Virus record (IMG/VR): IMGVR_UViG_3300027419_000052
Span: 1 to 44,387 of that record
DNA: 44,387 bases
Reading direction: 5' to 3' (one strand)
Origin: a virus
Lineage: Duplodnaviria; Caudoviricetes
Positions 1 through 44,387 of this stretch are shown in pieces. A program made the position numbers and the translations under genes. The number at the start of each line of letters is the position of its first letter. Positions within the stretch are counted from its first letter, which is position 1. Below the pieces are notes generated by a model. It searched no databases, was not told where the DNA came from, and saw only the letters and a program-made list of their open reading frames with translations.

Positions 1-127
1 GTATATATATTCTCTATCCATCCATATTATATATTATTTTAAAATGCATATTTTCTCAGTTCTATTTTAAAAATCGGGGACGAATAATTCACCTGCAATA
101 ATTATGTAAGATATAGCGACGACGCAA
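1..127 (+). repeat. Terminal overlap, left copy (identical to 44261-44387); circular-assembly signature
   Basis: The first 127 nt match the last 127 nt exactly; 127 is a common assembler k-mer length. Confidence 0.95.
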
Positions 128-211
128 ATAGCATGAAAATGCATATTTCAATTTTTATGTTCCCTGCGCGCATTTTTCCATGTAGGGTGTGTATATAGAG
201 AGGGATAATTG

Positions 212-700
212 ATGCGCAAGAAGAACTTAATGAAGCATATCATTGACTCGCAAAAACTCTCAGATAGAGAACTGCAATATCTTGCGATGCGTGCGAAAGG
301 AAAAGGAAAGAGTGAATCGATATCGCTCATCTCAGATGCCAAGCCATGCAGTCGATCGAAAATGGCGAATGAAATAGAAAAGCGTATCGATGCAAAATGT
401 CCAGAATGGCGTGAGGCACTCAGAGAGCAATATCAGCCGAGCAAGTATTTTGAGAGACTCGATAAGCTGTCGCAATTACCGGATGACGTTGGACGCAAGG
501 CTACACTCAATATGTTATCGTATGCAGGCTTTTCGGAATGCAATGGCGCTATAAGTACCGATTTAAGCAACAGAAACAGGCATACAACCATCATAAACAC
601 GATACTTAATATGCAGTTGCCGGCTTCTCAGAAAGAGACCGTTATAGGTCAACCTCGTTGCGCTAATGATGTCATCGATGTGGATAATAAAGATGCCTAA
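212..700 (+). CDS. Hypothetical protein; candidate terminase small subunit by position only
   Basis: GAGGGA Shine-Dalgarno (SD) before ATG at 212; first gene of the + arm upstream of TerL; basic N-terminus; no diagnostic motif. Confidence 0.5.
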   Translation: MRKKNLMKHIIDSQKLSDRELQYLAMRAKGKGKSESISLISDAKPCSRSKMANEIEKRIDAKCPEWREALREQYQPSKYFERLDKLSQLPDDVGRKATLNMLSYAGFSECNGAISTDLSNRNRHTTIINTILNMQLPASQKETVIGQPRCANDVIDVDNKDA

Positions 701-1232
701 AGAATACAGCGCTATACCTAGCGCTTCTAATAGTAAGAATGGTCCCTTGCCCACTATGCATTGTGTAAGAGTAAAAGATATTGTTGAGAATGGGGGTGGG
801 GTCGTTTTTAAGGGCGCCCCCGTTTGGGGCCTTGACGGCGCCCCGGTGGATAATAGCACCGAAAAAAATCGCGTACCCTCTAAAAACTTTTTCCTTTCTG
901 AATCTGAAAGAAAAGAATTTGAGCGGTGGGGTAAGATCACACGTCAGTTCGACGACATAGAAGAATGTCATGAATGTGTAACGTGCCACCAGTGCAAGTC
1001 GGTGGCTCAGTTCTGGATGGATTATGGATTCGTTGTTCATCCGGGGATGTTGACTGCAGTAGAGACACAGACTGTTCTGAAGTATTTTATGGCGTATATT
1101 CAGAACGAGATCGTGATGACGATGGCTGGTATGAAAATGGACTTTAAACAATCAGACTATCTGGACCGAGTGAAGAAATCTTGCGAGGAACGGGACTGTA
1201 GAAATCTCCCACTATTTAACTCGCTATTGTGA
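693..1232 (+). CDS. Hypothetical protein with CxxCxxCxxC putative metal-binding motif
   Basis: Overlaps the stop of the previous gene; contains CHECVTCHQC; start chosen at the in-frame ATG at 693. Confidence 0.65.
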   Translation: MPKEYSAIPSASNSKNGPLPTMHCVRVKDIVENGGGVVFKGAPVWGLDGAPVDNSTEKNRVPSKNFFLSESERKEFERWGKITRQFDDIEECHECVTCHQCKSVAQFWMDYGFVVHPGMLTAVETQTVLKYFMAYIQNEIVMTMAGMKMDFKQSDYLDRVKKSCEERDCRNLPLFNSLL

Positions 1233-1234
1233 AC

Positions 1235-1348
1235 GCCCCGGCTCGCCAAAGGTCGTGCCAGTAAGACACCGAGGGCAAACTGGCCAATAAGTTAAGGATC
1301 GAAAGATCCGGTCTTATCTCGGGGAGGAGGGCAAACGCACTCCTCCTC
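1235..1348 (+). ncRNA. Candidate small structured RNA or cis-element
   Basis: GC-rich intergenic tract with stems CCCCG/CGGGG, TAAGAC/GTCTTA, GGATC-GAAA-GATCC and GGAGGAG/CTCCTCC; GAGGGCAAAC occurs twice. Confidence 0.5.
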
Positions 1349-1367
1349 ATCAAAGGGAAGTGATCCT

Positions 1368-1520
1368 ATGGATCCGGATCTCTTGATCAGACTGATCAGC
1401 AAGTATGCTGAAGAGTCTCAGGAACAGAAAAAATACATGCATTTGATAGAGATCTCCATTCCAGGTCCGGGCATTACCGGAAAAGATGCTGATCTCAATG
1501 TTCGATTTTCTTTTAACTAG
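1368..1520 (+). CDS. Small hypothetical protein (50 aa, MDPDLLIRLISKY...)
   Basis: Translated by hand; purine-rich SD-like GGGAAG upstream; its stop overlaps the SD of the next gene. Confidence 0.55.
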   Translation: MDPDLLIRLISKYAEESQEQKKYMHLIEISIPGPGITGKDADLNVRFSFN

Positions 1521-1531
1521 GAGGTGAAAAA

Positions 1532-1894
1532 ATGAAGAAATTTTTAGGTGCATTGCTCGTTGTTGCTCTTTTGTCCTTGCCAGCACATGCGATGAGGACG
1601 GATGTTGGATCGGCTGCTCGCTATCCAGCAGTTCCTACTCAGACCATTACTGTATTCACAGCTACTACTGGTACGATTACCAAGTTGACCTCGACTACGG
1701 CAAACGTAACGAATGCAATTATTACGAAAGGGACTGTGGCTACAGATACGATCGTCACAGCTTCGATCACAGAGCTCTATCTGAAGTCTCCTACAGCGGC
1801 GGCTACAGCTACAGCGGTTGCGACGTATAACATGACGTTTGAAGTGAAGGATGCTAATGGCGTGATCTACTTGATCCCGGCTGTTGCGAAATAA
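1532..1894 (+). CDS. Exported Thr/Ala-rich protein with Sec signal peptide
   Basis: AGGAGGT SD; MKKFLGALLVVALLSLPAHA signal with AxA cleavage site; Thr-rich mature part. Confidence 0.8.
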   Translation: MKKFLGALLVVALLSLPAHAMRTDVGSAARYPAVPTQTITVFTATTGTITKLTSTTANVTNAIITKGTVATDTIVTASITELYLKSPTAAATATAVATYNMTFEVKDANGVIYLIPAVAK

Positions 1895-1901
1895 TTCGAT
1901 T

Positions 1902-1933
1902 AAGGGCCCTCGGCAAAAACCCCCGGGCTCTTT
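1902..1933 (+). terminator. Hairpin, possible weak terminator or processing site
   Basis: AAGGGCCC...GGGCTCTT stem with only a short T run. Confidence 0.35.
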
Positions 1934-1948
1934 ATGGAGTTAATAATC

Positions 1949-2125
1949 ATGGAAAAGTATAATTCTAGAAAATGGCAACTTACCTGCTGGGCACTTATGG
2001 TCCTGGTAGGTCTTCTTCTTGCTGGAAAATTGCCGGGGGCAGATTTTTCTATGGCGTTCTTAGCGGTATTCACGTCATACAATATCGCTAACGTCTGGGA
2101 GAAGAATCAGGCCCCTAAGCAATGA
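1949..2125 (+). CDS. Putative holin (small two-TM protein)
   Basis: GGAG SD before ATG at 1949; SRK motif followed by two hydrophobic helices; ATGA overlap with TerL. Confidence 0.55.
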   Translation: MEKYNSRKWQLTCWALMVLVGLLLAGKLPGADFSMAFLAVFTSYNIANVWEKNQAPKQ

Positions 2126-3711
2126 GCATTTATCTTGAGACCTGCTTTGAGGACAGATTCAGAAAGTTCAAGCTGGATCTTGGAAAGCTCAAGGCTGGCG
2201 GTGTAAAAGAAGATGTCCTATATGAGTTCATGTATAAGGCATTCGAGGATGATGTTGAGCTTTTCTGCCAGGTTGTTCTGGCGCATTGGTTCACATCGCG
2301 GTTCGGGAAACCGCATCATGAACTGTTCGACATGTATGCGGACAATCTTATCAAGTACGGAGTCATAGCCTTTCCGAGAAAGCACGGAAAAACGACATGC
2401 ATGAAGGGCTTTGTTCTATGGTGCGCGGTATATCATAAGCACGACTATATGCTTCTGGTAGGTGACACTGAAGATAAGGCGTCATTGCATTTGCAGTCGA
2501 TCAGACTTGAACTTGAAAACAATGAACTTCTGCGAGCGATATATGGATCGCTGCGAAGTGGCGCTCCAAAATGGAATGACAAAGAGATCAGGTTGAAGAA
2601 TAAGTTTCATATAAGGGTCATGTCGAAGGGTCAGTCAGCTCGCGGTTTGTTGGACGATGTTCCACCGGACTATTGCTTGATCGACGACTTTGACGATGAT
2701 GAGACTATAGAGAATATTGACATAAGAAATAAGTACGATGACTGGATGTTCACGAGCTTATTGCAGGCATTGAATCCTCAGATCGGGAAATGCCGCATGA
2801 CAGGAACTTGTATCCATGATGACGGACAATTAATGCGCGTCATCAAGAACAAGACCTGGGTTCACAAGCTCTATTCATGCATTGACGAAGACGGCAATCC
2901 ACTCTGGCCGGAATACTATACCAGAGACATGCTTCTTACGATGAAGAAGAATCTTTTTCAGGCCGATCCTCCAAAGATCCAGACCTGGTGGAAAGAATGG
3001 ATGAATAAGCCATTGAACCAGGATAATCAAACCTGGGATGCGGCTCATCTTCAGCACTGGCAGGGTCGGTATAAAGATGGAGCAATATATTTTACCGCTG
3101 ACGATGGTGAGGTATTAAGAAAAGTGCGGGTTGCATGTTTCACCGCAATCGATATTGCATCTGCAGAAGGAACATCAAAAAAGAAAGACTCGGTTGTCGT
3201 AACAACTGGAGCTCTTGATCAAAATGGAAATGTCTATTTGTTGAAGGTATGGAGAAAAAGAAATTTCAAACCTTCAGAAGTTGTCTATCAGATTTTTGCA
3301 CAGCATGAAACGTTCAATACTCGGATGGCTATAATAGAACTTATTTCGTGTCAAGATCTGATAATGGAAACATATGATACTATTGCGAGAGGAAAACGAA
3401 GTAGACCAGTTTTAAAGAAGCTCAGGAAGAGGACTGGAAGTAAACAAGACAAGATAAAGGGAAATTTGTCTGACAGACTCAGGCTTAAGCAGATCTTTAT
3501 CAAGAGAAATATGACCGAAGTTCATGATGAATTTGCAGGATTTCCGGATGGACACGATGATATATTGGATACAATTTCGGATATAGTCGAGCACGGGTTC
3601 AAGCCTGCAAAAGAGGCGATAAAAAGGATTTCGCAGCTCCCGATAGAGCTGCAGTCGGATAAAACAAAAGGGGACAGTCGCTCTTTTGTTCAAAGAGTTG
3701 TAGGATTCTAA
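2122..3711 (+). CDS. terL: Terminase large subunit
   Basis: Walker A FPRKHGKT, Walker B LIDD, coupling motif MTGT, RNase H-like nuclease motifs AIDIAS and HDDILD. Confidence 0.93.
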   Translation: MSIYLETCFEDRFRKFKLDLGKLKAGGVKEDVLYEFMYKAFEDDVELFCQVVLAHWFTSRFGKPHHELFDMYADNLIKYGVIAFPRKHGKTTCMKGFVLWCAVYHKHDYMLLVGDTEDKASLHLQSIRLELENNELLRAIYGSLRSGAPKWNDKEIRLKNKFHIRVMSKGQSARGLLDDVPPDYCLIDDFDDDETIENIDIRNKYDDWMFTSLLQALNPQIGKCRMTGTCIHDDGQLMRVIKNKTWVHKLYSCIDEDGNPLWPEYYTRDMLLTMKKNLFQADPPKIQTWWKEWMNKPLNQDNQTWDAAHLQHWQGRYKDGAIYFTADDGEVLRKVRVACFTAIDIASAEGTSKKKDSVVVTTGALDQNGNVYLLKVWRKRNFKPSEVVYQIFAQHETFNTRMAIIELISCQDLIMETYDTIARGKRSRPVLKKLRKRTGSKQDKIKGNLSDRLRLKQIFIKRNMTEVHDEFAGFPDGHDDILDTISDIVEHGFKPAKEAIKRISQLPIELQSDKTKGDSRSFVQRVVGF

Positions 3712-3721
3712 GGAGGCTTTT

Positions 3722-5809
3722 GTGGATAGTGAAAAATACCAAGAAGAAAATCAGGTAGCGTCTTCTCCAGAAGAGGCGGTTCCATTTGAAACTACTCACG
3801 ATAAGGCCATAGATCTGACCGAAGCAAAAAAGCGCGTCATAGAGGCACTTGAAAATGCCTCAAGTCAGAGAAAGAGCATTGTTGATGCATCGTTGAATAT
3901 GAACTACGAGGATATTTGGAATGAAGAGATCGCCGCCAGATACGCTATTTCAACGTCCTCAAAGAAAGATTCAGAAATAGCAGACTACTATGATCCGAAA
4001 CTATACAGAGCTGCAACGCGAGTCGTAACCAGGGTACGGAATGCTCCATTTGAAGGAATGGACGATAATTTTTACGATATGGAACCTGTGGACTATGACG
4101 AGGATCATCCGGAAACGGACGAAGAGGCGAATTCCAAGACTGAACTTTCTGTTCAGAAGGCTGTTCTTAATTGTGAATTGAAGAGATCTCGTTTTAAGAA
4201 ATGGATAAAGGATCTTATTACTGACGGATATTTTATGGACGCTGCTATAGGAAAGATAGTTCCATCAACGGATAGCTCAACAATAAAGTACTGGTCTAAA
4301 AAAGCAAACGGATCTCTGGTTATCAAAGAAAAAGTAGTTAAAAAAGAATCTTTGAAACTCGTAAATCTCGATATAAATAATTTTTATGTAGAAGATATTT
4401 TCGAGAATGACGTTCAGAAGAACAATAACGTGGAAATATATGAAAGCGATATCCACACATTAAAAGCTCTCGAGGCAGAAGGCATATATCAAAATACTGA
4501 TCAAATTCAGGTAGGCATTTTCTCGAACATACTTTCTCCGGTATACAATTTTAAGACTTCAAAAAGAGAACTTGCCGTAAGAGAATCAAAAACACTCGGC
4601 AAAGTAATGATAGCAGAGTACTGGGGCAGTATGATAGTCGGAGGAAAATCAAGAAAGGTAAATATTGTTCTTGCGAATAATGTCGTTATAAAAGCTATCT
4701 TTCTTCCATACTGGATGGATAAGTATCCTTATATCAAATGGTGCTACGAAGAAATCAAGGACTCATTTTACGGTATATCTTATACGAGGAGACATCTGAG
4801 GTCACAATGGGCTCTGAATCAAGTCTATAATATGGATATTCAGAATAGTCTCCTTAAAATGTCCGGTGCAACTTTTATAAGATCGGATGCCGGAGAATAT
4901 GTAGAGCAGCAGATTCCGGATGGGAAAATACGTCTTGGTCAGCAGATCAAGATCGATACAGGAGACTCTATTAAAGACGTAATGGCGCCTATTCAATTTC
5001 CAGATATCCAGAGGACTGCTGAACATCTGACAAATAGAATAACTGATACAATAGAAAGTGGAATGGGATCTAACGCCATGCTCGACGGCCAGCCAACCCA
5101 TACGCAACTTGATAGAACTGGGGTAGGCTATGGAGCAGCTCTAGCAGAAAGCAAAGTAGATATAAAGGATGCGATCTATTCGATACAGGATGACCTGATC
5201 GAGCCAGCTATTACAATGTTCTGGCAATTATTTTATGAAACGAATGACGCGAACAGGGTTATTATGATCCCGACTAAAATGGGAGCAAAGACCGTAAATG
5301 TTCCGGTAACAATTAGTCCAAGTGATATCAATAGCATGGTAAAGATAAAGGTTTTTGGCGGAAGCAAATTTCTTGAAAACGAAAGACACGTTCAAGACCT
5401 TGCGCAAGCAATGCAGTTTATGCAGAGTAGTCCAGAAGTAGCGAAACAGATAAACTATGCAGAAATAATGAAGATGTATTTCGAGTATAAAGGAATGCCT
5501 GGCCACAGAATCGCAAAACAAAAAGATCCTGAAGACATGTTCATGGAGCTACTGGCGTATATGCCAGTTGAGCAGATATTGCAATACGCAGCCACAGTCC
5601 TGCAGGCTAAGAAACAGAAAGAGGCTGAAGAGGCTCAAGGAAAACTTCACAAGGCCAAACAGGATTTTGTTAATGAGGTAAATCTTGACAGATCATATGA
5701 TGAAGCTCAGGGAGCGCTCATGGAAAAAGAAGCGGCTACGTCTGCCGCTGAAGGATCAAGCATTCTCGATAACGAGGTCACAAGAAATCTGGGGGCAGGA
5801 GGACAATAA
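3722..5809 (+). CDS. Portal protein (podovirus type)
   Basis: 695 aa directly after TerL; AAGGAGG SD with GTG start; features EYWG, YPYI...FYGIS and a helical C-terminus. Confidence 0.85.
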   Translation: MDSEKYQEENQVASSPEEAVPFETTHDKAIDLTEAKKRVIEALENASSQRKSIVDASLNMNYEDIWNEEIAARYAISTSSKKDSEIADYYDPKLYRAATRVVTRVRNAPFEGMDDNFYDMEPVDYDEDHPETDEEANSKTELSVQKAVLNCELKRSRFKKWIKDLITDGYFMDAAIGKIVPSTDSSTIKYWSKKANGSLVIKEKVVKKESLKLVNLDINNFYVEDIFENDVQKNNNVEIYESDIHTLKALEAEGIYQNTDQIQVGIFSNILSPVYNFKTSKRELAVRESKTLGKVMIAEYWGSMIVGGKSRKVNIVLANNVVIKAIFLPYWMDKYPYIKWCYEEIKDSFYGISYTRRHLRSQWALNQVYNMDIQNSLLKMSGATFIRSDAGEYVEQQIPDGKIRLGQQIKIDTGDSIKDVMAPIQFPDIQRTAEHLTNRITDTIESGMGSNAMLDGQPTHTQLDRTGVGYGAALAESKVDIKDAIYSIQDDLIEPAITMFWQLFYETNDANRVIMIPTKMGAKTVNVPVTISPSDINSMVKIKVFGGSKFLENERHVQDLAQAMQFMQSSPEVAKQINYAEIMKMYFEYKGMPGHRIAKQKDPEDMFMELLAYMPVEQILQYAATVLQAKKQKEAEEAQGKLHKAKQDFVNEVNLDRSYDEAQGALMEKEAATSAAEGSSILDNEVTRNLGAGGQ

Positions 5810-6120
5810 TGGGATTCAGGCATCTTGTCAGACAGATAGAAAAGGATCTTAAAACGAGAAAGGAGCAGAAAGATCAGGCAGTAGAAGAAGCCATAGAAAG
5901 AGGACAAATAATATCCGAATTTTTTAAGTCGGATGAATATAAAATAATAAAGGAGGTGTGTAAGTCCCTGGAAGAGAATTACTTGAAACAGGCAAAGAAG
6001 AATAGGGATCTTTCAATGCTTGTTAAGGCCGAAGCATTTGACGACGTGCGTTCGGTTCTTCAAAATATAGTCATGAGAGCAAAAACTCTCTCAGCGTCAA
6101 AAGCTGAACAAAATAAGTGA
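5809..6120 (+). CDS. Small helical protein between portal and scaffold
   Basis: TAATG coupling to the portal gene; typical syntenic position. Confidence 0.7.
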   Translation: MGFRHLVRQIEKDLKTRKEQKDQAVEEAIERGQIISEFFKSDEYKIIKEVCKSLEENYLKQAKKNRDLSMLVKAEAFDDVRSVLQNIVMRAKTLSASKAEQNK

Positions 6121-6190
6121 CTTATTTAGTTTAGTTATCCTATCAGGTTTACCGCAACCTAGCAAATAAAGCGTGTAAAGGAGAACTACT

Positions 6191-6967
6191 ATGAGATTTT
6201 GGATGATGAAAGATGCGGCAGATAATGGCGATGATCTGGATAATACTGATCCGGCTAATCCCGATCCGGACAACGCCGACCCGGATAATGACCTTGATCC
6301 TGCTGGCGATCCTGCAGATCCGACAGATCCAGACAATCCTGGAGATCCGGACAAGGATATAGTTTCAGTATCAAAGGCCGAGTTTAATAGGGCTAAGATG
6401 TTTGAAAGGTTATTTTTAAAATCGCAGGAGAAATCACTAGAGACTGAACCAGAAAAGCCGAAACCAGTAGATCACGAAAAAGATTTTATGGCACAGGTAA
6501 AAGCTGCAGTTCCGGACTATGATGACGACTCGTTAAAAGCGATGGTAAAGATAGCGAAGATCGTTGCTAAGTCAGTAACGGATCCAGTCGAAGGCACTGT
6601 TAAACAAACACTTATCCAGACTAAACTGGATTCCTTTGCGGCAGAAAAGAAAATCGCCGTTGAGGATAAGCAGAAAATTTCTGCTTTGCTCAAGAAAGAT
6701 CCGGCTGCTGCCGATCTTATCGAACAGGGCAAATTATCTTTTAATGATCTGTATAGTTTGATGGACTATCCAAGACTTCAGAAGCAACTGAATGATCTTA
6801 AAGTCCAGTCTACGAACGGGTCAAAAAAGAAAGCCGGTTTTGCCGGTGCTGGAGGAAAGGGAGGTTCTACTGGTGGAACGAAACAGCCTACTGCTGAAGA
6901 AATGAAAAATTGGTCATACGATCAGTTTAAGGCTTATCGCGAATCCAAAGGAATCAAACTGGACTAA
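6191..6967 (+). CDS. Capsid scaffolding protein
   Basis: AAGGAG SD; Asp/Pro-rich acidic N-terminus, helical middle, Gly-rich linker and short C-terminal helix; upstream of the capsid gene. Confidence 0.75.
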   Translation: MRFWMMKDAADNGDDLDNTDPANPDPDNADPDNDLDPAGDPADPTDPDNPGDPDKDIVSVSKAEFNRAKMFERLFLKSQEKSLETEPEKPKPVDHEKDFMAQVKAAVPDYDDDSLKAMVKIAKIVAKSVTDPVEGTVKQTLIQTKLDSFAAEKKIAVEDKQKISALLKKDPAAADLIEQGKLSFNDLYSLMDYPRLQKQLNDLKVQSTNGSKKKAGFAGAGGKGGSTGGTKQPTAEEMKNWSYDQFKAYRESKGIKLD

Positions 6968-6992
6968 TCTAAAAGAAAAGGGGAATGAGGAT

Positions 6993-7511
6993 ATGAGGAA
7001 TAAAAGTGCGCAAAAAAGTGTGTCGATTCCAGTATCGACGATGCTTGGCACTGTAGCAGCCTGGACCTTGGCTTATAGCGGGGATATGCTGACCTACACT
7101 TGTGATGCAACTGATGAAACTGCGGGAGTTGTTGTTCCGCTTCACATGCCGAAAATCGTTGATGGCGGGAATGATGGAGTTAGCGAAATTTCGTATGTAG
7201 AACTTTCGTATACTGTTGGGACTGCCGCTCTTGATGCTGCTCCGGCTGCGGAAATTCAATCCGTAGCAAAAGCAGTGGATGGTGCTGCTCCTGTTGTGAC
7301 GACTAAAGCCTGCACGGTTGCAGGTGTGACTGTAACGGATACCAAAACGGTCGATGATCATCTGATCACGATTACTCCGGATGCGGCACTTCGTTTGAAT
7401 GATGCTGGCGAACTGATACTCGAAGTTCTGTTTAACAAAGCAGCGACTTCCACTGTGGCTATTACTGGCTGCAAAGTTGTGTATCACGAGCTTATGGCTG
7501 ACGCCGAATAA
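6993..7511 (+). CDS. Putative minor capsid/decoration protein
   Basis: Ala/Thr/Val-rich beta-type protein between scaffold and major capsid gene. Confidence 0.5.
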   Translation: MRNKSAQKSVSIPVSTMLGTVAAWTLAYSGDMLTYTCDATDETAGVVVPLHMPKIVDGGNDGVSEISYVELSYTVGTAALDAAPAAEIQSVAKAVDGAAPVVTTKACTVAGVTVTDTKTVDDHLITITPDAALRLNDAGELILEVLFNKAATSTVAITGCKVVYHELMADAE

Positions 7512-7527
7512 GGGGAGGTGAATTACT

Positions 7528-8493
7528 ATGCAAAATACTACTAATGTACCGCAAGTTCTGAATGTGTTCTATACCGGGTTGCTTATTGAAAGGGCCCTGG
7601 CTTTTAGGCAGTTCGAGAAGTTCGCAGATTTTTCTAGGGATATTCCGCAGAAATCAGGTCAAGTGATCAGATGGCGCAAATATGCCGCATTGCCTACGGC
7701 ACTTACTCCTCTCACTGAGGGTGTAACTCCGTCTGGTAATTCGTCTGTTCCGACGAATATCGATGCTACTGTTGCTGAATATGGCGACTACATCAAGCAT
7801 ACCGATGTGTTGGAATATACGGAAGATGATGGTGTTCTTCAAGAAGACAATAAACTTCTTGCTGAACAAGTTGCTGATACGTTTGATATTCTGACTGCCA
7901 ACGTTCTTGTTGGTGGAACTCAGGTTCAGCGTGTTAATGACCGCTCTACTCGTGGAGCAGTTGTCGCTGCTGATTATCTCGTAGCTGCTACTGTCGATAA
8001 GGCACTTCGCACTCTGCATCACAATAAGGCAAAGCCGATCAAGGCCATGATGGACGGAAGTCCTAATTATGGATCAAAACAGATCGCTGCAGCTTATATT
8101 GGTATTGTCCATGACTATATCGAAAAAGATATTACGTCTACGACTTCTTTCCCGGGATTCGTTCCGGTTGAGGAATATGCCAATAAAGGCGATGTGATGG
8201 AAGGTGAAATCGGTAAATATAAGGACGTCCGTTGGATCCGTTCTGAAAATATGCCGGTATTTGAAGGTGAAGGTGACTCCGGAATCGATGTCTATCCGAC
8301 GTTGATTTTGGCAAGGAATGCCTACGGCTTGACCAAACTTTCTGGAAAATCTATGGAAGTTATCATCAAGTCTCTCGGCTATGGTGAGGATCCGTTGAAT
8401 CAGCGTGGTTCGATGGGCTGGAAAGGTTTCTTTGTTTGCAAGATCATTGACGAACTTAACGTCATGCGTCTTGAAAGTTCGAAACAGGCGTAG
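7528..8493 (+). CDS. Major capsid protein, N4-gp56 family
   Basis: Family-type motifs IRWRKY, LTEGVTPSG, EYGDY, FVPVEEYA, GEIG, DVYPTLI and DPLNQRGSMGWK. Confidence 0.92.
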   Translation: MQNTTNVPQVLNVFYTGLLIERALAFRQFEKFADFSRDIPQKSGQVIRWRKYAALPTALTPLTEGVTPSGNSSVPTNIDATVAEYGDYIKHTDVLEYTEDDGVLQEDNKLLAEQVADTFDILTANVLVGGTQVQRVNDRSTRGAVVAADYLVAATVDKALRTLHHNKAKPIKAMMDGSPNYGSKQIAAAYIGIVHDYIEKDITSTTSFPGFVPVEEYANKGDVMEGEIGKYKDVRWIRSENMPVFEGEGDSGIDVYPTLILARNAYGLTKLSGKSMEVIIKSLGYGEDPLNQRGSMGWKGFFVCKIIDELNVMRLESSKQA

Positions 8494-8499
8494 TTAAGG

Positions 8500-8540
8500 G
8501 GAGCAGGGATCGGATGGTTTATGCCATCTGGTCCCTCTCC
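8500..8540 (+). promoter_or_regulatory. Long RNA hairpin after the capsid gene (stabiliser, attenuator or processing site)
   Basis: AGGGATCGGATGGT/GCCATCTGGTCCCT 14-bp stem with G-U pairs, plus GGAG/CTCC; no U-tract. Confidence 0.55.
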
Positions 8541-8565
8541 ATATAAATAATAGAGGAGGTGAAAT

Positions 8566-8973
8566 ATGGCGGAAGATGAAGAACTGATAGAAGAGTTTGA
8601 AGACTCCGAAGACGAAGAAGTGTTTGACGAGGAAGAGGCTCGAAAAAAGATGCCAAAACTTGAGCTTATTCAGCAGACAGATAAATCTGATACTGCAATG
8701 AAAGACGCTCTTAAAGGCATGGAACGAACATTCGTTAGATTGCAGAGAACAGCAAAGAATGTGACAAACGTAGTCAAGATCGATGGAAAACCTATCAAGT
8801 CCTACGGAGAACCGGAAGTTGTATCGCTGAACGGATATCGTTATTACGTTCCAAGAGGAGTACGAGTTAAGATACCTCTTGCAATAGCAGAAATTCTTGA
8901 GCAGAAAGAAGCCTGCGAAATAAAGGCTTTTGAATTAGCCAGAGAGAAATTGCAATTCCACAGTAACGATTAA
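8566..8973 (+). CDS. Hypothetical protein of the type found after N4-gp56-like capsid genes
   Basis: GGAGGT SD; VSLNGYRYYVPRGVRVKIPLAIAEIL motif; acidic N-terminus. Confidence 0.75.
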   Translation: MAEDEELIEEFEDSEDEEVFDEEEARKKMPKLELIQQTDKSDTAMKDALKGMERTFVRLQRTAKNVTNVVKIDGKPIKSYGEPEVVSLNGYRYYVPRGVRVKIPLAIAEILEQKEACEIKAFELAREKLQFHSND

Positions 8974-9013
8974 GCAATTTTGGGGAGCATCTTTGCTTAA
9001 TTATATAATATAT

Positions 9014-9056
9014 AGAGATAAGGATATATATACGTAGTATATATATCCTTATCTCT
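9014..9056. repeat. Perfect inverted repeat, 20-bp arms with GTA loop
   Basis: AGAGATAAGGATATATATAC-GTA-GTATATATATCCTTATCTCT. Confidence 0.95.
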
Positions 9057-9072
9057 TATATAGGAGAATATT

Positions 9073-9318
9073 ATGACAGATTGTGAAAAAAAGAAGATTG
9101 CTGAGCATATATTCACAGCAGTCTGTACGGCAATAATAGTCACTATTGCAACGGCAATTTTAAAGATACCTATAGGATTTTCCCAGCGTGTTTCGGCTAT
9201 GGAGGACAGACAGACAAAACTGGAGTCCCAGCAAGTATTTATTCGTGATGATCTTACGAAATTAAATGGAAACGTAGAATATCTGATCAGATTACATATC
9301 AGACAAGGAGTCAAGTAA
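9073..9318 (+). CDS. Single-TM plus coiled-coil protein (holin/antiholin-like)
   Basis: AGGAG SD; one hydrophobic helix then a heptad pattern. Confidence 0.6.
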   Translation: MTDCEKKKIAEHIFTAVCTAIIVTIATAILKIPIGFSQRVSAMEDRQTKLESQQVFIRDDLTKLNGNVEYLIRLHIRQGVK

Positions 9319-10304
9319 TGTACGTAGAAAAAGGCGAAGCAAAAACATTTGCGTATACAGCGTATTCAGATAGTGGAAGCGTTATGGATCTTACCGGCTA
9401 TTCGATCACATTAACAGTTTCTAGGGACCTGAATGTCGATTCTCCAATTATTACAAGAAATGCTTCAATTGTCAGCGCCAGTGCTGGAACTTTTACGCTA
9501 TCTATCACTGCAAATGAGACTGTTTCTCTTGAAAAAAACTACTATCCCTATAAGATCGTTCTGTCTAAGGACGGAATAACTACGTTATTTGAGGTCGGGA
9601 TGTTCAACGTTCTTACTCATCTCAGTCGATGGGAATGGTACTTGGATATTTTTACAGGGGTAACTCTTTCTTCAATCCGTAATGCGGTTAAGAAAATGCT
9701 CAGGTATGACGACTGGGAAGACGAAGATCTTGATATGTGGATAAATAACAGTATAGAAAAATACTGCGAAAATACTGCCTTGACAAGTTCGTATGCTATT
9801 ACCAGCACAGTATATAACAAGTATGTTTATAATCTGCCGGTCCTTATTTTGGACGTAGAAGAAGTTTATTACGAATCTGTATTAAATTCCGATGAATGGA
9901 GAATGATGACCAAAGGAACCGAATGGGACATGATCGACGAACAACTGGTATTTTATTCATCCGCATCAGTAGAGTCTGATACGAACGGGCATATTAAAGG
10001 CGGATACAGGATAAAGCTCGTTGGTAAGAAATATGCGCAGCCATTAGTTGTGGACGCTGACTATCTGGAGTGCCCAAAAGGAAGCGACAGAGCTATTGTA
10101 GATTATGCTGTCTATCTGGTTAAGAAAGAGGATAGAGCAGACGCCGGGGAGCGAGACACTTTCAAATTGGACTATGCTGAAAATGCGAAAGAAAAAAAGA
10201 ATAGGCACTCAGTTCGCAACTCAAAACCATTCTGTTTGGGATACCGAAATGCAGATGTAATAGGCGGCAGATATTCGGGAACTGATCCGCTGAATAGGCT
10301 ATAG
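9318..10304 (+). CDS. Head-tail adaptor-like protein with N-terminal BppU-like beta domain
   Basis: N-terminal DLTGYSITL...GTFTLSITANET pattern; C-terminal part TLSSIRNAV...DLDMWINNS...AIVDYAVYL resembles podovirus adaptors. Confidence 0.6.
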   Translation: MYVEKGEAKTFAYTAYSDSGSVMDLTGYSITLTVSRDLNVDSPIITRNASIVSASAGTFTLSITANETVSLEKNYYPYKIVLSKDGITTLFEVGMFNVLTHLSRWEWYLDIFTGVTLSSIRNAVKKMLRYDDWEDEDLDMWINNSIEKYCENTALTSSYAITSTVYNKYVYNLPVLILDVEEVYYESVLNSDEWRMMTKGTEWDMIDEQLVFYSSASVESDTNGHIKGGYRIKLVGKKYAQPLVVDADYLECPKGSDRAIVDYAVYLVKKEDRADAGERDTFKLDYAENAKEKKNRHSVRNSKPFCLGYRNADVIGGRYSGTDPLNRL

Positions 10305-10305
10305 T

Positions 10306-10527
10306 ATGGTTTCTGGAAAGGGCTATAAAAAAACAGATTCAGAATCATGGCACTCGGATAGGTATCTGAATAAAGCTAACATAAATGTAACGACGGATGG
10401 ATCAAAAGTCTATATTGAATACATGGGTAAGAGCTTTGAAATGACAGGAACTCCATCCGGATATTTTTTAATGGAAACTGGAGATTTTGCGTTATCAGAG
10501 GCTGGAAACAAAATACTTCTCGAATAG
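10306..10527 (+). CDS. Small putative virion protein
   Basis: Tightly packed; C-terminal LMETGDFALSEAGNKILLE (LxxExG repeat) of the kind seen before tail fibre genes. Confidence 0.6.
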   Translation: MVSGKGYKKTDSESWHSDRYLNKANINVTTDGSKVYIEYMGKSFEMTGTPSGYFLMETGDFALSEAGNKILLE

Positions 10528-10536
10528 GAGAGAGCA

Positions 10537-13500
10537 ATGGCAGATGAAAAAATAAGCGCCTGGAGCGATCCAAGTGCTCTTGACGGAACTGAAGTAGTAG
10601 CTGGAATTCAGTCTGGCACTAATGTAAAAATACCGACACAGGATATAGCTAATCTCGCGACCAAGACGAGTGTCGGCTTAAGCAATGTTACGAACCATGT
10701 GCAGTTTAAGGCAAGTGACGTCGATACAGATGGAACTCTTGCTGCGAATAGTGACACAAAAGTTCCCTCTCAAAAAGCAATCGTTACGTATGTAGCTGCT
10801 CAGCTTACGTCAGCGGGAGTAGTAACAGCTTCTTCTACTACTACTTTTACTAATAAAACTATAGACGCCAATGGTACAGGAAACTCGATATCGAATCTTG
10901 AGACAGAGGATTTTGCCGAGGATGTTATCGATACTGATACGTCTCTTACGGCTGATAGCGATACGAGAATACCTTCTCAAAGGGCCGTCAAAGCGTATGT
11001 AGATACTAAAGAAGATGCTCTTGGTTTCGCTCCAGTACCTGATACTAGAACAGTAAATGGTCACGCGCTATCGGCGAATGTCACTGTATCAAAGTCCGAT
11101 GTAGGACTGGGATCAGTAGACAATGTTCAGCAGATGCCACTATCGTATCTTGATACTGATGCAACAATGTCGGCTAATAGCGATGTTAAAGTTCCGTCTC
11201 AGAAAGCGGTAGTTTCATATATTGTAAATAATGGAGGTATGACTGCCTCTTCAACAAATACTTTGACGAACAAGACGATTGATGCCAATGGCACAGGCAA
11301 TTCCATAACGAATCTGGAAACTGCAGATTTTGCTTCAGGAGTAATAAGCACGAACACTGGTCTTGGAACCAGTGATACGGTTCTTCCTACACAAAAAGCT
11401 GTTAAGACTTATGTAGACACAAGAGATGGAATTAAATATTGTGGAATTGTAACTCTTCCTACCTTAACGGCTGATCTTGAAAATGAAAAAGTCTATATAG
11501 GATCTGGAGTGCATAATATATATGCTGCTGGAAGACTAGAACAGATAACTGCGGCAGGATCGGTATCTGGAGAAGTGCTTTCGTCTGGACTTAATTATGT
11601 AGTAGGGGGAACAGGAAATCTGTATTACATAACTACCGATGTCAGTGTTATTAACTGTACGTCAGTTATTCCAGTCTATACGCTATACTGGGATGGAGCA
11701 GAACTTCATACTATAAACTGGGATAATCCTGGTACGAATATGCCAGAAAAGCTATTTTTGAGACTGGTTAAAACAGAAAGATTCGTAAGAGAATCGGGAT
11801 TGTCTCTCGGAGAAGTAGCTACGAATAAGATAACTATTTCGTCAGGAGTTATGTGGTATGGAGTCACTCAAAAGTCTCTTGATGCGCTAGAATCAGGAGC
11901 AGTTGGTACGGGCGTATTTTTATACGTGAATACTTCTGGAACCTGGTCTTCAAGTGCAATAACAGCATACAACAATACTCAATATAATGGACTTGCCGGT
12001 CTTGCTACTTTAGGTGCTAACCGGTATGCGGTAAACTGGGTGTTCAGAGGAATAGAAGACGAGGCTCATGCATACGTTGTTTTAGGAACTGGAGATTACA
12101 CATTGGCGCAGGCTGAAGCGGCAGTAGTTCCGGCTCTTCCGGATGTGATATCGCGTCATGCAATATTAGTAGGAAGAATTATAGTTCAGAAATCCGCAGC
12201 TACCGCAACAAGCATAGAGAGCGCATTTGCAGAAACTTTTATTGGTGCAGGTGTAGATAATCATAATGATCTATCCAATAGAGATGCAGTAGGAAACCAT
12301 CAAAAATTATCTCCGTCTTCAGATTCTACTACAGCCATTCAAATTACAAAAGCAGATGGAACAACCGCCTGCCTAACAGTCGATACTTCAAACAATAAAG
12401 TGACCGTTAATGAGATAGTAGCCACTACTGTTACAGGAGATGTGATCAAGAAAACGACTGATGTGACAGCAATAAACGATACTGGAATTGCGGACGGGGA
12501 AATCTGTGTTTTCAATAAGACAAACAAGGATATCAGAAGTTCGGATATGACATTTGTCACCACTCTTGATTCAGCGAGCGACGTTAAGATACCGACTTGT
12601 AAGGCCGTAGACGACTACGCAGAAACATACTATATAAAGCAGGCTACAAACGTCACTACGATAAACGATACTGGAATTGCGGATGGAGAAATAGCTGTCT
12701 TCAATTTATCGAACAAGGATATCAGAACGTCGAACGTAGACATCTCTACGGACGGAACGCTTGGCGATAATGCGGATACTTCTATTCCGACAGAGAAAGC
12801 AGTGAAGACCTATGCGGACACGAAGTCCACAGCGTCAAAGTCTGAGACCCTGACGAACAAGACTATCGACGCCAATGGAACTGGAAATTCAATATCCAAT
12901 TTGGAGACAGCCGATTTTGCTCCGAATGTTATAGATACAGATAATACGCTAGCTGCTGATAGTGATACCAGACTAGCAACTCAGAAGGCCGTAAAATCAT
13001 TTGTCAATGGAAAACCGGCTATAGCTGCGTTTTCTTCTGGAGCTGCAGCTGATTCGATTATACTGAATGGTGGAACTTCGGCCTCTCTAGTAAATACGGC
13101 ATATGAGAATATAATAGCTGGATACAATGCCGGATACGGTCTTACTACAGGAGACAGCAATACCTTTCTAGGGTATCAGGCTGGATATACAGTCAGTACG
13201 CAAGCCCGAAACGTTTTTATCGGAAAAAATGCAGGGTACTATTCTACAGCAAGTGACGAGTTTTATTTACACAATGGTCTTGGATCGATCGCGAATACTA
13301 CAGAAGAAAAAGCAAAGTCGCTTATGTATGGTACCTTTAATGCTACCGCCTCTTCTCAAACACTGAGATTGAATGCAGCGGTTTCTATTATGGGAGCATA
13401 TACGCTTCCAGTAGCGGATGGAACTGGAAATTATGTTCTATCCACTAATGGATCTGGAACTGTAAGTTGGGTAGCTCCGGGAACGCCTACTGACGGATCT

Positions 13501-13986
13501 ATAACGCTGGCCAAGTTAGCGAATCTTGCTAACTTGACATTTATAGGTAGAATAACAGCCGGTACAGGAGTTCCGGAAGCCGTAACGGCTGCGCAACTGG
13601 CGGGTTCTATTCCGCACAATGTGATCGTCCAAGTTTTTGCAGGAGCAACTGACGTCGCTACAGGAGACGGGAAAGCGTATTTCACTATTCCGGATACTCT
13701 TAATGGCTACAATCTTTCTGCCGTTCACGCAAGAGTTATAACTGCCGGAACAACAAATACGACTGATATTCAAATAGCAAATGTCACGGATAGCGTTGAC
13801 ATGCTTTCAACAAAACTGACTATCGACAGTACTGAGACGGGTAGTGATACGGCAGCTACCGCTGCAGTCATAGACACTACCAAAGACGATGTTGCAACAA
13901 ACGATCTTATAAGAATAGATGTCGATGCGGTATCTACTACAGCTCCAAAAGGACTGATCGTGCGATTGCAGTTTGTCAAGCCATGA
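10537..13986 (+). CDS. Tail fibre/spike protein with internal repeats
   Basis: 1149 aa, Thr/Ala/Ser-rich; three TNKTIDANGTGNS repeats; recurring SDxxxPxQKAVxxYV motif; GYNAG/GYQAG repeats. Confidence 0.85.
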   Translation: MADEKISAWSDPSALDGTEVVAGIQSGTNVKIPTQDIANLATKTSVGLSNVTNHVQFKASDVDTDGTLAANSDTKVPSQKAIVTYVAAQLTSAGVVTASSTTTFTNKTIDANGTGNSISNLETEDFAEDVIDTDTSLTADSDTRIPSQRAVKAYVDTKEDALGFAPVPDTRTVNGHALSANVTVSKSDVGLGSVDNVQQMPLSYLDTDATMSANSDVKVPSQKAVVSYIVNNGGMTASSTNTLTNKTIDANGTGNSITNLETADFASGVISTNTGLGTSDTVLPTQKAVKTYVDTRDGIKYCGIVTLPTLTADLENEKVYIGSGVHNIYAAGRLEQITAAGSVSGEVLSSGLNYVVGGTGNLYYITTDVSVINCTSVIPVYTLYWDGAELHTINWDNPGTNMPEKLFLRLVKTERFVRESGLSLGEVATNKITISSGVMWYGVTQKSLDALESGAVGTGVFLYVNTSGTWSSSAITAYNNTQYNGLAGLATLGANRYAVNWVFRGIEDEAHAYVVLGTGDYTLAQAEAAVVPALPDVISRHAILVGRIIVQKSAATATSIESAFAETFIGAGVDNHNDLSNRDAVGNHQKLSPSSDSTTAIQITKADGTTACLTVDTSNNKVTVNEIVATTVTGDVIKKTTDVTAINDTGIADGEICVFNKTNKDIRSSDMTFVTTLDSASDVKIPTCKAVDDYAETYYIKQATNVTTINDTGIADGEIAVFNLSNKDIRTSNVDISTDGTLGDNADTSIPTEKAVKTYADTKSTASKSETLTNKTIDANGTGNSISNLETADFAPNVIDTDNTLAADSDTRLATQKAVKSFVNGKPAIAAFSSGAAADSIILNGGTSASLVNTAYENIIAGYNAGYGLTTGDSNTFLGYQAGYTVSTQARNVFIGKNAGYYSTASDEFYLHNGLGSIANTTEEKAKSLMYGTFNATASSQTLRLNAAVSIMGAYTLPVADGTGNYVLSTNGSGTVSWVAPGTPTDGSITLAKLANLANLTFIGRITAGTGVPEAVTAAQLAGSIPHNVIVQVFAGATDVATGDGKAYFTIPDTLNGYNLSAVHARVITAGTTNTTDIQIANVTDSVDMLSTKLTIDSTETGSDTAATAAVIDTTKDDVATNDLIRIDVDAVSTTAPKGLIVRLQFVKP

Positions 13987-15287
13987 TAGAGAATAAAAAT
14001 CAAAGAACCTACGAATCTGCTCTGTACGAGGATTCTGGAAAACTGATCCGGAGAATACACGCAGGGCATATTCACTACAAGAATGATCTTCTCGTTGGAG
14101 ACGGTGACGATTCTACGCTTAGAAAAGTAGATAGCACTCTTATAAGAGACGATATCTTCGGCGGATGGTATTTTGAATACAACAGTTTCCATCCGTGGAT
14201 ACCGGATTATGCGGATGACTGGATAGAGTTCAACGATGTTTTTGAAGGGAAAAATCAAACAGTAAGATATAAGCCCCTATGCCAGCATATCAAAGGACAG
14301 CTCATCAACAACGAAGTTTTATATGAGAATGCTTTTGGACCTGGAATAGATCTTCTTGTCTACCCTACAAGGAGTCAATTAAAAAAAGAAGTTATTATTC
14401 GAGAAGCAGTTAAGGAAAATAAAGAATACCAGTTTGATTTTGAACTTGAAATTCCTAGTGCGATAGTTCTTGACTGCGTGAGTGACGATACCAGTAGAAC
14501 GCATATCAAGCCTATTTTATGCTGGGATGATAAGAGACAAAGCAGAACACCATACAAGTTTGTGTGGGTCGACGGACGTAGAATTCTGCGAAAAATAGTG
14601 ACTGCCGAATTTATGTCAGGTAGTTTTGGAGACGTACATACTGATACGACTACAAGCTATTATGCCGGAGCAGGAGATGGATCGATCTATGGACAGGGAG
14701 CTTCTGGAGCTTCATGGCAAACTACCAGAGACATGTCTACCGGGACAGCAGCGTATCCGTCAAATGCCACAGTAACGATACAAAATCAGTACTACAACGG
14801 TCCGATTTGGACATTCAGCAGAGGGTATCTTCCGGTTAATACTGCCGCAGTTCCAGATGATGCAGTCATATCGCAGATAGACGTAAAAGTTTATTTCTTT
14901 TCATCCGGAGTTGTAAATACAGGCAGCAACGGAACTATAAAACTTGTTACAGAAACTCAGGCTTCTACGGATACCTTAACGACCAGCGATTACAGTGCTA
15001 TAAACTCGACTGAATATGCGAGCGTGAATCTTTCTGCTATTACTGGAAATGGATATAAAACTTTTACATCCTCAGATAATAGCATTATAAGTAAGACCGG
15101 ATATACAAAGTTCGGTCTAAGAACAGGACTTGATCAAGCTAATTCTGCACCTACAGGATGGACAGACGGGCAAGGACACAAAGTAAATTTTGCTGCATCA
15201 GAGACCGCTAGTACTACTTCAGATCCATATGTCGATATTACGTATACAGTTCCAGATGCGTTTGTTCCGATAGTTATATTCATGTAA
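13983..15287 (+). CDS. Tail-associated protein with C-terminal DNRLRE/CBM-like domain
   Basis: ATGA overlap; SRGYLPVNTAAVPDDAVIS and PYVDITY patterns. Confidence 0.6.
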   Translation: MIENKNQRTYESALYEDSGKLIRRIHAGHIHYKNDLLVGDGDDSTLRKVDSTLIRDDIFGGWYFEYNSFHPWIPDYADDWIEFNDVFEGKNQTVRYKPLCQHIKGQLINNEVLYENAFGPGIDLLVYPTRSQLKKEVIIREAVKENKEYQFDFELEIPSAIVLDCVSDDTSRTHIKPILCWDDKRQSRTPYKFVWVDGRRILRKIVTAEFMSGSFGDVHTDTTTSYYAGAGDGSIYGQGASGASWQTTRDMSTGTAAYPSNATVTIQNQYYNGPIWTFSRGYLPVNTAAVPDDAVISQIDVKVYFFSSGVVNTGSNGTIKLVTETQASTDTLTTSDYSAINSTEYASVNLSAITGNGYKTFTSSDNSIISKTGYTKFGLRTGLDQANSAPTGWTDGQGHKVNFAASETASTTSDPYVDITYTVPDAFVPIVIFM

Positions 15288-15297
15288 AGAGGAAAAT

Positions 15298-17097
15298 ATG
15301 TCAAGAGAGTCAAACGAAAAAGTTTACATAGATAATCTCATGAATAAAGGGATCAATACATTTGATCCCCCGAGGAATCTTCCAGACGGGCAATGTGCGG
15401 ATGTTAGCAATATGCGCATGAAACCCACTGGAGGAGTCACAACTGCTAAGGCTCCTGGAGAAGTTGTGGAAGTAAGCTCCACATACATTACTCCAAGAGG
15501 CGGGAAATACTACAAGACCTATGTTTCTGGAACGCTTAAAGAATATATTGTAGTTGCACTTGATAGCGGAACTGCAACTAAGGTTTTTGCTGTTACGTAT
15601 AGTGGATCGACTGTCTATGAATTGACCGGATCTACTTTTACTACTGGAAAAAGAGTTTATTTTGATATCAACGACAATAAAATTTACTGGCACTTAGAGG
15701 GAGAGGATAACGTCTATTATTGGGACGGTGACAGCACTGATCTGGCATATTCAACTCTCGTAGCTGCCGGAGGCACGATTCCAACTGGAGCTAAAGGACT
15801 GGTAGGATGGATGGGAAGAATATGGCTGTTCAATACAGCCGCTAATCCCACAGAAATAGTTGGATCTGCATACCGGGATGCCGATTACTGGAACGACGTA
15901 TCAGGAAACTCCCTCGGTGACAGAGCTTATAAAGCGGTCATAGACGGTGCTTATGACGACGAGATCGAAGCAGTCGTTCCGAATGTGTGGAATACAACTG
16001 CCATTATCAGAACAAATAGCATTTGGGTTTTTGTTGGAACTGATGAAACCGACTGGACTCTCAAGCCGGTTAATACCAAATATGGAACTATTGCTCCTGC
16101 AAGCTGCGTAAGAGGAAATGATTCCGTTTGGTTTCTTTCCCCGTATGGAGTCAAGCAATTATCCGGAAGCAGTGAAGTGAGCGACGCTAATAGATACGAC
16201 ACTATCTTAACGACGAGTGTTACATGGGGGATCAGAGACAAGTTCGATGAATATACTGACGCTGAAAAGCAGGCAGCTTTTGCCTGCATGTGGGAAGACA
16301 CTTATCGTCTTAATATCGGAGGGGATGTTTGGGCGTATGATCTCGTTGCCAATAATGGCGAAGGAGCTCTTACGTATCTCGGTAATGAAGGGTCTCTAGG
16401 TGCTTATATCGAGTCTCCAAAAAGATTGTATGGCGTAGGAGCATCTGACGGAACTCTATATATCTGTGAGACGGAGTATGACTCACTAGCAAGATATTCT
16501 ACGAAAGAAATAGATTTTTCGGCTCCGGATTTTACGAAGAACATAAACGAAATAAGGATCTATGGAAAACTCTACGGGGCGTATCCTATCTACTGCGACT
16601 ACTACTTGAACGGGGAAGAGGAAAAGGCCGGGACATTTCCGATCTATCTCGAAACAGGAACTGCGGCAAGTTATTACATATTTGATTCTGGAGATTCAAC
16701 TTCAGTAGCCGCAGGTGAATTGGCTGACACCACAAAGACTTGGACAGCCAACGATTTTGTAGGAGGAGTTCTTTGCGATAGTGCCGGGACGTTCTTCGAT
16801 ATTTTGGCAAATAGCACTACAACTATAACTGTATCAGGAACTCCTGCATCTGGAGCATACATTCTAGCACCAAATAGAAACTGCTTTTATACTGCCCCAG
16901 GAGATGAGGAAGAAGATTGGGCGAGTTTTTATACCACTTCTACCACTCTGTATGATTCTGGAGTGAATGCAAAGCTAAGATGTGAAAGCATTCGACTTGT
17001 TTTCAGAAATGCTAATAATGACGAGCCCTTTGATATATACAAGTTCCAGATAAGATATGAACTTACAAAACATAAGAGCCTAGGAGCTCGAACTTAA
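15298..17097 (+). CDS. Tail nozzle / tubular protein B-like (P22 gp10 / T7 gp12 type)
   Basis: 599 aa; N-terminal GINTFDPP...NMR; beta-propeller-like GRIWLF, YGTIAP and VWFLSPYGV; position in the tail module. Confidence 0.75.
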   Translation: MSRESNEKVYIDNLMNKGINTFDPPRNLPDGQCADVSNMRMKPTGGVTTAKAPGEVVEVSSTYITPRGGKYYKTYVSGTLKEYIVVALDSGTATKVFAVTYSGSTVYELTGSTFTTGKRVYFDINDNKIYWHLEGEDNVYYWDGDSTDLAYSTLVAAGGTIPTGAKGLVGWMGRIWLFNTAANPTEIVGSAYRDADYWNDVSGNSLGDRAYKAVIDGAYDDEIEAVVPNVWNTTAIIRTNSIWVFVGTDETDWTLKPVNTKYGTIAPASCVRGNDSVWFLSPYGVKQLSGSSEVSDANRYDTILTTSVTWGIRDKFDEYTDAEKQAAFACMWEDTYRLNIGGDVWAYDLVANNGEGALTYLGNEGSLGAYIESPKRLYGVGASDGTLYICETEYDSLARYSTKEIDFSAPDFTKNINEIRIYGKLYGAYPIYCDYYLNGEEEKAGTFPIYLETGTAASYYIFDSGDSTSVAAGELADTTKTWTANDFVGGVLCDSAGTFFDILANSTTTITVSGTPASGAYILAPNRNCFYTAPGDEEEDWASFYTTSTTLYDSGVNAKLRCESIRLVFRNANNDEPFDIYKFQIRYELTKHKSLGART

Positions 17098-17107
17098 GGA
17101 GGAAAAA

Positions 17108-17734
17108 ATGTCAAGTTTTGAAGTGCCGAATACGCTAGCCGCCTCGACGAAGACCAGTAAGAAAGGTGTCGATGCTCTTAAGCTCAAGGCAAATTTTGAT
17201 CGAACAAAGACCGAGTGGACTGCAGGTACCAATACGGACTTTTTTGTTGATCAGGCAAAGATCAACCAACTAGGAACCTCATTATCAGGTTCTGAGTCTA
17301 TGACCGTGGGAACTACGAATAAGACGACCTATTACGGCGATATTGAAAACTGCACTGGAGTTGTCGATGTCTATGAGTTCATAGTGACATATCCGTATGC
17401 TGCGGATAATATCCGGGAACTCGACATAGCTTATTCAGGAACGATAGAAGAAATCTCGGCTGTTTTCGGAAAGACAACTTCTCCGTACAGTTCTGACGTC
17501 AATATACAAGTAGGTGGATATTCAGGCGGATCCTGGAGTGGAACTACCGTTAAAGATCTCACTGGTGACACCTATACTTTCGCTGACTTGGACACTACAA
17601 GGGTCACGAAATCCACCATAGAGGTAGGAAGTGCTGTTTCTGAAGGGCAGCAACTTGCTCTGTCTATTAAAGCTATAGACGCTTCTGCTGCGCCAGAGCG
17701 TCTGTTCGTAAGAATAAAGATAAAGAGGTCATAA
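17108..17734 (+). CDS. Putative virion protein
   Basis: AAGGAGG SD; C-terminus resembles the tail fibre's C-terminal domain (LALSIKAID...LFVRIKIKR vs IRIDVDAV...LIVRLQFVK). Confidence 0.65.
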   Translation: MSSFEVPNTLAASTKTSKKGVDALKLKANFDRTKTEWTAGTNTDFFVDQAKINQLGTSLSGSESMTVGTTNKTTYYGDIENCTGVVDVYEFIVTYPYAADNIRELDIAYSGTIEEISAVFGKTTSPYSSDVNIQVGGYSGGSWSGTTVKDLTGDTYTFADLDTTRVTKSTIEVGSAVSEGQQLALSIKAIDASAAPERLFVRIKIKRS

Positions 17735-18685
17735 ATGATCATTGTTTCGCAGGACGATACTAATCAAAGAATCTTCGGATCAGGAGCTGACGGAAGCGTA
17801 TCTGTCACCGGTACCGTAGATATAAAAGACCTATATGAAAACGACTCTGTTTCCGGAGTAACGACCTATAGAGGAGTTGGAAAGGGTCTTAATCATGGCG
17901 CAGGAAGCTACCAGCCAATTCTTAATAAGGACTCCAATACAGCGGAAGGGGTTCCTAATTGTGTAAATTTCACAGTAGAGGATGGAGCTGTTTTAACGTG
18001 CACTGCGCTCGGAACTGGATCTGACACTGCAAATGGAGTCATATGGATAGCAGCTACAAATCAGATAACTATAACTGGGACTGTGCAATTATCTGGGAAA
18101 GGATTCTCTGGAGGAACTAGAGCTGCCTCGCAGTTGACAGACGGAAATCCCGGATACGGTCCTGGTCACGGCAATGGAAGCAATGGAATAAATGCCGGAG
18201 CTAGCGGAGCAGGCTATTCTCAGACAGGTGGTGGCGGATCATACGGAGGAGCAATTCCTGGAGGTTCAACATACGGAACAACTGGCATTGCTACTTCAAC
18301 GTGGGATAATATATACGGATCTGGTGGAGGATCGGGCTACAGGGGATCAGATCCCTCAAATAGCAATCCCGGAGGAGCAGGAGGAGGAGCTCTAAGACTA
18401 TACGGGATAAGATTTTATATGACGGGAACGATAGAGTGTGATGGAGAAAATGGTGTAAATGGAAATTCCTCTGGTGCATCGAACGGAGGATGGTCAGGCG
18501 GGGGATCAGGAGGAAGCGTTTTTATTCAAACAGTGACCCAGGCAGCAATAGGAAACAATCTTATTACTGCATCCGGAGGAACTTCAGGTGGTGCTGATCA
18601 ATTGGTAGGTGGAGCCGGAAGTCCTGGAAGAATTCATATCGAAGGAGCCTATACTGGATTCACTTCGGATCCGGCGATAGCATAA
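17735..18685 (+). CDS. Glycine-rich tail/receptor-binding accessory protein
   Basis: Multiple GSGGG/GGAGGG repeats and GGAGSPGRIHI. Confidence 0.75.
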   Translation: MIIVSQDDTNQRIFGSGADGSVSVTGTVDIKDLYENDSVSGVTTYRGVGKGLNHGAGSYQPILNKDSNTAEGVPNCVNFTVEDGAVLTCTALGTGSDTANGVIWIAATNQITITGTVQLSGKGFSGGTRAASQLTDGNPGYGPGHGNGSNGINAGASGAGYSQTGGGGSYGGAIPGGSTYGTTGIATSTWDNIYGSGGGSGYRGSDPSNSNPGGAGGGALRLYGIRFYMTGTIECDGENGVNGNSSGASNGGWSGGGSGGSVFIQTVTQAAIGNNLITASGGTSGGADQLVGGAGSPGRIHIEGAYTGFTSDPAIA

Positions 18686-18697
18686 GGAGGAAATAAA

Positions 18698-19156
18698 ATG
18701 GCAGTCAATTATTCAGATCTCTTAAATCCAACCCTTAAAGCTCAGTTTGAGCTAGGCATGGAAGCGCTGCAGCCGCTATTCGAGGAGCAGCGTGGAGCTA
18801 TCGGTTCGACTCTTGCAACTCGAGGCATCAGGAGAACAAGTGGAACGTCTTATCAAAACGCTTTATCAAAGCAGTTTTCTACTGAACAGACGCAAGCAGG
18901 GTCTATTCTAAGCACTATGCTGGGAGAGCAATTCACGGCAGACGAGGCTGAAACACAGAGAACTTGGCAGTCTGGAGAAAATAAACTAAATCGTGAAAAT
19001 GCTATTACACTGGCAAAGATCGCGGGAGAGTATAATCTGGCAGGAATTGAAACAAGCGCAGAAGCTGCAGAAAATGCTGCAGAAAAAGATATGCTTGGAA
19101 AAGGATTTTCTGGAATAGCATCAGTAGCAACAAAACTTATTCTCGGCGGTCTATAG
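18698..19156 (+). CDS. Putative ejection/pilot protein
   Basis: Ala/Gln-rich helical protein (AETQRTWQSGENKLNRE); first of three genes after the tail genes. Confidence 0.55.
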   Translation: MAVNYSDLLNPTLKAQFELGMEALQPLFEEQRGAIGSTLATRGIRRTSGTSYQNALSKQFSTEQTQAGSILSTMLGEQFTADEAETQRTWQSGENKLNRENAITLAKIAGEYNLAGIETSAEAAENAAEKDMLGKGFSGIASVATKLILGGL

Positions 19157-19164
19157 GAGGATTT

Positions 19165-19707
19165 ATGGGATTAGCAGATTGGTTCATGGGAAATAAAGAA
19201 GGTGGGACAAAGAAGTCAGAGACTGGCTTTGAGAAACTTGATATTTCTCCATTTCAGGGAGTCGGGCTTCTTTTAACAGGAATGGCTACCAGTGCTCTTG
19301 CTAAGAATGCCGGTCTATCCGATTCTCTTTCGGCTGTTACCGGATTTGGTGGAGTTGCTTCTGGAATTCAGGATCGTCTTTCTTCTATTGAAGAAGACGC
19401 TAAAACGAAGAAGAAATATCAGATGGAGCTCTCTCTTAAGAAAGCTACAGAGAAGGATAAGACATATTCGGCTACAGATCAGAATACCGCGATCACTGCG
19501 GCAATGGCCGACTTCGATAGACTGACTGGTGGCAAAGGAACAAGATTGCTACAGCACAAAGACTTGAAGATCAAGGCCAGGGCAGAAGCTGAACTTGCAA
19601 AATTGGCTCAGCATTATCTTACTGGAGAAGCAGTGACGGTTGAAGTTCCATATATGTCAGACAACTGGACGAACTCGAAATCTTGGAATTTTGAAGCGGT
19701 GAACTAA
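19165..19707 (+). CDS. Putative ejection protein
   Basis: AGGAGG SD; Gly/Ala hydrophobic segments followed by charged helices. Confidence 0.55.
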   Translation: MGLADWFMGNKEGGTKKSETGFEKLDISPFQGVGLLLTGMATSALAKNAGLSDSLSAVTGFGGVASGIQDRLSSIEEDAKTKKKYQMELSLKKATEKDKTYSATDQNTAITAAMADFDRLTGGKGTRLLQHKDLKIKARAEAELAKLAQHYLTGEAVTVEVPYMSDNWTNSKSWNFEAVN

Positions 19708-19709
19708 TT

Positions 19710-22700
19710 ATGCCAATTCTCGATCCGGAAGATCTCAATCAAGCAGAACCTGAAAAGAAATCTCTTCTGGGAGAAAAGATCCAGAAGATATCTACTGGAT
19801 TCCAAAAAACTTCAGAAGAACTTGCCAAGCCTATTGAAGATAGAAAGATGGGAATTCTTCCTCCTGAGAACGAGAGGAAACTCGCTGAATTTTCTAGCAA
19901 TATGGCCAAGGGTGTCGTAGAATTGGCACAAGCAGGAAGCAGTGTCGTAGCAGGGCACTATATGCCCGCTACAAGGGATGCTGAAAATCAACTTATTTTT
20001 GCCAAAGGAAAAAGAGAAGCTCAATTTAAAGAATATATGAAGACTGCGGATCCCACATTTTATGAAATGAAATATGGGAATACAGTCAGTGCGATGAAGA
20101 AATACGGACCTGAATATATGTCAGCAATGTACAAGGGCGAGCAATTATTGAGATCGAAATGGCTCGAGACACCAGAAGGTGCTAAAGCAGAAGAAGATTA
20201 CTTAACCCTTCGCAGAAAGCAGTTTGATACCCCTGAAAAGAGGGCTTTTGAGTACGGCTTCATAAAGACCTTTACAGACGAGAAAAAGGCCAGATCGGTA
20301 TCTGCAGCCACTGATGAGGATTTGGACACGCCTACCGGGCAAAGAATCGCTATGGGGGCTAGTTTAACGGCGGAAACAGCTTACTTAGGTGCTTTGGCAG
20401 CAGCAGATCCTATGATCGGTGTAAGCAAACTACCAGTAGGTCTCAGAGGAGCAACCGGCTTCAGCATGTATGAAGCTGGAAAAGTAGCTCTGCGTGACGA
20501 TATGACTCCAGAACAAAAGCAGAAGGCAGTAGTTGATGCAGGTCTTGTGGGAGCTGCATTTGACGGCATTCTTGTTGCTGGATCAGCGGTATCCAAAAAG
20601 TTATTTTCTGGAATGAAAAAATCATTCGGGGCAAAAGGAAATCCAGAAGACTTCGCTATTATGACTGCGACGAATGAAAAGAATGCCTTTACGCATTATT
20701 CCTCAAAAGAAGGGTTGAAGGAACTTGATCCGGCTTTTCAGGGAACTGGTATGGCCGGTTCAGAAAAGAAGATTATCGAAAATTATAAAGGCGTGAAATA
20801 TGAAGGAAAGCCCTTGTTTCCCGGGAAGACCTATGTCTACGGGGAAGGACAGGCTCCTAAAAAAGGATCCTTCGATGAGAGCATCTTTGGAGAAGGAAAG
20901 AAAGCTGGGAAAGCCTATACCGGAAAACTCCCTGAAAAAGTTCTCGACTCTACCGGCAAAGAGTATAAGGCCCTAGAGAAAAAAGTTGAAGCAGAAGTAG
21001 CAGGACTGGTAAAGAACGGAAAGATCCAGGCTGCGGAAGCGAATGTGTATAAAACAGCTCTTGTCGATCGTAGAGCTGCTGAAGCGGGTTATGGAGGAAT
21101 AAGATACGCCGAAGGGACGACACTCTTCGGGAAAGCAGAAGTATCCGATGCTGTCCATAACCTGTCGACAAACGTCAAGGCCAATAAGAACATGGCCGAA
21201 GAACTCAAAGCAGCAGGCTATCAAGTAGAAGAGGCTTCTGGCTATTGGAAAGGAAAACCTCAAGGTGCATCCTACATTGTGAGAGGAATTTCAAACGACG
21301 AAGCAGTCCAGATCGCGAAGAAATATGGCCAGGACGCTATTCTCACGAATAAGGGTCTTGTCTACGCGGATGGGACTATTGTGAAAGCAAAAGGTGTTGT
21401 GCATGGTGACGCTGCCAAGAAAATGGAAGGCTATACCGTTAAGCAAAACGGAGAGGCATTCTCTTTTGTTCTTGAGCAGCCTGAGACAAAGAGCATTAAA
21501 GAAATACAGGTCCAGGCGAAGAAAGAAATGAAATCCGGACTGACTGCAGATAAGTTCCTGAAGGATCCGGTTAAGTATCAGAAGGAATTGAGCAAGCAGG
21601 TAGTCAAGTCCAATAAACAGTCATTCCAGCTTGGGCAAGCAGTAGAGAAAGAACGTCAAGCTATCAAGGCAGAAAAGCTCGATATGACCAAGCAATATGC
21701 GCAATATTCTCCTGCTAAACTGAAATCTGATATGAGCAATCAGATCATACACGTTGATGAGGGTGAGAAGATAACAGAAGTCAAGGCAATGATGGATGAG
21801 CGCATCAAGGCTGCTGGAGGGAAACTTCCTAAAGCAGAAATGAAGCTATACCTCACACAACTCGACAACATATATGCACAAGGCAGAGTTCATATGATGG
21901 AGCAGCAGGCCGCACAGGCAAAGGTTCTTCTGGATAACTCACAGGAGATAACTGCTACATTAGAGCAGAACAAGGAAACCATTAAGAAGTTTGGAACAAT
22001 GACTGTGGACGAAGCTAAAGGAACTTTTACAGGAGGAGCGTCCAAGTTTGAACTGGACGCAAATGGGATTCCTAAGACTGGAGAGAAACTGAAGAGCGGA
22101 TATAATGTTCTCAAGACGAAAGTAATGAATGCGAAATCACTTTCTACTATGGTAGATCTGGAGAGACAGGGTATAGACGATCCTATAAAAGGAGCTATCA
22201 GAACCCGGATCTACGAGCCTGTTCGTGCTGCAGCGTATAAGAACGCAGCATATGACGAGGCCCTTGGAATTAAAGTCACTGCTACGCATCCAGTAGCTGA
22301 AATCGACCGCGTGTTCAAAGAAGCACTGGGAAACAACAAACCGGTCACTTTTGAACTCTCGGTAGGCAAGGTTCAGCTTACTCCAGAAAACGTTGTAGCT
22401 GTCAGAATGTATGCGAAACGTGCTAATGGAATAGAGCGTCTTAAGAACTTTGGATGGAATGAAGATGATATTATGAAGATCGTTTCATCTCCGACTGCAC
22501 AGTTGGGGGATCCTATCGAGAATTGGTTCAGAGTAAAGGCTAAACAAGCGTATGATCTTGCGGCTCCGGTGGTGCGCAGAGTAGAAAATAAGGCTCTTCC
22601 GCTGGATCCAAACTGGATAGAGTTTCGGTATATTCAGGGACAAGGATTCGGAGCGAATTCATCTGCTTCTCTTGTGAAGAAACTAGAGAAAGGCGTATTC

Positions 22701-24287
22701 TATAATCCGTCTCTTGAAAAAGACTTCACCGTTTCTGCTGCAGAGAAATCTAAGTGGAAGCTCGATCTTAATCTTAGAAACGTGATGAAGGATTCCTTAC
22801 AAAACGAATCAAAATATGCCGCATGGGCGGAGACCTATGTTCCGGTAAATCAGACTATGAAGATGATCGAGTCGAAGGCATCAGAAACCGCCGGACTTGA
22901 CTGGTATAAGTCGATGGAAAAGTGGCTTAATGATACCGCAATCGGGACCAGAAAGCCGCAGGATCTTGGTGAAAAAGCAGTTGCCTATCTTAGATCAGCT
23001 CAATACGGTGCTACACTCGGATTCAAAGGAACCTCGGTAGCTAGGCAGATAGACGCATTTGGTCCTATGGCTGATGAAATAGGCTGGGATAATGTAGCCA
23101 GAGGAATTAAATATTTCAGTCAAAATCCAGGAAAGAATGTCCAAAGAGCACTTAATGCACATATAGGCATGAGAACTCGTTTTGTTGAAACAACTCAAGA
23201 GGAGATCGTAAGAACTGAATGGCAGGCTCAGAAGGGTCTTGGAAAGACTTTAAAACAGTCTGCAAAGAAAATAGCCGCTATAGGATCAGGTCCTATGGAA
23301 TTGGCCGATCAGTCCGTTACCAGTGCTGGATTTATAGGTGCGAAATTGAAGTATCTGAGTCGAGAAGCTACCCAAAGAAGCCTAAGAGGAAAAGCATTCT
23401 CAGAATTCATAAATAAGAACATGTGGGATGGATCACTGGCAGAGGCATCAAGTGAATATGCTATGAGAGCTGTTGAGAACACTCAGGCAATGACCCAGAC
23501 TATGTTCAGACCAGACGTGACCAGAGGAGGAGAGTTGACCAAACTCGGATTCCTATATTCGTCACAGCAGCTTATGAGCGCCAATAGAATGATGCAGGCC
23601 GGAATCCTCAAGGACGCAGGAAAGCTGAGCACTGGAGAATATTCAAAGAAACTGCTCAATAATATTCTCATACCTGTAACGTGGTCTACTGCTATAGGTC
23701 TTGCGGCGAAAGAGATTCAAAAGGTCTATATTAAGAAAGAGAAAGACCAGGAAAAGTCTCTTGGAATGAGGGGCCTTGTTAATGAAAAGCAGGCGCATGT
23801 TACGGCTAGGCAGGCTGTTGGGCAACTCCTGAATGAGGCCATTGGAACAATTCCATATGTCAGTTTTGCTGCAAATCAGATCCAATATGGCGGAGATCAG
23901 TTATCTCTGCCGGTAGGAAAGCCTCTGGAAGGAATGTTCAAAGGATTCAAGAGCCTGCAGTCCGCAACAAAGGCATATGGCAAAGGTGATGAAGAGGCAA
24001 TGAAAAAAGCATTGTTCACAGCAGGATGGCAGTTCTCTCTAGGGATGGGAGCTATGGCAGGTCTGCGTCTTGATCCTATTAAAACCGCATTTGATCTGGC
24101 AAAACCGGCTGAAGAAAGGATCGATCCCAGAATGAAGAAGTCATTCTCGAAGAGAAAGATCCCCTCTGGAAGAGGATGGACTCCAGATAAGAACTTTATT
24201 CAGAGGATGATCATAGAGGATGGAGTATCGTTGAAGGAAAAAGTCTTTCCGGATGCTGAAAATCAATTTAACGAATCAGTTGCATAG
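19710..24287 (+). CDS. Large internal virion/ejection (polyvalent) protein with ART-like and DUF3293-like domains
   Basis: 1525 aa, last gene of the structural arm; THYS...GTG...GYGG segment; FAIMTATN...KKYGQDAIL segments; helical C-terminal half with hydrophobic stretches. Confidence 0.7.
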   Translation: MPILDPEDLNQAEPEKKSLLGEKIQKISTGFQKTSEELAKPIEDRKMGILPPENERKLAEFSSNMAKGVVELAQAGSSVVAGHYMPATRDAENQLIFAKGKREAQFKEYMKTADPTFYEMKYGNTVSAMKKYGPEYMSAMYKGEQLLRSKWLETPEGAKAEEDYLTLRRKQFDTPEKRAFEYGFIKTFTDEKKARSVSAATDEDLDTPTGQRIAMGASLTAETAYLGALAAADPMIGVSKLPVGLRGATGFSMYEAGKVALRDDMTPEQKQKAVVDAGLVGAAFDGILVAGSAVSKKLFSGMKKSFGAKGNPEDFAIMTATNEKNAFTHYSSKEGLKELDPAFQGTGMAGSEKKIIENYKGVKYEGKPLFPGKTYVYGEGQAPKKGSFDESIFGEGKKAGKAYTGKLPEKVLDSTGKEYKALEKKVEAEVAGLVKNGKIQAAEANVYKTALVDRRAAEAGYGGIRYAEGTTLFGKAEVSDAVHNLSTNVKANKNMAEELKAAGYQVEEASGYWKGKPQGASYIVRGISNDEAVQIAKKYGQDAILTNKGLVYADGTIVKAKGVVHGDAAKKMEGYTVKQNGEAFSFVLEQPETKSIKEIQVQAKKEMKSGLTADKFLKDPVKYQKELSKQVVKSNKQSFQLGQAVEKERQAIKAEKLDMTKQYAQYSPAKLKSDMSNQIIHVDEGEKITEVKAMMDERIKAAGGKLPKAEMKLYLTQLDNIYAQGRVHMMEQQAAQAKVLLDNSQEITATLEQNKETIKKFGTMTVDEAKGTFTGGASKFELDANGIPKTGEKLKSGYNVLKTKVMNAKSLSTMVDLERQGIDDPIKGAIRTRIYEPVRAAAYKNAAYDEALGIKVTATHPVAEIDRVFKEALGNNKPVTFELSVGKVQLTPENVVAVRMYAKRANGIERLKNFGWNEDDIMKIVSSPTAQLGDPIENWFRVKAKQAYDLAAPVVRRVENKALPLDPNWIEFRYIQGQGFGANSSASLVKKLEKGVFYNPSLEKDFTVSAAEKSKWKLDLNLRNVMKDSLQNESKYAAWAETYVPVNQTMKMIESKASETAGLDWYKSMEKWLNDTAIGTRKPQDLGEKAVAYLRSAQYGATLGFKGTSVARQIDAFGPMADEIGWDNVARGIKYFSQNPGKNVQRALNAHIGMRTRFVETTQEEIVRTEWQAQKGLGKTLKQSAKKIAAIGSGPMELADQSVTSAGFIGAKLKYLSREATQRSLRGKAFSEFINKNMWDGSLAEASSEYAMRAVENTQAMTQTMFRPDVTRGGELTKLGFLYSSQQLMSANRMMQAGILKDAGKLSTGEYSKKLLNNILIPVTWSTAIGLAAKEIQKVYIKKEKDQEKSLGMRGLVNEKQAHVTARQAVGQLLNEAIGTIPYVSFAANQIQYGGDQLSLPVGKPLEGMFKGFKSLQSATKAYGKGDEEAMKKALFTAGWQFSLGMGAMAGLRLDPIKTAFDLAKPAEERIDPRMKKSFSKRKIPSGRGWTPDKNFIQRMIIEDGVSLKEKVFPDAENQFNESVA

Positions 24288-24289
24288 AT

Positions 24290-24318
24290 AAAAAAAGAGG
24301 CTCGCAAGAGCCTCTTTC
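24290..24318. terminator. Bidirectional rho-independent terminator where the two arms converge
   Basis: AAAGAGGCTC-GCAA-GAGCCTCTTT with an A-tract on the left (U-tract for the - strand), between convergent stops. Confidence 0.9.
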
Positions 24319-24320
24319 AG

Positions 24321-24596
24321 TTAGAATATTCCAGTTTCTTTCCAGTGCTTTATGTCGTCTTCAGTATAGAATTCTTTTGGCTTAATCTTTGTCCCCATTC
24401 CAGCTTCATATGATACAGTCTCGACTCCACCTTCGACTTTATTCTGGTTATAGCGTCCGGAGAATTTCTGTGGACCGGTAATAGGCGGAAGAACACCTCT
24501 TCTTGCCATGAACTTGTCATAGCAAGATCTGCCTTTTGAGTCAGCATATGGAACTCCATTGCATCTTTCGCAGTTCTGACTGCATCTCTTAGCCAT
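24321..24596 (-). CDS. Hypothetical protein with N-terminal Cys cluster
   Basis: AAGGGA SD; CSQNCERC. Confidence 0.65.
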   Translation of the reverse strand: MAKRCSQNCERCNGVPYADSKGRSCYDKFMARRGVLPPITGPQKFSGRYNQNKVEGGVETVSYEAGMGTKIKPKEFYTEDDIKHWKETGIF

Positions 24597-24783
24597 AAAT
24601 TCCCTTATCTCCGTATAGTCTCTTCCTAATAAACTTCTCTACTGGTCCTAGAATAGGCCTTATCATAATAACGATCCCGAATACAACACAGAACGCCATC
24701 AATGCTGCTATTTTCAATAAGATTATAGCAGTGGATATCACATATGCTTTTATTTTTTCAAATAAGATCTTCCACTGGTTCAT
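24589..24783 (-). CDS. Small membrane protein after the endolysin (holin candidate)
   Basis: In-frame ATG at 24783 within ORF 24589-24882; long hydrophobic stretch flanked by basic residues. Confidence 0.5.
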   Translation of the reverse strand: MNQWKILFEKIKAYVISTAIILLKIAALMAFCVVFGIVIMIRPILGPVEKFIRKRLYGDKGIYG

Positions 24784-25156
24784 ATACCGTTTTCCCTTCT
24801 GCATCTTTTCGTGCTCTAAGTTTTTGAAATCTGTTCTGCCTGTACGTAACGTGAGAGATATGAACCCAGTCTCCGAATTCATAAATGAGCTGATCGAACT
24901 CTATTCCTAGAGCAACGATCTGATTAAAAAGAGAACTCACTCTTTCAGTGACCGGCATTATATCGGCTGCTTCTCCTCGGCAATGTTGACTTATAGATCG
25001 CCCATCTTTGTCTACAGCTCCTCCTATCTTTTTATTATATTCTTCTGACCTATATCCTGAAATAACGTCTATAGGTATTATTCCATCCACTCTATCAAGT
25101 ATATCCTTGAGATCCTGATTCACTTTGTCATAGTTGACGTGTGGTTCTATTATCAT
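24758..25156 (-). CDS. Peptidase M15 (Zn D-Ala-D-Ala carboxypeptidase-like) endolysin
   Basis: SGYRS...N..IGGA, SQHCRGEAADI, FDQLIYE and WVHIS motifs; AGGAGG SD. Confidence 0.9.
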   Translation of the reverse strand: MIIEPHVNYDKVNQDLKDILDRVDGIIPIDVISGYRSEEYNKKIGGAVDKDGRSISQHCRGEAADIMPVTERVSSLFNQIVALGIEFDQLIYEFGDWVHISHVTYRQNRFQKLRARKDAEGKTVYEPVEDLI

Positions 25157-25413
25157 ATATCCTCCTAGTTTTCACAGATTGAAAGCAGCGATACTATGTC
25201 TGCATTCGTTAATGGATCCATATCACCTCTATAGTGCAAATATTCTAGTCGAACTATTCCACAGGTAGCAGGACTGTAGACCGGCAAAACGAATAAAAGA
25301 ACCGGTATCATCGCCTTACTCCCGTAGCCAGGACTTTCTCAAGTAAAAGCATCCAGCCTAGTGCGTTGAGCATTTCCCTGGCTTCTTTATGTCGAGCTGC
25401 AGTCTTCACCGCA

Positions 25414-25719
25414 TCATTCAAAGTCACGTAACGTTTCCCGTATGACATCTTTTTCAGCTCCTTTCAGGGTTAATAGTAATCTCTCAAGTTTCTTAAATTG
25501 ATCATTATGCGCTTCATTATCCGCAAGTAGTAGCATACATAGATGCGCCAGTTCATGCGCCAAAGTACCGTAACGATCTTCTCGTCCCAGGCATATCTGG
25601 TAGTTTCTATGCCGATCTCTTAGGCCTGGAAATTGTTCGCAGTATCCCAGGAAGTCACGGTTCCTTCCAAGCCACCGTCTTTCTGAAATTCGTATTTTAA
25701 TTGTGACGTAGTCTTTCAT
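25414..25719 (-). CDS. Small zincin-like metallopeptidase (SprT/YgjP-like)
   Basis: TLAHELAH followed by HNDQFK. Confidence 0.7.
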   Translation of the reverse strand: MKDYVTIKIRISERRWLGRNRDFLGYCEQFPGLRDRHRNYQICLGREDRYGTLAHELAHLCMLLLADNEAHNDQFKKLERLLLTLKGAEKDVIRETLRDFE

Positions 25720-25722
25720 GCC

Positions 25723-27735
25723 CTATCCTTTTGCCTTATCCAGGCTCTTGCAGAATTTTGGTTCCGCTATAAGAGGAACCAGTAGATCCTTTTTGAACGG
25801 GGCCTCCATAATAGCCTTAATTCTTTTCAGATATATGTTCTTTCCGTACATTCCTTTTGGAACTCCTATAAAAAGCTCATCGTGAATTTGTAAAAGTAAT
25901 TTTGATTCTGGTTCATACTTGTCGATCAAGACAATAGCTCTTTTCATTATGTCTATGCAGGATCCCTGCATTTTAACGTTGTAGCATTGCCGTTCTATGC
26001 GGCAAGCTGAAAAAATGAGCCTGTTTCTCTCTTTTCGATCATGACATCCGCGCATATCCTCAAAGATCTGTCTATATTCAGGAAATCTTCTTTTCCTTCC
26101 TGATAAGGTGGTGACGTATCCATCCCTAAAGAGTTCACCATGCCGCTTTTTAAAAGCAGGATATCCCTGCTCATTATGGACCCATGATCCGCATAGTCGA
26201 TCGATCCTGTTTCGGATAGATGGATACGCTTCAAAGAATAGTTTGATGATCTCTTTTTCTTCTTCAGTGTCCCCGGTCTTTCCATACGCAGCTCCGAAAT
26301 TGGCAGTCTTTGCCTTATCCCTGAGAGCCGGAGTGTACTCTATTCCCTGCTGCGCAGCTATGATCTCTGCTGTCAATTTATGCGGATCTCCTTCCGGTTT
26401 ATCCGGAGGATTTTTGAAACACTTAATAAGTGATTCTTCTTCAGCATCAGATGCCATAAGTCTCAATTCAACTGCTGCATAGTCTACGTCCACCGAATCT
26501 ATTATAAATGCCGATCGTATCCTCCAGGCTTCAGGATGCTTTCTTGGAATATTGTGAAATGAACTGGTATACCGAAGCGTTACAGTTCCGCAAGTATCGA
26601 AGTCCTGATAGAATATACCATTGACGCATTCTTTTTGAATGCGTGAAGCATGTCCTGCCATTTGGACCCATCCCCTATAGGCTGACAGAAGTGTAATAAA
26701 TGTTCCGCCCTGCTTCTCAAGAAACTCAAGCGCTTTCTTTCCAGTAGACGGTTTCTTTGTTTTCTTTGATAAGAATCTCCTTGGAACTTCGTCTACCTCG
26801 CTCCATATGACCGGGGTAATCTGTTTCGATGAGTTAGGATTGAATGTTCCTGAGTTCGCGATGTATTTTAGTTCTTCAGTGTCTGTTATTTCGTCCATAG
26901 ACTTGTATTCTTTTCCTAGTTTCTTTTTTATCTTCTTAATAGCTAGTGCCTCATAAGTTGTGTCTTTGCCATGCGCTTTCAGCTTTTTCATACACTCAAT
27001 GGCGTTCTTGATATAGAAATTACGTGCCTCAATAAGGATATCCTCCCTGACTGGAAATCCGTCAAACTCGTGCTTGCTCCATATATAGGCATTCTTGAGT
27101 TCTGTTGATCGATACCACTTCCAGACTCCCTCTTTTTTAAGAATAGGCTTGAGCATATAAAAGCATTTCTGTGTATAGTGCACATCCTCTTCGCAGTGTC
27201 GTCCTAAAAGGGATAGCCACTCTTCTCTGTTCGAGGCTTTTAATTTTTTTCTTTCAGCATCTGACATTGTTTTGAAAATGCAGTATTTCATGTCTCCAAG
27301 TCCAAGCCATTTTGCGCAGGCTGATAGACCGGAATTCCTAACATTCTCATCCGCAAGACGGAACATTATATAAGCATCATCCCCGAATCCAGCTCCGTAT
27401 GTGACCTGCTTTGGGTGTACTCCAAGATGTCTGCAGATCATTTTGATATCGTGCTTAAGATTATATCCTGTAATTCTTACCGATCGTGATAGAATGAGCT
27501 GAGAGAGAGCTGCTTTGCAGCTCTCAGTCATATCATCCCATACTATATAGTTTTCTTTTATATCCTCGCCTTTGCCCCATGAGATAGCAAATAGCTCCAT
27601 ACGTGCTCTCATATGGTGCGTGTTATCTTCGACAGTATCAGAGTCTGAGGTAGTCTCTGTATCGAAAGATATCCTAGGCTCATTATGCATGGCTAAAAGG
27701 AACTTTTTTATTGATGATTCTGACTGAAGTCTCAT
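25723..27735 (-). CDS. polA: DNA polymerase family A with 3'-5' exonuclease domain
   Basis: ExoI FDTET, ExoII YNLKHD, motif A DYAAVELR, motif B RDKAKTANFGAAYG, motif C QIHDEL. Confidence 0.93.
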   Translation of the reverse strand: MRLQSESSIKKFLLAMHNEPRISFDTETTSDSDTVEDNTHHMRARMELFAISWGKGEDIKENYIVWDDMTESCKAALSQLILSRSVRITGYNLKHDIKMICRHLGVHPKQVTYGAGFGDDAYIMFRLADENVRNSGLSACAKWLGLGDMKYCIFKTMSDAERKKLKASNREEWLSLLGRHCEEDVHYTQKCFYMLKPILKKEGVWKWYRSTELKNAYIWSKHEFDGFPVREDILIEARNFYIKNAIECMKKLKAHGKDTTYEALAIKKIKKKLGKEYKSMDEITDTEELKYIANSGTFNPNSSKQITPVIWSEVDEVPRRFLSKKTKKPSTGKKALEFLEKQGGTFITLLSAYRGWVQMAGHASRIQKECVNGIFYQDFDTCGTVTLRYTSSFHNIPRKHPEAWRIRSAFIIDSVDVDYAAVELRLMASDAEEESLIKCFKNPPDKPEGDPHKLTAEIIAAQQGIEYTPALRDKAKTANFGAAYGKTGDTEEEKEIIKLFFEAYPSIRNRIDRLCGSWVHNEQGYPAFKKRHGELFRDGYVTTLSGRKRRFPEYRQIFEDMRGCHDRKERNRLIFSACRIERQCYNVKMQGSCIDIMKRAIVLIDKYEPESKLLLQIHDELFIGVPKGMYGKNIYLKRIKAIMEAPFKKDLLVPLIAEPKFCKSLDKAKG

Positions 27736-27974
27736 GCAACAATACCTCTTTTTAGCGCTTCAGAATATAAATCCCAGTAAACCCTAGGAAGATAGTCTTC
27801 GTAATCTGCCTCTGAGTCAAAGTAGTCAGTCAGAGCTTCACATGAAATGGCGTCCGCTAAAGCTCTTCTATTCGCGCCTAATTTTAACATACGAATAGTG
27901 TTAGAAAGATGACTATCTGTCATTTTGCAAATCCGTATCAGAGTACCGTCTTTACATTTCCACATTTTAGACAT
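27732..27974 (-). CDS. Phage hypothetical protein
   Basis: WKCKDGTLIRICKMTDSHLSNTI pattern; overlaps both neighbours. Confidence 0.7.
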   Translation of the reverse strand: MSKMWKCKDGTLIRICKMTDSHLSNTIRMLKLGANRRALADAISCEALTDYFDSEADYEDYLPRVYWDLYSEALKRGIVA

Positions 27975-28731
27975 ATTTTTTACTCTTTTTCTTCTTTTTC
28001 ATATATGGGCAGAACTTTTTGACCTCGCAGTAGCGCTTGCAACGTCTTCCTTCCCATGTATCTTCGCACATAGGGATATCTCTAGGGTCGTCTGTTTTGC
28101 ACGCCTCCTGGTGCATTTTTACGCGTGTTTTTAGGTACTTAAGGATCTTTTTGTCAGAATATACTGGTATTTCTACATTCATGATAGGAGCTTCTGGATA
28201 CCACCGATCACATTCCCATGCCTTCTTTGCCTCCGATTCTTTCCAGTCGTAGAACCAGCAGCAGTTCTGCATCCGGTCTACCTTGTATCCGTTCAGTCTT
28301 AACAGATATGCCAGGCAGTTCAATTGCCAGATCCATTCACGCTTCGGTCCATTCTTAAGAGAATACCATCCGGTATTTTTGTAATCTGTAAGGACACCAT
28401 CTTTGCAGTCAACAGCAAGATGATCGGCTTGCCCGGATATTGTCCATCCGCATATATCCGCAAAGACCCTCAATTCCGCAATATCTATCTTTCCAGCACT
28501 CTCTTCTAGGATCTTATGGATCATATTCCCTCTGAGGATATGGAGTCGATCCATAAGATCTACTTCAATTTTATCGTCATACAGTTCCTTAAGCCGAACG
28601 GAAAGAGGGTCTGCTATAAGTTGAGTCAGAGATCGCTGAGTCGCCCCTCTTCCGTCACGGTATGACTTTTCACATTTCAATTGCGCATTATAGAAAGGTT
28701 CTGGCAGTCCTGCCTTATTTGTTAATTTCAT
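27967..28731 (-). CDS. PD-(D/E)XK (Cas4/RecB-like) exonuclease
   Basis: RGNMIH, ISGQAD, DYK, WQLNCLAYL and C-terminal Cys cluster CKRYCEVKKFCP. Confidence 0.85.
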   Translation of the reverse strand: MKLTNKAGLPEPFYNAQLKCEKSYRDGRGATQRSLTQLIADPLSVRLKELYDDKIEVDLMDRLHILRGNMIHKILEESAGKIDIAELRVFADICGWTISGQADHLAVDCKDGVLTDYKNTGWYSLKNGPKREWIWQLNCLAYLLRLNGYKVDRMQNCCWFYDWKESEAKKAWECDRWYPEAPIMNVEIPVYSDKKILKYLKTRVKMHQEACKTDDPRDIPMCEDTWEGRRCKRYCEVKKFCPYMKKKKKSKKYV

Positions 28732-30564
28732 TTATTCCTCCAATTCAGTATAGGTCAAGGCCTTGTCAGACCATTCCATGCGAATGGTCCTGGGCTTGAA
28801 TCCTATAAATTTGCTCTTGTATACATATACATTCAAGATATTATCGGGATCCGTGCAGTAGATCTCTTCTCCGCGCTCTTTTCCTATAACCTGCTTTCCG
28901 TCTACATTTCTGTATAAGAAAATGATATTCTTTGATCTCGATGCTATGCCTTGTGCACCCTTGATAACAGAAGTGCTAAACTTTCCATATAGTGCCGTGT
29001 TAGAGGTCTTATTATTCTGCTGAATAGCAAATATGTGAATCTTCTCATATTTTACAAGATCGAGAGCATTGATCATCATTGCTTCCTGCTTCGCATATCC
29101 TCCGTCATCTCCGCTCGATGTTTCTTCTGCAATAAAGCCAAGATCATCGAGAAGAACATATTCCACACCATACCGCTCGACAGTTTCATGCACATGCTCT
29201 GCAAAATTTGAGATCTGCATTTGAGCAGATTTACTGCTTCCCCTAACTTCATTTATATCCTCTCTTCCGTAGACTATCAGACGGCGCAGGATCTTATTTT
29301 TTGCCATGGCGTCTGGAGTGAATTTTATTCCTAAAATATTGCAGTATTGCTCAGCTATATATTCTCTGCTATCTTCAAGGGAATAAATTGCCACGGTCTT
29401 TTTCTCGTTCTTTACGAGTTGGTATATTACATCCCTGGCAAAAGTCGATTTGCCACAATTCGTATCATGAGCGGTTATCAAGGTTATCTCTCCAGGTCTC
29501 CATCCGCCGCCCAGTGCTTTTGTCAGGCCGGAGTATCCGGTCTCAGTCGAGGGTCTTACGACGCACTCAGACTTATTCAATTCCGATAGACGCTTCATAC
29601 CTACCGGTTTGAATTTCTTAGCGTTCTTTAGGCACTCAATAATATCCTCTGAAGTGTACTCTGCAACAAGACAATCTGCAAGATCGTGCTCTGGAAGCTC
29701 CACGTTATAGCATCTCTTAAGACCTAGTTTTCTCGCTAGCTCAAAGCTGGCTCTGAAACCTACATCAGACCCTTTTGATAGCTGATCAGAACTTGATTCC
29801 CTGTCAGCATCGTGAATAATATAGATTCTCTTGAACTTTTCAAAAGCCCGGATCTTATTTCCATACATAAAGAAATTAGTGATAACTTTCGCATTGGCGC
29901 TTTCTATTCCAATAACGCAATCGAATCCGTAGGCTTCCGCGGCAAAAACATCTGGACGGCCCTCCACAACAAGAAGATCCTCTGACTCGAGGTTGAGGGC
30001 GTCTATGTTATAGAATAGCGGAGGAGCCGCCTTTATCTTTTTATTAAGAGTCTCGTAATAATTTTTAGTCTGGCCTTCTTTTGGCCACGGGCGCTTATAC
30101 TGAATAGCTTTTACTTTCTTGCTTTCAATATTTGGAAGAGAGATATGCCCCTTCTTATTGCATCCTACCATCTTATGCTTCAGGCTCTTCAATTCCCATT
30201 TTCTATCCTTGATCATGTAGTCAAGAACATGCTTGTATTCATCCGTATATAGGCGCTCTACATTTTCCTCGGCTATAGAACGGAGACTTTCTACGGAGAA
30301 TTCTTCGATAGGAGATACCCATCCCATCTTTGAATAGCGCAACACAAGTCTGCGCAGATCTCCACTCTGACCGCATTTTACGCATCTTCCAAAGTAGTCT
30401 GTCTTTCCAGCCTTGGAAGTAATTTTTGATTTTGTGATATAGAAATGATTCCTATCGTCTCCACAAAAAGGACATTTGTCTACGCAGTGATCCTCACTGT
30501 TTGACTTCTCTTTGCTTATAGATAGGCCGAACTTGGATACAAGTTCTTCTGATGTTTTGATCAC
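28732..30564 (-). CDS. Primase-helicase (Zn finger + TOPRIM + SF4 helicase; T7 gp4/Twinkle-like)
   Basis: CPFC...CVKC; VVEGRPD and HDAD TOPRIM motifs; GGWRPGEITLI, GKST, YSLE and LLDDL. Confidence 0.9.
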   Translation of the reverse strand: MIKTSEELVSKFGLSISKEKSNSEDHCVDKCPFCGDDRNHFYITKSKITSKAGKTDYFGRCVKCGQSGDLRRLVLRYSKMGWVSPIEEFSVESLRSIAEENVERLYTDEYKHVLDYMIKDRKWELKSLKHKMVGCNKKGHISLPNIESKKVKAIQYKRPWPKEGQTKNYYETLNKKIKAAPPLFYNIDALNLESEDLLVVEGRPDVFAAEAYGFDCVIGIESANAKVITNFFMYGNKIRAFEKFKRIYIIHDADRESSSDQLSKGSDVGFRASFELARKLGLKRCYNVELPEHDLADCLVAEYTSEDIIECLKNAKKFKPVGMKRLSELNKSECVVRPSTETGYSGLTKALGGGWRPGEITLITAHDTNCGKSTFARDVIYQLVKNEKKTVAIYSLEDSREYIAEQYCNILGIKFTPDAMAKNKILRRLIVYGREDINEVRGSSKSAQMQISNFAEHVHETVERYGVEYVLLDDLGFIAEETSSGDDGGYAKQEAMMINALDLVKYEKIHIFAIQQNNKTSNTALYGKFSTSVIKGAQGIASRSKNIIFLYRNVDGKQVIGKERGEEIYCTDPDNILNVYVYKSKFIGFKPRTIRMEWSDKALTYTELEE

Positions 30565-30616
30565 GAATTATCTCCCTGGGGAGGCGTGGTGGGGAGCAGC
30601 CACGCCTCCATAATTC
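30565..30616 (-). promoter_or_regulatory. Hairpin between the SSB and primase-helicase genes enclosing the RBS
   Basis: GGAGGCGTGG/CCACGCCTCC 10-bp stem plus outer GAATTAT/ATAATTC 7-bp stem abutting the GTG start. Confidence 0.6.
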
Positions 30617-30618
30617 TA

Positions 30619-31020
30619 TTATTTCTTGCTCTTCTTTTTCTTCCCGCCAAACGGAACGTCCTTCAGATCTTCAGCGTCTTCGTCCTCATCATCGTCTTCT
30701 TCATCCTCATCTTCTTCGTCATCGTCCCTTTTCTTTTTCTTCTTTGGAGCCTCATCTTCATCATCGTCATCATCGTCGTCTCTACGGCTCTTCTTTTCAA
30801 CTGCACGTTTAGGAACAGCCTGGATCACAAGATACTTATTATCGTCATCTCCGAAACCGTCCATCACTCGTCCACTTAATGTGAACCAGTAGTTCAGGTC
30901 TCCCATATAATAAGTATTTCCGTTCTTATCCTTCAGTTTCTTCAGTTTACAAAATGTCTGCGCTGATGGAAAATCCAGTTCTGTTTCTCTCTTTTGAAAC
31001 TTCTTATTTCCGTATCCCAT
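30619..31020 (-). CDS. Putative single-stranded DNA-binding protein
   Basis: Short beta domain with a long acidic tail containing DVPF; next to the primase-helicase gene. Confidence 0.6.
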   Translation of the reverse strand: MGYGNKKFQKRETELDFPSAQTFCKLKKLKDKNGNTYYMGDLNYWFTLSGRVMDGFGDDDNKYLVIQAVPKRAVEKKSRRDDDDDDDEDEAPKKKKKRDDDEEDEDEEDDDEDEDAEDLKDVPFGGKKKKSKK

Positions 31021-31039
31021 TTATTTCACCTCCCTTATT

Positions 31040-31228
31040 TTAAAATACGTAATCTTCTGGATCTGTAGGTTCTCCGTCACATCCAACACAACCCTCTGCA
31101 TTATTACATTTTGTATAACTACCGCACATCGAGTATGCAGGTTCATCGCAAGAGGACTCATACTCTCTCTTTCCAGCATAATCTGACGGAATTTCATCGA
31201 TAAAATAATCTTCCTCTCCATCAATCAT
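31040..31228 (-). CDS. Small Cys-rich acidic protein
   Basis: AAGGAGG SD; five Cys residues. Confidence 0.55.
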   Translation of the reverse strand: MIDGEEDYFIDEIPSDYAGKREYESSCDEPAYSMCGSYTKCNNAEGCVGCDGEPTDPEDYVF

Positions 31229-31309
31229 TGAATTCCTCCTTTAAAGATAGACATAAGAAGACAATAGCTAAAAATGCGTGCCAGTATCCAAATACTAAAT
31301 AATCCTTTC

Positions 31310-31915
31310 TCATTTCTTACCTCCCTGCTTTAAAATATAAGCCTTGCCGATACATACACTGTCCACAGAATCCTCATCGTCCCACGTTATTATTTTTGCT
31401 TCTTCTTCTGTAAGATGATCCTTGATAGCTAAAGCCATTCTTGCCTTTTCGAGTTTATGTTTTTCTTTCGCAGGCATTCCATTCGGCCATTCTGGTGTAG
31501 GCTTCTTTACAGTAGGATACTTAATACTACCCTGACCTGTGATCATCTTTTTTACTGTCATAGCATGGATCCGGTCGTATGCTGCCCCAAACTGATACAT
31601 TAAAGCTCCTTCAAGAAGATGATGCTGCTCTGCTGCTTGACCTTGCATTAAATTGAATTCTTTTACAACCCTATATGCTGCTCCAGGATTCTTTCCTATC
31701 TGCGCAGCAAACCACAGTATAACGCCTATAATGTCTTGTATCTTTTTATAGAATGGGTAAGCCTTTTCTTCAGCAGTTTTTGCTTCCCTGGTTTTTTGAA
31801 AGCGTATTATTTTTTGTGCAATAAGAGTTTCTTCTCTGAACACAGACACCGCTGTTCCGGATGCTCCGAAACCGGGATCTATGCTTATAATGTAGTTCAT
31901 TTCCATTTTCTCCAT
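31310..31915 (-). CDS. RuvC-like Holliday junction resolvase
   Basis: IISIDPG, VVKE, TVKKMITGQG and DEDSVDSVCIG motifs. Confidence 0.8.
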   Translation of the reverse strand: MEKMEMNYIISIDPGFGASGTAVSVFREETLIAQKIIRFQKTREAKTAEEKAYPFYKKIQDIIGVILWFAAQIGKNPGAAYRVVKEFNLMQGQAAEQHHLLEGALMYQFGAAYDRIHAMTVKKMITGQGSIKYPTVKKPTPEWPNGMPAKEKHKLEKARMALAIKDHLTEEEAKIITWDDEDSVDSVCIGKAYILKQGGKK

Positions 31916-32385
31916 TGCCCGGACTTTATGTATTCTGCTGCTTCTTTCATTGAAAAAACTACTTTTGTTACTTTGAACTCTGCTGGACTTCCCTCAAGAT
32001 CGAAACAATGTCTCCTCTTATTCTTACGAACTACAAGTATGATCGGACGAAGTTTATCATACGCTCCTTTTGTATACGCGTAGTTGAGTCCTTGCACTAT
32101 TCCTATTTCCCGGTTTGTTCCTTTCCCTATCAGGGGTTTGCCCTCGACCACATCCCCGCATCTCCGAATATCAGCTACTATAATATCTGACTGCAGAACT
32201 GCTTTCAGATCCTCGTTCTGCTGATTCTTAAATCCGACCTGGAATCGCTCAGGTACAAGTCCTTCATATCCCATGTGCTTTTCAAATTCAAGGCATGGCG
32301 CTATTGATTCCTCTAAAGAAGCGCATCCTTCCATGAGATGCGCGTTATATACCTTCGGATCAGGAAGGAGTTTTTTCGGTGTCAT
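31897..32385 (-). CDS. Nucleoside 2-deoxyribosyltransferase / nucleotide N-hydrolase-like protein
   Basis: DLKAVLQSDIIVA...GTNREIG...PIILV family signature. Confidence 0.75.
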   Translation of the reverse strand: MTPKKLLPDPKVYNAHLMEGCASLEESIAPCLEFEKHMGYEGLVPERFQVGFKNQQNEDLKAVLQSDIIVADIRRCGDVVEGKPLIGKGTNREIGIVQGLNYAYTKGAYDKLRPIILVVRKNKRRHCFDLEGSPAEFKVTKVVFSMKEAAEYIKSGQWRKWK

Positions 32386-32665
32386 TCTTAACCTCCTCGA
32401 CTTTTATTTTTGAGAGCGATTCATTCACGGCATCAAAGTAATCGCCCATTGCATTTATAAAGGTATTCAATCTCGTAAGCAAAATAGCTTCCTGTTCTGT
32501 TCTTGCTGTTCTATTTCCAGTTTCTATGAGAAATCTGTCTATGCCAAGCAAAATCATCGTCGCCGTTAATCCTTTTGACTTGTCCTTAGTACTGTCTTCC
32601 AGTAGTTTATCAAGTGTCCCTGCCGTGATCGGAAGTCCAAATACAGTTGTGTTTTTATTGCTCAT
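32360..32665 (-). CDS. Hypothetical protein
   Basis: AAGGAG SD; tight gene packing. Confidence 0.7.
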   Translation of the reverse strand: MSNKNTTVFGLPITAGTLDKLLEDSTKDKSKGLTATMILLGIDRFLIETGNRTARTEQEAILLTRLNTFINAMGDYFDAVNESLSKIKVEEVKNDTEKTPS

Positions 32666-32674
32666 AATTTCTCC

Positions 32675-33298
32675 TTAAAATGAATGACTGATTCCAGCAA
32701 CTCCTATCCAGCCAGTTTCTACTCCATATTGAACTCCTCCGGCAATGTTAAAATCATCCCATACACTCGTGGATAGCAATACTGTAAAGGCACCCATAGT
32801 CCGCCCATCTTTTACATCTCTGCCTATCATAATTCCAGTTTCAAGTCTTGGGCTATACGGAAGAGGAAGATGTATAAATCCGTGAGTAAGCCCTATAGAT
32901 TCTTGAGTAGGGGATCTATATATCCCAAGAGCTGTTCTTTTTTCAGCCGCTTTTTCTTTTATAGTAGCCGTTACAGTTATTTCTTCTGATCCGCGTATAA
33001 GGATATCCTTTCCATTTATTTCTTTTATATAGTCCCGGTCTACGGATCCTTTCACTACTACTGCCTGCCCTTTTTTTGTCTGAACAACTTTTGCCGTAAC
33101 ATTCCGTATATTTGAACTATGCTCTACCTTTGAGATAGCGATAGGTTTCGTGCTTTCTTTTGAAAAAATATCCCTTATAGACGGTACAATAAACGCCGAT
33201 ACTCCAAGCCATACTGCAACAAATAGAGCAGTAATAGATAAGAGACTTATTCCTATGCGAGCAGCTTCTTTCTTTGCCTCGTCTTTCATTATTCCCAT
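32675..33298 (-). CDS. Membrane-anchored protein with C-terminal amphipathic beta strands ending in Phe
   Basis: N-terminal TM helix; C-terminus ...NIAGGVQYG...GVAGISHSF. Confidence 0.7.
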   Translation of the reverse strand: MGIMKDEAKKEAARIGISLLSITALFVAVWLGVSAFIVPSIRDIFSKESTKPIAISKVEHSSNIRNVTAKVVQTKKGQAVVVKGSVDRDYIKEINGKDILIRGSEEITVTATIKEKAAEKRTALGIYRSPTQESIGLTHGFIHLPLPYSPRLETGIMIGRDVKDGRTMGAFTVLLSTSVWDDFNIAGGVQYGVETGWIGVAGISHSF

Positions 33299-33299
33299 T

Positions 33300-33986
33300 T
33301 TATTTCCTCCGTATCTTTGATCCTAGCGGCATCGGCTCCCAAAATGGAATCCCGTTAATCACTACTCCTACTCCTATGGTGGGTTTATTTTTCATATAGT
33401 GTCCGTAGCGCATCGAATAAGCGCTACGATCTATTCCGCATCCGACATTCATCCCCCATACTAGAATATTTTCGTTTGCTACATACCCTACTCCTGCGAA
33501 GCTATGAAGATGTCCTATAACGCAGTTCATCATCTCCGTAATAGCTTTCGCTCTATGTCCGCTTGCTCCTGAATATCCTTCTCCGTGATCGAATAGGGTA
33601 TTGTCTATTATAAAATTTTCGCCTATTTCCCACCCAGACGGAATGTGTAGTAAATCCCTAAATGGAACTAGCATTCTCGACGTCAATTTTACTTTTGCAG
33701 CCGCTTTCAAAATTCTTGTATCGTGATTTCCCAGGCACAGTTTTCCTTTTGGAAAATACTTAAATAGAACTGCTAGCTTTTCGAGAGCTTCGTCGAGCTC
33801 CGTATTCGCATCTTTTGCATCAGGTTCCGGCTCGTGATGTGAATCTACTGCGTGAAAGTCAACTATATCCCCGCAGTGTATAACAGTGTCACACTTATAT
33901 TTCTTATAAATAGAGAAGGCGAATTCTTCGTATCCTTTTATAGAAAAGGGATAATGCGTATCTGACATAACTAGGATCCTCGACAT
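33300..33986 (-). CDS. Calcineurin-like metallophosphoesterase
   Basis: SDTH, GDIVD, GNHD, HG and GHLH motifs; GAGGAG SD. Confidence 0.92.
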   Translation of the reverse strand: MSRILVMSDTHYPFSIKGYEEFAFSIYKKYKCDTVIHCGDIVDFHAVDSHHEPEPDAKDANTELDEALEKLAVLFKYFPKGKLCLGNHDTRILKAAAKVKLTSRMLVPFRDLLHIPSGWEIGENFIIDNTLFDHGEGYSGASGHRAKAITEMMNCVIGHLHSFAGVGYVANENILVWGMNVGCGIDRSAYSMRYGHYMKNKPTIGVGVVINGIPFWEPMPLGSKIRRK

Positions 33987-33994
33987 TTACTTCT

Positions 33995-34514
33995 CCTCTC
34001 TATTTTGTGGGGACGGACATGATTTCCCTTGATATTGGTTAATTATCTCAGGTTGTCTATTCGGTAGTGGGCAACCACCCTCTTCAACACCTAGTCCGGC
34101 TTTATTATTGCAAGGAGAAGGAGATGTTACACGCCAGAGCGATACCTTCATCATTTTCTTGCAATAATTTTTCAATGTTCTTTTGAGCGAGCAGGGATAT
34201 CGACTTATGGAGGCCATCCCATAAGGTACCCTTTTCGATTCCATGGCGCGACCACAGTTGTCTAGCCCGCTGCTGGTCTATGGTTACCGAACCACAATTC
34301 CTTGATTATTCAGGGGAATAACTCCTGCGGCTTTTGTTAGACCAGACTCTTTTTTAAAACCACTAATACCTGCGGGGTTAAGTTAGTGGCTTTTATTCTC
34401 GTTCACCTTAAATATGCTCGTACTTCTTAGCTGTTTCACGATCATGTTCAACTATCCCATCGTCTGGCACTACGACTTTAGCAGTATTGCGTAGGGTTCA
34501 GGCATGTTCATTGG
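33995..34514 (-). ncRNA. Candidate large structured ncRNA (~500 nt), family unassigned
   Basis: Largest gap inside the - arm without a credible gene; at least eight stems, including perfect 11-, 8- and 7-bp helices; mismatches read as G-U on the - strand. Confidence 0.65.
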
Positions 34515-34712
34515 CTATGTCCTCTCAATAAAGTGTATTACCTGCTCAAGCATGTCTTTCTGGCCTTGTAAGAATAAAGCGCTTTCGTTCATCGAGTGCG
34601 TACTGAAGTTTTTCAGATACTCGTTAAGATACTCAAGCATATCCTTTTTGAAAGCGGATACATCACTATCGCTAAACAACGTAACAACCTTATCAAGTGG
34701 TATACTTTTCAC
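34515..34712 (-). CDS. Hypothetical protein
   Basis: 65-aa ORF with GTG start, packed against the upstream gene. Confidence 0.55.
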   Translation of the reverse strand: MKSIPLDKVVTLFSDSDVSAFKKDMLEYLNEYLKNFSTHSMNESALFLQGQKDMLEQVIHFIERT

Positions 34713-34717
34713 TTCGT

Positions 34718-35158
34718 CTATGTCCTTTTAATAAATGCTGGAGTATCAAGAATCGGCACCCCTTCCTGTGTCACGTCGTTGGTGGTTATTATGCCTCCAC
34801 AAGTCTGACAATAATTGCCATGGTTTCGTCCTAAATATCCTTTACATGAAGAACACCCTATATATTTATGATTACTTCCTGTTGGACCTTCCCAAAGTAC
34901 AACCGCTGTTACCGTTCGTTTCTTCCTATCTTCCACTATCTCATTAGCAAGTACCTTGCGCCACTTAGCATCGTTTATCTCTCTAAGCTCTGTGTCACGG
35001 GCGAGGATGAAGTCGGCAAGCACACGATCAAAGTCTTTTATGTTTTCACTTAAATCCTCATACCTATCTTTATGACGTACATCACCTTGACGCTTTGCCT
35101 CTTTGATATAAATGTCATGTAGAATACTTGCCAACGCTTCCCGTTCCTTCTCTGTCAT
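34718..35158 (-). CDS. Protein with RyR-repeat-like N-terminus and C-terminal Zn ribbon
   Basis: LASILHD...YEDLSENIKDFDR; CSSC...CQTCG; AGGAGG SD. Confidence 0.6.
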   Translation of the reverse strand: MTEKEREALASILHDIYIKEAKRQGDVRHKDRYEDLSENIKDFDRVLADFILARDTELREINDAKWRKVLANEIVEDRKKRTVTAVVLWEGPTGSNHKYIGCSSCKGYLGRNHGNYCQTCGGIITTNDVTQEGVPILDTPAFIKRT

Positions 35159-35170
35159 GATGCCCTCCTG

Positions 35171-35389
35171 TTAGGTTTGTGCTGCATATATTTCTTCATC
35201 AAGCTCATCTCGTGGTGTCATTCCCTTACAGTCTCTTAGCCAGTCTTCATTTGACATACTGTCTGATAGTTTTCCAAAGTACTTGTCAGAAATAATATCA
35301 AGAGCCTTTTTCCACTGTTCTATGTTTTTTTCATCCAAAGGGTCATCAAACAAAGCATCAGACAGCGTTGTGTTTTCCATATCTATCAT
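35171..35389 (-). CDS. Hypothetical protein
   Basis: Part of ORF 35171-35458; likely start at the ATG coupled to the upstream stop, after GGAGGT. Confidence 0.55.
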   Translation of the reverse strand: MIDMENTTLSDALFDDPLDEKNIEQWKKALDIISDKYFGKLSDSMSNEDWLRDCKGMTPRDELDEEIYAAQT

Positions 35390-35589
35390 CACTCTACCTC
35401 CGTGGCTTTGATTGACTGTTCTAATCGAACAGTGAACGCATTTGCCGTACTTGGACAATATGTGTCGTGTAAATCCTTAGCATATTTTAAAGTTTCAGCG
35501 ATGATGCGCTTAACATCATTCGGTACGTTATCTTCTGAATGTAGTTGTTCGTCTATCATCCGTTCCACGAACTGTTCGGCCCTGGTCAC
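35389..35589 (-). CDS. Hypothetical protein
   Basis: GGAGGT SD; GTGA overlap with the upstream gene. Confidence 0.6.
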   Translation of the reverse strand: MTRAEQFVERMIDEQLHSEDNVPNDVKRIIAETLKYAKDLHDTYCPSTANAFTVRLEQSIKATEVE

Positions 35590-35915
35590 TTGTTTACCTC
35601 CACTCTCTGTTTTGTGATCGCATCATTCGTGAATGAGTCTTCCATTCCCTGCGGATATTTGACTTGAATGTGAATAATTCTTCCGTCGCAAAAATAGGAT
35701 CTTATTTCCCAGTTATTTGCCCCTATAAAGAATTGTTCACAGTCATATGTCCTTGTTCCTATTTTAAGAATAGCCTCAGACTTCCGACCATATTCCAAAC
35801 CAAAGAGCCCGGTTGCGCTTGCCTGTGCAGGGCATAGCGCTGAGGCCACTAATAATAAGATAAATACAACTGCACTGAATTTATCCCTTAAAAGCATTGC
35901 AACTCCCGGGCGCAT
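35586..35915 (-). CDS. Exported protein with signal peptide
   Basis: Hydrophobic AVVFILLLVASAL followed by AQA; start placed at the ATG after GAGG. Confidence 0.6.
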   Translation of the reverse strand: MRPGVAMLLRDKFSAVVFILLLVASALCPAQASATGLFGLEYGRKSEAILKIGTRTYDCEQFFIGANNWEIRSYFCDGRIIHIQVKYPQGMEDSFTNDAITKQRVEVNK

Positions 35916-35917
35916 AA

Positions 35918-36583
35918 TTATTCCTCTACCTGAATGAACCACTTCATTTTATCAAGATTGACTGTCTCCGGCGATCTCTTCATGTCAACAAGAATGTGCC
36001 CAACAGTCTCGCCTGATTTCTTCTTAAGCTCCACTACCTTGTTGTAATAAGGAGTGTCATAGCAGTCTCCTGATTTTAGGATCTGTTCTGTCTCATAAGA
36101 TGGATTGACTCTTCGCTTATACTCGTCTTTGATGTCCTCAAAGACTCCTTTCATTCCGGATGTATAGGCTTCCTTAGAGGCAATTATGAGGGCTTCTACT
36201 GTCTTTGCATATACCCAATAACGCAATTCTTCTTTCCACTTTCCCAATTTTACGGCTGCTTGTGGAACTTCCTGAATGAGCCGAGTAATAGCGTAGTTTG
36301 CTTCTCCTAGAAAAGCACCGTCATAGTTATACTTTTTTGCTACGTCAAATACTGCCTTTGCTAAAGGTCCTGCATAATCGGCCTTTCTTTCTTTAGACAG
36401 TCTTCCTAAGTCGAAGTCAAAGCCAGCAAAAAATGCAGCATAAACCTCGTCTAAATTTGCTCCTTCGAGACATTCTGCTAGTTCAAAAGCTACTTTGTGA
36501 ACTTCCTCGTCAATAATTACACGATCGTCCTCGTTATATTTATTCATGTGTCCTGGCGTTTTCTTACTTGGTACGTATGGCAT
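35918..36583 (-). CDS. DUF6899-like helical protein
   Basis: MPY start after AAGGAG; GEANYAITRL, GVFEDIKDEYKRRV and YE...ILKSGD pattern. Confidence 0.6.
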   Translation of the reverse strand: MPYVPSKKTPGHMNKYNEDDRVIIDEEVHKVAFELAECLEGANLDEVYAAFFAGFDFDLGRLSKERKADYAGPLAKAVFDVAKKYNYDGAFLGEANYAITRLIQEVPQAAVKLGKWKEELRYWVYAKTVEALIIASKEAYTSGMKGVFEDIKDEYKRRVNPSYETEQILKSGDCYDTPYYNKVVELKKKSGETVGHILVDMKRSPETVNLDKMKWFIQVEE

Positions 36584-36596
36584 TTTCTTTCTCCTT

Positions 36597-36770
36597 TTAT
36601 ACGTGATAGATTCCACATAGGATATAGAATCCTATGTAAAGTCCTGTTAATGAGGCATTGATAACAGTATTTCCTATCTCTCCGTGTGCGATAGAAATTC
36701 CCGTTAATGCCGCAAATAGTCCGACTATGAGTAGCTGGCAAACTTGCTCAACGAATCTTAAAGAAACCAT
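36597..36770 (-). CDS. Small two-TM membrane protein (57 aa, MVSLRFVEQ...)
   Basis: Translated by hand; AAGGGG SD; two hydrophobic segments. Confidence 0.55.
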   Translation of the reverse strand: MVSLRFVEQVCQLLIVGLFAALTGISIAHGEIGNTVINASLTGLYIGFYILCGIYHV

Positions 36771-37161
36771 TATTTTCCCCCTTCGTCATTTTGATATTCT
36801 TCGTATGCCTTCTGGCAATATTTTTATACCACATTTCAGCCTCACGAGCTGCTCCAAAATTCCACATGGCCAAAGTAAGATGCGATAGTTCGTATCCCCT
36901 TTCAAGAAGATCTATATCTACTGTTTTATCTCCTAGCCAAGCATACGTTAATTTTTCTCCCCTGATCCACGCGAACGCGTGTCTTAATCCTGCATTCCAA
37001 TATCGAATTTTGCTTTCAGGACAAAAATTTCTCCATGTCTCTGTATTCCCGTATTTCTTCTTTGCTGCTAGCGCTACTTGTCCCAATTCAGAAAACGCTA
37101 CTATGGGCACGTCATCATAGACCGGCTTATTTGAGTAGTCCTTACAGTCTTTATTTTTCAT
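36748..37161 (-). CDS. dATP/dGTP diphosphohydrolase domain protein (DUF5664-like)
   Basis: KPVYDDVP, KKYG...W, AGLRHAFAWIRGE and LSHLTLAMWN signature. Confidence 0.75.
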   Translation of the reverse strand: MKNKDCKDYSNKPVYDDVPIVAFSELGQVALAAKKKYGNTETWRNFCPESKIRYWNAGLRHAFAWIRGEKLTYAWLGDKTVDIDLLERGYELSHLTLAMWNFGAAREAEMWYKNIARRHTKNIKMTKGENNGFFKIR

Positions 37162-37321
37162 GAGAGGCTCTCGCTATTCCATTTTCTACGAGTCTTTGGA
37201 ATACCCTTAAAAGTGCTGAAAATGTAGGTGCTCCTCCCCTCATTCCATTATCGGTCTCAAATAAATATTCTTTTTCTGGAGTTTGAATTATTGTGATCTT
37301 TCCTGCAAATAGTGTTTTCAT
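37151..37321 (-). CDS. Small hypothetical protein (56 aa, MKTLFAGK...)
   Basis: Translated by hand; AAGGAG SD. Confidence 0.6.
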   Translation of the reverse strand: MKTLFAGKITIIQTPEKEYLFETDNGMRGGAPTFSALLRVFQRLVENGIARASHEK

Positions 37322-37330
37322 AAATTCTCC

Positions 37331-37534
37331 TTAGTTGTGCGTCGTAAGCGGCCCTATTTCCGGAGGATCCCTTACGAGCGACGTCAAAGCAAATTCAAAT
37401 TCCCGTATACTCTGTTCCCTATTGTGAATACTAGAAACTATTGCAGACACATGCTCTGTATACTCACACTTCCTATCCGGTATTGTGAGATCCTTAATAT
37501 CCTGATATGTTATTTCTTCAAGTTCAAGTAGCAT
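37331..37534 (-). CDS. Hypothetical protein
   Basis: TAATG coupling with the M23 gene. Confidence 0.6.
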   Translation of the reverse strand: MLLELEEITYQDIKDLTIPDRKCEYTEHVSAIVSSIHNREQSIREFEFALTSLVRDPPEIGPLTTHN

Positions 37535-38064
37535 TATATGCTCCAGCTTCCACCTAATAGAGTTCTTGGATTGACAAGCCTTCCCCGATTATCAATGATC
37601 TGCCAGTGAATATGTCCTCCAGATGAATGTCCTCTTGCCTTATCTGCTCCTCCGCTATAGCCTATAAGATCACCAGTCTTAACTTTTTGGCCCGGAAGAA
37701 CGACAAGCCAATTTCTAGCCCTGAAATGTCCGAGTCTGTGTTCTCTTCCTTCTTTATCTACTATGTAAATATGATTTCCGATATCCGGAAGCCATCCTAC
37801 ACATACTACATCTCCGTCGCAAGGTGCTTTAACTTCAGTTCCGGAAGGACACGGCATATCCCAGTGTCCCCTAGCTTTTTCTCCTTGAGAAAAAGTCGTT
37901 GACAGGTATCTATATTGGTCAGGCAGAGGAGAAGCATAGTGGGGGTTATGCTCCTCCGCCGTTTGGGCGAATGCCCGATCAAAGGACTGAACTACTGCCA
38001 AGGAGATCAATACTCCTATTAAGCAGATCAGTAATACCTGTATGATGATTCTTACAAAATTCAT
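37534..38064 (-). CDS. M23-family peptidase with signal peptide
   Basis: GTEVKAPCDG, GNHI, GQKVKTGDLIGYSG, HIH and VNP motifs; hydrophobic N-terminus then AFA. Confidence 0.88.
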   Translation of the reverse strand: MNFVRIIIQVLLICLIGVLISLAVVQSFDRAFAQTAEEHNPHYASPLPDQYRYLSTTFSQGEKARGHWDMPCPSGTEVKAPCDGDVVCVGWLPDIGNHIYIVDKEGREHRLGHFRARNWLVVLPGQKVKTGDLIGYSGGADKARGHSSGGHIHWQIIDNRGRLVNPRTLLGGSWSI

Positions 38065-38264
38065 TAGACATATCTCCTGCTAAAATTTACTGTAATTCCT
38101 CCGATATCGATCTTCTGAATTATCTTACCGTAGTCATTGTAGATCTTCTCTACTGTTTTTGGTGTCAGTTTTTTATGAGCTGCCATATACCTATTCAGAT
38201 TGAACGATCTTCCATTACTTTGTACTCTCTTTGAACTTATTCTTCCAAACTCCATAATGATCAC
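38064..38264 (-). CDS. Small basic hypothetical protein
   Basis: AAGGAG SD; TAATG coupling to the next gene. Confidence 0.6.
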   Translation of the reverse strand: MIIMEFGRISSKRVQSNGRSFNLNRYMAAHKKLTPKTVEKIYNDYGKIIQKIDIGGITVNFSRRYV

Positions 38265-38286
38265 TCCTTCTATACCTATGGTGGGT

Positions 38287-38568
38287 TTACTTGCTCAAAG
38301 GGCGCAGTCCATCGAGCGCACGCGCTGCATTTAGTTCTTTAAGATTCATATAACGCTTTGGAACGATCCGAATGTACTTGGCACTCTCTGGTAAAGCGTC
38401 GTATGATAAATGCCGGATCCTTTTCCGCTCTATTCTATTTTTATTTATTCTTTTAGCTCCTGGCCTATAGATCGTTTTTACGATAGATTCAGGCCGTATT
38501 TCACGAAGTCCGTATTCCTTATCATACTTTTCCCATTCTACTTTAGTTCCTCTGAATGACGTTTTCAT
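38287..38568 (-). CDS. Basic hypothetical protein
   Basis: GGGAGG SD; 93 aa. Confidence 0.65.
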   Translation of the reverse strand: MKTSFRGTKVEWEKYDKEYGLREIRPESIVKTIYRPGAKRINKNRIERKRIRHLSYDALPESAKYIRIVPKRYMNLKELNAARALDGLRPLSK

Positions 38569-38985
38569 TTATTCGCCTCCCTATATTTTCGTAGTCAGAT
38601 TCATTCCACATCATTATCGTATCGGCATCGAGTCCTTTCTCAAGAGTGTCTATAGAAAAGGGCTGCTTCGGTACTCTCCTTAAAAACTCACTTGCTAGCT
38701 TGATCATAATTTTGTTTTCTTTCAGTGCATCTTTCAGAACAAGTGGTATTATATTTTATACACTTGCGAGTCCCTAGCGCATCCTGATACTGATACTCAC
38801 ATTCCCCTTTGTACCGATCTTCATTCAGCCACTGTCTTTCCATTTTCCGCCTTCCTTTCTTCTTTATTCAGATATAGACAGTATCTTTCCGCGAATTCTT
38901 TCGTATAGAACTTAAACATGACTTTCCCGTCCTTTAGAATGCAGTGCATTATACCCTTCTGATCTACACTATACATTGCTTCCTC

Positions 38986-39483
38986 CTAGTATATGAAAAC
39001 TTCAGATCCTACTTCAAGAATTCTGTATACTTTCTTTAAGTCCTCTTTTCTCATCCGGATGCAGCCATGCGTTACTGCTTTGCCGATCGTACTCTCGTCC
39101 ATAGTTCCGTGTATCATTATTTCATTCGGCATGTACAGTGCATAATCTCCTAGTATCCCTTCCTGCGGTTTGCGTTCCTCTAAAGGAACGACCGGCAAGT
39201 TCATTTCCTCATAATACCAATCGGGCGGAGTCCATAACGGGTGTTCAGTTTTGCGATATATCCTAAAATATCCCTTAGGAGTCTCGAACTTGTATTCTTT
39301 CCCATTGAGGATCTTTTTTTCTTTACTTCCTGTAGCACAATCGTATGTGGCCACACATAAAAACCCTTTATATACCGATATTTTATTTTCATTTAAGTCT
39401 ACCTCCGCCCTTGCTTTGATCGATGCTAGTCCGGTATGACATATAAGACATAATATTATTGCACAGCATAATATATATCTCAT
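38986..39483 (-). CDS. L,D-transpeptidase (YkuD domain) with signal peptide
   Basis: TPKGYFRI, PLWTPP and catalytic IHGT...AVTHGCIRM motifs. Confidence 0.92.
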   Translation of the reverse strand: MRYILCCAIILCLICHTGLASIKARAEVDLNENKISVYKGFLCVATYDCATGSKEKKILNGKEYKFETPKGYFRIYRKTEHPLWTPPDWYYEEMNLPVVPLEERKPQEGILGDYALYMPNEIMIHGTMDESTIGKAVTHGCIRMRKEDLKKVYRILEVGSEVFIY

Positions 39484-39485
39484 AT

Positions 39486-39743
39486 TTATCCGTATATTCT
39501 ATGGTAGTACCTATCCGCTATATCTTCTAAATACCTCCACTCTGTTACAAGCAGATCTTCTTGATCCTCGTATATGTATGCTCTTGCTAGGTCTAAATGC
39601 TTTAAAATCTCCTTTAAACGACCTTTTGGGCCAACCCTCTTTATTATCATACTGTTTAAACGCGCCCGTTTTGTATTCTTTTTTAAATATGGCATACTTA
39701 TGTCCCCTTCCTTAGAAACTTGCCGGACTATTCTTGTCATCAA
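39486..39743 (-). CDS. Hypothetical protein
   Basis: ORF in the packed - arm; true start may be the internal MPY after AAGGGG. Confidence 0.55.
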   Translation of the reverse strand: MMTRIVRQVSKEGDISMPYLKKNTKRARLNSMIIKRVGPKGRLKEILKHLDLARAYIYEDQEDLLVTEWRYLEDIADRYYHRIYG

Positions 39744-39880
39744 GTCTCCACGTTGTACAAAATCCTGTTTTCTTATCGTTGCTATGTCTATGCAGAATCT
39801 TAGGATCCATCACGAATTTCTCGGTATCTCCCATCGTTTTCTGTTCTCGGCCTGTAGTTTTCTTTCTCCCCGTATTGTGC

Positions 39881-40423
39881 TCATAGTTTTATATATTCCT
39901 TGTCTTCATAATATCCGTATCCAGTAGGTTCCACGCCGTATATCTTTCTTCCAACGAATCGTGCGACTTGAGGAATATCACACGATTCCAGTTCGATCGC
40001 TACGCGCTCATGCGCAGAAAACCATTGCATTGTTGAAGGAACCACACATCCACAGTGAGCGTATCCCAGGCCATAAATATCTATTACCACGCACTCTATG
40101 CCATTTCTTTTACAAAAATACTCGTATAGCAGCGCATGTCCTACACACGATCCTTTTCGGGCATTTAATACCTTTAAAGGTGTGTTCAGTTCTCCATTCG
40201 GATCTTCACAGTAGCCTATATTTTGCCATACCCAAAAGAAGAATTCATTGATGTCATCTTTATAATAATCTACTACTCTATTAAGATCATTTTCTGTCCA
40301 CGGTCCCCATTGTGTGACTTCTTTTTCAGGAATGGTCTGTTCGATGATCTCTTTATTCACATGCCCGCATCCGGACATTGAAATAGCTATTAAAACTGCT
40401 GCTAGAATAATGTATGCCTTCAT
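39881..40423 (-). CDS. Lipoprotein with transglutaminase-like cysteine-protease domain
   Basis: Lipobox-like ISMSG-C; WVWQNIGY, GSCVGHALL (Cys) and AHCGCVV (His). Confidence 0.8.
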   Translation of the reverse strand: MKAYIILAAVLIAISMSGCGHVNKEIIEQTIPEKEVTQWGPWTENDLNRVVDYYKDDINEFFFWVWQNIGYCEDPNGELNTPLKVLNARKGSCVGHALLYEYFCKRNGIECVVIDIYGLGYAHCGCVVPSTMQWFSAHERVAIELESCDIPQVARFVGRKIYGVEPTGYGYYEDKEYIKL

Positions 40424-40592
40424 TGCATTGCCCCCAATATGATCAGTATTAAAAGAAAAAATATGAAAATCAAAAAATATTCATACTTGACTGCAAAGTT
40501 CTTTAAGTGGGTAGACAGTTTTCGATTGTATTTTTTATATTCCTGACTGTTTAAATATTTAAGCGTGTCGAGATCGTGCATATTCTTTCCTC

Positions 40593-40820
40593 CTATAGAT
40601 AGTATTTTTCTGGATTCTTTGTGATATTTTCTCGAATTACTTTATTTATCACTGACTGATACGGGAAAGCCTCCCATGTTCTATTGCACCAATGAACTTT
40701 TGATCTACCTACTTCTACTCCGTTAGCGAACAGTGCCGCGGTATGCGTGAAGCCATTCCTCCGCGAATACCAATCACAAACTACTGTATATTTTCTTCCC
40801 TTTAGTTTTATAAGTTCCAT
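40593..40820 (-). CDS. Small phage early protein
   Basis: GGAGGG SD; RNGFTH...NRTWE.FPYQSV. Confidence 0.7.
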   Translation of the reverse strand: MELIKLKGRKYTVVCDWYSRRNGFTHTAALFANGVEVGRSKVHWCNRTWEAFPYQSVINKVIRENITKNPEKYYL

Positions 40821-41037
40821 GTTTCACCCTCCATAACTGTGCAACGCAACGTTGCAGCAGTTTAAATTTTTATGCCAAAATATTCCCGTGCTTTATCTTC
40901 TCCCCATATTCCCTTGATCACATCCACCTTTTTCTTTAGCCGGCATTTTCTTGCCCTGATCGTGCTATTCATTTCCGCATATTTTAACGGTTCTATTTTC
41001 TCGTGAATAGTCCTGTATTCGTATCCATGAAGAACTG

Positions 41038-41457
41038 TCATTTTATTTCCTCCATATGCTCTGCTATCCAGCTCTGTTGCTTAGAAGTATATATTCTGTA
41101 TGTTCTTAGCGATAGCCGAACAATCGCCCATTCCTTAATTGACATTTTACCGTATAGCTCAAGTCCTTTTTTCCATGCCATGCGCTCATATGTATACACT
41201 GTAAACGGATCAGCTTCGCCCCGATTTGGCAGTCCTCCGTATTCTGTATCGTCAAGAAAGTGACCGTATTCATGGCATAAAATTAGCTTTGATATTGACC
41301 TCTTCTCCCCTTTAGCAAGGTAAATAAGCCCCATGTCGTGCCTATAGTGACTGTTCCTGAGATGATACACTTTCCCGCACATCTTTATTTTAGCGACCGG
41401 AGACTTTATTCTCTTTATTATCACTCCAGAAACACTCTCCAAAAGATTTAATTTCAT
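41038..41457 (-). CDS. ImmA/IrrE-like zincin domain protein
   Basis: LCHEYGH with downstream ERMAW. Confidence 0.65.
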   Translation of the reverse strand: MKLNLLESVSGVIIKRIKSPVAKIKMCGKVYHLRNSHYRHDMGLIYLAKGEKRSISKLILCHEYGHFLDDTEYGGLPNRGEADPFTVYTYERMAWKKGLELYGKMSIKEWAIVRLSLRTYRIYTSKQQSWIAEHMEEIK

Positions 41458-41459
41458 GA

Positions 41460-41726
41460 TTATTTTCCTTTAAGAGTAGTTCTAAAATTATTCGATATAA
41501 GAATGAATCCGGTTTTATTCATTGCACACGAAACAATTTTAATGCCCCTGTAGAATAAATATCTTTCCACTTGGGATAACAATTCACTTCCGAATGCCGG
41601 CGTGATTATAAAGCTATAAGGAATCGTAACGGATACTCCAAACCTAGGATCCTCTATCTTTATTCGCGCCGGACGAGCATTCGTTGGTCCTAAAAATCTC
41701 ACTAAAAATGCTCTAGTGTTCTTCAT
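41460..41726 (-). CDS. Small phage early protein
   Basis: GAGGT SD; FLGPTNARPARIKI. Confidence 0.7.
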   Translation of the reverse strand: MKNTRAFLVRFLGPTNARPARIKIEDPRFGVSVTIPYSFIITPAFGSELLSQVERYLFYRGIKIVSCAMNKTGFILISNNFRTTLKGK

Positions 41727-41913
41727 TGTACACCTCTTTAATATGCAGGCTTATCAGATACTCTAAATAGCAATCTTCACAAACACAATCCTGCTCGTCA
41801 TTTCCCCTGTAAAACGTAACTTCACACGGTTCTCCGCATTCCTTACACTCTAGTTTCATCTGCCCCACTTCCTTTCTAGCACATTTCCGATACATCAGCA
41901 AGAACTTCTCCAT
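41713..41913 (-). CDS. Small Zn-finger protein
   Basis: CKECG...CEDC; likely start at the internal MKLEC. Confidence 0.6.
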   Translation of the reverse strand: MEKFLLMYRKCARKEVGQMKLECKECGEPCEVTFYRGNDEQDCVCEDCYLEYLISLHIKEVYNEEH

Positions 41914-42118
41914 TTTCTGATATCAGGCCCTCTCTAATTGCCTCCGCTGCCGATCGACCATAGAAGCCCTGCAATTTCCATACTTCCCGTGTCTTTATCA
42001 GATAAGCGAGCGCCTCTAATTGCTGCTGCGGGCTAGCTCCTTCACCTTCACAAAATCCTTCAAAATATGCACATGCCGTGTAGCTGTCTTTAAATTCCAT
42101 TTTAGTTGCCCCTTTCAT
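41876..42118 (-). CDS. Small phage early protein
   Basis: LIKTREVWKLQGFYGRSA motif; likely start at the internal MEFKD. Confidence 0.7.
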   Translation of the reverse strand: MKGATKMEFKDSYTACAYFEGFCEGEGASPQQQLEALAYLIKTREVWKLQGFYGRSAAEAIREGLISENGEVLADVSEMC

Positions 42119-42368
42119 AGATATTTACAACAACCTGAAACAGTCCTTCCTCTGCAATAACCCCAAAAATTTTACCTCTATCAAGTAAACCCTCTATAAT
42201 CGTCTGGTAACGAGATACACTCATCGCAGGACCGCAGTCATCCAGTCCAGTCTTATCTACCATCATCTGAACAATTAGCTTCATTCCTTTTGCGTCTATA
42301 TTTTCTCCTGAAGCGTTCTTTATTTTAAAGGCATCTTCCACACATTCTATTGCGCTTGGTTTTATCAT
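42102..42368 (-). CDS. Hypothetical early protein
   Basis: GAGGT SD. Confidence 0.65.
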   Translation of the reverse strand: MIKPSAIECVEDAFKIKNASGENIDAKGMKLIVQMMVDKTGLDDCGPAMSVSRYQTIIEGLLDRGKIFGVIAEEGLFQVVVNIYERGN

Positions 42369-42379
42369 ATCGCACCTCT

Positions 42380-42610
42380 TTAATTCTTAGATTTTCCAGC
42401 AACGAATCTCTCAATTTCCGGAACATCGACTTCTTTAAGAACTTGAAAGAACAGGTCCGGTGAAAGGACCGCAACGTCCTTGAGCACATAGACACCTTCC
42501 ACTATCTGAACACTATTTCCGCTCTCTTTAAATGGCACTGGTTTCTCATTGAACCGATCTAAATAGCTCATTCTCTCTTTAAACTTCTTGGTCAGTTCTG
42601 CTGATTTCAT
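42380..42610 (-). CDS. Hypothetical early protein
   Basis: GAGGT SD; ATGA overlap. Confidence 0.65.
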   Translation of the reverse strand: MKSAELTKKFKERMSYLDRFNEKPVPFKESGNSVQIVEGVYVLKDVAVLSPDLFFQVLKEVDVPEIERFVAGKSKN

Positions 42611-42900
42611 GATTCTACCTCTGCGCTTTTTAACTGTAGTTCATAATAGTCCGACTCAGACGAGTATTCAAAGTCTACTATCTCTCCCGCTTTCAGTTGC
42701 TCTTTGAATTCTTCTATGCTATCATAATTGTCCTCTAGCTCTTGAATAAGCTCACTATCTGCCGGGTCCTGCTCTTCTAAAATAGCCATAATCCAGTCAT
42801 AGAATACCTTTTTAGCTCCGGCTCTTGTTTTATACGGATATATATTGTACCCGTGACCGCCTATGCTACTGAACCTTTCAATTATAATGTGTACTTTCAT
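42607..42900 (-). CDS. Acidic hypothetical early protein
   Basis: AGGT SD; Asp/Glu-rich C-terminal half. Confidence 0.65.
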   Translation of the reverse strand: MKVHIIIERFSSIGGHGYNIYPYKTRAGAKKVFYDWIMAILEEQDPADSELIQELEDNYDSIEEFKEQLKAGEIVDFEYSSESDYYELQLKSAEVES

Positions 42901-42903
42901 ATG

Positions 42904-43152
42904 TCACCTATCCTTTTCTTTAGTATGCAACAATTCCCACATTATATCCATCTGTATTTTATACTGCTCTTCCGCGTACTTCATCATAGCCCTGAATGCC
43001 TCCGCTTTCACGCTTACCTCAAGCAGTTTTGCCTCGTGTTTGTCCATTTGACTAACACCAAAAGTTCTTGCTTTCTCCCGTATTTTAGCTGCCGTCTTTT
43101 TTGCTTCTCTTTCTATTTCCTTTACCTGTAACTCGTCGTCCATTGTTATCAC
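42904..43152 (-). CDS. Helical hypothetical early protein
   Basis: GAGGTG SD region; tight gene packing. Confidence 0.65.
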   Translation of the reverse strand: MITMDDELQVKEIEREAKKTAAKIREKARTFGVSQMDKHEAKLLEVSVKAEAFRAMMKYAEEQYKIQMDIMWELLHTKEKDR

Positions 43153-43160
43153 CTCTTTAT

Positions 43161-43481
43161 TTAATACACGATTCCCTGTGCTCCCGGTACCGCTCTATCG
43201 ACAAACATCTCAAGGTCATACTCACGAATGCACTTTTCACAAACATATAGCACAGTGTCTTCTTCCGCATCTGGACAGGTCATATAGCTGGCCGGTCCAT
43301 GCAGGTCATCGCAGGTACAACAGTCTTCGGCATCCAATTTTCCCTTTATGAAATCGAGATAGGACTCATCCATGTAAAATCTTACTCCCGTTGCGTATCC
43401 CTCTTCATTTACCAGATACCCGATGTTCGGATATGCTTTCTGCTTAGCGTTTAATACGATTCGTTTCTTCATGATACTCAC
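43161..43481 (-). CDS. Hypothetical early protein with Cys clusters
   Basis: CCTC...CEKC; AAGGA SD. Confidence 0.65.
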   Translation of the reverse strand: MSIMKKRIVLNAKQKAYPNIGYLVNEEGYATGVRFYMDESYLDFIKGKLDAEDCCTCDDLHGPASYMTCPDAEEDTVLYVCEKCIREYDLEMFVDRAVPGAQGIVY

Positions 43482-43832
43482 TTCCTTTCTTTATCTCATC
43501 ACGTTCACATGTCCGGCTTCAATCTCTCTGATGATGTGCTCATAAAGCGCGATGTTCTTTTGGTTCACTGGTCTGTTCTCTATGTGTGCCTGCAATCTCT
43601 CAGATTGAATGGCCTCGCGGTAGGTATTGATAAAGTAGTTCGATATATTGTTCATGTTCATCACGCTCCCACTTTTATAGAATTCACCAGAACATCATCT
43701 CTCTGCTCAAGCTCTTTCACCAGTTCTTTTGCTTTCCAGTCCTTGACCTCTTTTTCTTTCCGGCGTTGGTCTTTCATTATCCAATAGACTTTCGCCATGT
43801 CCCTCACCTCCCTCTCACTTATAGTATTCCCA

Positions 43833-43958
43833 CTATTTACAAAAAATATACATTGATTTTTTCTGGTCCATTTTTACTACGCTCATTCTAGCACACTGTT
43901 CCATCATTGTCAATAGCTCTTTGTCTTTTTTAGTGTTCACCGATTTAAACATGTTCAT
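43833..43958 (-). CDS. First small early gene (3' part of ORF 43833-44126)
   Basis: AAGGGG SD just downstream of the predicted promoter. Confidence 0.5.
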   Translation of the reverse strand: MNMFKSVNTKKDKELLTMMEQCARMSVVKMDQKKSMYIFCK

Positions 43959-43992
43959 CATCCCCTTCTCACTATATGGTATAAAACATCGA

Positions 43993-44021
43993 ATTTTAGC
44001 ATAGCAATCAACAGATATCAA
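43993..44021 (-). promoter_or_regulatory. Sigma70-type early promoter
   Basis: On the - strand, TTGATA-17 nt-TAAAAT with extended -10 TG, pointing into the early genes. Confidence 0.7.
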
Positions 44022-44234
44022 GGCATTGAGTTTTAATCGTGTAGAATTGCCTATAGATGCATTATACGAATTCAAAAAAATAGAACAGAATCTATCAATG
44101 CATTTCAGCCCAGCGGAACACCTCATATTTCATCGCAGGTATATGCAATTATAGCGGTATTGAATATCTGGGGATATCCTATTTTAAAGAGAAAGAAAGT
44201 ACCAAAGAAAGAGAAAGTGCATTTAATAATTATA

Positions 44235-44283
44235 GGATGGATAGAGAATATATATACGTAGTATATATATTCTCTATCCATCC
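44235..44283. repeat. Perfect inverted repeat, 23-bp arms with GTA loop, in the divergent control region
   Basis: GGATGGATAGAGAATATATATAC-GTA-GTATATATATTCTCTATCCATCC; the right arm is also positions 1-23. Confidence 0.95.
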
Positions 44284-44387
44284 ATATTATATATTATTTT
44301 AAAATGCATATTTTCTCAGTTCTATTTTAAAAATCGGGGACGAATAATTCACCTGCAATAATTATGTAAGATATAGCGACGACGCAA
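44261..44387 (+). repeat. Terminal overlap, right copy (identical to 1-127)
   Basis: Exact sequence match. Confidence 0.95.

What the first reader, a model, noticed from the sequence alone, without database searches (positions are those of the whole stretch)
33995..34514. Candidate new large (~500 nt) ornate phage ncRNA embedded in the nucleotide-metabolism operon
Seen: the other gaps I translated in the - arm are filled by small ORFs, mostly with SD sequences, but this ~520-nt stretch has no credible gene. It is tiled by complementary segments (+ coordinates): 34470-74/34490-94; 34414-21/34438-45; 34356-66/34383-93 (11 bp); 34273-80/34338-45 (perfect 8 bp, closing a multibranch domain with inner hairpins TTATTC/GAATAA and TGGTT/AACCA); 34204-10/34219-25 (perfect 7 bp); 34104-14/34158-68 (perfect 11 bp with inner GAAGG/CCTTC); and 34014-18/34094-98 enclosing 34050-57/34086-92 and 34063-68/34074-79. 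Several imperfect pairs are A-C on + but G-U on -, which points to selection on a - strand RNA, co-oriented with the flanking genes. CCGCAGG occurs twice on the - strand, with potential pseudoknot partners GCGGG and CTGTGG. A possible long-range pair is 34017-23/34441-47. Known: phages carry large structured RNAs of unknown function such as GOLLD and ROOL. I see no tmRNA, RNase P or clear group I/II intron hallmarks. Inference: this is a large RNA of a diverged or undescribed class.
Basis: partly seen in the sequence, partly recalled or inferred. Interest (0 to 1): 0.85.

Follow-up and report, generated by a model that had tools for sequence, protein, structure and literature searches.

The report
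tmRNA-like relic in phage gap
A gene-free 528-base gap in this uncultured groundwater phage holds real but only moderately strong hairpins and, in the right order and spacing, worn copies of several marks of tmRNA (the bacterial ribosome-rescue RNA), so it is likely a remodelled tRNA-tmRNA leftover that would no longer tag proteins; no relative or transcript was found to prove it.

Summary
The gap (33987-34514) and the listed stems are in the sequence. Four helices are well supported; several others are improbable in the folding ensemble. Folding is moderate: z -0.4 for the whole minus strand, about -2 for the 393-nt core, rank 5-6 of 112 genome windows. The claimed G·U strand bias is not significant. 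No Rfam family matched and no homolog was found, so covariation is untested; no RNA run was listed. New lead: the minus strand carries, at tmRNA-like spacing, an acceptor-like 5' strand, a GGAAUCGA D-loop motif, a tag-like frame (QENDEGIALA...) ending in two stops and an acceptor-like 3' end, 15 nt behind a weak tRNA-like cloverleaf. A motif model trained on 24 real tmRNAs scored it 32 bits (real 67-111; 0 of 5000 shuffles). The only higher of 4748 background windows was phage Bxz1's real tmRNA. But it lacks the T-arm and G3·U70, and its resume site is locked in an 11-bp helix, so it is not a working tmRNA. The model was designed after I saw the motif, and the tag half also resembles an ankyrin repeat. 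Best reading: remodelled tmRNA relic (0.4); rivals: unrelated structured RNA, decayed gene.

The parts
33987..34514 (-). Gene-free gap between a 65-aa ORF and the metallophosphoesterase, co-oriented with the minus arm
   Evidence: sequence confirmed by a second assembly
34470..34511 (-). 13-codon mini-ORF behind a GAGG Shine-Dalgarno; same frame as the stop at 33987
   Evidence: translation untested
34356..34393 (-). Hairpin with an 11-bp stem (one G·U), upstream of the tRNA-like part
   Evidence: pair probability 0.94
34271..34346 (-). Weak 76-nt tRNA-like cloverleaf: 6 of 7 acceptor pairs, T-like stem with an 8-nt loop, no D-stem; ends 15 nt before the tmRNA-like part
   Evidence: ARAGORN calls it tRNA-Gln(ctg) only at 70% threshold, 1 of 3 weak calls in 700 nt; none at default; acceptor pairing; closing stem p 0.19
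34249..34255 (-). Acceptor-5'-like strand GUGGUCG, 13 nt before the D-loop motif (10-12 in 24 real tmRNAs)
34235..34242 (-). D-loop-like motif GGAAUCGA (same eight letters as in real tmRNA L444); paired in the predicted fold
   Evidence: pairing 0.78 over positions 8-21
34204..34225 (-). 7-8 bp hairpin where tmRNA has pseudoknot 1; no canonical PK1 seen
   Evidence: p 0.94; PK1 judged by eye
34102..34161 (-). Tag-like frame QENDEGIALACNISFSLQ plus two TAA stops; UA at -5/-4; 81 nt from the D-loop motif (71-84 in real tmRNAs); an out-of-frame TAA at 34129 lies two bases after the ALA codons
34104..34168 (-). Long hairpin whose perfect 11-bp base pairs the resume context with the tandem stop
   Evidence: p 0.98; resume-region pairing 0.98 vs 0.18-0.65 in 14 real tmRNAs
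34050..34092 (-). Hairpin with a purine-rich internal loop, in place of pseudoknots 2-4
   Evidence: p 0.75-0.91
34005..34015 (-). Acceptor-3'-like end CGUCCCC-A-CAA; 5 of 7 pairs with the 5' strand; no U70; no T-arm in front of it
   Evidence: 8.3 bits for the end, -18.2 bits for the T-arm position
33987..34244 (-). 85-aa ORF without Shine-Dalgarno; not credible as a gene, though its stop abuts the next start
   Evidence: coding score -0.12 per codon, against -0.03 to +0.16 for 15 small ORFs elsewhere in the arm; no homolog
33300..33986 (-). Downstream flank: metallophosphoesterase, first identified gene of the run leading to RuvC, primase-helicase, exonuclease and DNA polymerase
   Evidence: phrog_221 E 5e-39 and neighbours
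34515..34712 (-). Upstream flank: 65-aa ORF of unknown function

Best explanation
The gap is non-coding, has several real hairpins, and is likely the remodelled remnant of a tRNA-plus-tmRNA cassette that would be copied as an untranslated stretch of the minus-arm message and is predicted not to tag proteins. Shown in the sequence: a weak cloverleaf (34346-34271), then 15 nt, then an acceptor-like 5' strand, a D-loop motif, a tag-like frame with two stops and an acceptor-like 3' end, in tmRNA order and, for the 5' half, at tmRNA spacing. Inferred: the ancestor was a standard one-piece tmRNA. It lost the T-arm, about 100 nt of the pseudoknot ring and G3·U70, so alanyl-tRNA synthetase and EF-Tu should not accept it. 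An 11-bp helix now locks the resume site to the stop codons, so a ribosome should not read the tag. The most likely present role is passive or cis: a folded spacer or leader in front of the DNA-metabolism genes. A decoy for SmpB or for stalled ribosomes is the less likely role.
For: (a) A spaced-motif model built from 24 real tmRNAs scores the gap 32.2 bits. 1 of 4748 background windows scored higher, and that window holds the real tmRNA of phage Bxz1 (12060-12494), which I had not marked. 0 of 5000 shuffles reach 32.2; the 5'-half-only variant gives 0 of 5000 and 0 of 4796. (b) A simpler rule (D-loop motif, WA at -5/-4, acidic start, ALA-like triplet) is met by 14 of 26 real tmRNAs and by the gap. 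It is met by 0 of 5000 shuffles, nowhere else in the genome and nowhere in 2.76 Mb of other loci. (c) D-loop-to-resume distance is 81 or 84 nt against 71-84. (d) In Bxz1 the tmRNA starts 13 nt behind a tRNA; here the tmRNA-like part starts 15 nt behind the cloverleaf. (e) Phages do carry tmRNA, including cut-down forms (PMC4131195, passages; PMC9004378, passages: 402 of 18,146 phage genomes). (f) Core folding z is no weaker than that of E. coli tmRNA.
Against: Both scores were designed after I had seen the motifs. They leave the ALA position free and ignore a bad T-arm. Harsher variants weaken the result: 23 of 5000 shuffles and 10 of 4796 windows (core only, penalty 10); 16 of 4796 windows with the T-arm charged. 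Background loci overlap, so they are not independent. The score is half of the lowest real one (67.2). Half of it (16.3 bits) comes from the tag peptide, and that peptide also aligns with ankyrin-like repeats of P0084. No tmRNA model finds the gap: RF00023, which picks up even ordinary tRNAs elsewhere; RF04321; cmscan to E 10; ARAGORN. An HMM of the tmRNA 5' part has no hit there, and pairwise alignment to 28 tmRNAs gives a mean z of 0.2. The resume context and a G-starting first codon cannot both be met: the model picked 34158 with -3.4 bits. None of the searched relatives that share the capsid protein carries a tmRNA; 2 of 45 records do, both large phages found through the phosphoesterase. 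No homolog of the gap exists in hand to show intermediate forms.
Confidence: 0.4

Rival explanations
1. A structured RNA of about 390 nt unrelated to tmRNA: either a stand-alone ornate RNA like ROOL or GOLLD, or a cis leader that controls read-through or processing of the DNA-metabolism message. The tmRNA-like marks would be chance.
For: Real gap. Four helices at p 0.75-0.98, two of 11 bp. Core rank 5-6 of 112 windows. The 11-bp helix has no counterpart in tmRNA. No Rfam match.
Against: No homolog or covariation in any search. Whole-gap minus z is -0.38. No strand bias. No sigma-70 promoter and no minus-strand terminator by consensus scan. The genome has no tRNA island, whereas ROOL and GOLLD often sit near one (10.1101/2024.12.08.627333, passages). 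It leaves the tmRNA-like score unexplained.
Confidence: 0.27
2. A decayed protein gene (or two): it starts at the SD-led ATG 34511, ends at the stop 33987 that abuts the next start, and is broken by about six frameshifts. Stems and tmRNA-like marks would be by-products, and the tag-like peptide the end of an ankyrin-like repeat.
For: Start and stop are in one frame. One frame at a time looks least non-coding. The best frameshift path beats all but 7-31 of 300 shuffles. The 66-codon frame 34305-34108 hits one 1870-aa repeat protein at E 1e-5, with 14 of 33 identities in the best repeat (the ankyrin label is my reading of the repeat, not a tool result). Four of 7 short genome hits fall in the same frame inside real ORFs.
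Against: That hit is 1 protein in 1.84 billion, and its score is summed over six repeats. Pfam and PHROGs give 0 families for all three read-through frames. tblastn and word searches find nothing significant. The Atlas gives only hits under 0.9 or none. Six indels with intact neighbours are unusual. It does not explain two 11-bp helices (4 of 400 shuffles).
Confidence: 0.2
3. A DNA-level element (origin or cruciform cluster ahead of the replication genes), or a plain spacer whose stems are chance.
For: With DNA energy parameters both strands fold better than all shuffles (z -3.2 and -3.8, 0 of 100 each). The signal is strand-symmetric. 10 of 169 genome windows have as good a helix score.
Against: A real RNA (sunY) also scores -4.6/-5.0 with DNA parameters, so the test does not separate DNA from RNA. 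The gap is not AT-rich and is in none of the 20 largest direct-repeat families listed. Better palindrome candidates lie at 9021-9049 and 44235-44283.
Confidence: 0.13

Closest known systems
Standard one-piece tmRNA (Rfam RF00023), including phage forms such as mycobacteriophage Bxz1
   Same: Order and 5'-half spacing of acceptor-like strand, D-loop motif, UA before an acidic tag with ALA, tandem stop and acceptor-like 3' end; sits just behind a tRNA-like element, as in Bxz1.
   Different: 251 nt against 339-435; no T-arm, no G3·U70, 5 of 7 acceptor pairs, no pseudoknot 1, resume site paired, tag runs on for 8 residues after ALA; not detected by RF00023 or ARAGORN.
Cut-down phage tmRNA of mycobacteriophage DS6A (tRNA-like domain only; PMC4131195, passages)
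   Same: A phage RNA keeping only part of tmRNA; the paper notes that a similar molecule inhibits tmRNA, perhaps by titrating SmpB.
   Different: DS6A keeps the tRNA-like domain and drops the message; this element keeps message-like marks and has lost most of the tRNA-like domain.
Permuted two-piece tmRNA (RF04321, RF01849-51)
   Same: A T-like stem and an acceptor-like strand lie 13-15 nt upstream of the 5' strand and can pair with it (5 contiguous pairs).
   Different: 8-nt loop without A58, positions 1-2 unpaired, no G3·U70; RF04321 finds nothing while ringing over cut-off in 1 control genome.
ROOL (RF03087) and GOLLD (RF02032)
   Same: Several-hundred-nt gene-free phage region with many helices.
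   Different: No model match (the ROOL control rang nowhere, so that negative is soft); no tRNA island; no covariation shown.

Membership tests
tmRNA (standard) | 7-bp acceptor stem with G1-C72, G3·U70 and discriminator A | tested here: not met
   5 of 7 pairs, G1-C72 and A present, position 70 is C; descriptor finds E. coli ssrA but not the gap
tmRNA (standard) | T-arm directly before the acceptor 3' strand | tested here: not met
   -18.2 bits against the profile of 24 tmRNAs
tmRNA (standard) | Stemless D-loop motif GGNNUCGA 10-12 nt from the 5' end | tested here: inconclusive
   Motif present at offset 13 (6.3 bits) but predicted paired (0.78 vs 0.39-0.47 in three real ones)
tmRNA (standard) | Tag frame 71-84 nt after the D-loop motif with WA at -5/-4 and an acidic start | tested here: met
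   81 nt, UA, QENDEG; first codon is CAA, whereas all 26 called tags start with a G codon
tmRNA (standard) | Hydrophobic ALAA-type C-terminus at the stop | tested here: not met
   ALA is followed by CNISFSLQ before the stops; divergent phage tags exist (Bxz1)
tmRNA (standard) | Accessible resume site and pseudoknot 1 just upstream | tested here: not met
   Pairing 0.98 vs 0.18-0.65; opening it costs about 11 kcal/mol; PK1 not seen by eye
tmRNA (standard) | Covariance-model or ARAGORN match | tested here: not met
tmRNA (standard) | SmpB binding, alanylation, tagging | not testable with these tools
   needs bench work
tmRNA (permuted) | tRNA-like domain closed by an intervening loop | tested here: not met
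   RF04321 no match; 5 of 7 pairs, 8-nt T-like loop
tmRNA (intron form) | Group I intron in the T-loop | tested here: inconclusive
   The dedicated model is not in Rfam (PMC11915505, passages) and was not run; no group I core found
Group I intron | P7 with bulged G-binding site and J8/7 consensus | tested here: not met
   Descriptor scores 6 of 6 on T4 td, nrdB and sunY, at most 4 in the gap; pairwise likeness at chance; RF00028 negative is soft because it missed td and nrdB
Group II intron | Domain V hairpin with catalytic triad | tested here: not met
   One descriptor hit is the 34393 hairpin, without the D5 bulge or a following D6 (no positive control run); Rfam negative
RNase P RNA | Conserved regions I and V | tested here: not met
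   Found in E. coli rnpB, absent on both strands of the gap
ROOL / GOLLD / OLE / raiA / HEARO | Match to the family model | tested here: not met
   cmscan 0 at gathering, only chance hits to E 10
ROOL / GOLLD-like ornate RNA | Covariation-supported fold; abundant transcript | not testable with these tools
   No homolog found; no RNA holder listed

The most novel reading that the evidence does not exclude
A phage RNA built from tmRNA parts that works as a switchable or locked tmRNA mimic: it keeps the message half and D-loop motif, can borrow a T-like arm and acceptor strand from the cloverleaf upstream, and hides its tag in an 11-bp helix, so that it soaks up SmpB or stalled ribosomes and blunts host trans-translation without tagging phage proteins. 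This would be a form of tmRNA outside the three catalogued gene forms and invisible to every tmRNA finder.
Probability: 0.12. Interest if true: 0.8.

Novelty: new variant of a known kind. Interest (0 to 1): 0.45.

Why it matters
If the tmRNA ancestry holds, this is a case of a large phage RNA arising from a housekeeping RNA while losing every mark that search tools use. That would suggest an origin for some orphan ornate phage RNAs and a way to look for more: search for the message half rather than the tRNA-like half. If it is an active decoy, it would make the open question of why phages carry tmRNA testable. If it is a relic or a decayed gene, it is of little interest. With one genome and no transcript, these cannot yet be told apart.

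Tried and rejected
Homolog searches, all without a true hit. blastn of 50,697 phage records and 72,556 plasmids. Whole-record DNA search of 25 and 48 viral records found through the phosphoesterase or capsid protein (50 of 61 intended handles were sent, 2 were not held). Single-sequence covariance models R1 and R2 on 46 records, on 31 sources (68, 69) and on pattern loci (107: 90 loci, including 80 of the 119; 108: 11 loci). Three exact patterns in IMG/VR (the last scan stopped after 34 of 64 parts); their hits were chance, and the 11 were read in translation, one shown inside a long ORF. 401 whole genomes around one Lachnospiraceae MAG: 7 short hits in coding DNA. The two closest phosphoesterase relatives with DNA (L045 66%, L046 64%) have ordinary ORFs upstream. 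Closer relatives (up to 77%) exist as proteins only, and their DNA could not be fetched. The DNA polymerase found no relative in IMG/VR. GTDB scan: 1 weak hit. Expression: no RNA holder listed, which is no evidence either way. Families considered and dropped: group IA2 intron (blocks that looked like T4 td by eye were at chance), group II, RNase P, permuted tmRNA, ROOL, GOLLD. A T-box or riboswitch has no Rfam match. An assembly error was rejected. The 85-aa ORF as a gene was rejected; one search covered only proteins of 46-149 aa. Earlier scan notes had no look-alike by sequence or place.

Full report
Setting. The window is a 44,387-base virus record with direct terminal repeats, held by one groundwater run that may be its source. 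It has terminase, portal and capsid genes on the plus arm. On the minus arm lie small unknown ORFs followed by a metallophosphoesterase, RuvC, primase-helicase, exonuclease and DNA polymerase. The gap 33987-34514 lies at the border between these two groups. A second assembly gives the same letters. It is a real gap: no SD-led ORF of 35 aa or more and the weakest coding signal of 12 minus-arm stretches. The 85-aa ORF has no SD, a negative coding score and no homolog among proteins of 46-149 aa.

Observation. All ten listed pairings exist. In the minus-strand ensemble four are solid (34393/34356, 34225/34204, 34168/34104, and the 34092-34050 arm; p 0.75-0.98). The 8-bp multibranch closure (0.19), its TTATTC hairpin (0.08), the 34098/34014 stem (0.13) and the long-range pair (0.10) lose to alternatives such as 34348/34093 (0.70) and 34331/34251 (0.55). 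Perfect helices exceed shuffles (4 of 400) but are matched by 10 of 169 genome windows. Whole-gap z is -0.38 on minus and -2.04 on plus. The 393-nt core, chosen afterwards, gives -1.8 to -2.4 on minus and ranks 5th-6th of 112 windows. E. coli tmRNA scores -1.3, RNase P -2.5 and sunY -3.1, so these values neither prove nor exclude an RNA. The G·U strand argument is not significant (15 of 200), and the repeated 7-mer is expected.

Known families and relatives. Rfam gives nothing at gathering score and only chance hits to E 10. Family-wise searches for tmRNA, permuted tmRNA, group I, ROOL and GOLLD are empty (ROOL control silent). Because RF00028 missed T4 td and nrdB, I tested group I directly. 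A P7/J8-7 descriptor scores 6 on three T4 introns and at most 4 here, and blocks that looked like td by eye align at chance. RNase P and domain V tests are negative. No homolog was found by blastn, whole-record search, single-sequence covariance models or exact patterns. The two nearest phosphoesterase relatives with DNA have ordinary genes upstream. Covariation, the decisive test, could not be done, and no RNA holder was listed.

The tmRNA lead. On the minus strand I noticed GGAAUCGA (34242) followed 81 nt later by a frame reading QENDEGIALACNISFSLQ and two stops, with UA at -5/-4 as in E. coli ssrA. A rule written from these marks is met by 14 of 26 real tmRNAs, by 0 of 5000 shuffles and nowhere in 2.76 Mb of other loci. 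I then trained position matrices on 24 real tmRNAs (26 of 29 loci were called; 2 mis-called ones were dropped; 23 come from one phylum sample, plus E. coli). Real ones score 67-111 when left out; the gap scores 32.2, with an acceptor-like 5' strand at 34255 and an acceptor-like 3' end at 34015-34005. One of 4748 background windows scored higher, and ARAGORN shows it to be the tmRNA of phage Bxz1. In the rerun 0 of 5000 shuffles and 2 of 4796 windows reach 32.2. Loci holding a real phage tmRNA had been added in between; I infer, but did not check, that they are those two. A weak 76-nt cloverleaf ends 15 nt upstream (only at 70% threshold, 1 of 3 weak calls), much as a tRNA ends 13 nt before the Bxz1 tmRNA.

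Against it. The scores were shaped after seeing the motifs, and I had tried about eight families. With harsher settings 23 of 5000 shuffles or 10-16 of 4796 windows reach the gap. Background loci overlap. An HMM of the tmRNA 5' part and pairwise alignments show nothing. Half of the score is the tag peptide. The 66-codon frame that contains it has one hit among 1.84 billion proteins, a 1870-aa repeat protein at E 1e-5 summed over six repeats. Its alignment covers the tag-like residues and looks like an ankyrin repeat (label from my recall). Pfam and PHROGs see no family in any frame, so I rate this as weak, but it shows that the peptide has a second possible source. Among 45 related records only two large phages carry a tmRNA.

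Membership and mechanism. It fails as a tmRNA: no T-arm (-18 bits), C instead of U at position 70, 5 of 7 acceptor pairs, about 100 nt missing between tag and 3' end, a tag that runs past ALA, and a resume site paired at 0.98 against 0.18-0.65. Opening that site costs about 11 kcal/mol. From established tmRNA biology it should not be alanylated or read. I commit to a remodelled tRNA-tmRNA remnant (0.4), likely transcribed with the minus-arm message. No sigma-70 promoter or minus-strand terminator was found, so a separate transcript is not indicated. Its most likely role is a folded spacer or leader. A decoy role has a precedent in a tRNA-domain-only molecule said to inhibit tmRNA (PMC4131195), but that form keeps the part lost here. 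Rivals: an unrelated structured RNA (0.27), a decayed gene (0.2), a DNA element or chance (0.13).

Literature. Five searches listed no paper on a phage RNA with tmRNA message marks and no tRNA-like domain; the library lacks most subscription journals. Seen: 10.1101/2024.12.08.627333 (passages and part 1 of section 22), PMC11915505, PMC4131195 and PMC9004378 (passages), PMC10690425 (abstract and outline). Supplements of PMC11915505 and PMC10690425 were not read and hold models that could match. Earlier scan notes list many ornate phage RNAs and one degenerate tmRNA copy, none alike in sequence; they are leads, not support.

Verdict. A real gap with real but moderate structure; not a member of any tested family; likely derived from tmRNA; unproven without a homolog or transcript. 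Interest 0.45.

Noticed in passing
window 9021-9049 and 44235-44283: Two related long A/T-rich palindromes with the same TATAC-GTA-GTATA centre (23-bp perfect arms and a 3-nt loop at the genome end), both upstream of plus-strand genes; possible late promoter, origin or packaging signal.
   Followed up: partly
window 1235-1370 (+): Intergenic stretch ahead of the terminase region that folds well (z -2.5, 5 of 200 shuffles), with GAGGGCAAAC twice and a GAAA-tetraloop hairpin; no Rfam match.
   Followed up: partly
L463:1501-1866 (G001, G002): Real tmRNA (111 bits) in two large phages found through the phosphoesterase; ARAGORN's tag call looks wrong, and a frame ending in ALAAA lies at the usual place.
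   Followed up: no
L046 about 3365-3440: A short tRNA-like stretch between the DNA polymerase and the next ORF, not called by ARAGORN at default.
   Followed up: no
L043 and L044: The metagenome contig (88,574 bases) holds this genome twice head to tail; the gap is identical in both copies.
   Followed up: yes
window 37534-38064 and 38986-39483: A metallo-endopeptidase-like gene and a gene that looks like an L,D-transpeptidase (my reading; PHROGs gives only an unknown family) among the small minus-arm genes.
   Followed up: no
L290 (T4 td, nrdB): Rfam RF00028 missed both ORF-bearing introns even at E 1, so an Rfam blank for group I is soft.
   Followed up: yes
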